DNA of 64,000 nucleotides from positions 64,001 through 128,000 of the forward strand of contig CBDCWC010000003.1 of assembly GCA_965223295.1 (NCBI GenBank). The letters run 5' to 3'. The translations under genes were made by a program, and so were the position numbers. Shown one piece after another: positions 1-64,000 of this stretch. The notes under the pieces are model-generated. The model was not told where the DNA came from, did no database searches, and was given only the letters and a program-made list of their open reading frames with translations. Within the stretch, counting starts at the first letter, position 1. The number at the start of each line of letters is the position of its first letter. The stretch is from Nitrospirales bacterium. GTDB taxonomy: Bacteria > Nitrospirota > Nitrospiria > Nitrospirales > UBA8639.

Positions 1-268
1 GCATGAGTTTTTGAGCGATTTCAGGAACGTCCTCAACCAATTGATCAAGCTGGGAGAGGTCACCAATTAAGACAGGAAAAGGTTTATGGTCTCGATCACC
101 TTTGATAGCGTGTAATTTTTTTAACCCGGCAGGTTGAAAGACACTAACAGCCAACGCGTAGTAACTGTCCGTTGGGATGACTAAAACACCGCCTTCTTGG
201 AGACAGGATTCGGCTTGTTCGATGATGTCGGGAGATAAAGGGGATTGAAAAGGAACGACTAAAGCCAT
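1..268 (-). CDS. tsaC: L-threonylcarbamoyladenylate synthase (TsaC/Sua5/YrdC family), N-terminal part, truncated by window edge
   Basis: Not in ORF track. Manual translation from ATG at 268: MALVVPFQSPLSPDIIEQAESCLQEGGVLVIPTDSYYALA...KGDRDHKPFPVL, with the GGxxxxPTDxxYAL and K-x-R-x-x-KP-like motifs of the family. Confidence 0.88.
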   Translation of the reverse strand, partial: MALVVPFQSPLSPDIIEQAESCLQEGGVLVIPTDSYYALAVSVFQPAGLKKLHAIKGDRDHKPFPVLIGDLSQLDQLVEDVPEIAQKLM

Positions 269-425
269 ACTTATAGTACCAATTTGAACTCGCGTATTGA
301 TCAATCAATCGGAAGGAGCTTTTTGAGAATCAACCGATCACGTTCAAGCTATTTCATGGGCTTTCGTCCTTCCCCTATCTTTTGCCCTCCTTGGAAGGAG
401 GTCTCAAAGGCCAGGGAATTGATGG

Positions 426-1688
426 CTAAAGTACGCGGTGGGCAATATCCGAGCGGTAATAGCAACCTTCAAACTGGATTGGTTCCAGTGCGGCGTAGGC
501 ATGCGTTTGAGCGTTCCGTATCGTCTCAGCCAAGGCGGTCACACCAAGAACTCGACCACCACTCGTCACGACCGCCTGATCTTTTTTCGCTGTTCCGGCA
601 TGAAACACGACAGTGTCTTCAACGGATGACTGAGGCAACCCCGTGATTGGCAATCCAGTCTGATACGAACCCGGATAGCCTTTAGAGGTAAGCACCACGC
701 AGACCGCAGATTGATCGTGCCACGCTACCTGAATTTGATCTAAACGATGCTCTACCACCGCTTCAATAATATCCAAGAGATCTGCTTGCAACAATGGCAA
801 GACGACCTGGGTTTCCGGGTCGCCAAATCTTGCATTAAATTCCAGTGTATACGGTTTTCCGTCTTTGATCATCAGCCCCGCATACAGCACGCCATAAAAT
901 GGACTTCCCAAACGGGAGAGCCCTGTCACCGCGGGATACAGGACTTCCTCCAAAATACGTTTTTGTAGTTCAGGCGTAGCGAGAGGTGCCGGGGCATAGG
1001 CACCCATACCGCCAGTATTCAACCCGGTATCACCTTCACCAATTCGCTTGTGATCTTGGGCCGGAATCATGGGAATCACAGTCCGCCCATCGGCAAATGC
1101 CATCACCGTCAGCTCTTCTCCATCTAAGAATTCTTCTAGGACCACTTTTGCGCCTGCCTCACCAAACTGCTGTTCTCCTAACATACTCTTAACAGCCTCT
1201 TGGGCTTCAGCTTTCGTGGCACAAATGATGACCCCTTTCCCTTGCGCTAGGCCATCTGCTTTGACCACGATGGGCATCGGACAGGATTCCAACCATGTCA
1301 AGGCTGCCTCTACGCTATCAAAGGACCGGGATGCAGCGGTGGGAATCTGTTCCCGCACCATCAATTCTTTGGCAAAGGATTTACTGGATTCTATGCGAGC
1401 AGCTTGACGTGTTGGACCAAATATTCGCAACTTGGCTTTTCGAAATTCGTCGGCAACCCCCAATGACAAAGGCAATTCTGGCCCCACGATTGTCAGGTCA
1501 ATCGCGTTCTCCTTGGCAAACGATTGAAGACCGGACAGGTCATCGACTTTTATCGACACACATTCGGCTAATTGTGCAATTCCCGCATTTCCGGGTGCAC
1601 AATAGATTTTTGACACGCGTGGCGATTGCGCTAACTTCCAGACCAGGGCATGTTCGCGCCCACCATTACCAATGACGAGCAGTTTCAT
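426..1688 (-). CDS. purD: Phosphoribosylamine-glycine ligase
   Basis: GNGGREHAL, APGNAG, KADGLAQGKGV, QDHKR, NTGGMGAY and EFNARFGDPE motifs. Confidence 0.98.
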   Translation of the reverse strand: MKLLVIGNGGREHALVWKLAQSPRVSKIYCAPGNAGIAQLAECVSIKVDDLSGLQSFAKENAIDLTIVGPELPLSLGVADEFRKAKLRIFGPTRQAARIESSKSFAKELMVREQIPTAASRSFDSVEAALTWLESCPMPIVVKADGLAQGKGVIICATKAEAQEAVKSMLGEQQFGEAGAKVVLEEFLDGEELTVMAFADGRTVIPMIPAQDHKRIGEGDTGLNTGGMGAYAPAPLATPELQKRILEEVLYPAVTGLSRLGSPFYGVLYAGLMIKDGKPYTLEFNARFGDPETQVVLPLLQADLLDIIEAVVEHRLDQIQVAWHDQSAVCVVLTSKGYPGSYQTGLPITGLPQSSVEDTVVFHAGTAKKDQAVVTSGGRVLGVTALAETIRNAQTHAYAALEPIQFEGCYYRSDIAHRVL

Positions 1689-1780
1689 GATTTTCTAGAC
1701 TTGAAGGAAAGGAAGTAATTCAGAGAATTTCTGTACACTGGAGTTAATGTACGCACAGAGAATGTTGAAATGAGTTGTAG

Positions 1781-3337
1781 CTAGTGACGGAAGTGTCGCA
1801 TACCGGTCAGAATCATCGCCACTTGTTGTTCATCCACCGCTTGAATAATTTCTTTATCTCGAATGGAACCTCCAGGCTGAATGACCGCCGTGACTCCTGC
1901 ACTGACCGCCGCATCAATGCCGTCTCTAAAAGGGAAAAAGGCATCTGAGGCCATTACACAGCCTTTGATAGGAAGATTGGCTTTCATCGTTGCCAACTTT
2001 ACGGAATCCACCCGACTCATTTGTCCGGCACCTATCCCCACCGTTTGCTGAGAAGTGGCAAACACAATGGCATTGGACTTCACATGCTTACATACTTTCC
2101 ACGCAAAATCGCAGGCTTGATATTCTTCATTAGTAGGCTGACGTTGAGAAGGAATAGTGAGGTCACCCACGTCTCGCAACGATCCTAAATCCCGATCTTG
2201 CACCAAGAGACCACCCACAATTTTTTTCATATCCAGAGTATCTTGGTTGGTTGACTCTAGAGAACCCACAGCTAACAAGCGCAAATCTTTTTTGCGTTGT
2301 AATTCAGTCAAAGCTTCTTCTGAAAATGACGGTGCGATTAGCACTTCCACAAACGTGGATGTGACTTCTTTAGCCATAGCCAAATCCACATCGCGATTAC
2401 AGGCAATGACGCCACCAAATGCCGAAACCGGATCGGTTTCCCGAGCCCGCACATAGGCTTCTACCGGGACATCTCCCAAGGCCACTCCACAAGGATTATT
2501 GTGTTTGACGATGACGACCGCAGTTTCATCAAATTCCTTCGCTAACTCCAATGCCGAATTGGCATCCAGGTAATTATTATAAGACATGGCCTTACCATGC
2601 AGTTGTTTGGCCTGGCAGACTGAGGCCTCTTTGGCCTGTTTATCTTGATAGACTGCCCCGGATTGGTGTGGATTTTCTCCATACCGCAGGTCATCAACCT
2701 TTTCATACATCATCGACAGCAAAGTAGGAAATTTTTGCTCAGTGGATTCCGCCAATTGTGCATGAAGATAGTTCGCAATCAAACTGTCGTACCGCGCGGT
2801 ATGAAAGAAGACTTTTTTAGCGAGTTCACGACGCAGACTCAAAGACACCGTACCAGACTGTAACGCCTCAAGTACTCTGGGGTAGTCTGTTGGATCAACC
2901 ACCACAAGGACACCTTCATGATTTTTTGCCGCCGAGCGCAGCATCGATGGTCCGCCAATATCAATATTTTCAATGGCTTCTTCAAACGTACAACCTGGCT
3001 TGGCAATCGTGGATTCAAATGGATAGAGATTCACGACCACCACATCAATAGGCGCGATACCTTGTTCTTTCATTTGCTGTATATGGGCCTCAACCGATCG
3101 CCGTCCCAGCAGTCCGCCATGAATTTTGGGGTGGAGGGTTTTCACCCGTCCATTCATGATTTCTGGGAACCCGGTATAACTGGCCACTTCAGTGACCTCC
3201 ACACCGGCATCTATCAACATTTTGGCCGTTCCTCCGGTTGAGAGAATATCTGCCCCCAGCCCAACCAGGCCTTTTGCGATCGTTTCAACCCCGGTCTTAT
3301 CCGAAACGCTAATCAGCGCTTTCCCCAACTGTGCCAT
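1781..3337 (-). CDS. purH: Bifunctional AICAR transformylase / IMP cyclohydrolase
   Basis: ALISVSDKTG, GRVKTLHP, IDIGGPSM, LRYGENPHQ, SDAFFPF motifs and C-terminal RHFRH. Confidence 0.98.
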   Translation of the reverse strand: MAQLGKALISVSDKTGVETIAKGLVGLGADILSTGGTAKMLIDAGVEVTEVASYTGFPEIMNGRVKTLHPKIHGGLLGRRSVEAHIQQMKEQGIAPIDVVVVNLYPFESTIAKPGCTFEEAIENIDIGGPSMLRSAAKNHEGVLVVVDPTDYPRVLEALQSGTVSLSLRRELAKKVFFHTARYDSLIANYLHAQLAESTEQKFPTLLSMMYEKVDDLRYGENPHQSGAVYQDKQAKEASVCQAKQLHGKAMSYNNYLDANSALELAKEFDETAVVIVKHNNPCGVALGDVPVEAYVRARETDPVSAFGGVIACNRDVDLAMAKEVTSTFVEVLIAPSFSEEALTELQRKKDLRLLAVGSLESTNQDTLDMKKIVGGLLVQDRDLGSLRDVGDLTIPSQRQPTNEEYQACDFAWKVCKHVKSNAIVFATSQQTVGIGAGQMSRVDSVKLATMKANLPIKGCVMASDAFFPFRDGIDAAVSAGVTAVIQPGGSIRDKEIIQAVDEQQVAMILTGMRHFRH

Positions 3338-3873
3338 GATTTCCCCTATCGCTGTATCGTGAAAAAAGTGATGAAAAACAGGAGGTGCAGCTTACCAAAC
3401 GTCCCTGGGAAACTTCAACGAATAGCCTCTATCAAAAAGAAAGGAGCTGATTCTTCTCATTTCGAATGCTCATTTAAGAAAAGAATAGTTTTTTAGGTTT
3501 TTGATAAAAGTAAACCAAGAAAAACCCTTAATGAGACACCAGATTTCCGCAATAACTCTTTTTTGTGGGGAATAAATTCTTATGCGATATCGGTAAAGGG
3601 TCTCTCTTCAGTGACCGAATAGTATAGCAATACAATTAAAAATTTTCGTGCAGAAGTCCAACAACAACGCCGTACTGACCTAGCAATTCACATTCATAAA
3701 ACTATTGCGAGAAAACTCTGATAACAGGGAGAGCCAAGGACCATCCTTCCTGAACGATCAGAAGGAAATTGATGACGTAAAAACGATCGTTCGCATTTTT
3801 CATTTTTTTGCGATGCAACGCAATCTCATCTCCACCTCATGCATGTAAAGCGGAAAGGATTGTTCTAATTTTT

Positions 3874-4503
3874 ATGGATGCCATATTTCTACTTGGGGTG
3901 CTCGTCATTGCCATAGCCATTGGAGGGTTGGTTCTCATCTTAGGACACAATCCCCAAAGACCACAGACATCTGAGGAAAAGATCGAAGGGACCGATTTCA
4001 TTCCTTCACAAATGTTTATGGGAACCGATGGCCAGAACGGATTGGCTGTCAATGAACGTACTCAGCTCATTTGCTTACTTACATCACCGACCACTTCGCC
4101 ACGTTTGCTCCCCTCCACCGATTTACTTGGTTCATACTTAATGAAAAACGGCGAACTATTAGGTGAAGGGAAACGTAGCTACCCCAAAGAAATCGTCACG
4201 TTTACCAACGAGCTTCAGCGGCAGAAGGAATCTCTAGTTGCCGGTTTACACATGGATTCGACCAATGGATCGACTCAACGTATAAATCTACTCATTGTCG
4301 TTCATGATGAGGAGGACCCTTTCCATGTGGTCAATTTTCTTGACATGGAAACAAAAGAAGGAGGTATCCTGTATGAAAAAGCTCTCAGTACCGCGACACA
4401 TTGGCATTACATTTTAGATGGACTCATTCTCGAAGCCGACAAACTGTCTCGGCTTCAACCCGACATGGCTCAAGAAAAAGAAATGGCTGGAGCCGCCCCG
4501 TAA
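3874..4503 (+). CDS. Hypothetical protein with N-terminal transmembrane anchor
   Basis: Long ORF. ATG 3874 is followed by a hydrophobic helix (AIFLLGVLVIAIAIGGLVLIL). Start chosen over the TTG at 3808. Confidence 0.7.
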   Translation: MDAIFLLGVLVIAIAIGGLVLILGHNPQRPQTSEEKIEGTDFIPSQMFMGTDGQNGLAVNERTQLICLLTSPTTSPRLLPSTDLLGSYLMKNGELLGEGKRSYPKEIVTFTNELQRQKESLVAGLHMDSTNGSTQRINLLIVVHDEEDPFHVVNFLDMETKEGGILYEKALSTATHWHYILDGLILEADKLSRLQPDMAQEKEMAGAAP

Positions 4504-4786
4504 TCCAGCCAATTTCTTCAACGCTCATTTCTCCTCCTTCTCTAACAGTACCTCATCTCACCTGCTATTCGTTACAGTTCTTTGTTATCGCTCTCCGTAG
4601 CCTTTTTTTCCTGTTCGTCAGGTCATCACTCATCACCTAACATTACGTCTCTCTACTGCCAGACCGGTTCCCCACCAAACGGGGAATAGCCCCTCCACGC
4701 CCAATCCTGTTTCCTCAACCCATGCCTTACTTCTTTTTCCTGTCAAAACACAAGGAACGACGTTACCTATTTTGTAGGGGGAAACT

Positions 4787-5569
4787 ATGAGCATCACACA
4801 AACACGTGGATTTAAAATTATCAAATATGTGGCACTAGGGATTGGAATACTTCTTTCCTACACCCTTACTTCCGGATGGAATAGTTCTCCTTCCCAAGAT
4901 CTCATTCAGGCTATCGAATCACGGGATATTTCCCTGGTCCGTCAACTGATTTCACAAGGTGCCGATGTCAATCAACCCACATCTCAAGGCGCAACACCCT
5001 TACATTTTGCTACTCGCTTTGGACAAATCCCGATGACTCAACTCCTATTGGAGGAAGGCGCTGATATTCATGCCATCTACGATACACGATGGACACCCTT
5101 ACACTTAGCTGCTAAAGGCGGGCACGTCGATGTCGCGAAGCTCCTACTGGACAATGGCGCAGACGTCAATGAAACGAAAGAGATGGTCACTCCTCTCCAT
5201 ATTGCCGTGCAAGAAGGCCATCAACGCATGGTGAGCTTTCTATTAGCCCATGGCGCAACAGTTCAGACACCCTTCCAAGAAGGATGGACAGCCCTTCATA
5301 TTGCAGCACAAGCTGGAGACAGAGACATTACCCGGTTACTCCTTTATGCTGGGGCCCCAATCGATGCAACAAATGCTATCGGCTTAACACCGCTTCATTC
5401 GGCCGCCCTATCAGGTCACGTAGGCCTCACCCGTTACCTCATTTCCCAGGGCGCCAGGTGCTCCTCCCCGACTCAATCACTTCAAGGCATTCAACCGCAA
5501 ACCATACAAACCGTAATCACAGCCCTTCAGGAAATTCTTCAACATTGTCCGAAAGCTCAAATCTCATAA
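4787..5569 (+). CDS. Exported ankyrin-repeat protein
   Basis: Repeated TPLH/TALH...GAD ankyrin units, an N-terminal hydrophobic segment and an upstream AGGGGG RBS. Confidence 0.93.
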   Translation: MSITQTRGFKIIKYVALGIGILLSYTLTSGWNSSPSQDLIQAIESRDISLVRQLISQGADVNQPTSQGATPLHFATRFGQIPMTQLLLEEGADIHAIYDTRWTPLHLAAKGGHVDVAKLLLDNGADVNETKEMVTPLHIAVQEGHQRMVSFLLAHGATVQTPFQEGWTALHIAAQAGDRDITRLLLYAGAPIDATNAIGLTPLHSAALSGHVGLTRYLISQGARCSSPTQSLQGIQPQTIQTVITALQEILQHCPKAQIS

Positions 5570-5759
5570 AAAACATCATACGCTTCTGACAGTCTTTTCC
5601 TCGAAACCTTCTCTCACTCATTTGCCAATACCCGTATCATTTGGATGAATTCATTCAATCCTTGTATGATCGACAAGAAGTCTCTTCAAAATCTAGAGTC
5701 TATTGCGTTGCTCAAAAATTGAGCCTTGCTTTTCTTAATTCACATTAAGCGGTTTACCC

Positions 5760-6638
5760 ATGCATTGGATATTTTTCGGCCTTCTCGCCGCATTGAGCGA
5801 ATCCTTCAAGGACCTAACCAGCAAACATAGCCTACGCGAAATTTCACCATTGCATGCTGGACTGGCGGCATCTGCGATACCCATCCCCTTGCTGCTGGGT
5901 TTCTTGTTTGTCGGTGATGGATTACCTGCACTTGGACCTTCCTACCATTTGGCGCTGGCTATCGGAGGCACACTGAACATTCTGGCCTTATGGCAATTCA
6001 TGAGAGCTCTTCAGGCTTCGGACTTGTCTCTTGCTGTTCCCTTCATCTCCTTTACTCCAGTTTTTTTAATGTTTACCTCGCCACTGCTCGTCGGAGACAT
6101 GATAACGATTCAGGACATAGCTGGCATTCTCTGTATTGTGGGAGGAGCCTACCTACTCCAGGCTCAGGGAAACGAGGAAGGATGGTTGGCGCCTTTCAGC
6201 GCCCTGACCTCACGGCCGGGCCCACGACGTATGTTATCAGTGGCTCTCATATATAGCGTAACCTCAAATTTCGATAAAATTGGCACCCAACATTCTTCAC
6301 CAATTTTCTGGAGTCTTTCGTTGACCACCGTCATGGCAATAGGATTTGCGTTACTGCTACTTCTCAGTCCCCGACAACATGGGAATAGGACCAGTCCCGG
6401 AGGCAAGACTGGACTCCCTCTTTTCTTAATCGGCTTCTTTCAAGCTGCTGGCCTCATCTTTCACAACACAGCACTCAGTCTTGGACCAGTCCCTTCAGTC
6501 ATCGCCATCAAACGAACCAGTATTTTATTCGCTGTCATCTGGGGCATTATCTTCCTACGAGAACCACAAGCAAAAGAAAGGCTTGCAGGGGCAACTTTGA
6601 TGATCGTCGGAATGACCATAATAGCTCTGAGTGTCTAA
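5760..6638 (+). CDS. EamA/DMT family transporter
   Basis: About 10 hydrophobic segments in two repeats, ending in FLRE...RLAGATLMIVG. Confidence 0.88.
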   Translation: MHWIFFGLLAALSESFKDLTSKHSLREISPLHAGLAASAIPIPLLLGFLFVGDGLPALGPSYHLALAIGGTLNILALWQFMRALQASDLSLAVPFISFTPVFLMFTSPLLVGDMITIQDIAGILCIVGGAYLLQAQGNEEGWLAPFSALTSRPGPRRMLSVALIYSVTSNFDKIGTQHSSPIFWSLSLTTVMAIGFALLLLLSPRQHGNRTSPGGKTGLPLFLIGFFQAAGLIFHNTALSLGPVPSVIAIKRTSILFAVIWGIIFLREPQAKERLAGATLMIVGMTIIALSV

Positions 6639-6682
6639 ACTCTCGAATTTGGGGAGCATAGAAAATTTAAAACTCTGCTTTC

Positions 6683-7549
6683 CTACCGCCTTTTTGCGGA
6701 AACAGATTCATATGAAGCTATGACATCATTCAATTTATCCATCCAATATGAATTGCATTCACCAGGTTTAAGACTCTGTTGTCTTTTCAATGCTCGAGAA
6801 TGTAAATCCCTTAGTGCGGGAAGTACTTTCGGATTACCAACCTCCTCTGCTGCCTCAACTACTAAATAAGTTATTGGCTTCCGCCTCTGTAGCTCTTTAA
6901 TAATAGTGGAAATTATTCCTGGAACTCTTCTTTTTGCTAAACCCAGAAGAGCCTCACCTCGAATTTCATCATCCTTTTCATTCAAGCGAGATCTTAGGGC
7001 CCGACGAATAGCTGGGGTATCTAAATCAATTTGCGATCCCAATCCAAAAGTTGCCCAATCTCGCACTTCTCTACTGACATCTCCTGACAATTTAATCAAG
7101 GTCTTGATAGCTAATGACTGCTCGCAGCCCGAAAGTGCATACACTGCACCAAAACGAACTTGCGAAGAGTTGTGATTGGCTAAAGACACAATTTCGCGAA
7201 CAACCTGATGTTCATCTAAGTCAATAAGATAGCCAAAGACTATCCCAACAGCACTTAGGACGATAGGAGACTTTTCATTTTTCATGAAACCCAACAAATA
7301 ATGAATAGTTTTTCTAGGAAAAGCTCTCTCTGGAACCCCTAATTGAGATAAAATATTGACTCCGAGTTCCCTCTCTACAACTCTCCTACTTTTGGTTAAT
7401 TGAATAGACGAATCAAAAACATCATGAGTCCCACGATAATGAAGGGCCACAACATAATCCCAAGCCTTTTCATCATCGGATTCAGCAAGATTTCGACGGA
7501 TGAGAGTCTTTGTAGAAAGGTGAGAGAATGACCGATCTTTGGCTTTCAT
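6683..7549 (-). CDS. HEAT/PBS-lyase repeat protein
   Basis: Repeats VRFGAVYAL, VRDWATFGLG, IRGEALLGLA. Visibly more AT-rich than neighbouring genes. Confidence 0.85.
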   Translation of the reverse strand: MKAKDRSFSHLSTKTLIRRNLAESDDEKAWDYVVALHYRGTHDVFDSSIQLTKSRRVVERELGVNILSQLGVPERAFPRKTIHYLLGFMKNEKSPIVLSAVGIVFGYLIDLDEHQVVREIVSLANHNSSQVRFGAVYALSGCEQSLAIKTLIKLSGDVSREVRDWATFGLGSQIDLDTPAIRRALRSRLNEKDDEIRGEALLGLAKRRVPGIISTIIKELQRRKPITYLVVEAAEEVGNPKVLPALRDLHSRALKRQQSLKPGECNSYWMDKLNDVIASYESVSAKRR

Positions 7550-7553
7550 TGTT

Positions 7554-7744
7554 GGGCGTGTTGAATAATGAAGATATCAAAAGCCATATTTCGACATGAA
7601 GCCCTTGGCGATCAACAACCTCGGGGCCGTTCAAAAAAGTCCGTCCAGCAAGGCCACAGTCATTTTTGCGCGCAGAGCGTACTGACACTACGTGAACACA
7701 GGAAAATGGCGAGAACGCTGCTGGCGGCTTTTTTCAACAGACCC
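7554..7744 (+). mobile_element. MITE family 1, copy A
   Basis: Ends GGGCG-TGTTGAA ... TTCAACA-GACCC, flanks TTGTT/TTGTC (4/5 match). Similar to six other copies in the window. Confidence 0.8.
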
Positions 7745-8011
7745 TTGTCTTACGCCTATGTTCTACCCATGTCACTTTGATCAGAAATTTGAACGTTCTG
7801 AAGGACCGGTATTCCAAGGGAACTTCGAAATATCCTTTTAGAGGCACCCACGCCTCGGACAGATGCCTGACACCAGATCACATAGGTTGACGCTCTCATG
7901 AACCGACAGACCCTCTTTGATAAAACAAGTTGGTCAACCCATCAACATAATATAGAAATAGTGGACGCCCGATTGGACAGCCAATAGCTAGAGACTGCTC
8001 GAAGAATCACC

Positions 8012-8350
8012 TTAGCTAGGAAGACTAGAAAGAATGATTTTTACAGCTTTAGCGAGTTTTGGAAGATCTTTTTGCGTGATATCCCATACGGCATCAAGGT
8101 CGATCCCCAAACAATCATGAACCAGCACATTTCGAAAGGCGGCGATTTCCGACCATTGGACATCTGGCTGTATTGCCTTGGCTGAATCAGAGAGATGTTG
8201 TGTTGATTCGGCAAGCACTTGCAAATTTCGAAGCACGGCATCTTGTAGGGTATGTGATGTGACAAACTTGTCATGTCCTTGCGCGGTATTCTCTTGAATT
8301 TTTTCGATGCAGTCTACGATATAGTTCAAGTAGACGGCATCATCCTTCAT
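8012..8350 (-). CDS. hepT: HepT-like HEPN ribonuclease toxin (DUF86)
   Basis: DAVLRNLQVLAE and RNVLVH (RX4H) motifs. Overlaps the MNT gene by 4 nt. Confidence 0.9.
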   Translation of the reverse strand: MKDDAVYLNYIVDCIEKIQENTAQGHDKFVTSHTLQDAVLRNLQVLAESTQHLSDSAKAIQPDVQWSEIAAFRNVLVHDCLGIDLDAVWDITQKDLPKLAKAVKIILSSLPS

Positions 8351-8640
8351 AAGGCTACAGCCTCACGAAGCACACGATCGCGAAGATGTGGATTAAGTCC
8401 TTTTTCCGTCACCACGTCTACTCGTCGTCCTAAACTCTCCTCCAGCTCTAAAACCAAACCAGCAGGAAACCAGGGAGTCGTAATCGGCCCTTTTTCTATG
8501 AGAAAATCAATATCACTATCAGACGTAGCTTCCCCTCGTGCGACAGATCCGAAAATACGGACATTGTACGCACCATGCTTCGCTGCGATTCGCAAAACAT
8601 CTTCTCGCTTATCGGTCAAGAAGGCCTGTAGGTCACTCAC
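8347..8640 (-). CDS. mntA: MntA-like minimal nucleotidyltransferase antitoxin
   Basis: FGSVARGEATSDSDID (GSX10DXD) and LGRRVDVV motifs. Confidence 0.9.
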   Translation of the reverse strand: MSDLQAFLTDKREDVLRIAAKHGAYNVRIFGSVARGEATSDSDIDFLIEKGPITTPWFPAGLVLELEESLGRRVDVVTEKGLNPHLRDRVLREAVAL

Positions 8641-8755
8641 AGCTTCTCCTGTAGATTGGGAAATAGGTCCACAATATCACCTATATAGAACCATGAGACT
8701 TCAATCAAATCAACCGTGACCCCGAACTTTAGGACTGAGACCTGCCTTATCAAAA

Positions 8756-8980
8756 GGGTCTGCTGAAAAAATCCACCAGCGGCGTTTTCACCATTTTTCC
8801 ATGCTCACGTAGGACCAGTATGCTCCGCACGCGAAAATGGCTGTGGCCTTGCTGGACCTGCCCTCGCCAGAGCGGCTTCGCGCAGGCAAGCGGACTTTTT
8901 TGAACAGACCCGGGGTCTCTGACATGTTAAGTCGTAGAGACTAGATAGAGCCGTTGCTATCATCATTATTCAACAGTCTC
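8756..8980 (-). mobile_element. MITE family 1, copy B (inverted)
   Basis: Ends GGGTC-TGCTGAA ... TTCAACA-GTCTC with exact 5-bp direct repeat CAAAA at 8751-8755 and 8981-8985. Confidence 0.85.
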
Positions 8981-9096
8981 CAAAAGCGAAGGTGGATCAC
9001 AATGCCCTGCCCCAACACTTTGATGTTCCGCAAAACCCATGGTTACGAAACAACTCGACTTTCAATGTGCGAATGAGATAGAACCTCGAAGGAGAA

Positions 9097-10575
9097 TCAC
9101 TTGATAGGAAGCACGGAGAGGTCGGCGACAGAAACAAGAGGGCCAGGGAAAATTCCTAGTAAGACGACTCCAAAAACGGCACAAGCGAGAACGACGGAAA
9201 CTTGTGGGGAAAGGGCTAAACGCCTGCTCAGTTCTTGTTCTGATGATGGCTCACGCATATACATCACCATCACGATGCGCAAATAATAAAAAGCGGAAAT
9301 AGCCGCAAAGATTAGCCCAAAAATAGCCAGCCAGGCCAAGCCCGCATTGACGGCTGCCATAAACAGATAAAATTTTCCGATAAAGCCTGCCGTTGGGGGA
9401 ATGCCTGCCAGGGAGACCATGAAAACCAGCATAAGAAATGCGCCGCCTTTATGGCGTTTGGCTAATCCCGTAAAGTCTTCAATATCTTCACCTTCTAGCC
9501 CCCCGTTTCTGAGAATAGCAACCATTGCAAACGCACCGATCGTCATAAACGAATAAATCGCGAGATACAGCATCAGACTCGATACGCCACGATTGGAAAT
9601 GTCTGGTTCGCCCATCCACCCCGCAACCACAACCCCAACGAGCGCATATCCGGCATGAGCGATACTCGAATAGGCCAACATTCTCTTGACGTTGGTTTGC
9701 ACGATTGCCACAAGGTTCCCTAACGCCACAGTAATTAGACAGACCGTCAAAATCAGCACATTCCAGTTAGGCTTCACACCTCCGAATGCCTCCAGCAACA
9801 CTCGAAGAAACGCCGCAAAGCTTGCGGCCTTTGAGGCCACCGCCATAAAGGCCGTTACCGATGTTGGAGCGCCTTCATAGACATCCGGTGTCCACATATG
9901 AAACGGCACAGCCGCCACCTTAAATCCAAACCCAACAAGAATGAGCATGAGCGCGAGAAGGATAATGGGATCATCTAACCCTTGCCCGTTGACCACTGCC
10001 GAAATTTCGGCCAATCGAGTGCTGCTTGTCACCCCAAACAACAAGGAAATGCCGTACAGCAAAATACCTGAAGAAAACGCCCCTAACACAAAGTACTTTG
10101 CCGAGGATTCGATCGAGCGAGCTTCAAAACGTTTGAACCCTGCCATGATGTACAGCGTAATGGACATCAACTCAATGCCGAGATAAATCGTCAGAAGATC
10201 GGCTCCCGAGACCATCACCATCATGCCGACCAACGCTAACAACACAAAGGCGTAATATTCGGCAAGTTCAATTTTCTCTTCTTTGAGATAGCTCATAGAT
10301 AAGAGGATCGTGAGCCCACTCACCAGGTACAACAGCATCTTCCAAAAAGCGGCATAGGAATCCAGGACCACTAAACCACTGAAGGCAGATACCGGCTCGC
10401 CAAAATCTGTCATCGTGATAAGACTACAGACCACTAAAGACCCTAAACACATCCAAGCCAGAAAATCTTTTTTTGCTCGTGGCGTGATCGGATCCAACAC
10501 CAGCAGAATGCAGGCAATTCCCACAAGAATTAACTCTGGAAGAATCACGCCTAAATCAGCGAGAGGAAGACTCAT
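9097..10575 (-). CDS. nuoN: NADH-quinone oxidoreductase subunit N
   Basis: PFHMWTPDVYEGAP and KRMLAYSSIAH motifs; operon position. Confidence 0.97.
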   Translation of the reverse strand: MSLPLADLGVILPELILVGIACILLVLDPITPRAKKDFLAWMCLGSLVVCSLITMTDFGEPVSAFSGLVVLDSYAAFWKMLLYLVSGLTILLSMSYLKEEKIELAEYYAFVLLALVGMMVMVSGADLLTIYLGIELMSITLYIMAGFKRFEARSIESSAKYFVLGAFSSGILLYGISLLFGVTSSTRLAEISAVVNGQGLDDPIILLALMLILVGFGFKVAAVPFHMWTPDVYEGAPTSVTAFMAVASKAASFAAFLRVLLEAFGGVKPNWNVLILTVCLITVALGNLVAIVQTNVKRMLAYSSIAHAGYALVGVVVAGWMGEPDISNRGVSSLMLYLAIYSFMTIGAFAMVAILRNGGLEGEDIEDFTGLAKRHKGGAFLMLVFMVSLAGIPPTAGFIGKFYLFMAAVNAGLAWLAIFGLIFAAISAFYYLRIVMVMYMREPSSEQELSRRLALSPQVSVVLACAVFGVVLLGIFPGPLVSVADLSVLPIK

Positions 10576-12149
10576 GGGCTACCCTTCAAACCAAGATGGG
10601 CCATAATCTTCAATGCCTTAGCTGTTTTTGCTAGAGGCTCAGATAAAGATTCTTGTTGGACAATGACAGATGCCGATTGTGTAGCCACGACCCTCTCCAC
10701 ACTGCTATGCATCACATCTAAAAGAGGCTTAGGATAGAGCCCAATCCAAAGTACCAGCACTACAAGTGGCACTAACATGGCAAACTCACGAGAATTAAGA
10801 TCCGTGAGTTTAGGAAGCATCTGTGGCGAGGCAGGTCCATAAACAATCCGCTGCACTAAGTACAAAATATACACGGCCGCTAAAATAATCCCCAATGCGG
10901 CTAAAGTCGCCGTCAACTTGTCCCAAGCAAAGACACCGACGAGGACTAAAAATTCACCCACGAAACTATTCATCCCAGGAAGCCCAACTGAAGATAATGC
11001 AAAAATCACCAAGAAGGTCGCGTACTTTGGCATGGCATGAGCGAGTCCCCCGTTCTCAGAAATCTCTCGGCTATGCGTCCGTTCATAAATGATACCTACA
11101 CACATAAAGAGTGCGCCTGTTGTAATCCCGTGATTAATCATTTGAAGCACCGCACCTTCGATTCCTTGAGCATTGAAGGCAAAAATTCCCAACGTCACAA
11201 AACCCATATGACTCACACTGGAATAGGCAATCAGCTTTTTAATGTCACTTTGAGCCAGCGCCATATAGGCACCATAAATAATGGCAATAACCGACAAGGC
11301 CATAATCATAGGAGTGAAGGTGACCGACGCATCAGGCAACATCGGCAACGAAAATCGTAAGAACCCATACGTGCCTAACTTCAACAAGACACTCGCCAGA
11401 ATGACGCTTCCCGCTGTAGGAGCTTGTACGTGGGCATCTGGTAGCCACGTATGAAACGGGAACATGGGCACCTTGACGGCAAACGCTGCAAAGAAAGCCC
11501 AAAACAACAGGGCTTGCAGACTTGGAGCATATGAGGCATGCGTCAAGGCCAAAATATCAAAGGTTCGCCCGCCTTCAAAGTACAACACTAAAATCGCAAC
11601 CAGCAGAAGAATGCTCCCGGCCAAGGTATAGAGGAAAAACTTGATGGCCGCATACACGCGATTCGGTCCACCCCACACCCCAATTAACAAATACATGGGG
11701 ATTAACATGGTTTCCCAAAAGATATAAAAGAGCACAAAATCTAAGGCCACAAACACACCAATTGTCGCAGTCTCCATGACAAGCAAGCTGATCAAAAACT
11801 CTTTCATCCGTGTTTCAATCGCCGTCCAGGACACCAGAATACACAGGGGCGTCAAAAAGGTTGTCAGCAGCACTAGCGGCATACTGATGCCATCAACTCC
11901 CAAGGCATAATGAATAGCAGGCGAATCAATCCACAAATGTTTCTCAACGAATTGCATGCCGGCTGCCCCATTGTCGAACGCAAACCACAGAGGCAATGAC
12001 ACGACAAGCGTGATGACTGAAGTGGCTAAGGCAATTTGCCGAGATAACACTTCATGCGCAAGCAAAGTCGCCACGACGCCTAGCAGCGGGAGAAGAAGAA
12101 TCAGCGTGAGCCAGGGTGTGCCCCCTGTTGCGACTACCACTTCAGTCAT
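10572..12149 (-). CDS. nuoM: NADH-quinone oxidoreductase subunit M
   Basis: KVPMFPFHTWLPDAHVQAP and KKLIAYSSVSHMG motifs. Confidence 0.97.
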   Translation of the reverse strand: MTEVVVATGGTPWLTLILLLPLLGVVATLLAHEVLSRQIALATSVITLVVSLPLWFAFDNGAAGMQFVEKHLWIDSPAIHYALGVDGISMPLVLLTTFLTPLCILVSWTAIETRMKEFLISLLVMETATIGVFVALDFVLFYIFWETMLIPMYLLIGVWGGPNRVYAAIKFFLYTLAGSILLLVAILVLYFEGGRTFDILALTHASYAPSLQALLFWAFFAAFAVKVPMFPFHTWLPDAHVQAPTAGSVILASVLLKLGTYGFLRFSLPMLPDASVTFTPMIMALSVIAIIYGAYMALAQSDIKKLIAYSSVSHMGFVTLGIFAFNAQGIEGAVLQMINHGITTGALFMCVGIIYERTHSREISENGGLAHAMPKYATFLVIFALSSVGLPGMNSFVGEFLVLVGVFAWDKLTATLAALGIILAAVYILYLVQRIVYGPASPQMLPKLTDLNSREFAMLVPLVVLVLWIGLYPKPLLDVMHSSVERVVATQSASVIVQQESLSEPLAKTAKALKIMAHLGLKGSP

Positions 12150-12178
12150 GAGAGTCCGTTTCTCCTACGCCCAACACA

Positions 12179-12325
12179 TCTACCTCCCCTAGCCCTTCCT
12201 TACAAAGGAGGGGTAAAGAAGACGGGAAATACTGCGTAAACCTAACATCTATTATTTGAAACCATTTCATGAGAAAAGCACCTACGCATTCCTCCCCTTT
12301 GTAAGGGGAGGCTAGGTGGGGTAGA
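12179..12325. repeat. Inverted pair of REP-like palindromes between nuoL and nuoM
   Basis: 12179-12213 TCTACCTCCCCTAGCCCTTCCTTACAAAGGAGGGG is a near reverse complement of 12291-12325 CCTCCCCTTTGTAAGGGGAGGCTAGGTGGGGTAGA. Confidence 0.8.
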
Positions 12326-12378
12326 ACATCATTCATGTATCAATCAACTGACCTAAAACTCCTTCACATCTCAGCCTT

Positions 12379-14277
12379 TTAAAAAAAGATCAATGCCCCC
12401 AGTATCACTACGGCGCCGACCGTCATGGCCAGCGCGTAGTTTTGTGCTTGTCCACTTTGAAGTACCCGCGTCACCCATCCTCCCCAGGCCACGGCACGCG
12501 CAACTCCATTGACCGCTCCATCAATGATTGCCACATCCACCTGCTTCCATAAACTATCCGCCATTTTTAACGTCGGCTTTGTCACCGTCTGTTCATACGC
12601 TTCATCAACAAACCATTTATTCAACGATAGTTGATACAGCGATTGCCATTGCGCGGCAAGACGATCCGGCAAGCCTGGCGACATCACATACACAAAATAT
12701 GCACCAGCAATCCCTAAAAGCCCCATCGCTGTTGCCGCCACCATGATTCCTGTTGCCGCCGCTCCTTCATGATGTCCCCCACTCTCACTCCCGGGGAACG
12801 CTGGAGCCAGGAATTCAGGAATGCCAATATATCCAGCGAGAATACTCAACACGGCAAGAATGAGCAGCGGAACCGTCATGGTCTTCGATGGTTCATGAAT
12901 ATGACCAGCATGGGCAGGGTCCACCTTAGATTCCCCCCAAAATGTCACAAACACTAAACGAAAACTGTAGAAGGCGGTCATCAAGGCTGTTAGTAACCCC
13001 AAGACAGTCAGCGCTTGCCCCAGCCCACCTGACATCCACGACGACAGCAACAATTCATCCTTACTAAAAAATCCCGCGGTTAACGGAAAGCCTGCAAGCG
13101 CCAGGGAACCGATCACAAAGGTCCAATAGGTCACAGGCAATTTATCCTTAAGACCGCCCATCTTTCGAAAATCTTGCTCATGATGCAACGCAATAATGAC
13201 CGCACCACACCCTAAGAACAGCAGCGCTTTAAATGCTCCATGCGTGAGCAAATGATACATGCCGGAGACATAGGCTCCCAATCCACAGGCCATCATCATG
13301 TATCCCAATTGGCTCAACGTGGAATAGGCCACCACACGTTTGATATCTGTTTGCGTCAATGCAATGGTCGCCCCAAGAAACATGGTGACTCCCCCAACGA
13401 TGGCCACGACATCCATGGCAACTGGAGACAAGTTATACAGCGGAGCCAAACGCGCCACCATAAAGACGCCAGCCGTCACCATCGTCGCAGCATGAATCAG
13501 CGCAGAAATGGGCGTGGGGCCTTCCATAGCATCCGGCAACCAAACATGCAGGGGAACTTGGGCGGACTTCCCAACCGCTCCAACAAAGAGGAATAGGCAA
13601 ATCAGCGTCATCACCGAAATTTCCCAATTGCCCCCAATCGTTGCCAGCAAATTTACTGTTCCTCCAGCTAGGTTCTCTAACTGCGAAAACACCTCTTGAT
13701 ATTGCAAGCTGCCGAATGTCACAAATACGAGTAAGATACCCAGCATGAAACCAAAATCACCAACCCGATTGACTAAGAAAGCTTTGGTGGCCGCAGCGCG
13801 AGCTGATTGGCGTTCGTACCAATGTCCAATCAGCAGATAAGAACACAGTCCCACCGCTTCCCAAAAAACAAAGAGCTGTAAGAAATTATCAGACATGACG
13901 AGCATCAACATGGAAAAGGTAAAGAGCGCAATATTACTGAAAAAACGAGCATAGCCCGGCTCACCATGCATATAGCCAATGGTGTACACATGCACAAGAG
14001 AACTAACGATCGTGACCAGCATCAACATCGCTGCCGTTAATTGATCGATAAACAGTCCTAAGGTAATGGTGAGATTACCTGAATCCGCCCAGGTATAGAG
14101 TGGAATGCGCAACACCGTTCCACCGGCAACTTCAGTCAAAGCCATTATGGAAAGAAGAAAGGAGCCAACAACGGCAGGAACAGCAATGAAATGCGCCCGT
14201 TCCTTGATGACATGGCCACCTAGACCAAGAGTCACAAAGACAAGCAATGGAAGAAGAGGGATGAAGGCGTAAATCAT
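12379..14277 (-). CDS. nuoL: NADH-quinone oxidoreductase subunit L
   Basis: NRVGDFG and GKSAQVPLHVWLPDAMEGPTP motifs. Confidence 0.97.
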   Translation of the reverse strand: MIYAFIPLLPLLVFVTLGLGGHVIKERAHFIAVPAVVGSFLLSIMALTEVAGGTVLRIPLYTWADSGNLTITLGLFIDQLTAAMLMLVTIVSSLVHVYTIGYMHGEPGYARFFSNIALFTFSMLMLVMSDNFLQLFVFWEAVGLCSYLLIGHWYERQSARAAATKAFLVNRVGDFGFMLGILLVFVTFGSLQYQEVFSQLENLAGGTVNLLATIGGNWEISVMTLICLFLFVGAVGKSAQVPLHVWLPDAMEGPTPISALIHAATMVTAGVFMVARLAPLYNLSPVAMDVVAIVGGVTMFLGATIALTQTDIKRVVAYSTLSQLGYMMMACGLGAYVSGMYHLLTHGAFKALLFLGCGAVIIALHHEQDFRKMGGLKDKLPVTYWTFVIGSLALAGFPLTAGFFSKDELLLSSWMSGGLGQALTVLGLLTALMTAFYSFRLVFVTFWGESKVDPAHAGHIHEPSKTMTVPLLILAVLSILAGYIGIPEFLAPAFPGSESGGHHEGAAATGIMVAATAMGLLGIAGAYFVYVMSPGLPDRLAAQWQSLYQLSLNKWFVDEAYEQTVTKPTLKMADSLWKQVDVAIIDGAVNGVARAVAWGGWVTRVLQSGQAQNYALAMTVGAVVILGALIFF

Positions 14278-14281
14278 CGCC

Positions 14282-14587
14282 CTACCACTTCAACAGCCGG
14301 AAATCATCGATATTGATGCTAGCCGAATGTCGATACAGCGCAATAATAATCGCGAGCCCAACCGCGACTTCTGCCGCAGCGACCGTCAGCGCGAAAAAGA
14401 CAAACACTTGGCCGGATAAATTTCCCAGATAGGAGGAGAATGCCACAAAGTTAATATTTGTGGCATTCAGCATCAGCTCGACAGACAGCAGAATGATAAT
14501 AATATTTCGGCGAATGAGCACACCCACTAATCCTATCGAAAACACGATACCGCTTAAGACAAGATAGTAGGTGACGGGAACTTCCAT
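14282..14587 (-). CDS. nuoK: NADH-quinone oxidoreductase subunit K
   Basis: SVELMLNA and [11 protein letters not shown] motifs. Confidence 0.97.
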
Positions 14588-15105
14588 TAATCTTTGACCT
14601 TCAAAATACCTTTTTTGGTGAGGATCACGGCTCCAACCATCGCAACCAATAAGATGAGGGACGCGACTTCAAATGGAAAGAGATACGTGGAATACAGAAG
14701 CTCACCGATCGATTCGGTATTCCCTTTGGTGAGTTCAATGGGGGCCTGAGAAGCCGGGAGGGTGTCGCCAAGCCTCGTCTCCCCCTTTACCACCAGGAGA
14801 ACGGCTTCCGCGAACAACATACATCCAAGAAATAACCCGACGACAAACTGGCTATGAAAATGTTCTTCTCTTTTTAAATTCAGCAGCATGACCACAAAGA
14901 GATAGAGCACAAGAATAGCCCCCGCATACACGAGTATCTGTATCACGGCCAAAAATTCGGCATGCAAGGTGACGAACAGACCAGCCACGTGAAAGAACAT
15001 GACCAAAAGAGCCAACGCACTGTACACCGGATTTTTGAGTGCCACGACTATTCCGGCGGCAGCGACAATCACGCTGGCAAAATAAAAAAAGACAAAGGTT
15101 TCCAT
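14587..15105 (-). CDS. nuoJ: NADH-quinone oxidoreductase subunit J
   Basis: [12 protein letters not shown] and [10 protein letters not shown] motifs. Confidence 0.97.
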
Positions 15106-15182
15106 GATTAGGCAGAGGAAATTAAGAATGCTGAGTTAGCAGATTTTCAAGACAAGTCTTCCAACAATCGTTCCTAAGTTTC

Positions 15183-15722
15183 CTAGGCGTCTTTCTGAGG
15201 AATTTCTTTAAACCCAACATTAAAGTAGGCCACATTCGGATGTTGAAACTCTAACCGTTTTTCCCGAACCGGAAAATTCCGGTCACCCATGGCCAGTAAT
15301 TGCTGTTTATTCAAGTGTAACTGCCGTTTATCGTAGACAGCCCATTCATATTCTTGAGTCATCCCCAGCGCATCCACCGGGCAGGCTTTGACACAGAGAC
15401 CACAAAATAAACAGCGAGTCATATCCATGTAATATTCCTTGGAATACCGCTTCGCGGGTTCTTTAGGGACTTCAGCACTCACCACCCGTATCACGCGAGA
15501 TGGGCACGCCGCTTCACACAGATCACACCCCACACATTTTTCCGTTCCATCGTCGTACCGCAACAACGCTAACATTCCTCGGTAATTCGAAGGCAAGGGC
15601 TTTTTCTCATGAGGGTACTGCAGCGTAATCGGCCGATACTTCAATAGATGCGCCATCGTGGCCTTCATACCTAACAACAGTTCATAGAAGGTGAGAGTCT
15701 TCACCCATTCTTTGATATTCAT
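15183..15722 (-). CDS. nuoI: NADH-quinone oxidoreductase subunit I
   Basis: Two CxxCxxCxxxCP ferredoxin motifs. ATG 15722 preferred because it does not overlap nuoH. Confidence 0.95.
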   Translation of the reverse strand: MNIKEWVKTLTFYELLLGMKATMAHLLKYRPITLQYPHEKKPLPSNYRGMLALLRYDDGTEKCVGCDLCEAACPSRVIRVVSAEVPKEPAKRYSKEYYMDMTRCLFCGLCVKACPVDALGMTQEYEWAVYDKRQLHLNKQQLLAMGDRNFPVREKRLEFQHPNVAYFNVGFKEIPQKDA

Positions 15723-15744
15723 CGTTCTTTCATCACCCTCATCA

Positions 15745-16800
15745 TTACGGGAAAAGATAGGCAATAATAGACGTCACAACGATATTCCCCAGCGCAATTG
15801 GTAACAGCACCTTCCATCCGAACCGCATCAATTGGTCATAGCGCAACCGAGGCAAGGTGGCTCGCAACCAGAAAAACAAAAAGAGAAACCCTGCCACTTT
15901 AGAAACAAACCAAAAAATTCCCGTTAACCAATGAAGAGATTCAGGGCCTTGCAACACTTCCAAGGGAGCATGCCACCCGCCAAAAAATAAGACGGTCGCC
16001 ATACATGACACCAAAATCATGTTGCCGTATTCAGCCAAGAAAAAGAATGCGAACCGCATACCGCTATATTCGGTAAAAAACCCAGCGACGAGTTCACTTT
16101 CTGCTTCCGGCAAATCAAATGGAGTCCGGTTAGTTTCTGCCACGGACGAAATCAAAAACACTACAAAGGCAATGGCTTGCGGAAAACCTCCTCCCCCAAA
16201 AAAGTACCAATTCCAAAATCCACCAGCTTGGGCATTCGTAATGGTGACCAGGCTCAAGGAACTGGAAAGCAACAGAATCCCCACGATCGACAGACCGACG
16301 TTCAATTCGTAACTAATTAATTGTGCAGCCGAACGCAGACCGCCCAACAAGGAATATTTGCTATTCGAGGACCAGCCTCCCAGAATGATGCCGTAGGCCC
16401 CAATAGAGGCAAAAGCCAAAATATAGAGCACCCCAATATTAATATCGGAAATGACAAACGGCTTAAAATTCACGCCGTTCACATCAACGGTCCAATCCGG
16501 ACCAAAAGGAATGACGGCAAACCCTATCAATGCAGGAACCAATGATAAGATCGGCGCCATGCTAAACATTAACTTGTTCGCGCCGGCTGGAATGATGTCT
16601 TCTTTAAAAAAGAGTTTTAAGCCATCCGCCACCGGTTGCAAAATACCATAGGGACCCACTTCCATCGGCCCCATTCGATCCTGCATCCACCCCAGCACCT
16701 TGCGTTCCAGCAGCGTGAGCAGGGCCACAGTCAGGAGCACCGCCATCATCACTGCGCCTATTTGGCCTAACGTTAGCCCTAACCGAATAACCGTTTCCAT
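15745..16800 (-). CDS. nuoH: NADH-quinone oxidoreductase subunit H
   Basis: [14 protein letters not shown] and [17 protein letters not shown] motifs. Confidence 0.97.
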
Positions 16801-16842
16801 AACGGATTCACTCCTCTCCTCTCTTTGGCAACACGCAAGCAG

Positions 16843-19533
16843 TCAACCGCCTTGGCCCCCTGCTACTTTTTCTAAGTAGACATGAGCGACCTTGAAGTAC
16901 GGCACTTGAGTTTCCGGATCAACCATATAAGGCAACAATTGCCGAATCTCTTCATCAAAATGCTCAGGAAAGACCGCAACACCTTGGGGAATGCGTTCAC
17001 GCAATCCAATTGGTGTCACCACTTCACCTAAGCGATTGCGAACCTTTACTTTATCGCCTTCAGAAAGGCCATGCCGAACGGCCTCTTCAGGATGTAGATA
17101 GAGCTTGCCAGTGGATTCAACCTGTAACAATCCTTTGGCTTTTCGGGAAAATTTCCCCGAATGGAATAATGATTGAGCAACCTGCAAAACAATTTCATGG
17201 GCCTCCGCTGCCTTGCCAGACAATTGATAGCGTGCAGCGATATCTCTTTGATAATCAGTTGTGATATATCGGGCAATCGCAGAGGATTGTGGTTGCGCCG
17301 GTAATGGAGCGGGCCCCAAGGTGCGGGCGCCAGGGAGAAGATTACGAATTTCTTTTCCGATTTCTTTCACCTCACCATATTCCATCGGGTCATCCATCAT
17401 CACCGAAAGCGCCGAGAAAACTTCCCAGTCCGGCCGACTTTCACCAACCAAATCCATGGCTTTTCGCACGGGTTGGATATGCCCTTCTGTATTGGTAAAA
17501 GTCCCGTCTTTTTCAGCATAAGAACAGGCAGGAAGCACCGCATGCGCATGCTGAGCCGTTTCAGTCAGAAATAATTCTTGACAGATTAGCAATTCGAGCT
17601 TCTCCAATGCCGTGTGAATACCTGATGAAGGCGGTAAGGAGGCTAACGGATTTTCACCTACGACCAATAGAGCTTTCAATTTTCCTTGCTGCGCATCTTC
17701 AATCATCTGTGGCAACGACGAACCAGGCGTATCGGGAATTGTTCGACCCCATGCTTGCGAGATGTTTTTGCGCACTTCTGGATCCCCCAACGATTGTCCG
17801 CCAGGCAAGACAGCTCCAGTTCCACCCATTTCATATGCGCCTTGATCATTATTTTCTTCAGCCATGGGAGCCAATCCACAACCAGGCTGTGTGAGTTTTC
17901 CAGTCACCAGCAACAGGTCCAAAAGATTCATGGTCATCCCAAATCCACCTGAAGATCTCAGCACACTAGGCCCGACAAGAATGACGACTCTTTTCCCTTC
18001 ACCAAATACCTTGGCTGTCTGAAGGAACGTTTCCGAAGAAATTCCAACCTGCGCATAAATAGCATCCCATGTCAGCGCTTCAAGTTTAGCCGTGACATCA
18101 CTGAAAAACGACTGGGCCTTGGCCTGTAATTCTGTATCGAGAATTGACTGGGTCAACGCGGCTTTCAGAAAACCTAAAATTGCCGCCGCATAGTCTGTTG
18201 GCTTCACCTCAAGATGATGCTGCGCCAGATTGGCAATATTACTGACATTCTCAATAGCGGCTTTTAACGCCTCAATCGTGATTAACGTTGCACCGCGCCG
18301 TTTCACCGCGTTTTTCACTTTCAACCCGGTGATGGGATTTGTCTCCGTAATATTCGTGCCGACGAGTAACAACACATCAGCTGATTCAATGTCTTCAAAG
18401 CTGACTGACCATCGATGAGTCCCTTGCACTCGTTGCAGGGCATGCACACCGTTCAGATGACCATACCGCGCACTCGTATCAATGCGATTCGACCCAATCA
18501 CTCCACGCATGAATTTCTGGAACACATAAATATCTTCATTGGTGCAACGTCCAGAAATAAGCCCGCCAATTGCATCAGCACCGTACTTCGCCTTGACATC
18601 CAACAAACGCTTGGACACTGCTTCCAAGGCTTCTTCCCAAGGCACCGGCCTAAAACTCGCTCCCTCACGCAGTAAAGGAGAAGTGACTCGATCAGGATGT
18701 TCACTGACGTGATAGCCAAAAAATCCTCGTGCGCACAGATCCCCATTATTTCGACCAGACCCTTGGGTAGAATTAATTTCGATCAGCGCATTGTTTTTTG
18801 TTTGAAACGTCACCTGGCATCCATCGCCGCAATACCCACAGACTGAATCGGTGCGCTTAAGCATCCAGGGACGAAATTCATACATTGAAAGGCGACTAGT
18901 AATTGCGCCAACCGGACAAATCTGGACACAGCCTCCACAAAATTCGCAGTCCAACTCATGCGACGCGAAGCTCTTGATTTCCGTCAACGTTCCCCGTCCC
19001 ATGGGGGCAAGAGCTTTCACATCCATGACCTCATCGCAATAGCGCACACACCGCATACATTGCACACAACGATTCATTTGCGTTTCGATCAGCGGACTAA
19101 AATATTCTTTTTTAAAGACTCGCTTTAGTTCCGTAAAGCGGCTCTTCGTGGCTGTATATTCATGCGAAAAATCTTGGAGATCACAGCGCCCACCTTGATC
19201 GCACACCGGACAATCCAAGGGATGATTGGCCAGAATGAAATCTAACACCGACTTCCGGGCATCTTTGGCTTGAGTTGAAGATGAGGATTTGACCACCATC
19301 CCCTCCGCCACTGGTGTGCTACAGGATGTTTGCAGACGCGGCATCTTTTCAATTTCGACAAGACACATACGGCAATTCGCATCGGGCGCTAACTTGGGGT
19401 GGTAACAAAAATGTGGAACCATCACACCTACTTGGCGAGCCGCTTCAATCACCAGCGTCCCTTTGGGCACCGTGGCTGTTTGGCCGTCGATCGTGAGAGT
19501 CACCATCTCAGTTGTTGTTGATGAAACCGCCAT
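16843..19533 (-). CDS. nuoG: NADH-quinone oxidoreductase subunit G
   Basis: FCYHPKL...CRMC, HPLDCPVCDQGGRC, CVQCMRC and CGYCGDGC motifs with a molybdopterin-oxidoreductase-like C-terminus. Confidence 0.95.
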   Translation of the reverse strand: MAVSSTTTEMVTLTIDGQTATVPKGTLVIEAARQVGVMVPHFCYHPKLAPDANCRMCLVEIEKMPRLQTSCSTPVAEGMVVKSSSSTQAKDARKSVLDFILANHPLDCPVCDQGGRCDLQDFSHEYTATKSRFTELKRVFKKEYFSPLIETQMNRCVQCMRCVRYCDEVMDVKALAPMGRGTLTEIKSFASHELDCEFCGGCVQICPVGAITSRLSMYEFRPWMLKRTDSVCGYCGDGCQVTFQTKNNALIEINSTQGSGRNNGDLCARGFFGYHVSEHPDRVTSPLLREGASFRPVPWEEALEAVSKRLLDVKAKYGADAIGGLISGRCTNEDIYVFQKFMRGVIGSNRIDTSARYGHLNGVHALQRVQGTHRWSVSFEDIESADVLLLVGTNITETNPITGLKVKNAVKRRGATLITIEALKAAIENVSNIANLAQHHLEVKPTDYAAAILGFLKAALTQSILDTELQAKAQSFFSDVTAKLEALTWDAIYAQVGISSETFLQTAKVFGEGKRVVILVGPSVLRSSGGFGMTMNLLDLLLVTGKLTQPGCGLAPMAEENNDQGAYEMGGTGAVLPGGQSLGDPEVRKNISQAWGRTIPDTPGSSLPQMIEDAQQGKLKALLVVGENPLASLPPSSGIHTALEKLELLICQELFLTETAQHAHAVLPACSYAEKDGTFTNTEGHIQPVRKAMDLVGESRPDWEVFSALSVMMDDPMEYGEVKEIGKEIRNLLPGARTLGPAPLPAQPQSSAIARYITTDYQRDIAARYQLSGKAAEAHEIVLQVAQSLFHSGKFSRKAKGLLQVESTGKLYLHPEEAVRHGLSEGDKVKVRNRLGEVVTPIGLRERIPQGVAVFPEHFDEEIRQLLPYMVDPETQVPYFKVAHVYLEKVAGGQGG

Positions 19534-19544
19534 ACGTTCAGGAC

Positions 19545-20852
19545 CTATCGTGACAAAACCGGAATCTCTTTCGTGCGAGGCATCGTCGCTTCTGCCTCTT
19601 TGATTAAGGCCTCATATTCATGACGAAAATGCTTCAAGCTACTCTGAACAGGTCCAACTTCCGCTTCGCCAAAGGCACAGACGGTGCGTCCGGCAATATT
19701 TCCACACAGCTCGTCCAACATTTCAAGATCGCCAGCTCGCCCTCGTTTATCCCAAATGCGCTGAAGAATTTGCGTCAACCAAGAACTGCCTTCACGACAT
19801 GGCGTACATTTCCCGCAAGATTCATGGTAGAAAAATTCCATGAGCCGCAGAGCTGCCCACACCATGCTCGTGCCCTCTTCCATGACGGTCACACCACCGG
19901 AGCCTAACATGGATCCAGCCATGGCGACCGCTTCAAAATCCATTTTGACATCTAAATGCTCAGGGGTCAGAATCGGGGCTGAAGCTCCGCCAGGGATAAA
20001 CGATTTGAGCGGTTTATCAGACCGCATCCCTCCACCCACATCATAAATAAATTCACGAAAGGGAATGCCCATCGGGACTTCATAGTTGCCCGGACGCTTG
20101 ACATGGCCGCTCAAACAAAACACGCGAGTGCCACAACTCTTTGGGGGAGAACCAATCCCTGCAAACCATTCGCCGCCACGATTAATGATCGATGGAACGT
20201 TCGCCATCGTTTCAACATTATTGACCACAGTAGGCTTCTGATAGAGGCCATGCGTCGCGGGAAACGGCGGCTTGAAGCGAGGCATGCCCCGTTTGCCTTC
20301 TAAGGATTCCAACAAGGCCGTTTCTTCTCCGCAAATATACGCACCGGCACCGGAATGCACATAGATATTAAACGTCTTTCCGCTTCCTAACACATTCTGA
20401 CCTAAATATCCCCCGGCATAGGCTTCTTGAACTGCTCTTTCCAGAATTTTTGCACCAAGGCGAAACTCGCCTCGAATATATATGTAGGCCGTCTCCGCAC
20501 CAATGGCAAAACAGGTAATCGCCATGCCTTCCAACATTTGGTGAGGATCACGCTCCATCAATTGCCGGTCTTTAAAGGTGCCTGGCTCGCTTTCATCGGC
20601 ATTGCAACACAGATATTTGGGACCAGGATGATCTTTGGGAATAAACCCCCACTTCACACCAGTTGGAAAACCTGCTCCTCCTCGTCCCCGCAAACCGGAT
20701 TTCTTGACTTCTTCAATGACCTGATCCGGCTGCATCTCTTTCAATACTTTGCGAAGAGCTTGATACCCGCCAGCTTTCTCATAGTCAGCCAACAACCCCG
20801 TATAGCCTGGCTGTTCCATATTTTTGAGAAGGATTTTTTCGTACTGCGCCAT
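19545..20852 (-). CDS. nuoF: NADH-quinone oxidoreductase subunit F
   Basis: GLRGRGGAGFPTG, GAYICGEETAL and ESCGKCTPCREG motifs. Confidence 0.98.
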   Translation of the reverse strand: MAQYEKILLKNMEQPGYTGLLADYEKAGGYQALRKVLKEMQPDQVIEEVKKSGLRGRGGAGFPTGVKWGFIPKDHPGPKYLCCNADESEPGTFKDRQLMERDPHQMLEGMAITCFAIGAETAYIYIRGEFRLGAKILERAVQEAYAGGYLGQNVLGSGKTFNIYVHSGAGAYICGEETALLESLEGKRGMPRFKPPFPATHGLYQKPTVVNNVETMANVPSIINRGGEWFAGIGSPPKSCGTRVFCLSGHVKRPGNYEVPMGIPFREFIYDVGGGMRSDKPLKSFIPGGASAPILTPEHLDVKMDFEAVAMAGSMLGSGGVTVMEEGTSMVWAALRLMEFFYHESCGKCTPCREGSSWLTQILQRIWDKRGRAGDLEMLDELCGNIAGRTVCAFGEAEVGPVQSSLKHFRHEYEALIKEAEATMPRTKEIPVLSR

Positions 20853-20874
20853 TAGATTGTCTAACCGTTATGAC

Positions 20875-21402
20875 TTAAGATTTTGCCAAAGGCACTGGAT
20901 ACATAAACGGCCCACTTTTTAAAGGGCAGTCTCCATCCCGAGCAAGATCATCTAAAACCCGTCCCACCTTTTCTTCCGTTAATTGCTCATAATAATCATC
21001 ATTCACTTGCATCATGGGTCCCGTGCCGCAAGAACCTAAACATTCTACGACGCTAAGCGTGAAGATATTATCTTTCGTGGTTTCCCCCGGAATAATATTG
21101 AGCTTTTTCGAAATCCAACCCACCAAGACGTCCGAGCCTACCAACGCACACATAAGGGATTTGCAGACCTGCAGATGAAACTTCCCAATCGGCTTGAGAT
21201 TGAACATCGTATAAAACGTGACCGTCTCAAACACCTGCGGTGGAGTCAAATCTAAAACTTTGGCAATATCTCGCATCGCTGGCTCACTCACATAGCCTTC
21301 CTCCCGTTGTGCCAAATTGAGCAACGGCAGCAATGCCGATCGTTTCACCGGATAACGGGAAAGAATATCTTCAATCTCGTCTTTGAATTTCGTCAGCAGC
21401 AT
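20875..21402 (-). CDS. nuoE: NADH-quinone oxidoreductase subunit E
   Basis: CxxxxC and ECLGSC 2Fe-2S ligands; TFYTMF motif. Confidence 0.96.
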   Translation of the reverse strand: MLLTKFKDEIEDILSRYPVKRSALLPLLNLAQREEGYVSEPAMRDIAKVLDLTPPQVFETVTFYTMFNLKPIGKFHLQVCKSLMCALVGSDVLVGWISKKLNIIPGETTKDNIFTLSVVECLGSCGTGPMMQVNDDYYEQLTEEKVGRVLDDLARDGDCPLKSGPFMYPVPLAKS

Positions 21403-21420
21403 ATCCTGATATTCTTCATT

Positions 21421-21458
21421 TCCTCCCCTTTGTAAGGGGAGGATAAAGGTGGGGTAGA
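21421..21458. repeat. Third REP-like palindrome, between nuoCD and nuoE
   Basis: TCCTCCCCTTTGTAAGGGGAGGATAAAGGTGGGGTAGA, near-identical to 12290-12325. Confidence 0.8.
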
Positions 21459-21538
21459 AGTACCAACTCTTCCACCGATCTAATAATTACAACCCCTTAA
21501 CCTTTTCTACCTTTCACTTCTCGCGTTTGACGTCTTCA

Positions 21539-23290
21539 CTATCGATCACATTCACCCATGACAACATCATAAGTCCCAAAGATCGTGATGATATCAGAAA
21601 TCAGATAGCCTCGAGCCATATGGTCAAAAGCTCCCATATGCACAAACGATGGAGAACGAATTTTTAACCGATAAGGCCGAGAGCTGCCATCACCAATAAG
21701 GAAAAAGCCGAGTTCACCCTTAGGGACTTCCGTCCCGCAATAGGTTTCTGCCTTGGGAGCTTTGAACCCCTGAGTAAAAATAATGAAATGATGAATCAAG
21801 CTCTGCATATCTCGCATCACTTCAGGTTTTGGTGGCGGAATAACCTTGGCATCCTCAGCCAGAATTGGCCCCTCAGGCAACTGATCTAAACATTGTTCGA
21901 CAATTCGCGCACTCTGCCACATTTCCTCCATGCGCACCCAATACCGGTCATAGGTATCCCCGTCCTTACCCAACGGCACTTCCCATTCCACCCGATCATA
22001 GACCCCATAGGGCTCGAGCTTGCGAATATCATATGACACACCTGACCCTCGTAGCACTGGTCCGGTCAGCCCGAAGTTAATCGCATCCTCTCCTGAGATA
22101 ACCGCGACTCCTTTCGTCCGGGCCACCCAAATACGGTTTTTTTGGAGCAGCGTGTCATATTCACGGATATGGTCGGGAAAGGTTTTCAAGAATTCCCGTA
22201 GCGTCGCGATAATTTCTGGAGTGAGATCCGCATCGACACCCCCGATCCGGTAATAATTTAGCGTCAAACGCGCCCCGCAAAGTTTCTCAAAGAGATCCAA
22301 CAAGACTTCCCGTTCGCGGAATGTCCAAAAAAACACCGTCATCGCGCCAATGTCCAACGCTTGGGTCCCTAACCAAAATAAGTGACCCACAATTCGTTGC
22401 ACTTCAGCAATGATTGTTCGCACATATTCAGCCCGTTCAGGAACTTTCATGCCAATGAGTTTTTCCACAGCCCGCACATAAGCATAGTTATTCGTCATCG
22501 CGCAGACATAATCCAGGCGATCCGTATGCGGCAGCACTTGCATGTAGGTGAGCCCTTCGGCCAATTTTTCTACACCTCGATGCAAATACCCCAAATCCGG
22601 CACGGCCTTGGTTACCCGTTCACCATCTAACTCCAACACGACCCGTAACACCCCATGCGTACTGGGATGCTGCGGCCCCATATTCAAAAGCATTTCAGTC
22701 GTACGTTTGGAATCACCAGGCCGGTCATCCGCCATAAACTGATGCCGCTGATCATTAGGCACTTCCGCCTCAGACCATTCCCCAACGGGCTCGTCAAGCT
22801 TAGGCAAAAAATCAAACCGACTTCGCCACCCGCGGCCTTCAGCCGGAAAATCTTTTCGCAATGGATGCCCTTCGTCATAATCTTCCGGCATGAGAATACG
22901 CCGTAAATCCGGATGGCCCAGAAAACGAATGCCCATCAGGTCATAAACTTCGCGCTCTAAAAAATTGGCGCCGCGCCAAATATCGCTCACCGATGCTATT
23001 TCCGGCGACTCTTCAGTCACTCGAGACTTAATGCGGATCCGAGTCCCATGAGGCAATGAGAGAAATTGATAAATCACTTCAAACCGTTGCGCATCATCGG
23101 GATAATCGGCGGAACAAATATCAGTAATATGATCAAATGCCAAGGTCGGCTCATCATGGAGAAATGTGGCGACTTCCCGCCAATGCTGTGGAGTCACTTG
23201 TGCCCAGAGGTCACCACGGGTTGGGTCTTGTTCAGCCGAAAGCACGGCCTGGGGAAACTTGGCAACAATGGTTTCGAGGAAAGGGTGCAT
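21539..23290 (-). CDS. nuoCD: NADH-quinone oxidoreductase fused subunit C/D
   Basis: NuoC motifs EREVYDLMG and GHPLRKDFP followed by NuoD motifs NMGPQHPSTHGVLR, YLHRGVEK and C-terminal GECDR. Confidence 0.97.
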   Translation of the reverse strand: MHPFLETIVAKFPQAVLSAEQDPTRGDLWAQVTPQHWREVATFLHDEPTLAFDHITDICSADYPDDAQRFEVIYQFLSLPHGTRIRIKSRVTEESPEIASVSDIWRGANFLEREVYDLMGIRFLGHPDLRRILMPEDYDEGHPLRKDFPAEGRGWRSRFDFLPKLDEPVGEWSEAEVPNDQRHQFMADDRPGDSKRTTEMLLNMGPQHPSTHGVLRVVLELDGERVTKAVPDLGYLHRGVEKLAEGLTYMQVLPHTDRLDYVCAMTNNYAYVRAVEKLIGMKVPERAEYVRTIIAEVQRIVGHLFWLGTQALDIGAMTVFFWTFREREVLLDLFEKLCGARLTLNYYRIGGVDADLTPEIIATLREFLKTFPDHIREYDTLLQKNRIWVARTKGVAVISGEDAINFGLTGPVLRGSGVSYDIRKLEPYGVYDRVEWEVPLGKDGDTYDRYWVRMEEMWQSARIVEQCLDQLPEGPILAEDAKVIPPPKPEVMRDMQSLIHHFIIFTQGFKAPKAETYCGTEVPKGELGFFLIGDGSSRPYRLKIRSPSFVHMGAFDHMARGYLISDIITIFGTYDVVMGECDR

Positions 23291-23352
23291 TCACTCACAC
23301 TTTGTTGGGAATTAATGAAATTCAGGACAGGAACAACAACACGAGTGACAAC

Positions 23353-23832
23353 CTATTTGACAAAATACTTTTCTTGTTGAATTTTCTCCTGAAGCTTAAT
23401 CAGACCATCCAGTAGAGCTTCAGGCCGGGGAGGACAACCGGCAATATATACATCGACAGGCACAATTTGATCCACCCCTTGCACCACACTATAGCTATTG
23501 TAATGGTTGCCGGATGTTGCACAGGACCCCATGGAAATGACATACCGCGGTTCAGCCATTTGATCATAAATTCGACGAATCACGGGAGCCATTTTTCGGC
23601 AAACGGTGCCGGCGACGATCATCAGATCCGATTGCCGTGGCGAGGCTCGAAAGACTCCCGCCCCAAACCGGTCAATATCATAGCGAGACGACACGGATGC
23701 GATCATTTCAATGGCACAACAGGCCAGGCCAAAGGTCATAGGCCATACCGCCGACTTCCGACACCAATTAATGAAATAATCTAAATTGGTGGTAACAATA
23801 TTGGGTTCGAATTGTCGTTCAAGAATGCTCAT
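23353..23832 (-). CDS. nuoB: NADH-quinone oxidoreductase subunit B
   Basis: GLACCAIEM and GCPPRPEAL motifs. Confidence 0.98.
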
Positions 23833-23909
23833 AGATTATTGTCCAAGAGGACGGGCGGGATATTGTACTGCCTGACACCGGATATTTCTAGGCCTAAAGA
23901 CCTATTTCT

Positions 23910-24281
23910 TTAATCCCAATCCAATGCGCCTTTTTTCCAGGCATACCAAAAACCAACGATTAAGATAGCTAAAAATAGACCCATCTCAATTAACCCCAGT
24001 AATCCTAGCTTTTTAAAGACCACCGCCCAGGGGAAGAGAAACACGACTTCAATATCAAAAATCACAAACAGCATCGCAATAATGTAGTACCGCATGGGAA
24101 ATTGCACACGCGCATCCATAAAGAGCGGACTCCCGCTTTCATACGGCAACAGTTTTTCCCGGTAGGGCCGGCTTGGTCGCAGAAGCCAACCTGCTAATAT
24201 AGAACCAACCCCAAAGAGGGTGCCTATCACCATAAAGATGATGATAGGAAGATAATTAAAGGGAACCGGCTCATTACCCAT
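23910..24281 (-). CDS. nuoA: NADH-quinone oxidoreductase subunit A
   Basis: PYESG, FDIEVVFLFPWA and KKGALDW motifs. Confidence 0.97.
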   Translation of the reverse strand: MGNEPVPFNYLPIIIFMVIGTLFGVGSILAGWLLRPSRPYREKLLPYESGSPLFMDARVQFPMRYYIIAMLFVIFDIEVVFLFPWAVVFKKLGLLGLIEMGLFLAILIVGFWYAWKKGALDWD

Positions 24282-24365
24282 CTATTGACTCTCCATAAAA
24301 CTCATGATCCACACCGACAGATGCTTGAACTCATATCTCGTTCAATGATCTATTCAGTAAGAACT

Positions 24366-24486
24366 GGGAATGGTCAAAAAAGTCAGCCAGCAAGGCCGCA
24401 GCCAGGTTGACGCGCGGAGCGTACTCCCAGTACGTGAGCGCGGCAAAATGGCCAGAACGCCGCTGGTGGCTTTTTTCACCATTCCG
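24366..24486 (+). mobile_element. MITE family 1, copy C (inner core only)
   Basis: GGGAATGGTCAAAAAAG ... TTTTTTCACCATTCCG with internal GAGCGTACTCCCAGTACGTGAG hairpin. No target duplication seen. Confidence 0.7.
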
Positions 24487-24487
24487 C

Positions 24488-25684
24488 TTAGAGCACATCA
24501 TCAAAAAATGCACGATAGCGTAACCCTTGGAGCGGTCTTTCCTCAATCCCCTTCCGTTGTACTAAAATTTTGAAGGTCGTGCCCATCCCGTGAGGACGTA
24601 AGAGCTGGCTCAACGCTTGAACCTCCTTTGCTTCCTGCTTCAGATCCATCACCATCTCTTCAACACCTAAGCCCATCAGCCAATTCGCCAACGTCGTAAA
24701 ACCCAGAGGTTCAAGTCCGTGCTCTTTCCCCGACTGGGCCAACACTGAAAAATTTACGTGGGCCGTCATATCTTGCTCGCCCACACGACAAAAGGGATTC
24801 GTTGACACGGCATGGCGATGGTAACATAAGAGCGTGCCATTTTTTCGATGAGGTGCGTAATAATCGTCCCGAGTATGACCATAGTCGATGGTGATCACCA
24901 TACCCTGACGCAGAGCCTGCGCCACATGCCTCATCCATTGTTCGCTCTCGACATGGAGTTCAGAGGTTTGCCCCTCCGCTAACACCACACGATGACGCTG
25001 CATATAGTCATCCAATGTTGTGGAAGTGAGTGGACGGGCTCGTTCCACAAACGTTCCATCTTCAAAATCTACGAGCAGCTCTTGGATTTCCTGGTTGTCA
25101 CAGCGAAGACGGTGGACAGGAAGAGCATCCACCAGTTCATTCGAGAACATGACGCCAGTGACGGAGTCTTTGCTGAGTTGCCCAATAGAGGACTTCCACG
25201 AAACATGTGTCTCCACCCACACACGGCTCATCTCCTTTCCGATGTAAGCCTCTTGACGTGACCGAAGGTGAGGACTCTGTTCGACAATGCGGTAGCGCAG
25301 ACGATTGAACAAATCAGGTGCAATGTCCTGGCAGTGTTGGAGAAAGTCTGCGGCAAATGTGCCATTTCCTCCACCCATTTCAACAAAGGTAAAAGGATCG
25401 GGACGACCTAATTGTTCGTCAATCTCTAGGACTTGGCGCAGTAAAGTCTTGGCCAGAATAGGCGATAGTTCTGGCGCAGTATAAAAATCGCCGTCCCAAC
25501 CAATACGGTCTTTCGGCGACTCATCCTGAGCAAGATTCTTCGTCATGTAATATCCATATTCGTCATCGTACAGCGCCAGTTCCATAAAGCGGGCAAAGGT
25601 GAGGGGGCCATGTAACTCAATTTCCTCCACGATTTTCTGGATAAACTTTTGGGAGCCTGTAAAATGTGACGATTCAGATGGCAC
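24488..25684 (-). CDS. SAM-dependent methyltransferase, MidA/NDUFAF7 family
   Basis: FARFMELALYD..YGYY, GDFYTAPELS, EMGGGNG, SNELVDALP, IDYG and GEQDMTAHVNF motifs. Confidence 0.92.
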   Translation of the reverse strand: MPSESSHFTGSQKFIQKIVEEIELHGPLTFARFMELALYDDEYGYYMTKNLAQDESPKDRIGWDGDFYTAPELSPILAKTLLRQVLEIDEQLGRPDPFTFVEMGGGNGTFAADFLQHCQDIAPDLFNRLRYRIVEQSPHLRSRQEAYIGKEMSRVWVETHVSWKSSIGQLSKDSVTGVMFSNELVDALPVHRLRCDNQEIQELLVDFEDGTFVERARPLTSTTLDDYMQRHRVVLAEGQTSELHVESEQWMRHVAQALRQGMVITIDYGHTRDDYYAPHRKNGTLLCYHRHAVSTNPFCRVGEQDMTAHVNFSVLAQSGKEHGLEPLGFTTLANWLMGLGVEEMVMDLKQEAKEVQALSQLLRPHGMGTTFKILVQRKGIEERPLQGLRYRAFFDDVL

Positions 25685-26070
25685 GAATGGACTAGAGTCA
25701 CTCCTTCAATATGCCTATAGGAAGTCGGCTACGATACCCATCCGTAGCGATCGAAGTCAAGCAAAACTGGCAAACACGACCTAACATTATCTAATACTTT
25801 CAAGCATTTAGAAAAAGTTCCATAGGACTCAACATGGCGTTCGTGGGCTTTCTTCATTCCAGCAGCTTGAACAACCGGTCTTTGGGGAAGTAGCAACATT
25901 CATAGAATCTATTTCCATCACTGAATTGATTGACCTCTATTTTTTGAGAACAGAAACGTTCGAAGCCGTTGAATATGTCGGTCAGAGAAATAGACGCATT
26001 GCGGCCCTCCCTTTACTGAAGTCTGCAACGGGTCATGAAGGCAAAATGATGATAGCGCCATTTCTTTGAG

Positions 26071-26241
26071 GGGAGTGTTGAATAATGAAGATAGCAAAGG
26101 CCATATTTCGCAACGGAGCCCTTGGCGATCAACAGCGTCGGGTCGGTTCAAAATCCGCTCGTCCGCACGAAGCCGCTTTTAGCCTTCGTAGCCCATCGAG
26201 TTACTCAGGCGGAGTAGGCGGCGGCTTTTTTCAACAGACCT
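26071..26241 (+). mobile_element. MITE family 1, copy D
   Basis: GGGAG-TGTTGAA ... TTCAACA-GACCT with exact direct repeat TTGAG at 26066-26070 and 26242-26246. Confidence 0.85.
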
Positions 26242-26601
26242 TTGAGAAAAAGACCGAAATACTAGAAAACAGCCTGCCAGGGCAACGACTCTTTCGCTTT
26301 TGAATAATCATGATGAAAAGGACAAACAATTATGGAGAATTTCCTTAAGTTCCCGACAGTATTTCCGAAATATATCAATAAAAATGAGCAAGGCCCCTGA
26401 TAGCTCCTAGGGGAAAAACTTTCATAAGAAAAAAAGATAACACACCTTAAAACGCGACGAGATTATTACTGAAATATAAATAGCACCTAACGAGATGGAA
26501 TGCGTAGGCATGTCCATTCAGTTGTTGGCGCAATCACAGATCCTAGAAATCTTGATTGCGTTTTTTTTTGCCTTGGGCTTCATGAGGAGAAAAAGAGTCA
26601 C

Positions 26602-26925
26602 ATGGAAATTACCAAAAAACTGGCTAGACCTGGAGAAATCGTCCTTGCCCTTTCAGGAAGACTGGATTTTACCGTTCGAAAAACATTTCAAAGCACGATC
26701 AAAGAAGCCCAAACCGAAGAAACGCAACAGATCGTTCTGGACCTCACCAAAGTGTCATTTGTTGATTGCTCTGCCCTGGGGATTTTTATTCGAACCTATC
26801 AAACTCTAGCCCAGCAGCAGATCGCGTTCTCTATCATAGCCTCTCCGGGCCGAGTCTTGGATACCTTGCAAACCACTCACCTGGACAAAATGATCCCCGT
26901 CAACTCCATACAACATACGGCCTAG
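26602..26925 (+). CDS. STAS-domain anti-sigma factor antagonist
   Basis: LSGRLD and VLDLTKVSFVDCSALG motifs; ATG 26602 follows GAGGAG. Confidence 0.88.
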   Translation: MEITKKLARPGEIVLALSGRLDFTVRKTFQSTIKEAQTEETQQIVLDLTKVSFVDCSALGIFIRTYQTLAQQQIAFSIIASPGRVLDTLQTTHLDKMIPVNSIQHTA

Positions 26926-26990
26926 CCAGAACACATCATCAGGTATCAAAAGATAGAACACAAAACATTATGGTTCCTGACACCTTATTT

Positions 26991-27023
26991 GGGAGGCTCC
27001 CCGCAATACATCGGGAGCCTCCC
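26991..27023. terminator. GC-rich hairpin between convergent genes, probable terminator
   Basis: GGGAGGCTCCC ... GGGAGCCTCCC 11-bp stem. No long U-tract on either strand. Confidence 0.55.
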
Positions 27024-27045
27024 TTACACACAAATTCTTGAATTA

Positions 27046-27858
27046 TCAGGGATTGGGACCGATCGGATAGTTCGTTGGAAGGTCAGGAATAATAGCATCT
27101 TCCCCAAACCCACAAACTGGATGCCCGAAACCTCCGGCGCTCACCGTATGTCCAGTGGTTAGATCAACAGTAGTGTCTAAAATCATATTATCATCATTGG
27201 TAGGAGAGACCCCGACCGGCACATGATCCAAACCAAGAGCATCGCGCACTTTCCATGCTACAATGTGGTCCGTACAAGACGTGTCTCCGCTCACTCCGAG
27301 CCCTCCTAACGCAGCCCCATTGCTACCATACAGAGTCAGCCCACCGCCGAACACGTTGACACCACCTATCTTCCTCCCCCTCATAGGATCATTCCGTTTT
27401 CCATAATTTTGGGAAGGCCCTTTGTAAGCGACTTGTGTGTCAACAGGGTTGCTGAGTTGCAAACCGAATAGCGAGCCGCCTGGTTGTACCGCTGAATAGA
27501 GATTAGCGGTTGACAATGAAAGTCCAGGTAAAACTCCTATACTTCCGGCAGGAAGGCTAAAGGCATTGGCAGTGTTCGCTTTTTGAGCAGAAATCACACG
27601 ACTTCCAGGCCATTGATCTCCACGATCTGCACCGGACTTCGCAATCTGACAGACAATCCCATCCCGATCCACAATGGCACCCCACATGTCATTGGCAAGC
27701 CCGCCGTTGCCTCCGGCAGCTACAACAGATTGAAGAGCTGCAGTGAGTGCGGCATGAGACGGGAGATCCTCACAGTCCCTGCTATGAGCTTCAGCAACAT
27801 TACCTGCCAACACGCCTGTCATGACGAAAATCGCAACTAACAGATTCGTTGCCTTCAT
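27046..27858 (-). CDS. Secreted GlcG/HbpS-family heme-binding protein
   Basis: Signal peptide; AIVDRDG, ISAQKANTANAF, VFGGGL and GGLGVSGDTSCTDH motifs. Confidence 0.85.
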   Translation of the reverse strand: MKATNLLVAIFVMTGVLAGNVAEAHSRDCEDLPSHAALTAALQSVVAAGGNGGLANDMWGAIVDRDGIVCQIAKSGADRGDQWPGSRVISAQKANTANAFSLPAGSIGVLPGLSLSTANLYSAVQPGGSLFGLQLSNPVDTQVAYKGPSQNYGKRNDPMRGRKIGGVNVFGGGLTLYGSNGAALGGLGVSGDTSCTDHIVAWKVRDALGLDHVPVGVSPTNDDNMILDTTVDLTTGHTVSAGGFGHPVCGFGEDAIIPDLPTNYPIGPNP

Positions 27859-28072
27859 GACTACCTCCTTGTTAAATGAAATGAGAAAGAGAAACCTTGC
27901 GACCGACCACTAACTGATATGGGAACAGCAATTCCTTAAGAGCACGCAATGCTACCAACCCAATGGTTGAAGCTTCTCAAAAATCTTGCGCGATCATTTT
28001 GAGAAATCCGTTCCCCTGCCACAGCTAGAAATGGATAAGGAAAGAAAAGAATGACATTTCAGTAAATGGCCG

Positions 28073-30787
28073 TCACATTCCATGGCACTTTTTGAATTTC
28101 TTGCCGCTGCCACAGGGGCAGGGGTCGTTGCGACCGACTTTTTCTTCTGTACGGTGAACGGGTTGCTTTGGAGCAGTGGCGGATTCTCCCCGGTTGAGGC
28201 TCATTTGGGGAGGACGCGGGGCCTCCACTTCGGCTTCTGGCCGTTCACCACGCACTAGTTGGAACTTGAACAGGCGTTCGAGCGTATCGCCTTTGATGCG
28301 CTCCATCATGCCAGCAAACATGTCGTAGCCTTCACGTTTATATTCAGCCAACGGATCTTTTTGACCATATCCACGAAGACCAATACCATCCTTGAGTTGA
28401 TCCATCCCCCATAAATGATCTTTCCATTGCTGATCAATCATTTGTAATAATATCGTCCGCTCGATATAGTGAATCAATTCCTCCGTTGCCCCATGTTCCT
28501 CTATTAAATTTTTGACTTTATCGCGATAGGCTTGCTTGAGCTTCTCTGGAATATCTTCTAGAAGCGCATCTCGTCCCAATTCTTTCAGTTCATCAACTTT
28601 GAACGACTCTATGCCATATTGCCCATGCACCGATTCGACCAATCCCGCAAAATCCCATTCTTCTGAATACTGCTCTTCCGGACAGTAGGTCACCACTAGC
28701 CCCTCGCCAATCTCATCAAGCATATCAAGGACTTCTTCACGGACATCGGTGGCTCGCAGAACATTTTGACGATGCTTGTAGATCACTTCGCGCTGTTTGT
28801 TCATCACATCATCATATTCCAGAAGATGTTTGCGAATTTCAAAATTATGACCTTCAACTTTCTTTTGCGCATTTTCTATGGATTTCGTCACCATACGATG
28901 TTCGATCGGGACTCCCTCCTCCATCCCCAATTTCAGCATGAGATTGGAGACACGCTCAGAGGCAAAAATACGCAAAAGATCATCTTCCAATGATAGGAAA
29001 AAACGAGAAGACCCAGGATCACCTTGTCGACCAGCCCGACCTCGCAATTGGTTATCGATTCGACGACTTTCATGGCGCTCTGTTCCAACAATATGCAGTC
29101 CACCCGCCGCCAAGACCTCTTCCTTATTAGCTTCGCAGAACGTCTTGAGCATCTCGAATTCTTTGGCTTTCTGCTCTTCACTCAGGTCCTCACCTTTATA
29201 GATAAATTGCTGCTTGAAGAGTGCCTCAAAATTTCCACCTAATAGAATATCAGTTCCACGGCCAGCCATATTGGTGGCAATCGTCACGGCACCTTTTTGG
29301 CCCGCTTGCGCGACAATTTCTGCCTCCTTCTCATGAAATTTGGCATTCAAGACATTGTGTTTCACACCTCGTTGTTTCAGAAGGGTCGCAAGCCGTTCTG
29401 ATTTTTCAATAGACACAGTACCAATTAAGACAGGTTGGCCTTTTTCATGATGCTCTTTGATATCATCGGCAATCGCCTCGAACTTTTCTTTTTCCGTCCG
29501 GTAAACCACATCAGGATGATCAAGACGAATCATTGCCCGGTTAGTGGGAATCACATTCACTTCTAAGTTGTAGATCTTGGCAAACTCGGCCGCTTCAGTA
29601 TCCGCTGTGCCGGTCATGCCTCCAAGCTTATTGTACATCCGGAAATAATTTTGAAAAGTGACCGAGGCCAATGTTTGATTTTCATTGGCAATTTTTACGC
29701 CCTCTTTGGCTTCCACGGCTTGATGCAGCCCATCACTCCATCGTCGACCAGGCATCATTCTTCCGGTGAATTCATCAACAATCACCACTTCTCCATCTTT
29801 CACCACATATTCTACATCTCGTTTATACAACGCATGCGCTTGTAAGGCTTTCACCACATGATGAACCAGACTTAAATGCTTCAAATCATAGAGGTTGTCT
29901 ACACCAAGAAGCTTTTCAACTTTGGCATTTCCTTCATCGGTGAGGGAAACGGTCTTGGTTTTTTCTTCAATCGTAAAATCTTCTTCTCGCTTCAATTTCG
30001 GAATAATATGATCGATTTGATAATACAAATCGGTGCTCTGTTCGGTAGGACCAGAAATGATGAGTGGGGTCCGCGCTTCATCGATGAGAATACTGTCGAC
30101 TTCATCCACAATGGCGTAATTAAGTTCACGCTGAACGCCTTGCTCCGCGTCAGTCACCACTAAATTATCCCGCAGATAATCAAAACCAAACTCATTATTT
30201 GTGCCATACGTAATATCCGCAGCATAGGCTTCTTGCCTGGAACAGGGTCGGAGAAACTGCAGACGCTTATCTGGGGCATCGTACGTAGGATCAAAGAGAA
30301 AGGAGACTTCATGCTGAATGATGCCGACGGACAGTCCTAAACTATGATAGAGAGGGCCCATCCATTGCGCATCACGCTTGGCTAGATAGTCATTGACCGT
30401 GACCAGATGAACCCCTCGACCATCCAACGCATTTAGGTAAATGGGCAGAGTAGCCACCAGGGTTTTCCCTTCACCCGTCCGCATCTCAGCAATTCGCCCC
30501 TGGTGCAAAACCATGCCACCCAGTAATTGCACATCAAAATGGCGCATTCCCAATTTTCGTTTCGACATTTCCCGACAGACGGCAAAGGCTTCTGGCAGAA
30601 TATCATCCAAGGTCTCACCCGCTTCCAAGCGTTTTATGAAAGCCTCCGTCTTCTCTGCCAAGGCATGGTCTTCCAAGGACCGCAAGGAAGCTTCAAACTC
30701 ATTGGCCTTCTCCACTTGCGGTTTAAGCCGCTTCAGCTCTCGCTCATTGTTACTGCCAAACAAGCTGTTCAAAAGACGTACTAACAT
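28073..30787 (-). CDS. secA: Preprotein translocase subunit SecA
   Basis: [36 protein letters not shown] motifs and SEC-C tail [13 protein letters not shown]. Confidence 0.99.
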
Positions 30788-30841
30788 AAGACAATGCTAC
30801 CTTGAAAAAAATAGATGTAGAAACGACGCAATTAAAGAGAT

Positions 30842-31052
30842 AGGATTGCTGAATAACTACCTTCTCCATGGGCAAACAAGCCCACAGTACCCTTGAACAT
30901 GAAAAGCTTCGGGTCGGTTCAAAAAAGTCCGCTCGCCTGCGCGAAGCCAGGTCCAGCAAGACGACAACCAAACTCAGGCGCAGAGCGTACCGTTCGTACG
31001 TGAGCACCGGAACTTGGTGAGTACGCCGCTGGCGGCTTTTTTCAACAGACCC
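30842..31052 (+). mobile_element. MITE family 1, copy E, upstream of secA
   Basis: Inner core GGGTCGGTTCAAAAAAG ... TTCAACAGACCC at 30911-31052; degenerate outer end AGGAT-TGCTGAATAA at 30842. Target duplication unclear. Confidence 0.7.
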
Positions 31053-31098
31053 GGTAGGGATTGTTGGCTGGAAAGCTTTCTGCTCTCTTGAATGTTCT

Positions 31099-31126
31099 AG
31101 TATACCGAAATATCAATGGGAATCAA
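31099..31126 (-). promoter_or_regulatory. Candidate sigma70 promoter for secA
   Basis: Minus strand TTGATT-N16-TATACT. Confidence 0.45.
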
Positions 31127-31434
31127 CTCAGACTGGACCCTAACATGAGGAAATGATGGCAATACACCCGCAACACCATGACCTCAAGCTTACGATACCC
31201 GCCTTAATAGGATCACGAAGAGTTCCATGGATTTCTCACTAGATTTTCATCTTGATAATGAATCCTCGCACTTCAGTCAACGAAGAACTTGCTTCTCTCG
31301 AGATTGTATTCTGATGAGTCATTTTCACCATCTCGGCCTTGTATAACCTATTGACCCGAATGGTATTCTATGAGTTGTTGAAGGAAGACCTGCACTCCAG
31401 ATCTAATTAATATTAGTATCATGTTTAAACACTT

Positions 31435-32061
31435 ATGCCTATTGATAATTGCTTCATGATGTCGCCCAGGAACATCGATCGATATCAATGCAAATTTTTT
31501 TCTCCGGCATTCATGTTTATGAGCGTCTGTCTACTTCCCATACTGGCCATAGCCCAAGACATGCCCCCCCAGGAAGAAGACGAAATCGAAATGCTTGAGG
31601 TCATCGAGATTACGGGAACCGTTGTGGAGGATACTCCTCGAAACATGATCTTCCCCACTCCACAAATCCCAGCCCAGCTTCATATCATGGTGACGGATCA
31701 ACTGGCACTTCCCAAATTTGAATTGATCAAGCCATTTGAAAAACCATCGACGATCTTGTTGGATGAAACTGCCAAGAACCGCAATATCCATACGCCTGTT
31801 AAGCCATTAAAAACTGATCATCCTCCTTTTCCCAGACGCGCACGAGAACAGGGCTGGCATGGACGAGTGATCTTACGCTTGGCTATTTCGTCTCAAGGCC
31901 AAGTACAATCAGCCAATATTCACCAAAGTTCTGGACACCCGCTCTTGGATGACAGTGCCGTCAAGGCTGCCACCCAATGGCAGTTTCAACCTGCGAAAAA
32001 CGGCGCCTTTCCTGTGGCTTCTATTGTCAATATTCCCATTCAATTTGATTTAGTGAAGTAA
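31435..32061 (+). CDS. TonB C-terminal domain protein with probable cleavable signal peptide (start uncertain)
   Basis: PPFPRRAREQGWHGRV...SSGHPLLD..A..W.F.PA TonB_C motif; LLPILAIA-QD resembles a signal peptidase site. Confidence 0.85.
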   Translation: MPIDNCFMMSPRNIDRYQCKFFSPAFMFMSVCLLPILAIAQDMPPQEEDEIEMLEVIEITGTVVEDTPRNMIFPTPQIPAQLHIMVTDQLALPKFELIKPFEKPSTILLDETAKNRNIHTPVKPLKTDHPPFPRRAREQGWHGRVILRLAISSQGQVQSANIHQSSGHPLLDDSAVKAATQWQFQPAKNGAFPVASIVNIPIQFDLVK

Positions 32062-32094
32062 TTGGCCTACAAGAGACCTAAAAGGACTGAATAT

Positions 32095-33141
32095 ATGAAT
32101 CACCTTCGATATTCGTATTTCATGATATGCTCGGTCATCGTGCTATGCCTCAGCCCTCCACTATATAGCCATGCTGGAGAGGCGCAGGACCTCCTCGCTC
32201 AAGCTCATTCGACCTACAAAGAACAGCAATGGGCTTCGGCGAAATCTCCCTTGGAACGCGCCATTGCGCTTTATCCTCAATATGCCGAAGCCCATCATCT
32301 TTTGGGTCTCGTGTTGACGAAACTTGATCAACCTAAACTGGCTATTGCCTCGCTACAACAAGCGGTCGAGGCCTATCCCGCCTTTGCTCAAGCCTATATG
32401 GATTTAGGGTTTGCGTTTCAGGATCAAGGACAATTCGAAGACGCCGAGCAGGCATTCCGACAAGCCTCTATTATTTACCCCACGTACCTGGAAAGTTGGA
32501 CGGCGCTGGCCACACTCTTTGATCAACAACAAGACGCTTCCAAGGCCATCCAGGCTCATCAAAAAGTTTTAGAAATCGATCCGCATCATGCTGACTCACT
32601 GTACGGATTAGCCTATTGGTTCGTCCGTGAAGGAAATCCCCAAAAGGCACAGCCATATGTGGAGCAGCTCACGACCCAAGATCCCAAACATGTAAATGGA
32701 TGGCTTATTACAGGGTCATTGGCACAGCAAACCAATCAGACTGAAAAAGCTATTTCGGCCTATCAACGAGTCGTGGCTCTCCAGCAACAACTTGTTGAGC
32801 CATACTTTAATTTGGGCATCTTATACCAACAACAAGAACAGCATACCGAAGCCGCCGAAGCGTTTAAGAATGTGCTTCGCCTGGACAAGAACAATCCAGA
32901 AGCCCATATCAACTTAGGTGTGGTCTACACGGCGCTTTCCAAACTGTCAGAGGCAGAGGAACACTATCAGGCCGCCTTAGCCCTCAATCCTCAATTGTCA
33001 GAAGTCCATTACAACCTGGGATTACTGTATGAGTTTCATCATAATGCGCCTCAAAAGGCGCTGGAATACTACAAGGAATATGTCAAACTCGGGGGACAGG
33101 ATGAACGAATTACCAAACTTCTCACACGAGTCGGGTCGTGA
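32095..33141 (+). CDS. Exported tetratricopeptide-repeat protein
   Basis: Multiple AEAH/YxNLG TPR units; signal peptide; AAAGGA RBS before ATG 32095. Confidence 0.9.
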   Translation: MNHLRYSYFMICSVIVLCLSPPLYSHAGEAQDLLAQAHSTYKEQQWASAKSPLERAIALYPQYAEAHHLLGLVLTKLDQPKLAIASLQQAVEAYPAFAQAYMDLGFAFQDQGQFEDAEQAFRQASIIYPTYLESWTALATLFDQQQDASKAIQAHQKVLEIDPHHADSLYGLAYWFVREGNPQKAQPYVEQLTTQDPKHVNGWLITGSLAQQTNQTEKAISAYQRVVALQQQLVEPYFNLGILYQQQEQHTEAAEAFKNVLRLDKNNPEAHINLGVVYTALSKLSEAEEHYQAALALNPQLSEVHYNLGLLYEFHHNAPQKALEYYKEYVKLGGQDERITKLLTRVGS

Positions 33142-34031
33142 CAACCACGTTTCCTGAGCAGCATGCAGATACCCGTATCTTGGCGCTGAGTGCATTGGGC
33201 AGTCTTGCACTACATGGGTTCATCATCTTTGGTTTGGCCAATATCCCGAAAGTGGCAGCCGTGAAGGATGATCCTCCAACTGTTACCGTAACCTTATTAC
33301 CAACATCAGAAGTTTCTCCGACACCACCAACCTCTGAACCAGTCGTTCAGCCCCGCACGGCGATGCCAAAGACACAATCTCTCCCTACTCCTCACTCGCC
33401 ACCACAACGATCTCATCCTGTGCTACCGCCCATGCAAGCTACATTGACCCCGTCGCTGCCCAAAACACCGGCTCCATTACCACCCCCAACCCTGACAAAA
33501 CCGATTTTGAAAGATACGCGGGCATCACAAGCCATGAAAGCCAGAAACCTAATGAAAATGCGAGTGCCCTCTCAAACTCAACAAGCGGCACCTTCCTTGC
33601 TGAAAGTGAATCCTCGCACAGACTCAACACCGCATCTCTTCGCGCCAATACCGAGGGTGCAAGAAAAGCGTACAAACACTCCCTCTCTTCCTGCGCTACC
33701 CGCATTCACAACACCGAAAACCCTCGCCCCCCCGTCACCGGCGCAAGCCGCACCCGGCATGACTCGGCCAACAATCATTTCATCATCCAAGCCCGTATAC
33801 CCACGGGTGGCCAGAGAGTCTGGATGGGAGGGCACCGTCATTGTCCGAACCCTGATCAATACACATGGAGTGCCCAGTCAGGTCAAAATCCAAAAAAGTT
33901 GTGGGTATCCTACGCTGGATCAAGCAGCGCAAGAGGCCGTCTCGACCTGGACCTTTCAACCTGCCAAAGACGGGAACATCCCCATCACCAAGTGGGTTGA
34001 TATTCCCATTAAGTTTAATCTCAAGAGTTAA
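33138..34031 (+). CDS. tonB: Energy transducer TonB
   Basis: Transmembrane SLALH (SxxxH) motif, Pro-rich linker and YPRVARESGWEGTV TonB_C domain. Confidence 0.92.
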   Translation: MTTTFPEQHADTRILALSALGSLALHGFIIFGLANIPKVAAVKDDPPTVTVTLLPTSEVSPTPPTSEPVVQPRTAMPKTQSLPTPHSPPQRSHPVLPPMQATLTPSLPKTPAPLPPPTLTKPILKDTRASQAMKARNLMKMRVPSQTQQAAPSLLKVNPRTDSTPHLFAPIPRVQEKRTNTPSLPALPAFTTPKTLAPPSPAQAAPGMTRPTIISSSKPVYPRVARESGWEGTVIVRTLINTHGVPSQVKIQKSCGYPTLDQAAQEAVSTWTFQPAKDGNIPITKWVDIPIKFNLKS

Positions 34032-34057
34032 TAAACCGATCGAGAGAAAGATACAAC

Positions 34058-34669
34058 GTGGGATTTCTCAACATGCTGATGAGCGGCGGCTGGATGATGA
34101 TTCCGATCATGGCCTGTTCTGTCCTAGCCCTAACAATTAGCATTGAACGGTTGATCTATTTCAAGAAATTTCAATCAAGCCGGCTTGCGCCCAAAATGCT
34201 CGCATTGACCGAACAAGAGAAATTTACGGATGCCTTGGCTCTTGCCGAACAACACCCTAGCCCTACTCTGAGGGTGATTGCCAGCGGGATCCAGCAACGC
34301 ACCAACTTTCCTAGTAAAGCCATGGAAGCCTCAGGCATCGTCGAACTCACCAAGATGAAACGAGGCCTCCCTATCTTGGATACCGTGATTACCCTTGGAC
34401 CACTTCTAGGCTTGCTTGGAACCATCATCGGAATGATTGATTCATTCGGACTCATGTCCGAATCTGGCTTGGGCAACCCGCATGCTGTCACCGGCGGCGT
34501 TGCAGAGGCATTAATTTGCACGGCCGCCGGAATTATTGTGGCCGTCACCACGTTAATTCCCTACAATTTTTTTCTGGCGCGCGTAGAGCAAGAAACTGAA
34601 AACATTGAACATTACGCAACTAAGACCGAGGCCGCGCTCCAACGCGAAAGCCATCGAGCGAGACCATGA
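34058..34669 (+). CDS. exbB: ExbB/TolQ/MotA proton channel subunit
   Basis: PLLGLLGTIIGMI and GGVAEALICTAAG motifs. Confidence 0.93.
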   Translation: MGFLNMLMSGGWMMIPIMACSVLALTISIERLIYFKKFQSSRLAPKMLALTEQEKFTDALALAEQHPSPTLRVIASGIQQRTNFPSKAMEASGIVELTKMKRGLPILDTVITLGPLLGLLGTIIGMIDSFGLMSESGLGNPHAVTGGVAEALICTAAGIIVAVTTLIPYNFFLARVEQETENIEHYATKTEAALQRESHRARP

Positions 34670-35076
34670 AACTTTCTGCTGCTGTCAAAAAGAAACCGCG
34701 GATTGAGATCATTCCCATGATCGACACGATGTTTTTTTTGCTTGTCTTTTTCATGATTGCCACACTATCAATGACCATACAACATGGTATGCCTGTGAAT
34801 CTTCCTGAAGCCAGCTCCACAACCGACGACGTGAAGGAGCCGGTTTCGTTGACCATTACAGAAAATGGAGACTTGTTTTACAACAAAGAAATGATTACGA
34901 TTCAGGAGCTTCAAACAAGGCTCACAGGGCTTATCCAAAAAAATCCGGAGCCAACGATTGTGATCAATGCAGATGAACAGGTAACGCACGGCTTGGTCGT
35001 GACTGTTATGGATAAATTCCGACTGAGCGGCATTCAGCACATGGCGATTGCCACAAAACCTGAAGCCACACAATGA
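34666..35076 (+). CDS. exbD: Biopolymer transport protein ExbD
   Basis: IIPMIDTMFFLLVFFMI and INADEQV motifs. Confidence 0.93.
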   Translation: MKLSAAVKKKPRIEIIPMIDTMFFLLVFFMIATLSMTIQHGMPVNLPEASSTTDDVKEPVSLTITENGDLFYNKEMITIQELQTRLTGLIQKNPEPTIVINADEQVTHGLVVTVMDKFRLSGIQHMAIATKPEATQ

Positions 35077-35417
35077 GAATGTCTTCAAAAATGAGTCACA
35101 TACGGTCAGGGGGGATCTTTCTCTCTTCTCTGTATGTATTTCTCCTGGGCGCCGCATCATTTTGCATGTTCGCCCATTCCACTCCTCTGAACGAAGAAAG
35201 CCACCATACCCAACACACTGCGACCCATTCCACGTTATGTACCTGGGCTTGTCAGGTCAGTTCCTCTCCTTCAAACGGGCAGGTTGCCTCAACGCCTGAG
35301 ACAAAGCCAGATTTGTTGCTTATTGCTCTTCTTCCAAACTTTTCTAGCATTCCACTTCCGTATGAGATCGCTTCTGCTCCATCTCGCGCCCCACCTCGGG
35401 TATTCCTTTCTCTGTAG
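35073..35417 (+). CDS. DUF2946/CruR-like small exported protein with RAPP arrest motif (copy 1)
   Basis: Hydrophobic N-terminus, HHTQHTATH, CTWAC and C-terminal SRAPP. ATGA overlap with exbD. Confidence 0.72.
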   Translation: MRMSSKMSHIRSGGIFLSSLYVFLLGAASFCMFAHSTPLNEESHHTQHTATHSTLCTWACQVSSSPSNGQVASTPETKPDLLLIALLPNFSSIPLPYEIASAPSRAPPRVFLSL

Positions 35418-35616
35418 TTCCTGACTCACATTATTCGAATGTTGGTAGCGGGCTCGTTTTTCGAAAGATTGAAGAGCTTGTTTCTCATGTAGACATTTAT
35501 CTGACCCAGCAGCTTTCCCTCTGCAGGTCATGAAAATTTTCCTACCGAAACTTCGAATCAACGTGATTTCTTATGTCTTGCATGTCTTATTTCGTATTGA
35601 GAGGAGGACAGTCATC

Positions 35617-35823
35617 ATGGATCAACAATTATTACGCGTCGGCGAAGCCGCACGGGAATTAAACGTGAGTCGGTGGACTATTTACCGTTGGGTAGATGAA
35701 GGGCGACTCAAAGCCACGAAAATCGGAAAAGGAAGCTTACGAATTTTTGGGGAATCCGTCACGACTCTTGTGCAAGCAAACCGCAAAGACTGCTGGGAAC
35801 CTGTTCTCACACAAACACGATAA
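35617..35823 (+). CDS. Xis/excisionase-type HTH DNA-binding protein (HTH_17)
   Basis: LLRVGEAARELNVSRWTIYRWVDEGRLKA; GAGGAGG RBS. Confidence 0.9.
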   Translation: MDQQLLRVGEAARELNVSRWTIYRWVDEGRLKATKIGKGSLRIFGESVTTLVQANRKDCWEPVLTQTR

Positions 35824-35914
35824 TTTCCCGACCAAAGTGTTGTATGTGACGGCATCTATCGGTAGCAAAAGATGCACCAAAAACCTATGATGTTTTAGAT
35901 TGGGTTGTTTATCA

Positions 35915-36265
35915 ATGTCCATCAAATTTGTGATGAGAATTCCATCTCTTCAAAAATTTTTTGTGATCGGGTTAGGACTATGGCTTCTTATCATGAGTGC
36001 TGTTTTAGCCTATCCGATCACAAGTCATGCTATTGATCACCAGCACACGCCGCACAACCATTCCCAAACATGGTGTGACTGGATGTGTAAGGCCAGTCAT
36101 GTAATTCACACACCATCTGTTGTTCTGGCAGAATCATCTTACGTTCTCACATCAAGGTTTCTCTCCTATTCAATCCATCACCTTTCCTCTCTCCTTTTCT
36201 CACCAGACTCTCGTGCTCCTCCAGCGATGCCTCTCTCCTCATCGACCTTACACATATCTGATTGA
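35915..36265 (+). CDS. DUF2946/CruR-like small exported protein with RAPP arrest motif (copy 2; start uncertain)
   Basis: Signal-like N-terminus, HAIDHQHTPHNH, CDWMC and C-terminal SRAPP. Confidence 0.72.
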   Translation: MSIKFVMRIPSLQKFFVIGLGLWLLIMSAVLAYPITSHAIDHQHTPHNHSQTWCDWMCKASHVIHTPSVVLAESSYVLTSRFLSYSIHHLSSLLFSPDSRAPPAMPLSSSTLHISD

Positions 36266-36326
36266 AGGGTCTAGCTCAAAGTGTCTGGCTGACTTCGGAT
36301 GCGATTTGAGAGCAATCAGACAAAGA

Positions 36327-36514
36327 AGGACTGTTGAATAATCTAATTTCAAGTTACGAACACGCTTCCAGTGCAGTGGAGGGTTCGATGCGACGGGAAT
36401 GGTCAAAAAAGTCCGCCCCCCTGCGCGAAGCCGCTTTCAGCCTTCGTAGCCACTTCGGCGAAGGAAGCCCGGCGAAGGCAGGGAACGCCGGTGGCGGATT
36501 TTTTCAACATTCCC
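36327..36514 (+). mobile_element. MITE family 1, copy F
   Basis: AGGAC-TGTTGAA ... TTCAACA-TTCCC with exact direct repeat AAAGA at 36322-36326 and 36515-36519. Confidence 0.85.
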
Positions 36515-36577
36515 AAAGACACAATACCCGGTGCAAGAGACGCCTGCTCGTTCATGACTTTGGAGGAGGTTGCAAAC

Positions 36578-37327
36578 ATGCTTCTCACTCAAGCCATCAT
36601 TCGACATTGGATACCGATATCTTTCTTTGTTCTCGCGAATCTATTCAGCATATCTGTCCTCACTTTTTCAGTGCATGCCGAGCATGTACTGGCCCTTCGA
36701 TTAGCCGCGACCCCATTGAATCGCAGCATGTGTGGCATATCGAATGAACATTCCTCTATTCGTATTCTTGCAGCCAAGCATAGAGATCTGTTTCTCCAAA
36801 AAGTTCCTGGCCAACACCGTCCCAAGAATAACCAGGACGCCAGAAAAAAAGACTATGTACACTTTGTCACGATAGCTGACCTCACTGGCGGCCAAATACC
36901 CAATGGCGCCATTGCATTTGACGACCGCCATGCCGTGATCTTTGATGACACACACCCCAAAGGTCTCGCGCGACCAAGATTTTTGTCTCAACTTACTGAC
37001 CATCAACGTCTCATAGCCGAATTGGCATTGAATACTTTTTTGCGCCTCCATCAGGTGTTCAATGCTGCCATTGATACCTGTCGACCCCATCCTGCCTTTT
37101 CGGACTATGAAAATGATGATGATGTGTTACGAATTGAAAAAGGGAAGCGGACATTCAAAAATCTTGTTCAACAATACAACAGCCACCCTTCTTTCCCTCA
37201 AAACACCTCACTTCATGAGCCAGGAACCATAGGAGGATTTGTTGATCCTCATGCAGGCAAAAAATCATATTCGGACTATCAAGCGATGAATCCATTGAAT
37301 TTTTACGTCCCCACGTCGCTTCGTTAA
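36578..37327 (+). CDS. Hypothetical exported protein
   Basis: GGAGGAGG RBS before ATG 36578; signal peptide ending SVHA. The ORF-track extension upstream runs through a MITE. Confidence 0.7.
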   Translation: MLLTQAIIRHWIPISFFVLANLFSISVLTFSVHAEHVLALRLAATPLNRSMCGISNEHSSIRILAAKHRDLFLQKVPGQHRPKNNQDARKKDYVHFVTIADLTGGQIPNGAIAFDDRHAVIFDDTHPKGLARPRFLSQLTDHQRLIAELALNTFLRLHQVFNAAIDTCRPHPAFSDYENDDDVLRIEKGKRTFKNLVQQYNSHPSFPQNTSLHEPGTIGGFVDPHAGKKSYSDYQAMNPLNFYVPTSLR

Positions 37328-37508
37328 CACTGGCAGGTATGATTCGTATAAGAAAGCCGTAGCATATGTATGTAAACTTAGGTAGACAGACTTATAGCAT
37401 CCACCCTATGCTGTGAGAGAAAACTGGACAGACGAACTCCATTAAAGGGGACCATCGTCTCTCTGTATACTCACAGGGTTTCAATACAATACTAGGAGGT
37501 TGCGGTTC

Positions 37509-38057
37509 ATGAAAAAGTTTGTTTGGCTAACTGTCATGTTGGTGTTCATGGGGTGTGCGTCAACATCAATGGCTCCGAGTACACAATCAGGCAAAATGCC
37601 TCAGGATGGGGAATTAGTATTTCCCAAAAATTACAAAACGTTCTCAACATTTTTACACGGCATCCAAAAACCTAATGCTGTCCGTGATCTTTATATCAAC
37701 AACATAGGAGCCCAAGCACATCATGGCGAATCCTTTGCCAACGGATCTATCCTAGTCATGGAAATCTACAATGCTAAGAAAGGCCCCGGCGATACGTTAC
37801 AAAAAGACGGTCAAGGGAATCTGATAAAGGATGGTCTTGCGAAAGTCTATGTCATGCAAAAAGGCAAGGGCTGGGGCCAACAAGCACCACAAGGTTTAAG
37901 AAATGGAGATTGGATCTACTCGGCATTCAAGCCCAATGGGGATCGATTAGATGTTGATTATACAACATGCCGTGGCTGTCACATGCCATTAGGTGACGCC
38001 AAGGATTATGTGCATCACTACGACGAATATTTCGAAAAACGAGTACATATGCATTAA
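37509..38057 (+). CDS. Cytochrome P460/c'-beta family lipoprotein
   Basis: Lipobox-like FMGC, FPKNYK, FANGSILVME, NGDWIYSAF and C-terminal CRGCH heme motif. Confidence 0.85.
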   Translation: MKKFVWLTVMLVFMGCASTSMAPSTQSGKMPQDGELVFPKNYKTFSTFLHGIQKPNAVRDLYINNIGAQAHHGESFANGSILVMEIYNAKKGPGDTLQKDGQGNLIKDGLAKVYVMQKGKGWGQQAPQGLRNGDWIYSAFKPNGDRLDVDYTTCRGCHMPLGDAKDYVHHYDEYFEKRVHMH

Positions 38058-38077
38058 TCCAACAACCAAACACATAT

Positions 38078-38218
38078 GGGCATCTCTAAAAACTGGTGTT
38101 TTGTTCTGAGGGCAAGGAAGCGGCGCGCGGAAAGCCGGAGTGTATGGGCCAATACATGAGGATTTGAGCACGCCGCTGACGCCGCCATCGGGAAAAAGGA
38201 CAGTTTTTAGAGGTGCCC
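38078..38218. mobile_element. MITE family 2 (single copy)
   Basis: 18-bp terminal inverted repeats GGGCATCTCTAAAAACTG / CAGTTTTTAGAGGTGCCC with one mismatch. Confidence 0.78.
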
Positions 38219-38220
38219 AT

Positions 38221-38312
38221 GTATCAAGGTAGGCTCTTCTTCCTCCTAACCTTTGATACGACAGGGTGAAGGCATATTGGACCGACCTCCTTGGCCTTCA
38301 CCCTGGCCTTTT
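38221..38312 (+). ncRNA. Putative two-hairpin CCUCCU-loop RNA element, copy 1
   Basis: Hairpin around CTTCCTCCT, then 12-bp stem CAGGGTGAAGGC/GCCTTCACCCTG with GACCTCCTT in the loop. Repeated at 40887-40971. Confidence 0.5.
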
Positions 38313-38591
38313 ACCATACGCCTTTCGTCTCGCGAATGACCTCTTGCCCAGGAGGCATCAGATGAACAATCAATATCCAACTTCTTCTCAACAGCGTTTA
38401 CACCAAATGAGAGTCCAAAACCTTCAAAATCGGTGACGCCATGTCTCCAGCCTGTGCCTCTGCGACTTTGCACGACTCTGGAACGAAACCATTGGCGAGC
38501 TACGTGATCTAAGAACTTCCCAAGAACCGGGTAAGATTCAATACGAGAAAGACTCCATTAAGAATGCGTCTACGAATAATCCCTACCTTAG

Positions 38592-38630
38592 ATAAAGAAA
38601 AGGACTCAATTCTCAAGAACTGAGTCCCTT
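38592..38630 (-). terminator. Intrinsic terminator, minus strand
   Basis: GGACTCA/TGAGTCC stem followed on the minus strand by TTTTCTTT. Confidence 0.6.
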
Positions 38631-38883
38631 CCAATCCACTTTCATCATCATTTTTCTTATTGTTGACTATGACTTGTTAAGACCTGCTCTCCTCACATCC
38701 TTCACCATATTCTACAACGTTCGAAGAAAATTATTGACAAGCATGTCTTGCTAAATACCAGCATCGCACACTAAAAAAACACCTCCACTATCTCCCCTGA
38801 CCTGGTCCCATGGACACTATATAGCTACATCTATTTTTCATAGCAAAAACAACATGGGGGAAATTTAGACCTACGAACAAGAG

Positions 38884-39546
38884 TCACGTTCTGCTCTTAT
38901 TCCATCGCCAAAGCCCGAGCCCTAGCAAACCTGAACTCATCAACATAACCGTTGATGGCTCGGGAACTGGTTGCTGAGTCGCTGTTGCCACTCCCTCAAT
39001 ATCCAACGCCCAGGCACCCATTCGATTATTCCCATCAGCGTCACAAAACGACCCATTCGAACAACCAAAAAACTCCGTAAAATCTCCAATGCCCTCTTGA
39101 GCAAACCCATCTGAAATTGTCGAACCTAGTGCCAGATTATCAAACTGCGTCAGCGCCACACGGTATTCACCAGGTTCTAACGAAGCTTCTAGAAAGGAAT
39201 CAAAGGCATTTTCACTCATGGGATCAACGCCAACATCAAGAATATCACCATCCTCGTTTTCCAAGCGGAACAGTCCACTCAAATCAAAGAGAGAGACAAC
39301 AGGATCAAAGCCACCGGCAGAAACAATATCGCCAGCGGCATTGGTTCCTCCGCCATACGATAAGGTTTTCACTGTCACTGTTGATGGAGCCGTAAGAGAA
39401 AAATCGAACAATTTTACATCATCATCCAAAGTAAACTGTCCAGTAAAGGAAAGATTGACAGCTAACACAACCTGTGGGAGAGCGAATACTGTTCCCAGAC
39501 AAGAGAGAAGACTGAGTAACCATTGATTAGAATATCTATAACCCAT
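38884..39546 (-). CDS. PEP-CTERM sorting-domain protein (DVUA0089-like)
   Basis: C-terminal VPEPST + TM + WRWNKSR; TLSYGGGTNAAG..GGFDPVVSLF; signal peptide. Confidence 0.85.
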   Translation of the reverse strand: MGYRYSNQWLLSLLSCLGTVFALPQVVLAVNLSFTGQFTLDDDVKLFDFSLTAPSTVTVKTLSYGGGTNAAGDIVSAGGFDPVVSLFDLSGLFRLENEDGDILDVGVDPMSENAFDSFLEASLEPGEYRVALTQFDNLALGSTISDGFAQEGIGDFTEFFGCSNGSFCDADGNNRMGAWALDIEGVATATQQPVPEPSTVMLMSSGLLGLGLWRWNKSRT

Positions 39547-39664
39547 GGTACATTCCTTTCAACGCAAATGATGAGGAAGATGACTGACTCAATTCAAGCA
39601 GGATAACGAGCCGTGATAACTTCCTGTCGATTGCCAGCCCGTTACCTTCTCTGCATTTCACATA

Positions 39665-40486
39665 CTATTTTTTTGCTGGCCAAAACCCCCTGATAGGTAA
39701 ATATTCATCAATCTCATGGGCAGCGGGAGACACCTCCACACCAAATCCCTCACCACAGTTCGCCGGCAGTGGATTGTTTTCTAAGTCACGGATCACGGTA
39801 ATTTGAGGCCAAAACCCTTCGGCCACAATCGTTGGATCGTCAAAGGCAGGCGTGAGATTGGCCATCCAAACATCCGCACGATCAGCACCCTTCTTTGAAT
39901 GCGTGCAGTAATTCGCAATAGCAATATTAATTTGAAGTTTGGCGATACACGACGTTTCTTGAAATTGAGGATAGGACGCTCTCCAAGGAACAAGCCCCAC
40001 CAACTCTGGATCTAATTTTCCTTTAGTGTACCGAAACGCCCGGACATCTGAACTGACCGTGTTTCCTCGAGACACATAGGGAGCGACAGAACCTTCCACA
40101 CGTCTAATTTTTCGGAATACGTTGTGATCCTGCACAGGGCGGGCACCCATAATAGGATTCCCTTTGATATGACTGCCCAAAGCCACGTCTTCACCAGTAT
40201 CCATGCGCTTTGCCACGGTAGAACTCCCATTCGGGAATACGGCACTCATCGCTCGAATAGCTGTCCCATTGCATCCATGCGGAACACTGAATGAATTCAC
40301 GACGCTGCTAGCTCCTTCTAATTCGACCCGTTCAGCAAATGCATTTGGCGTATTTTTGGGAAGGACTGTCGTGTGAGGATTAGCCAACACATCACTCAGA
40401 CCCACACCAGGCCCCACTATGAGTCCACCCAATATCAAACCCATCACCATTTCTTTTCGCAAGCTCAATTGATGCCCCCTCTTCAT
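39665..40486 (-). CDS. Exported protein with YcnI/DUF1775-like N-terminus
   Basis: Signal peptide, HTTV.P and FSVPHGC motifs; AAGGAGG RBS. Family assignment is tentative. Confidence 0.6.
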   Translation of the reverse strand: MKRGHQLSLRKEMVMGLILGGLIVGPGVGLSDVLANPHTTVLPKNTPNAFAERVELEGASSVVNSFSVPHGCNGTAIRAMSAVFPNGSSTVAKRMDTGEDVALGSHIKGNPIMGARPVQDHNVFRKIRRVEGSVAPYVSRGNTVSSDVRAFRYTKGKLDPELVGLVPWRASYPQFQETSCIAKLQINIAIANYCTHSKKGADRADVWMANLTPAFDDPTIVAEGFWPQITVIRDLENNPLPANCGEGFGVEVSPAAHEIDEYLPIRGFWPAKK

Positions 40487-40886
40487 AGATCCCCTCCTTA
40501 CAATAAGATAAACACGTGAATTGCGGTTGATAAAAACGCTGGAAATGAGACGTTTTCTTCAGAAAAAAACAGGAGAGTCCAATGTATCGATACACCAGGA
40601 GAATTTCTACTGATGCATATCAAAAGATACTACAGTTTGCTACATCTCGTTCTTCAATTTTTACAGTCAATGTTTCAAAAATAAAAAATATGCCATTCCC
40701 AAAGCGCCATTATAAGCATAAAATTTGGCCATTTTTCCCTCAATTCACCGAAGGAGAATGAGACTTGTTGCATCCATAAGCAAGTATGTCTAGACAAATT
40801 TTTACCTTTTTCGATAACTTGAAAAAATCGCGACTCTACAAGCACCTGAGGCATAGGGCCGCCAACATCACTCGACACCAGAACAA

Positions 40887-40971
40887 CTCCAAGGTGGGGT
40901 CTTCCTCCTGGCTTTGGAGATAACAGGGTGAAGGCATTTGGACCGACCTCCTTGGCCTTCACCCTGTTTTT
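40887..40971 (+). ncRNA. Putative two-hairpin CCUCCU-loop RNA element, copy 2
   Basis: Same architecture as copy 1. The second hairpin differs by one indel and ends in TTTTT. Confidence 0.55.
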
Positions 40972-41137
40972 ATTCCACTACTGAAACGTAAAGGCTTCGT
41001 CCATCAAGACCGCATAACTGATTTGCATACGGATTGTTCTCAAGTTTTCCCACCCAATTTTCTTTCCACCCTCGTTCTTGATAATCTGCCTATACTCTAT
41101 TTTCTTCCCCTTTCACTCCATCCGGCTGGAGGTCTGC

Positions 41138-42196
41138 ATGAATGCAGTTTGTCCATCTTTCGACATTGGTCCACTCATTCGTCTTGTCACCGTATTACTT
41201 TCATTTTGTGTTGGTTCCTGGCCCCTAACAGGATTCGCTCACCCAGCAGGAGACTTTTACCACCAAGCGGTCGAAGCCATTCAGACTCAGAATCTTCAAG
41301 AGGCTGAATCTTTACTTCATAAGGCCATTTCTGAATTCCCCGCCTATGCCAAGGCTCATCATCTACTGGGACTGGTGCACTACCAGCTTACACAGGACCC
41401 TCATACCGCAATTTCTTCACTTCAACAGGCTGTTCACTTCAATTCCAACTTTGCTCAAGCCCACCATGACTTGGGTCTACTATTGTTAAAAGAAAAAAAG
41501 ATGGGAGAAGCACAACAAGCGCTTCAACAAGCCTTGACCCTGTACCCAAAATTTTGGGAAGCCCGGCTCACATTAGCCAAAACCTTAGACCAAACCGGAG
41601 CAACAGACAAAGCTCTGGAAGAATATGAAACCGTCTTGGACCAAGAGCCTTCCTCCACGGAGGCACTATTTCATTTGGCCTATCATCTTATGCAAAGGAA
41701 TCAACACAACCAGGCTCATGCTCTCCTTACCCGTCTGACAACCCATGACCCACAACATGCTGAAGGCTGGCATTTACTCGGCCGTCTTTTCGAGCAGACC
41801 CAGCAAATCGATCAAGCCACTGATGCCTACCGGCACGTTTTGAAGAACAACCCAGAGCATGCCGAAGCCCATTACAATTTGGGGTTTCTCTATCAACAAG
41901 ACAATGAAACGCAAAAAGCTATTGCGCACTTTCAGCAAGTGGTGCAATTAACACCCACAGATGCTGAAGCCTATTTTAATTTGGGTGTACTCTTTGTCTC
42001 AGAAAAGCAGTTGGATCAGGCAGAGGTCGCCTATCAGAAAGGCCTAGAATTACAGCCAGAATCCATGGAGGGGCAATTCAATATGGGAGCTTTTTATGAA
42101 TTTCATAAAGAAGATCTGCAAAAGGCCAAACATCATTATAAAAAATATCTAGAACTGGGCGGCACTGATACACGCATTCAAAAACTCATGAAGTAA
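41138..42196 (+). CDS. Exported TPR protein, paralog of 32095-33141
   Basis: TPR units; shared YAxAHHLLGLV and YEFH...Y..LGGxDxRIxKL; GGAGG RBS. Confidence 0.9.
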   Translation: MNAVCPSFDIGPLIRLVTVLLSFCVGSWPLTGFAHPAGDFYHQAVEAIQTQNLQEAESLLHKAISEFPAYAKAHHLLGLVHYQLTQDPHTAISSLQQAVHFNSNFAQAHHDLGLLLLKEKKMGEAQQALQQALTLYPKFWEARLTLAKTLDQTGATDKALEEYETVLDQEPSSTEALFHLAYHLMQRNQHNQAHALLTRLTTHDPQHAEGWHLLGRLFEQTQQIDQATDAYRHVLKNNPEHAEAHYNLGFLYQQDNETQKAIAHFQQVVQLTPTDAEAYFNLGVLFVSEKQLDQAEVAYQKGLELQPESMEGQFNMGAFYEFHKEDLQKAKHHYKKYLELGGTDTRIQKLMK

Positions 42197-42290
42197 TGGG
42201 AAAATCAGCAGTCTTAGCTACTGATAAATATTACATCTCTAGAAGGACAAGATTCATGGGAATACTCCCCTTTTCTCATATGAAGATTAT

Positions 42291-44390
42291 CTAGAAACTA
42301 AATTCTGTTGAAAAAATAGCATTGATGCCAGGAGCATTGATGCCCGATCCATGTTCCTGATAAGGCTGATCTAATATATTCAGGAGTGAAAGTCTAGCAA
42401 TCACGCCTGATCCAAAGTCATAACTTGAACGAAAATTCAGTGTGACCCAACCTGGAGTGCCATCAGGGTCGATCCGAGAATCGGACTGATCGCGGGGACT
42501 GAGACGGTCTTGTCGATTCGCAAATCGCACGAATGATTCCAACCGAAGTTTTGGTGTGAATTGATACGCTGCCCCAAATCGGCCATAGAGTGGAGAAATG
42601 CGATCAGCTGGGTTGGTCCGACCTCCACTAACGGTTTCCTTGCCCCAGGTAAAAGTAAGATTCCCAAAGACTTCCCCTTGTTCATGCCATAGCCATCGAA
42701 CACCCGTTTCAAATCCTAAAAGTGCCACTGCATTCACATTGGCATTTTGGACCACGACTCTCCCGTCATTGGTTATGGCCCCAGTAGGCACGGATTCAAT
42801 TTTATCCTCAATGTTGATGAGAAACCCAATCAATTCCCCCGAAAATTTTGGTGTTTCCCATTTGATGCCCGAGTCAACGCTCCATGCCTTTTCGGGCCCT
42901 AAATTCGTATTTGGAACATTGAACCGATTCCCTGGTCTCGCTCCTAAGGTTGAGAGGTCAAAAATATTTGGAGTGCGAATGGCTCTCCCAAAATTGGCAA
43001 CCAAATTTACAGACTTTGTCAAATGAAAAATTGTCCCCACATCCCCTGTAAATTCAGAGACCGACAAGTGCGTCCCAACAGAACGATCGGCTCTGGGTAC
43101 ATCAATATCGACATAACTCCAACGACCTCCCACTGTGACCTCCCATAGGGAAGAAAGTTGTACGGTCGTTTGTAGGTACACAGCTCCACTCGTGATCGAT
43201 GAATGATTGGCAAACCGGCTGGACACAGAGACAGTGTCCCCTGTGACCACATTTTGGCGTAGACGACGACTTCGTACTTCATCCCGGAGGACTTGAACGC
43301 CGTATTGAAACATTGCATACTCTTTCCAGTGGGAGAGCACTTTCAAATTAAACTCTAACAAGCGATCGCGATTTTCCTCTCGATCAACTTCAAGGCTGTC
43401 AAAATCGCGAATCTGCCGATCGTCGTTGATTTCTTGGAAACTCAGGTTAGCTTCAAGCCGATCAAAGAAAAAAGAATTCAGATTGTGGAGGTAGCGACCA
43501 TGAATAAACAGGCGGTTATTGGGTTTAAAAAAAAACTCAGAAGCACTGGGCTGCTCTTGCCCAAAGCCAGCATGTAATTGGTCAAAACGCGGAGTCTTCG
43601 GTTGTTCAAGGAATTGGACGTTTAGTAAAAAGTTTTGGTATTCGTCACCAATGAAGATTTTTCCATCTCCGGCAAAAGCATTAAAAGCAGAAGGACGTTG
43701 GTGACCGATATCACCCCCTCCCCGAACATCTTCATGGCCTTGATACGTAAATCCTCCACTTAGGCCTAGTCCTTCATAGCCGCCCTTTAGAGCTAATCGA
43801 GTCATCCGTGATAAATCCGCACTGCGAAACCCGCCATGAAGCGTTCCATCCCACGTCCAATTCGTTGTCTGAAAACGGGGGATGGGGGTCTGCACATTTA
43901 CCACTCCACCTATGGCTCCATTGCCATAGAGAGTAGGACTCGCTCCTCGGATCAAGTCAATCTGGTCTACGTTATGTGGATCTATTAAGGCAAAGTATTG
44001 GTTGGGAGCTGATCGAAAAATGGCATTATTCAAGCGCATGCCATCAACGAGCATCACAGTTGAACTGCCCAACAACCCTCGAAGAATCGGTGTTCCCTGT
44101 CCAGGTGTGGTTTCTTGAATGAACACCCCTGTTTCCCCACGAAGGGCATCAGAAAGAGTGTGTGGAGCTCGTTCTTTGATGATTTCCTTCTCGATCACGC
44201 TTTTTGCGGAAGAGACTTCAAACCAGGTTGGCTTTCCTTCTTTGGCCGATACCGTAACTACATCTAATTGCTCCACGCCGTCTTCTTGAAGAGGGATCTC
44301 CTGTGTTTCATGAGGATAATTTTTCCCTGATACCAAACTAGGTAAGGCTAATATTGAAACAAGGAAGATAAAGAGTAGAACACTTTTCAT
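42291..44390 (-). CDS. TonB-dependent outer membrane receptor (start may be 44480)
   Basis: TonB box LDVVTVSA, plug motifs ILRGL...VDGMRLN and RGASPTLYGNGAIGGVVN, LGPEK, C-terminal Phe. Confidence 0.95.
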   Translation of the reverse strand: MKSVLLFIFLVSILALPSLVSGKNYPHETQEIPLQEDGVEQLDVVTVSAKEGKPTWFEVSSAKSVIEKEIIKERAPHTLSDALRGETGVFIQETTPGQGTPILRGLLGSSTVMLVDGMRLNNAIFRSAPNQYFALIDPHNVDQIDLIRGASPTLYGNGAIGGVVNVQTPIPRFQTTNWTWDGTLHGGFRSADLSRMTRLALKGGYEGLGLSGGFTYQGHEDVRGGGDIGHQRPSAFNAFAGDGKIFIGDEYQNFLLNVQFLEQPKTPRFDQLHAGFGQEQPSASEFFFKPNNRLFIHGRYLHNLNSFFFDRLEANLSFQEINDDRQIRDFDSLEVDREENRDRLLEFNLKVLSHWKEYAMFQYGVQVLRDEVRSRRLRQNVVTGDTVSVSSRFANHSSITSGAVYLQTTVQLSSLWEVTVGGRWSYVDIDVPRADRSVGTHLSVSEFTGDVGTIFHLTKSVNLVANFGRAIRTPNIFDLSTLGARPGNRFNVPNTNLGPEKAWSVDSGIKWETPKFSGELIGFLINIEDKIESVPTGAITNDGRVVVQNANVNAVALLGFETGVRWLWHEQGEVFGNLTFTWGKETVSGGRTNPADRISPLYGRFGAAYQFTPKLRLESFVRFANRQDRLSPRDQSDSRIDPDGTPGWVTLNFRSSYDFGSGVIARLSLLNILDQPYQEHGSGINAPGINAIFSTEFSF

Positions 44391-44961
44391 GGGAAAGGAA
44401 GACCCGTAACTTCTCCAGGAATTTATCAGGGTTTCTTTGAGAAACGTCCTGAAGGGGAGAAAGTGCAGAGCCAACGACATTCGTGAAATGGCCTTGAGAC
44501 GATTTTGCGTAGTTATGGCCTAAGGGTAGCCATGGAGACTCTTGACACTCTTCGACAGACTGCAGAAGGAAACTTCAGACGAGATGATCAGTGAGCGGGG
44601 AATTTCCCGTGAGCACTGAAAAACCCTTCAAGGGGTACAACGATATAGTTCGGGGTTCGAAAAGAGGAATTGAATGGCTTCTCCTCAAGAGGAAATTTTT
44701 CTTATTTCTATGGGGATCTTCACGGAAACAGACGAAAATTCCTATAGATTCAAAAAAACCATTTACAAACAACAACTTGTACAAGCTCACTTGGAACGCG
44801 TGAAGGCAAAACTATGTATATATCTAACGCCTTTAAAATAAAGGATAATTTTCGTTTTGCGAGACTTTTTGTCCATTTGCATGAACAAACCCTAAAGGGA
44901 AGGAGAGTCTTTCGAGGCTAGTGGTAGAGTCCCGATTCAGCAAAAAGGCCCTTTAAAGTTC

Positions 44962-47900
44962 CTATTCCCTCCCTTCGTCCTCATCCTCATTACCTTCGTC
45001 ATCGCAACAAGCGTCTAGGCTCTGCGCGCTACAAACTTCATTATGATGCTTTTCACAACATCCTTTGTGACAATCGTCACAGCAATTCTTACAGCCGCAG
45101 TCGCCCCAGACCGTATAAGCCATAACGTCGAGAGTCTTTATGGGTGTATCAGGGTCATCGCTGGTGATGACCAATTCGCAACATCTCGGACATTTCTCGG
45201 TAGCCTTATACCGAATCAAGATATCCAAGCATGATCCTGGTTGGAGCGTTGCGGGAAATGGGTTATTGACCAACTTCCAATGCTTGCTCTTGCGTTTGAA
45301 CGCAACACTCATAACGTGTAGCTTACAATCACCCACGTTGCAGATAGAAATGGTGCGCTCCCCGAGACAACATGCTTTCACTCCCCCGATACACGTCGAG
45401 CCCGTGATGGCAAGTTTTCCAGAAGGCACATTTCCGGCTACGGCAATGCTCTTCGCACCAGTCGGATCGTCGCTTATGATCGTGATCGTACCCACTTTCG
45501 TTCCAAAACTGGTTGGTTCAAAGCGAATAGGAACCTGAACTGCGGTTCCGGCTGCAATCCGTATTGGATATGCCAAAACGTTAGGAACAATAAACTCTGC
45601 TGTAGCAGACGCAATGTTCGTTACCGTCAAGGTACATGCACCGCTATTCAGCAATGTCAAAGGTTGATCCATGAACGAGCCGATGCAGACATCACCGAAG
45701 TGGCCGGTATTAGCGACAATTAGGTCCAATTCCGGTGCTGGAGCTGACCCACGTACTTGTATCTGGGCAGGACTTGCCGGGTCATTGCTGAAGACGCGGA
45801 TCGTTGCGGCAGCAGCGCCCAACGCCGTCGGCTGGAAGCGAAGTGGAAGCTTGATCGATCCACCCCCACTGACAACGAGCGGGAAGGACACTACGCCGGG
45901 CACGATGAAGTCTGCCGGTGACGAAGAGGTGATCGAGTTGATTTCGAGCCGGCAGATGCCGGAATTGTTGATAACTAGATCGCGATCGATAAAGGAACCG
46001 AGGCAGGCCTCGCCGAAGTCGCCTGCGTCGGCGATGGCAATTTCGGCAGTGGCTACCCCACCGGTGCCGGTGGCCATCAGATCAACGTTCGGTGCGCCCG
46101 GGTCGTTGCTCCTGATCCGGATGGTCGCTGAATCGGTCACGCCTGGTGCCGTTGGCGTATAGCGAATAGTGAAATCGATCTCGCCGCCAGGTAATATTAA
46201 CAGCGGCGTGGCCGGAAATGGATCCACGTCGAATGCAGGCGAGCCCATGAGGCGCTGCACGCTGTGGATCACCAAGTTGTCGGTGCCGACATTGAAGATT
46301 TGCAACATCAGGTGGGCCGGCCCTTCGCACACCGTTCCGAAATCGAAGAATCCGAAGCTATTCTCAAGATTGACCGCAATCGACGGTCCAGTTGGCTTCA
46401 CAAATGAGAACACACCTCGGCCGAACGTCGCGGCCCGCAGCTCGCCCTGGTGATAGACCAGTTCAAACACCGGCGCGCCTGGGAAGTGAATGTCGTCGAG
46501 CACACTCCAATTCGCGCCGCCGTCGACGGAACGCAGCACGCCGAAGTCCGTCCCGGTATAGAGGGCCGTGGGCGTCTCGCTGCCATCGAGCGCGATGGCG
46601 TTGTGCGGAAGGTCAAGCGGCGGGGAGATGTCCGTCCAGGTCGCCGCTGTAAGCGAGGTACGGTAGACGTGCCCGCTGGGAGCGCCACTGAGCCCGCTGA
46701 GCACGGCGTAGATAGTCGCCGGATCGTTGGGATCGAAGGCAACACCCCCGACGGATCGACCGGGAAGGTTGCGAGTGATGTCACTGAAGGTGAAACCTCC
46801 CGGCTCGAGCGCGTTGGTGGAGACGAGAACCCGCCCCCCAACAGCGACGACCACGTTGTTGCTGTTGGTCATCGCGACGTCCACTTCACTGGCCCTTCCG
46901 GAGATCGACACCTGGTTCGGCCACGTCGCCCCGCCATCGGTGCTTTGCCAAAGGTTCTGGTTACTGCTTGCGTACACGACGCCGCCCGTGTTCGGGTCGG
47001 TCGCGACGGCGGCCAAAAAGATCCCCACTTCGGCGGGCGGCCACGGCGGCGAGATGCTTGCGTAGGAGACACCATCATCGATCGATCGCAGGATTGTCGC
47101 GTTGCTCCTCCCGTAAACCTGCGCCGGTATTTGCCCGTCGTGCGCAACCTCGAAGCCGTCGCCACCAACACCCCACTTCCAGGTCGGGGCGACTGCGTCG
47201 GCCGTCGTGACGATCCCGTTGTCCTGCAAAGCGCCATGTGTGACGCTCGCTGTTGCGTCCGGTTTGACGTCAAGGTTGTAGAACAGAGCGGCCTGGAAGC
47301 CGCCGCCATTGAGCGATGTGAAGTTGACGCCGCCCGTACTCCTGAAGATTCCTCCGTCATTGCCGGAGTATACGACGGAGAAGGGACCGGCCTGCGGCGC
47401 GAAACCCCATGTGTGGGTGTCGACGTGAAGCCCGTTCAACCCCGCGAAGCTCGAACCTGCGTCGGTGGACCTCGCTTGACTCTGCGCGCCGTAGTAGATC
47501 GTGTCGCTCACTCCATCTCCAGGGGACTGAGGATCGACCGCCATGTGGAAGGCGTAACCGCGGAAGCTCGTGCCGACAGCTGCCGCCAGCACCGCAGCTG
47601 TCGCTCGCGTGGTCCAGGCGCCGCCCTGGTTTGTGCTCTGAAACAGCCCAATTGAATCCGGCGTGCCGAACGGGACGCCTGTTCCGACCATCGTGGCGTA
47701 GAGCACCTGGATGCCCGCTGGGTTGGGCGGCAAAGTGGGCGGTGCCAACGCGACGACAACCTTGCTGAATCCGGTGAATCCGCCGCCCGCAATGGCGCCG
47801 GACACCGCCGGGTCGGTGGCGTTGAGGATCGTCGTCCAGTTCTGCCCACCATCGGTGGACTGCACCACGCCGACGCCGGTGACGCCAGCAAACAAGATGC

Positions 47901-48492
47901 GGTTGGCGGCAGGCGAGGTCTGGTCCAGGACCAACGAACGTACGTCTCCGGAAGGAACTATCCCCGGGGTCCAATTCAACCCGGCATCTATCGAAACAAA
48001 GAGGCCGCGATTGGACGCGAGGTAAATGATCTGGCTGTTAGCAGGATCGACGATGACGACGTTGATAGTCTGATTGAAGAAGATGCTCGCGTTACTGGGA
48101 GTGCTCAACGGGTAGGCGGAGCCGAGACGGATCCAACTCGCACCACCATCGGTCGACTTGAACAGCCCAGCCGACGGTTGTGTCGTATCGGTCGAGAACT
48201 GCGAGCCCTCTCGGTTGCTGGTTCCTACATAGAGAATGTCGGTATTGGTTGGGTCAATCGCTATCGCGCCGGGTCCGCCAATACCTAGGGACGGCGCGCG
48301 ATCGAAGATTGGCTTCCAATTCGTGCCACCATCCTGCGTTCGCCAGACTCCGCCCCACGCCGTGCCGATGAAAATGATGTTGGGATTGTTTGGGTTGACT
48401 CCGATGGCAGTGACTTGGCCATTCGCGGTAATCGCCCCTTCATCGATGGGGCTCGGACCTATGGGGGTCCACACCGTCCCGTTCAGGCTCAT
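44962..48492 (-). CDS. Asp-box (BNR) beta-propeller protein with four ASH-like Ig domains and Cys-rich tail
   Basis: About ten SxDGGxxW/F repeats; four FG.VC...N.G...L.I...SNDP-type repeats; 10 Cys in the last 47 residues. Confidence 0.85.
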   Translation of the reverse strand: MSLNGTVWTPIGPSPIDEGAITANGQVTAIGVNPNNPNIIFIGTAWGGVWRTQDGGTNWKPIFDRAPSLGIGGPGAIAIDPTNTDILYVGTSNREGSQFSTDTTQPSAGLFKSTDGGASWIRLGSAYPLSTPSNASIFFNQTINVVIVDPANSQIIYLASNRGLFVSIDAGLNWTPGIVPSGDVRSLVLDQTSPAANRILFAGVTGVGVVQSTDGGQNWTTILNATDPAVSGAIAGGGFTGFSKVVVALAPPTLPPNPAGIQVLYATMVGTGVPFGTPDSIGLFQSTNQGGAWTTRATAAVLAAAVGTSFRGYAFHMAVDPQSPGDGVSDTIYYGAQSQARSTDAGSSFAGLNGLHVDTHTWGFAPQAGPFSVVYSGNDGGIFRSTGGVNFTSLNGGGFQAALFYNLDVKPDATASVTHGALQDNGIVTTADAVAPTWKWGVGGDGFEVAHDGQIPAQVYGRSNATILRSIDDGVSYASISPPWPPAEVGIFLAAVATDPNTGGVVYASSNQNLWQSTDGGATWPNQVSISGRASEVDVAMTNSNNVVVAVGGRVLVSTNALEPGGFTFSDITRNLPGRSVGGVAFDPNDPATIYAVLSGLSGAPSGHVYRTSLTAATWTDISPPLDLPHNAIALDGSETPTALYTGTDFGVLRSVDGGANWSVLDDIHFPGAPVFELVYHQGELRAATFGRGVFSFVKPTGPSIAVNLENSFGFFDFGTVCEGPAHLMLQIFNVGTDNLVIHSVQRLMGSPAFDVDPFPATPLLILPGGEIDFTIRYTPTAPGVTDSATIRIRSNDPGAPNVDLMATGTGGVATAEIAIADAGDFGEACLGSFIDRDLVINNSGICRLEINSITSSSPADFIVPGVVSFPLVVSGGGSIKLPLRFQPTALGAAAATIRVFSNDPASPAQIQVRGSAPAPELDLIVANTGHFGDVCIGSFMDQPLTLLNSGACTLTVTNIASATAEFIVPNVLAYPIRIAAGTAVQVPIRFEPTSFGTKVGTITIISDDPTGAKSIAVAGNVPSGKLAITGSTCIGGVKACCLGERTISICNVGDCKLHVMSVAFKRKSKHWKLVNNPFPATLQPGSCLDILIRYKATEKCPRCCELVITSDDPDTPIKTLDVMAYTVWGDCGCKNCCDDCHKGCCEKHHNEVCSAQSLDACCDDEGNEDEDEGRE

Positions 48493-48495
48493 TGT

Positions 48496-48852
48496 TCAAT
48501 CTCCTTTCCGACCCTCCTTTCCGTCCGCTTGCGCCTGACCCTCCTTTCCGTCCGCTTGCGCCTGACCCCGGGGGTGTTTCTCACCGGGAGTGGAATCGCC
48601 GACTGGATTCATTGGCGGCCTCACAATAGAGCCGGGTAGTCGATTCCACTGCTCGAGGGCGCGTGCGTACAATTCGGGGGTCGCCGGCAGTCCCCCTCGG
48701 AACCTTTGTCTCTCTATCTCGCGGTGCACCTCGGGATCGTCGTACGACTCTCGCTCAGGCTCATCCAGGCCATGCGGTTTGTCTCTCCGGTAGTCGTCCC
48801 TACCACCCTTGCCTTTGCCCTTTTCTTTGTCTTTGCCATTATCTTTCGCCAT
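48496..48852 (-). CDS. Small charged hypothetical protein
   Basis: GGAGG RBS before ATG 48852; high-GC composition like the adjacent gene. Confidence 0.7.
   Translation of the reverse strand: MAKDNGKDKEKGKGKGGRDDYRRDKPHGLDEPERESYDDPEVHREIERQRFRGGLPATPELYARALEQWNRLPGSIVRPPMNPVGDSTPGEKHPRGQAQADGKEGQAQADGKEGRKGD
48511..48564. repeat. Exact 27-bp tandem duplication
   Basis: ACCCTCCTTTCCGTCCGCTTGCGCCTG twice, encoding QAQADGKEG twice. Confidence 0.95.
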
Positions 48853-48864
48853 GGAACCCTCCAC

Positions 48865-49110
48865 TCACGTTGACTGAGGTTGAGTACCCGCTCGCTGCCA
48901 CTCGGTCCGAGCGAGCACGGAAAATGTCACCATCACTCCAATGAGTGCCACAACGAGCGCCCGCTCGAATGACCCGTCGCCGCCATCCGGCTCGACTCCG
49001 AACAGCACTTCGATCCAGTTGTGCCAGAATAGTGTGAGCACGAGGAGGATGCCGCTCACGAAAGCTAGGGTGCACTCGATCCAGAAACGGTTTCTAAGGT
49101 TTCTACGCAT
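48865..49110 (-). CDS. Small two-TM membrane protein
   Basis: Two hydrophobic helices around WIEVLFGVEPDGGDGSFE; AGGAG RBS. Confidence 0.72.
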   Translation of the reverse strand: MRRNLRNRFWIECTLAFVSGILLVLTLFWHNWIEVLFGVEPDGGDGSFERALVVALIGVMVTFSVLARTEWQRAGTQPQST

Positions 49111-49981
49111 GTCGACTCCTAATGTTCTATTATAATTACAGTTACGTCCCCGCGTTGGACTTCCTCATCTTTTTACAGTCTCACTTACATTTTCTAACAA
49201 ATTATTCCGTCATGCTATTTATCTCTTGCCGGCCGGTCAAAAAGATTAGTCGACGCAAAATTCTCTTTCTGTGTACGAAGAACATTTTAATGCCTGACCA
49301 TAGATCATGACGCATCATTGTGCTCACCTTAAGGTTCATAATTTTCATGAGATTTTGGCTGTTTTCTCTTCATGTCCACTTTCCTTCCTACCTATATTTG
49401 CTGCAATACATAGACCAGGTTTCCCCTTTAATTTTCGATGCCTAAAAAAGTTATACAATGCTTAAAAAGCTGTGTGTTTTGAGAAGATATAAAAGTGGTT
49501 AGGCAACGACAAATTGAGTAGTCCGTCCTGGAAAACGTATCCTTTTAGATACCTTCTTGTATCTAAATGGATAACAAATCTATTTGGGATTATTGAATAA
49601 GATAAGAAATTAAAATATCCATTCAGATATGAGCTTTTGGCTCTTTTCTCATGACTGCTCAACTTTGGTGTTCCCTTAAGTGCACCAAATGTGATCATAT
49701 TCGTTGAATAACATCAACCCTCAAATTTCGCTTGCCCCAATGTCCGAAGAACGCAGAACAAGAATACAGGCCGAGAGTGTAAAAGTTATGAATAGTGGGA
49801 GAGCGACCAAGTGAAAATATTTCGTAAAACTTAATCCTTTCGGGCAACGAATGCGGACAAATGTGCTGCTTCTCAAAGAACCTCTCGGAAATGATGTCTA
49901 TTTCCCAATCGGTTATATGGGCGGCAGACCGCGTTCTACAGTTCCATTGACAGATATACGGCATTGCCGTACTATATAGAT

Positions 49982-50326
49982 ATGCAGACCGTCGTAGAAT
50001 TGCCAGAATTTTTACGGCGGGCAAAACAAGTCGGCCTCTCCGAGGAAGAACGAGCAAACATCATTGAGAAGCTCGCGGCTCAGCCGGATCTAAGCGATGA
50101 AAGAGCAGAAACCGGAGGAATGCGAAAACTCCGTGTCGCAGCGAAGGGAAAGGGGAAGAGTCGAGGATACCGGGTGATCACCTTTTTTACTGGCTCTCTG
50201 ATGCCTGTCTTTCTGGTGACCGTTTACGCAAAGAACCAAAAGGACGATATTACCGATAAGGAGAAACAGACGATGAAATCCTTGTCAGCAATTCTCATCG
50301 ATTCATACAAGAGGGAAAGAACATGA
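49982..50326 (+). CDS. RelE/HigB-family toxin
   Basis: TGGMRKLR, GKGKS.GYRVITF and YAKNQKDDIT motifs; upstream of an HTH antitoxin. Confidence 0.85.
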   Translation: MQTVVELPEFLRRAKQVGLSEEERANIIEKLAAQPDLSDERAETGGMRKLRVAAKGKGKSRGYRVITFFTGSLMPVFLVTVYAKNQKDDITDKEKQTMKSLSAILIDSYKRERT

Positions 50327-50625
50327 GCGAAATCGGCGAAAGCATGATGAAGGGAATGGAAGAAGCCGTGGCCTTTGCTAAAGGGGAACAAAAAAAAGGG
50401 ACCGTTGTTCATATTCCTGAAGAAATCAATGTCCAGCGGATCCGTAAAAAGCTGAATATGAGCCAAAATACGTTTGCCGAGTATTTTGGGGTTCCTGTAA
50501 AAACAATACAGGACTGGGAACAGGGTCGACGCGTTCCGTCGGGAGCCTCAAAAAATTTTCTCTTTGTCATTGACCAAGAACCTGAAGCGGTACGCCGAGC
50601 GCTCACAACGGCCACACCCGCTTAA
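50323..50625 (+). CDS. HigA-like XRE-HTH antitoxin
   Basis: IRKKLNMSQNTFA...TIQDWEQGRRVP; ATGA overlap with the toxin. Confidence 0.88.
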   Translation: MSEIGESMMKGMEEAVAFAKGEQKKGTVVHIPEEINVQRIRKKLNMSQNTFAEYFGVPVKTIQDWEQGRRVPSGASKNFLFVIDQEPEAVRRALTTATPA

Positions 50626-50880
50626 CTCTTCCAGGGAACTCACAATTCCATACAGGTGTCTTCCCATCAAGAGGACACCGATCAGTCAACTCTGGTACTG
50701 GCGGAAGTATCACCAACCATGCTTTAGGGCCAATAGTAGTGACGAACCATTTATGGCCCGCACCATTTCAGCTCTCACCGTCTGTCACGTTTGCACATGC
50801 CTCCCTGTATTCCACTATGCTCCGCTACTTCGCCATTGTTCAAGCTGACAACCTTCCCGTTTGTTCATTTGTATGTTCTT

Positions 50881-51283
50881 CTGGCTGGAAAACAAATCAA
50901 GATCATTTCAGAAGATTCCTGCTAGAGGCTCTCGACTATGTTGAACACCACACCCAACACCTCTTCGTAATCGAATGATGCTCTTACTTTCTCACAAAGC
51001 CGGATTACAAGCCAAAGGCATCAGCGCCTTGCAATGGATTATGGTAACGGATGGGAAAGGAAATCTATTGGATGCGTTAGAGCTTCACGATTCGGCAACG
51101 AAAGGAAAGAACGGTCCATCCCGCTTCACCGAGCATTACATGCCGCTTTGATCCTCTTGAACCATAGTCGTTGTCCGAGTTTAGAAGATCCCATCATTGC
51201 GTCATCAGATAGTGGACCAATGACTGCAGCAAGCGTCGTAAATTGGTTTTGGTATCTGGTTTCGTCTTCACTCCCTTCGTAAG
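50881..51283 (+). pseudogene. Frameshifted tyrosine recombinase/integrase remnant
   Basis: Joined across frames: GKQIKIISE / RNRMMLLLSHKAGLQAKGISALQW...SATKGKNG / SIPLHRAL...MTAASVVNWF / HSLRK at 51269-51283. Confidence 0.78.
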
Positions 51284-51924
51284 AAAAAAATCTGAGAATA
51301 ACTATTAAACGCTTAATCTTATAGCCCCCAGCTGAACTCACACATCAACATGAAAGAGAAAAGAGGCGCTGAACAAAGCAAGAAGCAGTATGCAGAAAAA
51401 CTCTTGGGTGGGACTATTCGTAGGCTAGCGAAACCATTTTGTTGAAGACGATCTTGGTGTTTATCGGCCTCTAATTTTTTGCGAGGCTACTGTAGGCTAA
51501 GAGCGGATTGTGGTGGTTGTGCGAGAGATGAATTCTTCCCCTCCAACAAAAGCGTGATTACTGTTCGACTTTTCTGAGCCTACAGTTCAGGCAGGTAGGT
51601 ACCTTATGCAAAAACGTTAATCAGCGTCCACGCAATAACCATGACAATTGCGATGAACCCTAACTCGTACAATGACTCCAGTTCCTGCTCCCACGTCCAA
51701 ACCGTTGACCTTATGAATTTTTGTAAAAGTTGAAAATTTAACATCATGCATCACGTCCGTTAGGAATACGTCATGAACTGATGGGGCCAATCCGTTCGGA
51801 TTCACTCCTCACCTCCTGTGCATATCCGCACAATTTTTCAGCTCTAGAGGTATGAGTCTACCCAAGCAAATGACGCACGAAAGAACCTATACCCGAAGAT
51901 TTTTTGGATTGTGAGTTCAGCAAA

Positions 51925-52248
51925 TCAGGCGAGTTTTAATCCCACCACACCGGAAATGATGAGAAGAATCGAGACCATGCGAATAGTCGTGAGCGCATCA
52001 CCAAAAAACATGACGCCAACCGCAAAGGTTCCGGCTGCTCCAATTCCCGTCCACACGGCATAGGCCGTCCCAATGGCAATGGTTCGTTGAGCAAACAGAA
52101 GCAAAGCCCCGCTAATCACAATACACCCTCCTGCAAACAAGAGCCAAGGGAGACTGGCTCCGTCATTTGTCCATCCATTCTTCAATCCTACCGGCCACCC
52201 GATTTCAAACAGCCCTGCCAGTAGCAGGCATATCCAAGCCACACTCAT
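51925..52248 (-). CDS. sugE: SMR-family exporter, SugE/Gdx subtype
   Basis: AGLFEIGWPVGLK, GTAYAVWTGIG and GVVGLKL motifs. Confidence 0.88.
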   Translation of the reverse strand: MSVAWICLLLAGLFEIGWPVGLKNGWTNDGASLPWLLFAGGCIVISGALLLFAQRTIAIGTAYAVWTGIGAAGTFAVGVMFFGDALTTIRMVSILLIISGVVGLKLA

Positions 52249-52433
52249 CGTCTCATCTCCTTTTCATATGTTGGCATCCTCTTTCACCTGACAAGAAAGA
52301 ATGCCCACCTACTACGATCGAGGGAAAAGCAGAATCTCAGAGGGACGGTCCACAGGATTTGCCAACGATAACCTCAATGGTACAATCAAGAAGACGTTCA
52401 CCTATCCTATTCACCAATTTCTGAGGAATCCTT

Positions 52434-52739
52434 ATGACGGCATTACTTGTTACGATGATCTTTGGACTGGTCTTTGTTTCTACTTCGACCCAGGCGGAGA
52501 CAAAAGAGAACTCTCTTTCTCGTTGCGAACAGTTAGCACTTGATTATTCACAACACCCTGACACGCTAGACATCACCCGCTTAAAACAACTCCAGTTCTG
52601 CATTAATCAGACACTCGCCAAACGTGAGACAACTGACCCTCCAACGATGCTGAGAGGAACGATTATTGAACCGCTCTCGCCTTCCGGCAACACCTCTGTG
52701 CCAGAGGCACCCGACCTTGGAAGCCCAGGAAAAAACTAA
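52434..52739 (+). CDS. Small exported hypothetical protein
   Basis: GAGGA RBS, signal peptide ending TQA, two Cys. Confidence 0.6.
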   Translation: MTALLVTMIFGLVFVSTSTQAETKENSLSRCEQLALDYSQHPDTLDITRLKQLQFCINQTLAKRETTDPPTMLRGTIIEPLSPSGNTSVPEAPDLGSPGKN

Positions 52740-52818
52740 ACAGTGCCATAATTTCTTATAACCATCTTGTTTGGCATGCGATGTTTCTCATACACACCCG
52801 CAAGCGGATTACCTGAAT

Positions 52819-52991
52819 GGGACTGTTGAATCATTCAATTTCAAGTTACGATAAGGCCTTCAGAGCCATGGGGGCTTCAATTCGACGGGAATGGTCAAAA
52901 AAGTCCGCTCGCCTGCACGAAGCCGCCTTCAACCTTCATAGCCCATCGGGTTACTCCGGCGGAGTAGGCGGCGGATTTTCTCAACATTCCC
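52819..52991 (+). mobile_element. MITE family 1, copy G
   Basis: GGGAC-TGTTGAA ... TCAACA-TTCCC with exact direct repeat TGAAT at 52814-52818 and 52992-52996. Confidence 0.85.
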
Positions 52992-52998
52992 TGAATTT

Positions 52999-54348
52999 CT
53001 AAACGACACCATACGCAAGCATGGCATTAGCGACTTTTGAAAAACCTGCGATATTGGCTCCTTTCACATAGTCAATATACCCATGTTCTTGGCCATGCCG
53101 CACGCATTCTTCATGAATGTTTGTCATAATGCCGCGTAGGCGTTTTTCTAGTTCCTCGTTAGACCACGACATACGAATACTGTTCTGCGTCATTTCTAGC
53201 CCAGAAACGGCCACACCCCCAGCATTAGAAGCCTTTCCTGGTGAGAATAAAATTTTCGCATGTTGAAATACATTGATGGCTTCTATTGTCGTTGGCATAT
53301 TGGCTCCCTCAGCAATGCCGATACAGCCATTTTTTATTAGCTCTTTCGCATCCTCATCATTCACTTCATTTTGTGTCGCGCAGGGAAAGGCTAATCGACA
53401 TGGCACAGCCCACGGCTTTTCATCCACGTGAAAGACGAGATTGTATTCTCGAGCATATTCGGCGAGTGACTGGCGCTTCACGGTTTTCAAATCAATGATA
53501 AAATTAAGCTTTTCTTGATCGATTCCATTGGGATCATGTACAAATCCTGTAGAGTCCGACATAGCAATGACCTTGGCACCGAGATGTAGTAATTTCAAAG
53601 CGGCATATTGTGCGACATTACCCGATCCTGAAATGACGCAGGTCTTTCCGGCCAAATCATCAGATTGATGTTTTAACATTTCTTCCATAAAGTACACGCA
53701 TCCAAATCCCGTCGCTTCCTTACGAATCTGGCTCCCCCCAAATTCCAGACCTTTGCCAGTCATGGTTCCTGTAAATTCATTCTTCAGGCGTTTGTATTGC
53801 CCAAACAGATAACTAATTTCTCGAGCGCCAACGCCAATATCGCCTGCAGGCACATCAATATCTTCGCCAATATGCTTGGCCAGCTCTATCATGAACGCTT
53901 GACAGAACCGCATCACCTCTCGAGCTGACTTTCCCTTAGGATTAAAATCCGCTCCACCCTTACCGGCTCCCATAGGAAGTGTCGTTAAACTGTTTTTAAA
54001 AATTTGTTCGAATCCCAAAAATTTCAGAATGCTCAGATTGACCGAGGGGTGGAAACGTAACCCTCCCTTGTAGGGGCCAATCGCGTTGTTAAATTGGACA
54101 CGATATCCGCGATTGACTCGGACGGTGCCTTCGTCGTCTTCCCAACAGACTCGAAAGATGATGATTCTATCCGGCTCGGTGAGACGTTCGAGTATTCGCT
54201 CTCTCTGGTACTGCGGAAACTTTTTGATATGGGGAATGAGATAGGTTGCCACTTCTTCCACCGCTTGATGGAATTCTGTTTCTCCAGGATTTCTTCGTTT
54301 CAAACCTGTCATGAACGTATCGAGAGATAAATCAGTGAATGCAGGCAT
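52999..54348 (-). CDS. gdhA: Glutamate dehydrogenase (NADP-specific type)
   Basis: GPYKGGLRFHP, DVPAGDIG, SGSGNVA, EGANMP and NAGGVAVSGLEM motifs. Confidence 0.97.
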   Translation of the reverse strand: MPAFTDLSLDTFMTGLKRRNPGETEFHQAVEEVATYLIPHIKKFPQYQRERILERLTEPDRIIIFRVCWEDDEGTVRVNRGYRVQFNNAIGPYKGGLRFHPSVNLSILKFLGFEQIFKNSLTTLPMGAGKGGADFNPKGKSAREVMRFCQAFMIELAKHIGEDIDVPAGDIGVGAREISYLFGQYKRLKNEFTGTMTGKGLEFGGSQIRKEATGFGCVYFMEEMLKHQSDDLAGKTCVISGSGNVAQYAALKLLHLGAKVIAMSDSTGFVHDPNGIDQEKLNFIIDLKTVKRQSLAEYAREYNLVFHVDEKPWAVPCRLAFPCATQNEVNDEDAKELIKNGCIGIAEGANMPTTIEAINVFQHAKILFSPGKASNAGGVAVSGLEMTQNSIRMSWSNEELEKRLRGIMTNIHEECVRHGQEHGYIDYVKGANIAGFSKVANAMLAYGVV

Positions 54349-54528
54349 GACATCTCTCCTATTAGAACAAAATCAAACTTTTAACCTAGTCAATCTCTTG
54401 GACATGATACCGGTAGAAATTCCTCATTTGTCTACTAGGCAAATTTTTGCTGAGGTGCTATCAATAAAGCAAGCTTGCTTGAAATCAGAAATGCATGCGA
54501 AACCATTAAACAACTAAGGAGGTGCAGA

Positions 54529-54693
54529 ATGTTAAGTTGGGCAATTACTTTTCTCATTATCGCATTAATCGCTGGTGCAATAGGGCTGACGGGAGTAGCT
54601 GGCACCGCATCAAATATTGCTTGGATACTTTTTGTGGTATTTCTCATTATTTTTGTTGTGAGTTTGGTGATGGGCCGCCGACCTCCCGCATAG
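54529..54693 (+). CDS. DUF1328/UPF0391 (YtjA-like) small membrane protein
   Basis: [43 protein letters not shown]. Confidence 0.92.
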
Positions 54694-55047
54694 CGAATCA
54701 ATCCCTCTCTTCCACTTTCTTTACAAGCATTAGATCGAATGCACCCAAACTAACTAATTTGATCTTTGTTGACCTTACGGATGGATAGTCGAGGAAGGAC
54801 CCGTTATTGTTCGGAAAGCGGATCTGATGAGCAAGAGGTTAGAACCTTTTTGATGAAAAATGCATTAATCCTCTAATCTTATTCACTGATGTCGCCATGA
54901 AGCAAAACCATGGCCAACCCCAATAATTCTTTTTCATTTTTCTCACTAGTAGTCAGTTGCCAGCTTTCACCTTTCCCTGTAAACTTTCTCGCAGTTTAAC
55001 TTTAACTCAGAGCTCTCTCCTCCCCAAAAATTGAATTCTCTGGCTCC

Positions 55048-55893
55048 ATGCCACACACTATTGTTCATACAAAGGAAGAATATGTTCAATTTCTTGAGAA
55101 GGCAATGCCCTTGTTACTCAGTCGAGCAAGTGACTATGCGAAGAAAATTCTTCGGGAAACAGAGCAATGGAAAGACGACGTTAGGCATGAAAAACTTGCT
55201 CTCCGTCTGGGGTACGAATTAGTTGAACGATTTATAGAATATGCACGCCATGAAATTCCTTGTCGTCCCTTTCTCTTACTAGACAGCTTTGTCGCAAAGT
55301 ATTTCAGCCAACCAAATTCCTTTCCTTACAATGATCAGGCACATACGCCGCTAGGAATCTTTATTGAGGGTCTTACTTCAAGGGCAGTCGTCAGCCGTGA
55401 CGCGCTCATAGCACAATTTACTCATTTCTATCGCCTCACACCATCACAGGTTATTCGACTGCTAGGTCTGTCAGATGAACAAAGTCAGCGAATTTACAAA
55501 AATGTGACTCGTTGGCGTCAGTCGGGCTGGCTTCGAACTATGAGAGATATTGGCTTGCCTCTACCCTCGATCACCACTCTAGAGCAGCAGCTGCAAGCCG
55601 ATCCAGATACCATCAATAACAATGCAAAGAACCTACTACTTCAGTTTCAGTCTTATTACCGAAAGAGTGAGCCGGAGCACTATCCTTGCAATAGTAAAGA
55701 AAAGTTGGAGGAGATGTTCATAGAAGGACATAGCCAGGACTATCGGACCTGGCATCTCGCGATGTGCTATACCTGCCTGGAACTAGTTTATGAATTGGGG
55801 ATCGAAGCAATATCCGACAGTGATCCGTTTAATCTCAAACTTCAAATACAGCCAACGAGCCTCGTTTCTAATATACCAATGGCAAATTTTTAA
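55048..55893 (+). CDS. Hypothetical protein with sigma4-like HTH and HxxxCxxC zinc motif
   Basis: LTPSQVIRLLGLS...RIYKNVTRWR, and HYPC...WHLAMCYTC. Confidence 0.65.
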   Translation: MPHTIVHTKEEYVQFLEKAMPLLLSRASDYAKKILRETEQWKDDVRHEKLALRLGYELVERFIEYARHEIPCRPFLLLDSFVAKYFSQPNSFPYNDQAHTPLGIFIEGLTSRAVVSRDALIAQFTHFYRLTPSQVIRLLGLSDEQSQRIYKNVTRWRQSGWLRTMRDIGLPLPSITTLEQQLQADPDTINNNAKNLLLQFQSYYRKSEPEHYPCNSKEKLEEMFIEGHSQDYRTWHLAMCYTCLELVYELGIEAISDSDPFNLKLQIQPTSLVSNIPMANF

Positions 55894-55905
55894 GGATAAA
55901 CAGTC

Positions 55906-57093
55906 GTGAGTCATAATGAAGAGTTACTAAGATACGAGGGGCATCTTGTTCAGGCCTTATTGGATCAGCCTGAGCGAAGACAAACAGAGCCTCCTGGTTC
56001 ATTTCAAGTCTTTATCGGGACTCAAAGCCTAGGAGCATTAGAATGCGATGGGAATGCAAAAATCGAAAAAACTTTTACAGAAATTCCTGTTCAAGAGCTA
56101 ATTGAACTACGTTCTTCCTCCGGTCTTCTGTTAGGATCCCTGTATTCTGAACCTCGCAAACAAAAAACCGCAGAATTTCAGGCAGGAAATTTTTCACTGC
56201 GGCTTAAACTACAGACTGAGGATAACAAAGGGGTACTCCTTCTCACAGCCCAAAATCTCTTCAATTTTAACGGCATTTCACCTTTTCAGAGTTCGTTAAT
56301 AAACTCTACTAAACAAACCGAAAAAGACAGGAATGCATGGTCAATGGTGGCTCTTGCCGCTCAACTTCTTTTACTTGCAGGAGTCATATTCTTGGTTGTC
56401 GACCGACTTTACCACAGCAACTTCCGCATGAATGATGTCAGTAGAATTGTAGCCTCCCAAGATCAGCAACTACAAAAGATGTCACAGCAACTTTTAGACC
56501 TTCAAAGTAAATTGGAAAAGTCTCCAAGCATAATGGTGAATGATACATCCAACACATCAAAATCAGAAGGAGGCATCGTAAAAGAGAAAGGGTTAAAGGA
56601 AGCAGTTGGAGATTCTATCCTAGCCAAAAAACCTGAAACTTTAGAGCAGGGACTTTTGAAAAACCGCCCCGTGTGGGTGCGATTTAAGAAGGATCTGCCT
56701 GATTCAAGAATTCAGGAAATCTTAGCCCAAGTCCCTACACAACAACGTTATAGGACGGGACGTTGGTATACTCTCAATTTCGATCAATCTAATTCTCGAA
56801 CACCGGATTTGCCATTCAAGTCTTGGAAAGAAAGAGGAGATATTGAAATTGTCACCACCTCGACAGTTACTCACAGAGTTCAAGTCCGATTCCGAAAAGA
56901 CGCTCCAGACAATGCAGTAAATAGATTTTTCGAAGAAATTCGTGTCAAAAGGACAAAGCCAAATAACAACTGGTATGACATCGATCTCGCTCTTCCGGAT
57001 TCCGAAGAGCCAAGAGCTTTCATTGACGAATTGCCTTCGAAAAAGATAATTGATGGGATAAAAGTCGATATGGCACATTTGCCTTCTCGTTAA
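55906..57093 (+). CDS. Single-pass membrane protein with coiled coil and two VRF repeats
   Basis: Central TM segment, Q/L-rich heptads, repeats VWVRFKKD...WY and VQVRFRKD...WY. Confidence 0.7.
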   Translation: MSHNEELLRYEGHLVQALLDQPERRQTEPPGSFQVFIGTQSLGALECDGNAKIEKTFTEIPVQELIELRSSSGLLLGSLYSEPRKQKTAEFQAGNFSLRLKLQTEDNKGVLLLTAQNLFNFNGISPFQSSLINSTKQTEKDRNAWSMVALAAQLLLLAGVIFLVVDRLYHSNFRMNDVSRIVASQDQQLQKMSQQLLDLQSKLEKSPSIMVNDTSNTSKSEGGIVKEKGLKEAVGDSILAKKPETLEQGLLKNRPVWVRFKKDLPDSRIQEILAQVPTQQRYRTGRWYTLNFDQSNSRTPDLPFKSWKERGDIEIVTTSTVTHRVQVRFRKDAPDNAVNRFFEEIRVKRTKPNNNWYDIDLALPDSEEPRAFIDELPSKKIIDGIKVDMAHLPSR

Positions 57094-57753
57094 CTTAAGA
57101 TCGTGTTGACAATGACCGGTCATTAAACCTCAAAGAAAGACTAGGAACGCAACAAAACGAGGGGGCGTTAGTCGCCTCTCTTTAGCATTCGAAAGACCAC
57201 TCGCACAGTCACTCACACTCATGTCCATCACCTCACTTCCAATCATTTCCTCGTCTTTTTCACAACAATATCTCTTTGAACCATCCCTAGGCCTTCACTA
57301 ACCGCGTCAAAATTGAGTCAAGTTTATTCAGACGTGAGTTAAGTAGACAATTTGGCAATAGAAGTGCCTTGTCTCTTGGGCTAGACCAGATTTCGACTTA
57401 GGATTTTACAAATACGGAGAAAAGAGTTGGCACGATCCCATGTTGCAGTTGCAACTAATCGGATTAGCTCTGCTGGTAGGAAAGGAAGTCAATGCCAGAA
57501 TTGAAAACCCATACACCATAGCGTAAAGATACGTTCCCACCTCTCTCCTACTCACTAGACTTACCACATCTTTCCCTTTTCCTTCCGCCACGATCACAAA
57601 TCTAAAATAAAGAGAGATCTAAGCACTAGACATTTGTAGATTGAATTGCTGCGTTTTGTCCGTTGTATCTCTGCGCTCGTCCCAGTTACAAGTACTCATG
57701 TAGCTTGTTCAGCAACAGCAAAACTAACCCATTCATTAACCAAGGAGGTCATT

Positions 57754-57954
57754 GTGAACCAGGAACAATTTAAAGGCAAATGGAACCAATTCAAAGGGGA
57801 GGTCAAGCAACAGTTCGGCAAACTAACCGACGATGACTTGCTCGAAATTGAAGGCGACTACGATAAATTTAAAGGGAAAGTCCAAGAACGCTATGGAGAT
57901 CAGAAAGAAGCCATTGAAGATTGGGTAGAACAATGGCACAAATCCAACACCTAA
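57754..57954 (+). CDS. CsbD/YjbJ family stress protein
   Basis: QFKGKWNQFKGEVKQQFGKLTDDDL...VQERYG; AAGGAGG RBS before GTG. Confidence 0.93.
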   Translation: MNQEQFKGKWNQFKGEVKQQFGKLTDDDLLEIEGDYDKFKGKVQERYGDQKEAIEDWVEQWHKSNT

Positions 57955-58037
57955 TCCCTCACAAGAAAACCGTTAGTGTAAAATTTGAAGGGTTCATAGA
58001 GCGTAGAAATAAGTGTCAGTAATCATGAGGAGGAAAT

Positions 58038-58427
58038 ATGCGAAACAATAAACACCTAACAATTATGACAGTCTTGTTGGGCTTGATAATAGTCGGAGGC
58101 CCACATTCAGCTTTGGCTAATTGGTGGATTGAGAATCCGAATCCACACATGTCTTCCTCAAAGGAGGGTCACATCTTTTTGGTCGTGAATCAAGACCAGT
58201 TTGAGGGGCAGTGGAAACAATTCAAAGGAGAATTAAAAAAACAATGGGGGAATTTTACCGACGATGATCTACTTCAAATTGAAGGAAAGATGGAAAAGCT
58301 TGAAGGGAAAATTCAGGAAAGATATGGAGATAGAAAAGAAGAACTGAAAGAATGGATGGATGAATGGTTTGATCAGCACGCCCTTGAAGCCCAATCACCT
58401 AACACCTCGAACCTTGAGAATGATTAA
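58038..58427 (+). CDS. CsbD family protein with N-terminal signal peptide
   Basis: Signal peptide ending ALA, then QFEGQWKQFKGELKKQWGNFTDDDL...IQERYG. Confidence 0.88.
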   Translation: MRNNKHLTIMTVLLGLIIVGGPHSALANWWIENPNPHMSSSKEGHIFLVVNQDQFEGQWKQFKGELKKQWGNFTDDDLLQIEGKMEKLEGKIQERYGDRKEELKEWMDEWFDQHALEAQSPNTSNLEND

Positions 58428-58599
58428 ATTCTTAGGAAAGATATTGAAATGTTGGGATAACTCACCTTCAAGTAAAAAAGGAACGTTTTTATTGTTTTCC
58501 ATCTAGCGATCCAATAGTAATCTTTAGGGCTTACAACGTATATAAAGAGCGCTTTCGAAAAATCTCTTCTTAAATCAAGGATTAACCATTGTTGGTTCA

Positions 58600-59019
58600 T
58601 TAACAACCCACACACACCTCCATCATTCCGGGAGAGACATGTGCGCCCGATTTGGTCGAGATGACAATGATATCATCTAGTGCATGAAGTATGATTTGGT
58701 CTATGGGTCCGTTCCGAAGCTCTGGTTGGGACAAAAGACTTTTGTAAAGCTCGTCAGCTAATTCTTCAGCTGAAAGTGGCCGTTTCATTGTGACGATGAG
58801 CCCAGTTGAATTGTAGAGATGGTCAAGACCAGCTAAGAATCCGAAAACAAAAGCGGCACGACTTCGTGTTGGTAGCTCCATCCGCTTTTTTGCTTCGGTT
58901 TCATCAGCATTCAGTATGAAGCGATTTTCGGCTGTTGAAGATACTGAAAGAAAAAGTACAAGAAAAAAAATCAAGAATTGGATACAGCCTGTTAGAGGTA
59001 GTCTGCATTTTAGTTTCAT
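58600..59019 (-). CDS. Hypothetical exported protein
   Basis: Signal-like N-terminus; GAGG upstream; FVFGFLAG helix. Confidence 0.55.
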   Translation of the reverse strand: MKLKCRLPLTGCIQFLIFFLVLFLSVSSTAENRFILNADETEAKKRMELPTRSRAAFVFGFLAGLDHLYNSTGLIVTMKRPLSAEELADELYKSLLSQPELRNGPIDQIILHALDDIIVISTKSGAHVSPGMMEVCVGC

Positions 59020-59455
59020 AGCAATGCCTCAGTTGAATGAGAAATCCCACAATCAAACGTTAAATAGTAACTACGTCTCTCTCAGGCGAGCAAACAATCT
59101 CTAATTGCCGATTGCTTGGATGGAATTCAGAACGATTAATAAATAATGTGACCATTGTCCATAAAAAATTGTTAACTACTCAAGTTTCAGTAAGTACAGA
59201 TAGGTTAATGCTCTCTAGAAAACTTCATCATCGACATATACGCAATGTTATTCAATCAATGACTTGAGAAACTTAGAGTTTAGTGAATGCTACGTAGTTT
59301 TCAATCTTTTTTCGGATTTTCCATTCGTACAATGGATGGTCATATAGGGACCTTAAAAGATGTGTATTTTGAAGATCAACAGTGGCTTATTCGACATCTC
59401 GTGGCTGATACAGGTCATTGGCTTTCTGGCACCTCGTCCTTTTAGGCACGGATCA

Positions 59456-59606
59456 TTTGCACAGGCTTTTGGTTCCAGCAGTATCGACTTTGAAGTAACG
59501 TGGTGGACGGACTCTAAACCGGTAGAAGTGCGGTGATCGAGTGGTAGCGGCGGTCAAAAAAGCCTTAAACGAAACTAGAATTGAAATTTCCTTTCCTGAA
59601 CCTTGA
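59456..59606 (+). pseudogene. C-terminal remnant of an MscS mechanosensitive channel
   Basis: FAQAFGSSSIDFEVTWWT.SKPVEVR*, then frameshift to DRVVAAVKKALNETRIEISFP, matching the MscS FGxSSI.F and GIEIPFP motifs. Confidence 0.72.
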
Positions 59607-59702
59607 TATTTGCAGAACCATTGAAAGCATTGATAGAGCAGAATAATTTTCGTTAGTAAAAACTTACAGAAAGAAAAAAATCGCAGATGACGTATCAGGC
59701 TC

Positions 59703-60149
59703 ATGCTACTAGAAGATATTAAGTGGGCAGAAATACTATCTCACCTTTATCATCTTGTTATTGCTTATCTATTGGCGGTTCCCATTGGTTGGGATCGTGA
59801 ATACAGATCTCTGGGGGCCGGAATCCGAACCTTCCCTCTTGTTGCAATGGCTTCTTGTGGATATATGTTAACCGGAATTTACGTTCTGGAGTTAGATGAT
59901 GCAAGGTCAAGAGTAATGTATGGAATTTTGACAGGCATTGGATTCATAGGTGGTGGAGCCATCATAAAAGAAAAAGGAAATGTGGCCGGCACCGCCACAG
60001 CAGCCAGCGTTTGGAGTACTGGAGCTATTGGAATGGCCGTGGCCTGGAATCGTTTTGAAATTGCATTAGTTCTTAGCATCATGACATTTTTCTCTCTGCG
60101 ATTTGGGAAATTCCCTGCAAGCGAAACACATGCTGAAAAGTCTAAATGA
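59703..60149 (+). CDS. MgtC/SapB family membrane protein
   Basis: IGWDRE, AGIRTF, TGIGFIGGGAI and TATAASVW motifs. Confidence 0.92.
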   Translation: MLLEDIKWAEILSHLYHLVIAYLLAVPIGWDREYRSLGAGIRTFPLVAMASCGYMLTGIYVLELDDARSRVMYGILTGIGFIGGGAIIKEKGNVAGTATAASVWSTGAIGMAVAWNRFEIALVLSIMTFFSLRFGKFPASETHAEKSK

Positions 60150-60755
60150 AATTTAAATTTAGCCGGGGAGAAAAAAATGATGTGCTCGTACCTCTCACCT
60201 AATCATTGATCAGCCTGAACTAGGAAAATATATCCCGAATGATTTTGGTGCTCCTATTTGGTGTTAGAGCACTATGACGACCTGCATTAGAATCCTTCCC
60301 AAATCTTGCTACCGAAAAGCCGACATGGGATGGAAGCAGGTAAAAGTTCAGAAAACTATCGGGTGCAACGATAAAGAAAAAGTTTGGGAGAATGAAGAAA
60401 AATGGCTCAATTACAACAGTGCCTATTTGTGGTCTAATAAATGTGCCTGAAAACTTTCGACGGCAAAATCCACTCCCTCCTGGACATTTAAAAGCATGCC
60501 ACCAGATTCCTTTATCGAATACAATCTGGATAACCAATTCGCTCGGTTCGTTATTTGAATATTCAGAACTGGGCGAGCATTGCCTTCCAATAGAAGAGGA
60601 CATTTAATTTTATCCAAAACGATGTCAACGCCTAAGGTGCCAAAGGCATTCTCGTTGAGAGGCGACCCATTGCCATCACCGGAACACCTAATAGAACAAT
60701 AACCCGCATGTCGCCCCCCCTTGATAGCTAATTAACTCAAAAAACAGGTCAGCAT

Positions 60756-62432
60756 TCACTTGCGTTGAATAACTTCAGGAGTCTGTTCCAGGAAAAAGAC
60801 ACATTTTTCGACATATACCTTGACCTGTGGGTCCGTAGTCACAATGACCAAGGTCCAAGGACAATCTTTCGAGCTAAGATGAAACAAGAGGGGTTCCCTG
60901 ATATGACTTGGAACTTCATGCATCCCGCCATCTAAAATTAAGAGTGGAGGACGAGTAATAATGGCTCTTGCCAACAGTATTCGTAATCGTTGGCTGGGGG
61001 TAAAATCCCTTCCCCGTTCCGTGACCATCGTCTCTAACCCATCGGGCATGGCTTCAAGCTCCTGATCCAATTGGGTCAGTTTTAAGGCCCACATCACATC
61101 CTGTGACTCAAGGCCCGGTCGACCGACAATAATATTGTCAGCCACGGATCGTTCAAACAAGGTTAAATCTCGACCAAACACAATACCTCGTTGTGCATTA
61201 AGTTGATCTCTGGATAAAGTTTTCAGATCAAGACCGTTGTAGCGAACAACCCCAGTAGGAGGCCGATGAAATCCAGCTAACACTAAAGACACCCGATGAC
61301 GTACAGATTCCGTTGAACACACAAGCGCCACTTTCTCTCCCGGCAATGCTTCAAAATTTGCTGTGGGCTCATGCAATGTCGACTCACTGGCCCAATTCAT
61401 ATGACTACATGTCAGATGTAGTCCAGTGGAGTCGGAGGGAGGAATAGAAAAGTCTGTCTCTTGGGGAATGGCGTCTTTAGGAAGAGAAAACAGATGATCG
61501 AGTTCCGTTAAGGCTGTAAAAAAATAATACATCACATACGTTCGCTTCACGACTGAATCAAGCTTCAAAAGCAAACTTGCGACAATGACTTCAGCGGCAA
61601 CTAGTTGCCCCAAAGTCAACTCCCCTTGACTCAGCAACCATCCAGCCGTCCCCAACAAACCGGTGTGCAAAACCACTTGAATTAAAAGAGAGCCAATATA
61701 TTGGCGAAGTAACACCCGGAACCGGGATTGACGCGCATGGACATAGTGGGTGGCTAATGTATCAGCATTGTCAACAATAAATTCCGAACTGCTGGTAGCT
61801 TTAAATTGCAAAAGGTTATCGGCCACTTCTTGAAGCCAATGAAACACCTCGTATTTCGCCTCAGACATATGGAGTGTTGTTCGAAGCCCACCCTTACCTA
61901 AGATGGCAATAAGCAGCATTGACCCGACAAGAACCAGATCAAAGATGACGAAATAGGGATGATAGAGCGCCAAAAGGGTCATGCCTATCAGTCCGCCGAT
62001 CACCACATTCGTAAAGTCTACGACGAGACTCGACAAGGCTCGCTGCAGAAAGACCGTTTCAAAAAATCGACTGATTGAATCAGACGGAAACGTGGCCTCG
62101 TTAAAACGAGGTAAGACTCGCGCAACAGCAAGAGTGACGCGAACAAAGATTCGCCGTTCGAGAATATCCGTCGCATAAAATTGTAAGACTCGAAAGATCC
62201 CGACGATCAATAGAATCCCTGCCATAATACCCACAATGGTGACGACCATCAGTGGAGAGACGGAGAAAGCAAACGTGTTGACCAGTTCCTGAACAGTCAG
62301 GGGAATGATAAGGGAGAACAAGGCTACCGCGACAGCATATGTAAGAATAGTTAAAAGAAGAGAGCGCTCTTGCTTTAGGAAGAGGCCCAATCGGTCAAGT
62401 GTTTCCCTCAAAAGTGGAAGACGTTGGCTCAT
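60756..62432 (-). CDS. Type I secretion-type ABC transporter with degenerate nucleotide-binding domain
   Basis: ABC TM domain (GELTLGQLVAAE); NBD-like region with LARAIITRPPLLILD but no Walker A. Confidence 0.85.
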   Translation of the reverse strand: MSQRLPLLRETLDRLGLFLKQERSLLLTILTYAVAVALFSLIIPLTVQELVNTFAFSVSPLMVVTIVGIMAGILLIVGIFRVLQFYATDILERRIFVRVTLAVARVLPRFNEATFPSDSISRFFETVFLQRALSSLVVDFTNVVIGGLIGMTLLALYHPYFVIFDLVLVGSMLLIAILGKGGLRTTLHMSEAKYEVFHWLQEVADNLLQFKATSSSEFIVDNADTLATHYVHARQSRFRVLLRQYIGSLLIQVVLHTGLLGTAGWLLSQGELTLGQLVAAEVIVASLLLKLDSVVKRTYVMYYFFTALTELDHLFSLPKDAIPQETDFSIPPSDSTGLHLTCSHMNWASESTLHEPTANFEALPGEKVALVCSTESVRHRVSLVLAGFHRPPTGVVRYNGLDLKTLSRDQLNAQRGIVFGRDLTLFERSVADNIIVGRPGLESQDVMWALKLTQLDQELEAMPDGLETMVTERGRDFTPSQRLRILLARAIITRPPLLILDGGMHEVPSHIREPLLFHLSSKDCPWTLVIVTTDPQVKVYVEKCVFFLEQTPEVIQRK

Positions 62433-63910
62433 GACTCTCCTGAGGCTTGTTCGCTTTCTCGTGACAATCCTTTAAAGGCAGATCCATTCACCCATGCACC
62501 GATGGCCCATTGATACAGTGCGAGAGCTTTCTGGTAGTCCGCAAGAGCCGTCAACCATCCCTCCGCAGCCTGAAGGACATTCCGTTCACGAAGATTGACA
62601 AACAGTAAACTCGTTGCACCCATTTTAAACCGAGTCCGTTCGCCTTTTTCCAATGCTTTTGCTAATTGAAAGGCTTCCTCGGAGACCTGAATTCGTTCCT
62701 GAGCTCGGGTAATGGCTGATTCAGCATTGGCCACATCCATGGTGACCTGTTGAAGGCGATAGTCTTGCAGAAGCTTCAGGCGTTGAGCTTTCCCCTCCAT
62801 CTGCAGTCGATCTCCACGCGCCTCACGCTGCAAAAAAGGAATGCTAAATAGAACACCAAACCGATAGCCAAGACCCAACACAAATTCCCCTGGTTTCCTC
62901 GTTGGCTGTGCTTCCGCGGTCAAGTTGGGAAGGAAATTGTTTTCAGCAACCTCCAAATCGATATGATTAAATTCCGCCTCCAACTTCACGAGTTGCACTT
63001 CTGGACGGATAGACAAGGCACGCTCCTTTTCTTGTTCGCCAGAACGCAACATATCGTCCAGATCGACAGAGGGAAAGGGCGGTGCGACGACTTGCTCAGG
63101 GACGATCAAATCAGTCCCTTCCCATAAAAATAAAGCAAGCTTATATTGCTCTTGCTCAACCAGTCGTTCAGCTTTAATCACGCCATCGCGGCGTCGCTGG
63201 ACCTCTTGATTTGCCTCAACGACGTCAAATTGCGCTCGCGCTCCCTCTTTGGCCTGCTTCGTCAATTGGCCAACGCGTGCCTCGGCAACGGAAACAGCTT
63301 TTTTTTGAATATCCATAAATTTCCACGCTGCTACCCAATTCCAATATTGAGTTGCCGCTCCCAGATACAGATCTTGGCGCGTCTGTTGGATCTCCAATTC
63401 GGCTTGCCTATCAGCTAATGAAGACTTTTGTAATTCAGCATGATCAGGGTTCGTGATAAATCCTCGAAGGAGTGGCAGAGCAATACCGAGCAATGGCTGA
63501 TTGGTCGTGTTAATCGCAAGATCAGCCACTTCAACATCTCCGATTCCAGCCCGATATCCTGCAAACCCTTTGACACCCCAAGGATGACGCATCTCCACAA
63601 AGGTGTCATTGAACCCCACGCTGGTCGTTTTGCCATCTTTCACCAGACGTTCCAACTCCCAATCATTGACCAGCTTTGGTTCGAACTTGCCCAGGGCTGA
63701 TAGCAATTTCCCGCGTGCCACTACCTTTTGGGTTTGACTGCCTTGAAGAAGAGGGTGACCTTGTTCTACCCGCTTCAACACGGCCTGAAGTGTCAACACA
63801 GAAGTTTGAGGGGTTGAGGTAGATGGGCTGACAACGTCATCGGCCCATAAAGGAGTCACGATTAAAGCTGCCAGACTCACAACACATGCTATCGTGGAAA
63901 CTCTCTTCAT
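62429..63910 (-). CDS. TolC-family outer membrane efflux protein
   Basis: Signal peptide, HPLL start, E..RFKMGATSLLFVNLRE, amphipathic helices; AGGAGG RBS. Confidence 0.9.
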   Translation of the reverse strand: MKRVSTIACVVSLAALIVTPLWADDVVSPSTSTPQTSVLTLQAVLKRVEQGHPLLQGSQTQKVVARGKLLSALGKFEPKLVNDWELERLVKDGKTTSVGFNDTFVEMRHPWGVKGFAGYRAGIGDVEVADLAINTTNQPLLGIALPLLRGFITNPDHAELQKSSLADRQAELEIQQTRQDLYLGAATQYWNWVAAWKFMDIQKKAVSVAEARVGQLTKQAKEGARAQFDVVEANQEVQRRRDGVIKAERLVEQEQYKLALFLWEGTDLIVPEQVVAPPFPSVDLDDMLRSGEQEKERALSIRPEVQLVKLEAEFNHIDLEVAENNFLPNLTAEAQPTRKPGEFVLGLGYRFGVLFSIPFLQREARGDRLQMEGKAQRLKLLQDYRLQQVTMDVANAESAITRAQERIQVSEEAFQLAKALEKGERTRFKMGATSLLFVNLRERNVLQAAEGWLTALADYQKALALYQWAIGAWVNGSAFKGLSRESEQASGES

Positions 63911-63965
63911 ATTTACCTCCTCAGATATTCTGATAAACCAAATGAACGGCTTGATATCTCGCTCG

Positions 63966-64000
63966 CTATTTCCCCGGCCTTCCCGCCTTGGGCAATAACA
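63966..64000 (-). CDS. Probable C-terminus of the upstream gene (possibly HlyD-like adaptor)
   Basis: LLPKAGRPGK* read on the minus strand. Identity inferred only from operon context. Confidence 0.3.
   Translation of the reverse strand, partial: LLPKAGRPGK

Follow-up and report, generated by a model that had tools for sequence, protein, structure and literature searches.

A conserved secreted-type TonB paralog with a receptor-type TonB box in Nitrospirales, a candidate relay of the Ton system

Introduction

In current models of the Ton system, as presented in the accessible part of PMC12905483, a single continuous TonB chain runs from the motor to the receptor in a pull-type mechanism. Here we ask what a second TonB-type protein does in a Ton operon when it has no energising helix and seems to carry the TonB box of a receptor. 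This protein, sTonB ('secreted-type TonB paralog'), is encoded in the window (the whole stretch of Nitrospirales DNA that was analysed, 64,000 nucleotides). Its signal-peptide-like segment lacks SxxxH and precedes the motif EIEMLEVIEITG; a spacer then leads to an intact TonB_C domain. Judged by sequence comparison, sTonB is a real, conserved variant of the Ton system, previously undescribed in the literature searched: no description of such an architecture was found in the full-text literature, by title and start of abstract (subscription papers lie outside its coverage), and the main text of a survey of force transducers (PMC12204202, supplements aside) mentions neither Nitrospirota nor TonB boxes in the part available.

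Gene and operon

The operon run comprises sTonB, a TPR protein, the anchored TonB, ExbB and ExbD, followed by two small ORFs around an HTH gene (Table 1). Residues 129-206 of sTonB match TonB_C (PF03544, E 7.6e-23); Pfam otherwise gives a weak TonB_2 match and no plug or barrel domain. Residues 37-42 read LAIA-QD and residues 50-62 read EIEMLEVIEITGT, and the LAIA end of the hydrophobic stretch is followed by QDMPPQEEDEIEMLEVIEITGT. The sequence reads as claimed in the sequence-only reading, which had pointed to a cleavage-like AIA-QD ahead of a box-like segment. The same reading had set the missing SxxxH of sTonB against SLALH in the neighbouring TonB; both are seen in the ORF translations, where SLALH spans residues 22-26, and the receptor box EQLDVVTVSA that it had used for comparison is real, at residues 70-79 of the minus-strand receptor in the window. 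Translation of sTonB probably starts at M8 or M9 (31456/31459) rather than at M1, because in the closest ortholog position 1 is Ile and the MM pair is retained. The database gene call begins at M27 (P0002).

Table 1 Features of the sTonB locus and of related loci. Coordinates are those of the window unless a genome or locus is named.
Feature	Position	Strand	Remarks
sTonB	31435..32061	+	208 aa counted from first ATG
Predicted signal peptide of sTonB	31456..31554	+	basic R12, R16, K20; 16-residue hydrophobic stretch; A-I-A before Q41; no SxxxH; predicted cleavage
TonB-box-type motif of sTonB	31585..31617	+	IEMLEVIEITG, residues 51-61; family consensus IETLDVIEITG
Spacer of sTonB	31618..31818	+	near-fixed length, Pro-rich; conserved LLDxTA (LLxDxxA-like) motif at 31756-31773
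TonB_C domain of sTonB	31819..32052	+	F/Y-P motif and last strand intact
TPR-repeat protein	32062..33141	+	predicted signal peptide; begins at the base after the sTonB stop
Anchored TonB	33138..34031	+	SLALH 33201-33215; D-box-like VTVTLL 33282-33299; ~180-aa linker; TonB_C; LLxDxxA-like motif within
ExbB	34058..34669	+	PF01618
ExbD	34666..35076	+	PF02472
TonB-dependent receptor	42291..44480	-	one of 7 in the genome; box EQLDVVTVSA at 44244-44273; possible client
Two small ORFs	35073-35417, 35900-36265	+	His-rich stretch, CxxxC, RAPP
Similar small ORF	G000:C3:1489394-1489732		His-rich/CxxxC/RAPP
Second TPR protein	41078-42196		39% identical to the operon TPR protein over 336 aa
secA	28073-30787		divergent beside the cassette
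GC-rich hairpin-like elements	30925-30965, 36400-36440		non-coding or doubtful-ORF stretches
Conserved hypothetical proteins	36371-37327, 39665-40486		also near the operon in relatives
Receptors with atypical boxes	G000:C3:1577588, C2:1634306, C3:1038431, C2:1610759		4 of 7 receptors
~365-aa SCGxAxC protein	L022:10740-11843, L032, L033, L035-L037, L040, L081, L089-L098		loci of relatives

The genome (G000, 100% complete) has three TonB_C matches: sTonB, the anchored TonB and one in a locus that looks Tol-Pal by gene order and sequences. The sTonB operon is therefore the only Ton operon of this genome, which holds 7 receptors and four MotA/ExbB-family matches.

Conservation and class of the box

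In a homolog search with sTonB 154 matches passed, and the best 120 of these 154 (sTonB and 119 homologs) were aligned. Among the matches listed, the box motif is present in 118/120, the two misses being N-terminally truncated, and the 118 rows covering the site keep L54 in 118, E58 in 117, G61 in 116, I57 in 115 and E52 in 114. The LEVIEITG segment, on which the sequence-only reading had been built, is thus conserved: over the 120 aligned rows of the matches listed, the box columns vary as little as the TonB_C core, and most signal-region and mid-linker columns have an entropy of 2-3.8 bits. From 1.84 billion representatives came some 20 further, divergent members of full length that share this layout, many with a clear A-x-A. 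A motif scan of the unrelated TonB_C proteins among the matches listed found no convincing box and two loose matches.

Two classes of motif come into consideration, the TonB box of receptors and the D-box of anchored TonBs. A first profile, built from 24 receptor boxes of Nitrospirales, leans towards BtuB-like receptors. On it the best window of sTonB is the box, yet it ranks 163rd among 2362 genome ORFs, with 4/7 true receptors lower still. The orthologs in family f3 score 11.7-24.0 on the same profile, as real boxes do, and their boxes (QQLDEVEVTA or EQLDEIEVTA) resemble those of receptors of the order, for example TLDPVIVTGS and RLDEVVVTAT; a receptor within the same operon of relatives starts IETLPVVTVEG. 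We then used two profiles, of 29 receptor TonB boxes and of 39 D-boxes of anchored TonBs, which were correct in leave-one-out in 29/29 and 39/39 cases. On the broader 29-box profile sTonB scores 10.5 bits (p ~0.001 against ~3000 random 25-mers), and on the D-box profile it has p=0.24. When 40 sTonB representatives (<65% identity) were scored, 38/40 were better as a TonB box than as a D-box, with medians of 8.8 and -3.2 bits and all 40 in one register; as the representatives had been located by a box-like pattern, they are no blind sample for box scoring. The claimed likeness to a receptor TonB box thus holds at the level of the class, across diverse members, and is only modest when taken from the single sequence.

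A D-box was scored as a rival because the motif occupies the place of the TonB D-box: it lies ~10 residues past the hydrophobic segment, as the D-box does in TonB (PMC10907165, in the part available), and BLAST weakly aligns it to the neighbour's D-box (E 0.07). An anchor-less TonB would then dock on the ExbD periplasmic dimer and be energised directly. We regard this as very improbable given the profile scores above, by which 2/40 members favour the D-box, together with a nearly invariant acidic E58 and the scarcity of the flanking prolines that the published pattern calls for. That the motif of sTonB is a receptor-type TonB box and not an ExbD-binding D-box is, on these comparisons, well supported.

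Signal peptide or anchor

The N-terminus of sTonB is signal-peptide-like rather than a TonB anchor, as the sequence-only reading had proposed. SxxxH precedes the box in 2/103 sTonB homologs long enough to check (among the matches listed), as against 20/20 anchored TonBs. The hydrophobic segment of sTonB (n=40) has a median length of 17 residues. Receptor signal peptides (n=28) share this median (17, p=0.84), and TonB anchors are longer, at 22 (n=25 after five were dropped by pattern, p=2e-5); kinship inflates these p-values. An [AVS]-x-A site lies ahead of the box in 23/40 sTonB members, 22/28 receptors and 10/33 anchors; simple A-x-A counting separates the classes poorly and was discarded as a discriminator.

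sTonB could also be an uncleaved, membrane-tethered paralog that has no ExbB coupling of its own and sits near the motor with its box as a docking site. The hydrophobic stretch reaches at least 19 residues in 13/40 members, and one subgroup ends its segment in QAFP, an atypical cleavage site. However, 11/28 receptor signal peptides are equally long, the segment varies as signal peptides do, and distant members have clean A-x-A sites preceding the box. We consider such a tether improbable; sTonB is likely to be exported and cleaved.

Spacer, TonB_C domain and structure models

The spacer between box and TonB_C measures 66-69 residues in 36/41 sTonB members, 72 in one and 113-133 in four (the count of 41 leaves out one further sTonB mis-sorted by pattern). 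The three of the four long-spacer proteins that were inspected carry a tandem spacer repeat. The Y/F-P motif, conserved in TonBs according to the available part of 10.1101/2023.07.07.548152, and the last strand of TonB_C are kept in 41/41 sTonBs and in both paralogs. Foldseek gives the FoxA-bound TonB domain as the best match of this domain (6i97_D, E 1.1e-7, rmsd 1.7), and it is 44% identical to the TonB_C of the anchored TonB. A comparison of residues 26-125 with the ESM Atlas gave no usable match.

In the AlphaFold2 monomer of sTonB (116 rows) TonB_C is modelled with confidence and residues 111-116, beside LLDxTA, form a short helix; the box is unpaired and of low confidence. In the model of an f3 ortholog with a canonical box (94 rows) the box is likewise unpaired, and box pLDDT is about 57 in both models. 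These models bear on a self-latched or head-to-tail sTonB, whose box would fill its own TonB_C, in cis or in a trans chain, and keep it off receptors until displaced. Box and domain do sit on one chain, the box-binding strand is kept, and the spacer is long enough for fold-back and conserved in length. Against this, neither monomer pairs the box with the domain, although AlphaFold2 can miss such contacts, and there is no special charge match: charge complementarity favouring self-pairing was rejected, as the median net charge is 0 in both TonB_C domain types. We take such a latch to be unlikely, if somewhat less so than a tether; the self-inhibited decoy floated in the sequence-only reading finds no support here, the missing cis pairing being weak evidence.

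A further motif, LLxDxxA-like, occurs in both paralogs. It precedes TonB_C by ~15 residues in sTonB and in the f3 anchored TonBs, and by ~70 in the anchored TonBs of f1 (ILKDTRA). It is possibly a TPR-binding or packing site.

Spread in Nitrospirales

In two families of Nitrospirales, sTonB is the first gene of a conserved cassette that also contains the anchored TonB and the TPR gene. The order sTonB-TPR-anchored TonB was found in 16/20 loci of a first set, the four exceptions being one locus at a contig edge, one without sTonB and two unrelated BtuB-linked TonBs, and in 18/18 loci of a second set, with a receptor inserted after sTonB in three. The gene is encoded with exbB/exbD, which are not adjacent in most f3 loci. 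In almost every cassette locus read, including those that have lost sTonB, the TPR gene immediately precedes the anchored TonB (L095 has none). Across 151 genomes of the order, the full-length type is present in 57/64 of family f1, 8/17 of f3, 0/65 of f2 and 0/4 of f4; one further f4 genome, G039, has sTonB. The f1 count was made by score minus the genomes checked as lacking sTonB, with the box read directly only in fetched loci, and in f3 the box was read in all 8 sTonB-bearing genomes.

In genus g8 many sTonBs have a tandem spacer repeat and/or two TonB_C domains, and a receptor gene lies between sTonB and the TPR gene (L084-L086, L108, P0122, P0197). Receptors number 5-8 in the four g8 genomes scored with both genes versus 1-4 in six without, a comparison of few, related genomes; the f3 genomes have no trend of receptor number with sTonB presence. 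Just upstream of the cassette in many relatives is an exported, barrel-like protein of ~365 aa that starts SCGxAxC and has no firm Pfam match. This Cys-x-x-x-Cys protein, upstream of sTonB in 7/20 loci, was rejected as an obligatory partner: it has no tblastn match in G000 and remains where sTonB is lost.

Loss of sTonB and an apparent domain swap

Among 14 loci without sTonB, nine have an anchored-type domain (G044 and eight of f3) and five, all of f1, have an sTonB-type domain. In gene content, the first group (G044 and 8/17 f3 genomes, with the anchored-type TonB alone) is a simple loss of sTonB. Because G044 still has 4 receptors, the anchored TonB can reach receptors directly. The linkers of the lone f3 TonBs are 117-136 aa long versus 166-193 in most sTonB-paired ones (one paired linker has 144), which runs counter to a compensation in length. 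According to the available part of PMC13049253, the periplasm is extended throughout the order Nitrospirales. Additional reach would make sTonB attractive there, but the idea of sTonB as an extension that compensates for a wide periplasm is unsupported as a general reason, since the lone f3 TonBs are shorter and f2 is without the gene.

In the five f1 genomes (G097, G122, G132, G081 and G138, loci L101-L105) the locus has no sTonB. Its anchored TonB is ordinary in helix and D-box, whereas the distal RDxTAxRK motif and the domain are of sTonB type. The HMM scores are 11-19 bits better for the sTonB type, and at 21 diagnostic columns these proteins are sTonB-type in 8-10 and anchored-type in 0-2, compared with 3 and 9 in G044. 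In a maximum-likelihood tree of 88 columns the five swapped domains form one clade inside the f1 sTonB group (SH-aLRT 99 and 94), although an AU test does not reject placing them with the anchored TonBs (p=0.114). ExbB nests the five genomes among genomes with both genes; as evidence, the swap counts as a single event. The anchored TonB of these genomes thus appears to carry the C-terminal module of sTonB. Each has one strong TonB match (weak extra matches aside) and 1-3 receptors, which argues that the sTonB domain is a receptor-competent working end and not a dead decoy; receptor competence of the sTonB-type domain is likely on this evidence. We infer that the two-gene state can collapse to either TonB_C domain. 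Since either type can be the sole TonB of a genome, sTonB would be accessory, not essential.

Dispensability in several lineages would also suit a soluble regulator that carries no force, with a box that parks or titrates the anchored TonB and a free TonB_C that caps receptor boxes. Both ends would compete with normal pairing, and in many relatives sTonB follows a regulatory ORF resembling CruR. A competitor, however, requires just one end and no fixed spacer, and the sTonB-type domain is seemingly the working TonB in the five f1 genomes; we therefore hold a regulator to be unlikely.

A candidate two-ended relay

On the best reading, sTonB would be a free periplasmic link that passes the pull of the motor to outer-membrane transporters. 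In the simplest reading, suggested by a box at the input, a TonB_C at the output, a fixed spacer and co-encoding with a motor-coupled TonB, it would be a two-ended relay between the anchored TonB and a receptor, to which we give an even chance. Presumably exported and cleaved, sTonB would be held at its box by the anchored, motor-coupled TonB and would itself, through its TonB_C, take hold of the box of a loaded receptor. The pull of ExbBD would then run through the anchored TonB to the sTonB box, the spacer and the sTonB TonB_C, and on to the receptor plug. The reach gained could be up to roughly 15-20 nm (an estimate from 48-68 residues at ~0.3 nm). Alternatively, free sTonB might pre-mark loaded receptors with a longer handle. 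The adaptor reading, put forward from the sequence alone, gains indirect support from the fixed length of the spacer and from the sTonB module on the sole strong TonB of the five f1 genomes. Given how alike the two TonB_C domains are, either could be bound by the box. Against the relay stand the simple loss of sTonB in several lineages and the lack of a full-length form throughout the 65-genome family f2. A broader version, a two-stage Ton system in which a diffusible boxed TonB is daisy-chained onto the motor-coupled TonB as a detachable force extension that was later hard-wired in one lineage, is a tentative proposal, with a chance just short of even.

If the relay is true, two strand-addition joints in series can carry force, and receptor finding is separable from receptor energising. 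A soluble link can transmit tension but hardly rotation or pushing, so sTonB would allow the pulling model to be tested directly. The protein is also relevant to how nitrite oxidisers take up metals and vitamin B12; N. marina reportedly depends on B12 salvage via a TonB-dependent receptor (10.1101/2020.07.02.185504, in the part available).

Relation to known systems

With canonical TonB (PF03544; TIGR01352; E. coli, P. aeruginosa) sTonB shares the TonB_C fold, the YP motif, the last strand, a Pro-rich linker and the exbB/exbD neighbourhood. Unlike canonical TonB it has neither the SHLS/SxxxH anchor nor a D-box, and has instead a signal-peptide-like segment and a receptor-type box. As in BtuB, FhuA and FoxA, a motif of this class lies a few residues past the predicted cleavage site, but it is followed by a spacer and TonB_C rather than by plug and barrel. 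sTonB is thus comparable to a TonB joined onto the N-terminal end of a receptor.

Proteins other than receptors can be pulled as well. In the periplasm, a TonB-like domain pulls on TolB via strand addition at its disordered N-terminus (PMC12905483, in the part available). In the Tol-Pal system TolB would resemble sTonB as a pulled, non-receptor periplasmic protein. Its Pal-binding propeller sets it apart, and it is not known to have a second TonB/TolA domain. TonB-dependent colicins, pyocins and klebicins are non-receptor proteins that carry a TonB box of their own and are pulled by TonB (PMC11658791, accessible part); they are cargo imported from outside, whereas sTonB is a product of the cell's own operon with a TonB_C output end. 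The profile of MxcH-type receptors (NF038079) matches the TonB_C of sTonB at its positions 6-85. Bacteroides TonBs with extra or doubled domains are another non-standard TonB_C architecture, with B. theta having a doubled TonB_C (10.1101/2023.07.07.548152, available part) and doubling seen also in some sTonBs. The accessible parts of these sources describe none of the MxcH-type and Bacteroides TonB_C fusions as a free protein that has a TonB box of its own.

Receptors and neighbouring genes

Four of the 7 receptors of the genome have atypical boxes (for example EELMSVEVTSV) and score poorly on the box profile, and several of these adjoin genes resembling sensor kinases or response regulators. 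They may be served selectively by one of the two TonB_C domains.

The two small ORFs that follow exbD have a hydrophobic N-terminus, a His-rich stretch, CxxxC and a C-terminal RAPP, and a similar ORF lies elsewhere in the genome. They resemble the copper-sensing leader CruR/DUF2946, although the match of a related ORF to DUF2946 is weak (E 0.017); the CruR leader has CXXC (PMC9426467, in the part available). Up to four such ORFs lie within and before the Ton operon in relatives, often immediately ahead of sTonB, and this suggests that metal controls translation of the Ton module. A promoter and terminator scan stayed at chance level. The GC-rich hairpin-like elements, AAAAAAGTCCGC...CCTGCGCGAAGC, occur twice in the window and are possibly a short repeat family. 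Two conserved hypothetical proteins of the window are also encoded near the operon in relatives; neither the first (36371-37327) nor an ortholog of the second has a Pfam match. The second TPR gene lies directly after exbD in some relatives, and secA is divergent beside the cassette in nearly all f1 loci and several f3 loci.

What the first reader, a model, noticed from the sequence alone, without database searches (positions are those of the whole stretch)
31435..37327. TonB-ExbBD module with two RAPP arrest-type peptides bracketing a Xis-type HTH gene
Seen: co-oriented tonB_C, TPR, tonB, exbB, exbD, peptide 1, HTH, peptide 2 and an unknown exported protein. Both peptides share one layout: export signal, His cluster, CxWxC (CTWAC, CDWMC) and SRAPP 6 or 13 residues before the stop. 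Established: RAPP is a ribosome-stalling motif (ApdA/ApdP), and DUF2946 leaders (CruR, CutF) use CxxC plus a C-terminal Pro motif to link copper to downstream gene expression. Unusual: CxxxC spacing, two copies in series, one coupled to the end of exbD, and the next gene is a DNA-binding protein rather than a receptor or oxidase. Inference: a two-tier metal-sensing cascade in which stalling controls a transcription regulator and an exported effector.
Basis: partly seen in the sequence, partly recalled or inferred. Interest (0 to 1): 0.85.

Follow-up and report, generated by a model that had tools for sequence, protein, structure and literature searches.

The report
Stalling peptide gates a copper regulator
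In nitrite-oxidising bacteria, a metal-binding leader peptide that probably stalls the ribosome sits in front of a tiny DNA-binding protein, and a matching repeated DNA signal heads many metal-uptake promoters, pointing to an undescribed, probably copper-starvation, control circuit.

Summary
Observation confirmed. Both peptides belong to a Nitrospirales branch of the CruR/CutF (DUF2946-like) leaders: hydrophobic N-terminus, His cluster, CxWxC, then RAPP/RGPP 41-44 residues later. CxxxC is not new (CutF has it), and relatives carry up to six leaders in this island.

The new part is the second tier. The 68-aa HTH has the Xis/BldC fold and no sensor domain; 42 of 48 copies lie downstream of a leader. 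A 30-bp element of three 10-bp direct repeats runs into a weakened sigma70 -35 box, with a -10 at fixed distance (125 of 135 sites). It heads peptide 2, three more window promoters and many TonB-receptor, PEP-CTERM and metal-binding genes in relatives. Element and HTH co-occur in 47 of 48 positive genomes among 111 Nitrospirales, and in 8 of 8 HTH-positive genomes among 151 of a second phylum, beside CopC/CopD.

Best reading: metal shortage (probably copper) keeps the ribosome stalled on leader 1, the HTH is made and activates the regulon, and some targets are gated again by their own leaders. Stalling, DNA binding, sign of control and metal are inferred, not shown.

The parts
31435..32061 (+). 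TonB_C-domain protein, first gene of the operon (divergent from secA)
   Evidence: PF03544 E 7.6e-23; exact start uncertain
32095..33141 (+). TPR protein with hydrophobic N-terminus
   Evidence: TPR families
33138..34031 (+). TonB
   Evidence: PF03544 E 1.8e-22, Pro-rich linker
34058..34669 (+). ExbB
   Evidence: PF01618 E 6.2e-28
34666..35076 (+). ExbD
   Evidence: PF02472 E 3.5e-31
35073..35417 (+). Leader 1 (first tier): hydrophobic segment, His cluster, CTWAC 35238-35252, RAPP 35385-35396; 44 residues from Cys2 to R
   Evidence: DUF2946 E 0.11, 13.7 bits, below the 23.7 cut-off
35418..35616 (+). 199-nt gap between leader 1 and the HTH gene, after a C-rich, G-poor leader end (candidate Rho loading region)
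   Evidence: C-G skew 0.34 in the last 120 nt, reached by 2.4% of 1441 long ORFs of the genome; gap length
35617..35823 (+). 68-aa Xis/BldC-type winged HTH, no sensor domain; candidate activator
   Evidence: HTH_17 E 5.1e-11, TIGR01764; model pLDDT 84; best folds Pukovnik Xis 4J2N and BldC 6AMA
35838..35891 (+). Operator-promoter 1: three 10-bp direct repeats (35838-35867), -35 TAGCAA 35863-35868, -10 TATGAT 35886-35891; heads leader 2
35933..36265 (+). Leader 2 (second tier): CDWMC 36074-36088, RAPP 36212-36223; 41 residues from Cys2 to R
   Evidence: C-G skew 0.61; weak DUF2607 E 0.026
36578..37327 (+). Exported protein of unknown family, two invariant Cys; named homologs are all Nitrospirales/Nitrospirota
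   Evidence: 102 homologs, alignment; no Pfam or NCBIfam hit; model pLDDT 83
37358..37412 (+). Operator-promoter 2: repeats, -35 TAGACA 37383-37388, -10 TATGCT 37407-37412
37509..38057 (+). Cytochrome P460-family protein, predicted regulon member
   Evidence: PF16694 E 6.7e-18; 12 of 134 operator sites head a P460 homolog
39665..40486 (-). 273-aa exported protein, YcnI/DUF1775-like lead, predicted regulon member
   Evidence: DUF1775 E 0.085; Atlas row 0.89, a lead only; homologs in operator-headed units of the second phylum
40581..40644 (-). Operator-promoter 4 with four repeats, -35 TAGAAA, -10 TACATT; heads the 273-aa gene
40766..40820 (+). Operator-promoter 3, -35 TAGACA, -10 TAACTT; heads the TPR gene 41078-42196

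Best explanation
A metal-starvation circuit, most likely for copper, with two tiers. (1) The tonB-exbBD operon is transcribed into leader 1. The nascent leader is exported while the ribosome stalls at RAPP. When metal is scarce the stall persists, covers the C-rich Rho loading region, and transcription continues into the HTH gene. Metal binding to His/CxWxC relieves the stall and Rho terminates (CruR-type logic). (2) The sensorless HTH binds head-to-tail on three or four 10-bp direct repeats that run into a weakened sigma70 -35 box and activates these promoters. (3) Many targets, including the 36578 gene here, begin with a further leader, so they need both the activator and a stall (coherent feed-forward). 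In several relatives the HTH's own leader has the operator, which gives positive feedback. Shown by sequence: the parts, their conservation, the promoter geometry and the co-occurrence. Inferred: stalling, HTH-DNA binding, activation, Rho involvement and copper as the signal.
For: Leaders: all 150 best profile hits have CxWxC, 147 have R[AGS]PP, and the spacing is 41-44 in all 147. CruR has 45 residues between CxxC and RAPP, CutF about 45, and CruR stalls at RAPP in vitro. 16 of 47 leaders match DUF2946 at E up to 1 and 2 reach the cut-off, one of them directly before an HTH. Leader-HTH link: 42 of 48 distinct HTH genes lie downstream of a leader in a co-oriented run, 27 directly. In the phylum of G228, 3 of 5 inspected loci have leader-HTH directly and a fourth has leader-gene-CopC-CopD-HTH. 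In L235 a different CxxC/Pro-rich ORF precedes the same HTH subfamily fused to a receptor-like protein. Operator: 53 sites in about 744 kb against 0 in a shuffle; G-Y-A recurs at 4-6, 14-16 and 24-26. TA lies 17-18 nt after the TAGACA hexamer in 125 of 135 sites and in 104 of 108 new sites, outside the searched motif. Only 1 of 130 sites has the consensus TT at -35, while island-head leaders have TTGACA promoters (read by eye). Co-occurrence: 47 both, 1 motif only, 1 HTH only, 62 neither of 111; within genus g2, 15 both and 9 neither; second phylum 8 both, 1 motif only of 151. Fold: Xis and BldC, which bind direct repeats head-to-tail. Rho: present; leader ends have C-G skew 0.30 (n=154) against -0.02 (n=424), and 4-fold third positions C/(C+G) 0.60 against 0.49; leader-HTH gaps are 169-372 nt in 25 of 26. 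Copper: CopC, CopD, cupredoxin and SMBP beside the circuit in the second phylum; di-haem CCP/MauG, SMBP, HMA, heavy-metal P-type ATPase, PepSY_TM, AhpC-TSA and TonB receptors in Nitrospirales islands.
Against: No experiment and no RNA data. Both window leaders score below the DUF2946 cut-off. No island TonB receptor scanned is OprC-type; they score best as PqqU-like or siderophore receptors, so the cargo is open. One own-genome leader with a single Cys precedes a ZnuA/ABC-3 operon, so the family is not uniformly about copper. Many leaders precede TlpA/ResA-like proteins, and VKOR and DsbA-like genes lie in the island, which fits redox sensing as well. G122 has a one-mismatch site but no HTH, and G186 has the HTH but no site at one mismatch. 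Operator and HTH share an island, so co-occurrence is partly linkage, and related genomes are not independent. Full TAnnnT is present in only 82 of 135 and 40 of 108 sites. The C-rich leader end is partly due to amino-acid content. No clear head promoter was found in the window. Characterised BldC-type proteins are often repressors.
Confidence: 0.55

Rival explanations
1. Same wiring, different signal or sign. The leaders sense another metal (Zn, Ni, Co) or periplasmic thiol-disulfide state, or metal promotes the stall as in CutF, so the regulon answers metal excess.
For: A leader heads a ZnuA/ABC-3 operon in this genome. TlpA/ResA, VKOR and DsbA-like genes recur. An RND efflux set lies upstream in the second phylum and a heavy-metal ATPase in Nitrospira islands. 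CutF, the known CxxxC leader, stalls with copper.
Against: Most leader- or operator-headed genes are uptake-type (TonB receptors, ExbBD, PepSY_TM, CopC/CopD). Long gaps and C-rich ends resemble CruR. Predicted pairing of the leader end with the HTH ribosome-binding site is no higher than in shuffles (mean 5.7 against 6.4 bp; above the shuffled mean in 7 of 21), against a CutF-type hairpin.
Confidence: 0.22
2. The HTH binds the repeats but represses these promoters or only bends the DNA, so the circuit is a negative or incoherent loop.
For: The third repeat overlaps the -35 box. BldC represses whiI from -50 to -80 and D29 Gp36 is a repressor.
Against: Spacing to -35/-10 is fixed across more than 100 promoters and the -35 is almost never consensus. 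From general knowledge this is the signature of activator-dependent promoters; repressor sites usually vary in position.
Confidence: 0.12
3. The 30-bp element is read by another factor, such as an alternative sigma or a chromosomal regulator, and the HTH is only a co-travelling member of the island.
For: Co-occurrence cannot separate binder from passenger within one island. The element could be read as an ECF-like -35/-10 pair (positions 0-6 and 23-27). Two discordant genomes exist.
Against: A sigma70-type -10 lies further downstream at fixed distance. The middle and sometimes fourth repeat keep a 10-bp period. Leader-bearing genomes without the HTH (for example G025, G040, G089, G095) lack the strict motif. 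The pairing recurs in a second phylum.
Confidence: 0.07
4. The leaders are secretion monitors like SecM or ApdP that report Sec capacity and tune envelope genes; the Cys and His residues are incidental.
For: The island lies next to secA across the order, and RAPP leaders are known Sec monitors (listing).
Against: secA is divergent from the island, not downstream of a leader. CxWxC and its distance to RAPP are near-invariant, and the downstream genes are metal and envelope genes.
Confidence: 0.04

Closest known systems
CruR of Bordetella pertussis (DUF2946, PF11162; PMC9426467)
   Same: Export signal, Cys pair, RAPP near the C-terminus at fixed distance, long gap to the next gene, C-rich end, neighbours such as TonB receptors, PepSY_TM, AhpC-TSA and CopC.
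   Different: CxWxC rather than CxxC; 41-44 rather than 45 residues; window copies below the Pfam cut-off; leader 1 is the sixth gene of its operon; up to six leaders per island; the gated gene is a transcription factor.
CutF of Rhodobacter capsulatus (PMC9973294; bioRxiv 10.1101/2025.02.05.636593)
   Same: CxxxC, export signal, about 45 residues to a C-terminal Pro motif.
   Different: CutF uses a poly-Pro motif and a stem-loop over the cutO ribosome-binding site, and copper promotes its stall; here RAPP/RGPP, gaps of about 200 nt and no specific anti-RBS pairing.
BldC of Streptomyces and mycobacteriophage Xis/Gp36 (PMC5859096, PMC12266134)
   Same: Stand-alone MerR-like winged HTH of about 68 aa, same fold; cognate sites are direct repeats of variable number.
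   Different: About 27-30% identity; predicted sites sit at a fixed place against the -35 box; no link to metals or to an arrest peptide appears in the passages read.
S. lividans RAPP/RGPP peptides SLIV_33595 and SLIV_33605 upstream of ECF sigma genes (PMC12992588)
   Same: An arrest peptide upstream of a transcription regulator.
   Different: Four-TM peptides, no signal or regulon assigned in the section read; the regulator is a sigma factor.

Membership tests
DUF2946 / CruR-CutF-like leaders | Pfam PF11162 score at or above the gathering cut-off | tested here: not met
   Peptide 1 13.7 bits against 23.7; peptide 2 no hit. 2 of 47 family members reach it (29.2 and 23.7 bits); 16 of 47 match at E up to 1.
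DUF2946 / CruR-CutF-like leaders | Small protein with N-terminal export signal | tested here: met
   110-114 aa; hydrophobic N-terminal 15-mer in 46 of 47; hydropathy only, no signal-peptide predictor
DUF2946 / CruR-CutF-like leaders | Cys pair (CxxC in CruR, CxxxC in CutF) | tested here: met
   CxWxC in both peptides and in 150 of 150 top profile hits
DUF2946 / CruR-CutF-like leaders | C-terminal RAPP or Pro motif at conserved distance from the Cys pair | tested here: met
   41-44 residues in 147 of 147 with the motif; 45 in CruR
DUF2946 / CruR-CutF-like leaders | First gene of its operon, co-oriented downstream gene | tested here: inconclusive
   Peptide 2 follows a predicted promoter; peptide 1 is internal, after exbD
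DUF2946 / CruR-CutF-like leaders | Ribosome arrest and copper-dependent control in cis | not testable with these tools
   needs toeprinting and reporters
BldC/Xis-type winged HTH | MerR-like winged HTH without dimerisation or effector domain | tested here: met
   68 aa, HTH_17 only; top Foldseek rows Xis 4J2N (E 1.2e-3, TM target 0.81) and BldC 6AMA (E 5.1e-3, TM target 0.83), none at E 0.001 or better; profile hit 4J2N E 1e-5
BldC/Xis-type winged HTH | Head-to-tail binding to DNA direct repeats | not testable with these tools
   A 10-bp-period repeat co-occurs with the gene; binding itself needs an experiment
Excisionase / recombination directionality factor of a mobile element | Linked integrase and att sites | tested here: inconclusive
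   No integrase among the neighbours scanned and the locus sits beside secA across the order; no dedicated integrase search was run
Sec/YidC monitoring peptides (SecM, ApdA, ApdP) | Downstream co-oriented gene is a Sec or YidC component | tested here: not met
   None of 107 leader ORFs is followed by a co-oriented secA; one abuts secA on the opposite strand, and 7 next ORFs were unlabelled

The most novel reading that the evidence does not exclude
An undescribed copper-starvation master circuit of nitrite-oxidising and comammox Nitrospirales, shared with Methylomirabilis-type and possibly verrucomicrobial methanotrophs. The transcription factor has no sensor; all sensing is done by nascent arrest peptides that gate first the activator and then its targets. 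The regulon is readable genome-wide from a 10-bp triple repeat fixed against the -35 box.
Probability: 0.5. Interest if true: 0.85.

Novelty: new variant of a known kind. Interest (0 to 1): 0.74.

Why it matters
Copper supply can limit nitrification and methane oxidation (general knowledge), and no copper-starvation regulator for Nitrospirales turned up in my searches. The metal-sensing leaders in the papers read (CruR, CutF) control one operon in cis. Here a leader would control a trans-acting activator and so a regulon. The work gives a concrete regulator, an operator consensus and a target list that includes many uncharacterised exported proteins. All of it can be tested in vitro or in E. 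coli, which matters because Nitrospirales lack genetic tools (PMC10579370). Operator-headed transcripts could also serve as markers of metal limitation in treatment plants and seawater.

Tried and rejected
Fold of the 36578 protein: confident model (pLDDT 83), no Foldseek match at E 0.001 or better, best VIA Z 3.8, Atlas rows 0.77 and below. No function was assigned and no claim of a new fold is made.
HTH trimer prediction without DNA gave no verdict; not used.
CutF-type anti-RBS pairing looked common (13 of 26 junctions) but did not exceed shuffled controls (21 junctions with gaps up to 320 nt); rejected.
A regex for Rho missed the gene; the family search found it.
The C2:816037 site lies antisense inside a long gene; treated as chance. 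The strict-pattern hits in G191 look like low-complexity repeats and G169 and G325 have single hits at the control rate; all are left in the counts.
No operator site was found in the 5.9-kb L235 contig, and its leader-like ORF has no RAPP and a longer Cys-to-Pro distance.
Literature: searches showed no paper describing this HTH, operator or Nitrospirales leader family; most subscription journals are not in the library. The supplement search of PMC9973294 covered 3 files (8,054 characters), too small to hold its list of 5,334 proteins; that of PMC12992588 left file 10 unsearched. Either may list these leaders.
Earlier scan notes: nothing found.


Full report
Observation. The genes are as described and both peptides carry the stated motifs. 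Named homologs of the 36578 protein are Nitrospirales or Nitrospirota. The genome holds four such peptides and no others by profile. The other two precede a 385-aa protein plus a carboxypeptidase-regulatory-like protein, and a porin-like gene plus ZnuA/ABC-3.

The leaders. Peptide 1 finds homologs in 29 of 41 related genomes, often several within 20 kb. A 47-sequence profile finds 531 representatives at 50% identity. All of the best 150 have CxWxC, 147 have R[AGS]PP, and the distance is 41-44 residues. My first set of 56 was picked by the RAPP motif, so only its CxWxC (55 of 56) and spacing are informative. In a phylum sample the family was found in 30 of 121 genomes, nearly all in the order. 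It is a divergent branch of the CruR/CutF kind: 16 of 47 match DUF2946 weakly and 2 reach the cut-off. CutF already has CxxxC at about 45 residues (PMC9973294, passages and section 11). CruR has CxxC 45 residues before RAPP, long gaps and Rho-dependent termination (PMC9426467, passages and sections 10-11), and stalls in vitro (PMC12992588, abstract, sections 13-14 and passages). The CutF preprint was read in passages.

The island. Across the order a cluster divergent from secA carries leaders before TonB receptors, porin-like genes, TlpA-like proteins, the HTH and the 36578 homolog. The window holds a reduced version that lacks the head leader and the leader-receptor pair between exbB and exbD. 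Head leaders in relatives have TTGACA-17-TAnnnT promoters (read by eye); no equally clear head promoter is seen in the window.

The HTH. It is a 68-aa HTH_17 protein with a near-invariant recognition region. Its model is closest to Pukovnik Xis and BldC, proteins that bind direct repeats head-to-tail (PMC5859096 and PMC12266134, passages). Of 48 distinct copies in the fetched loci, 27 directly follow a leader, 15 lie two to four genes after one, 4 run to a locus edge and 2 have none (short unlabelled antisense ORFs were skipped).

The operator. Downstream of many HTH genes I found TGTWGYA-N3-RTNRGYA-N3-RTCNGTAGAC. A matrix gives 53 sites in about 744 kb of loci and 0 in one shuffle. G-Y-A recurs every 10 bp and some sites have a fourth repeat. 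The last repeat runs into TAGACA, a -35-like hexamer. TA follows 17-18 nt later in 125 of 135 sites and 104 of 108 new sites from a GTDB scan, although this position was not part of the search. Full TAnnnT occurs in 82 and 40 of these. Only 1 of 130 sites has TT at the -35. Of 134 sites, 58 head a leader, 12 a P460 homolog and 12 a member of the PEP-CTERM cluster; 3 face an opposite-strand gene and 4 a locus edge. The window has four sites, and a four-repeat site on C2 heads a PEP-CTERM gene.

Co-occurrence. In 111 genomes of the order the strict motif is in 48 and the HTH in 48, both in 47. The pattern is patchy within genera (g2: 15 both, 9 neither). Exceptions are G169 (one motif hit), G186 (HTH, no site at one mismatch) and G122 (one-mismatch site, no HTH). 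In 151 genomes of that phylum the HTH is in 8 and the motif in the same 8 plus one. There the HTH follows CopC, CopD and, in 3 of 5 loci, a RAPP leader found by regex; two of those three leaders have only one Cys. Verrucomicrobial proteins named Verrucomicrobium sp. 3C and Methylacidiphilaceae carry the same HTH fused to a TonB-receptor-like protein, and a related contig has a CxxC/Pro-rich ORF upstream. Linkage and kinship limit what these counts prove.

Mechanism of gating. Rho is present. Leader ends are C-rich and G-poor, also at synonymous positions, and gaps to the HTH are long (median 238 nt, n=26). Pairing with the ribosome-binding site is not above shuffles. This favours CruR-type termination. 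A stall would switch the next gene on under either known mechanism; whether metal relieves or promotes the stall is the open point. The uptake-heavy target list favours relief.

Which metal. CopC, CopD, cupredoxin, SMBP, HMA, a di-haem CCP/MauG protein, a heavy-metal ATPase and a weak YcnI-like lead point to copper. That di-haem peroxidases are induced by Cu starvation in methanotrophs, and that YcnI and SMBP bind copper, is recalled, apart from the YcnI/CopC statement. Against: no OprC-type receptor among those scanned, a Zn-type operon under one leader, and many thiol-disulfide genes.

Verdict. The leaders are new members of a known kind. The leader-gated, sensorless Xis/BldC-type regulator with a readable regulon was not found in print in searches, with the supplement gaps noted under Tried and rejected. 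New variant of a known kind; interest 0.74.

Noticed in passing
window 36385-36520 (and a similar stretch near 30920-31060): A palindromic repeat element sits between leader 2 and the 36578 gene; it gives 101 BLAST hits in the genome and lengthens this gap. Probably a REP or MITE unrelated to the circuit.
   Followed up: partly
G000:C3:1231363-1231686 (-), L002: Family leader with one Cys (CTWVE) and a long His run before a porin-like gene and ZnuA/ABC-3; no operator. A candidate zinc- or manganese-sensing variant.
   Followed up: partly
G000:C3:1489394-1489696 (-), L001; also L037-L039: Leader before a 385-aa protein of no Pfam family and a carboxypeptidase-regulatory-like protein; the same unit holds the top leader hit in three small-genome relatives that lack the HTH.
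   Followed up: partly
L046, L048, L049, L051-L053, L055, L056, L064, L075: A second leader subfamily (CxxC, HLH, CxHG, W[AG]C, then GR[GS]PP) before siderophore-type receptors and PepSY genes, nearly always behind the operator; no Pfam hit for the four scanned.
   Followed up: partly
L082:8247-8621 (G191): The N-terminal half of leader 1 is fused in frame to the HTH, with the CxWxC-RAPP part missing. Either a natural loss of gating or an assembly error; the genome is an unusual 16 Mb.
   Followed up: no
P0375, P0376, P0378, L235: HTH fused in frame to the N-terminus of a TonB-receptor-like protein in verrucomicrobial records.
   Followed up: partly
G000:C2:996357-997025 (+): The operator-headed PEP-CTERM protein has His right after the apparent signal peptide, unlike the other six PEP-CTERM-like proteins found by regex (one further regex hit is not of this kind); several operator-region PEP-CTERM proteins in relatives start the same way. 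A possible His-brace copper site.
   Followed up: partly
L078, L079 (G027): HTH copies at the end of cytochrome c/FMN-binding gene runs with no leader recognised upstream.
   Followed up: no
window 42291-44480 (-) and 27046-27858 (-): A TonB-dependent receptor scoring best with haem-receptor models, and an HbpS-like haem protein flank the island; no operator was detected before them.
   Followed up: no
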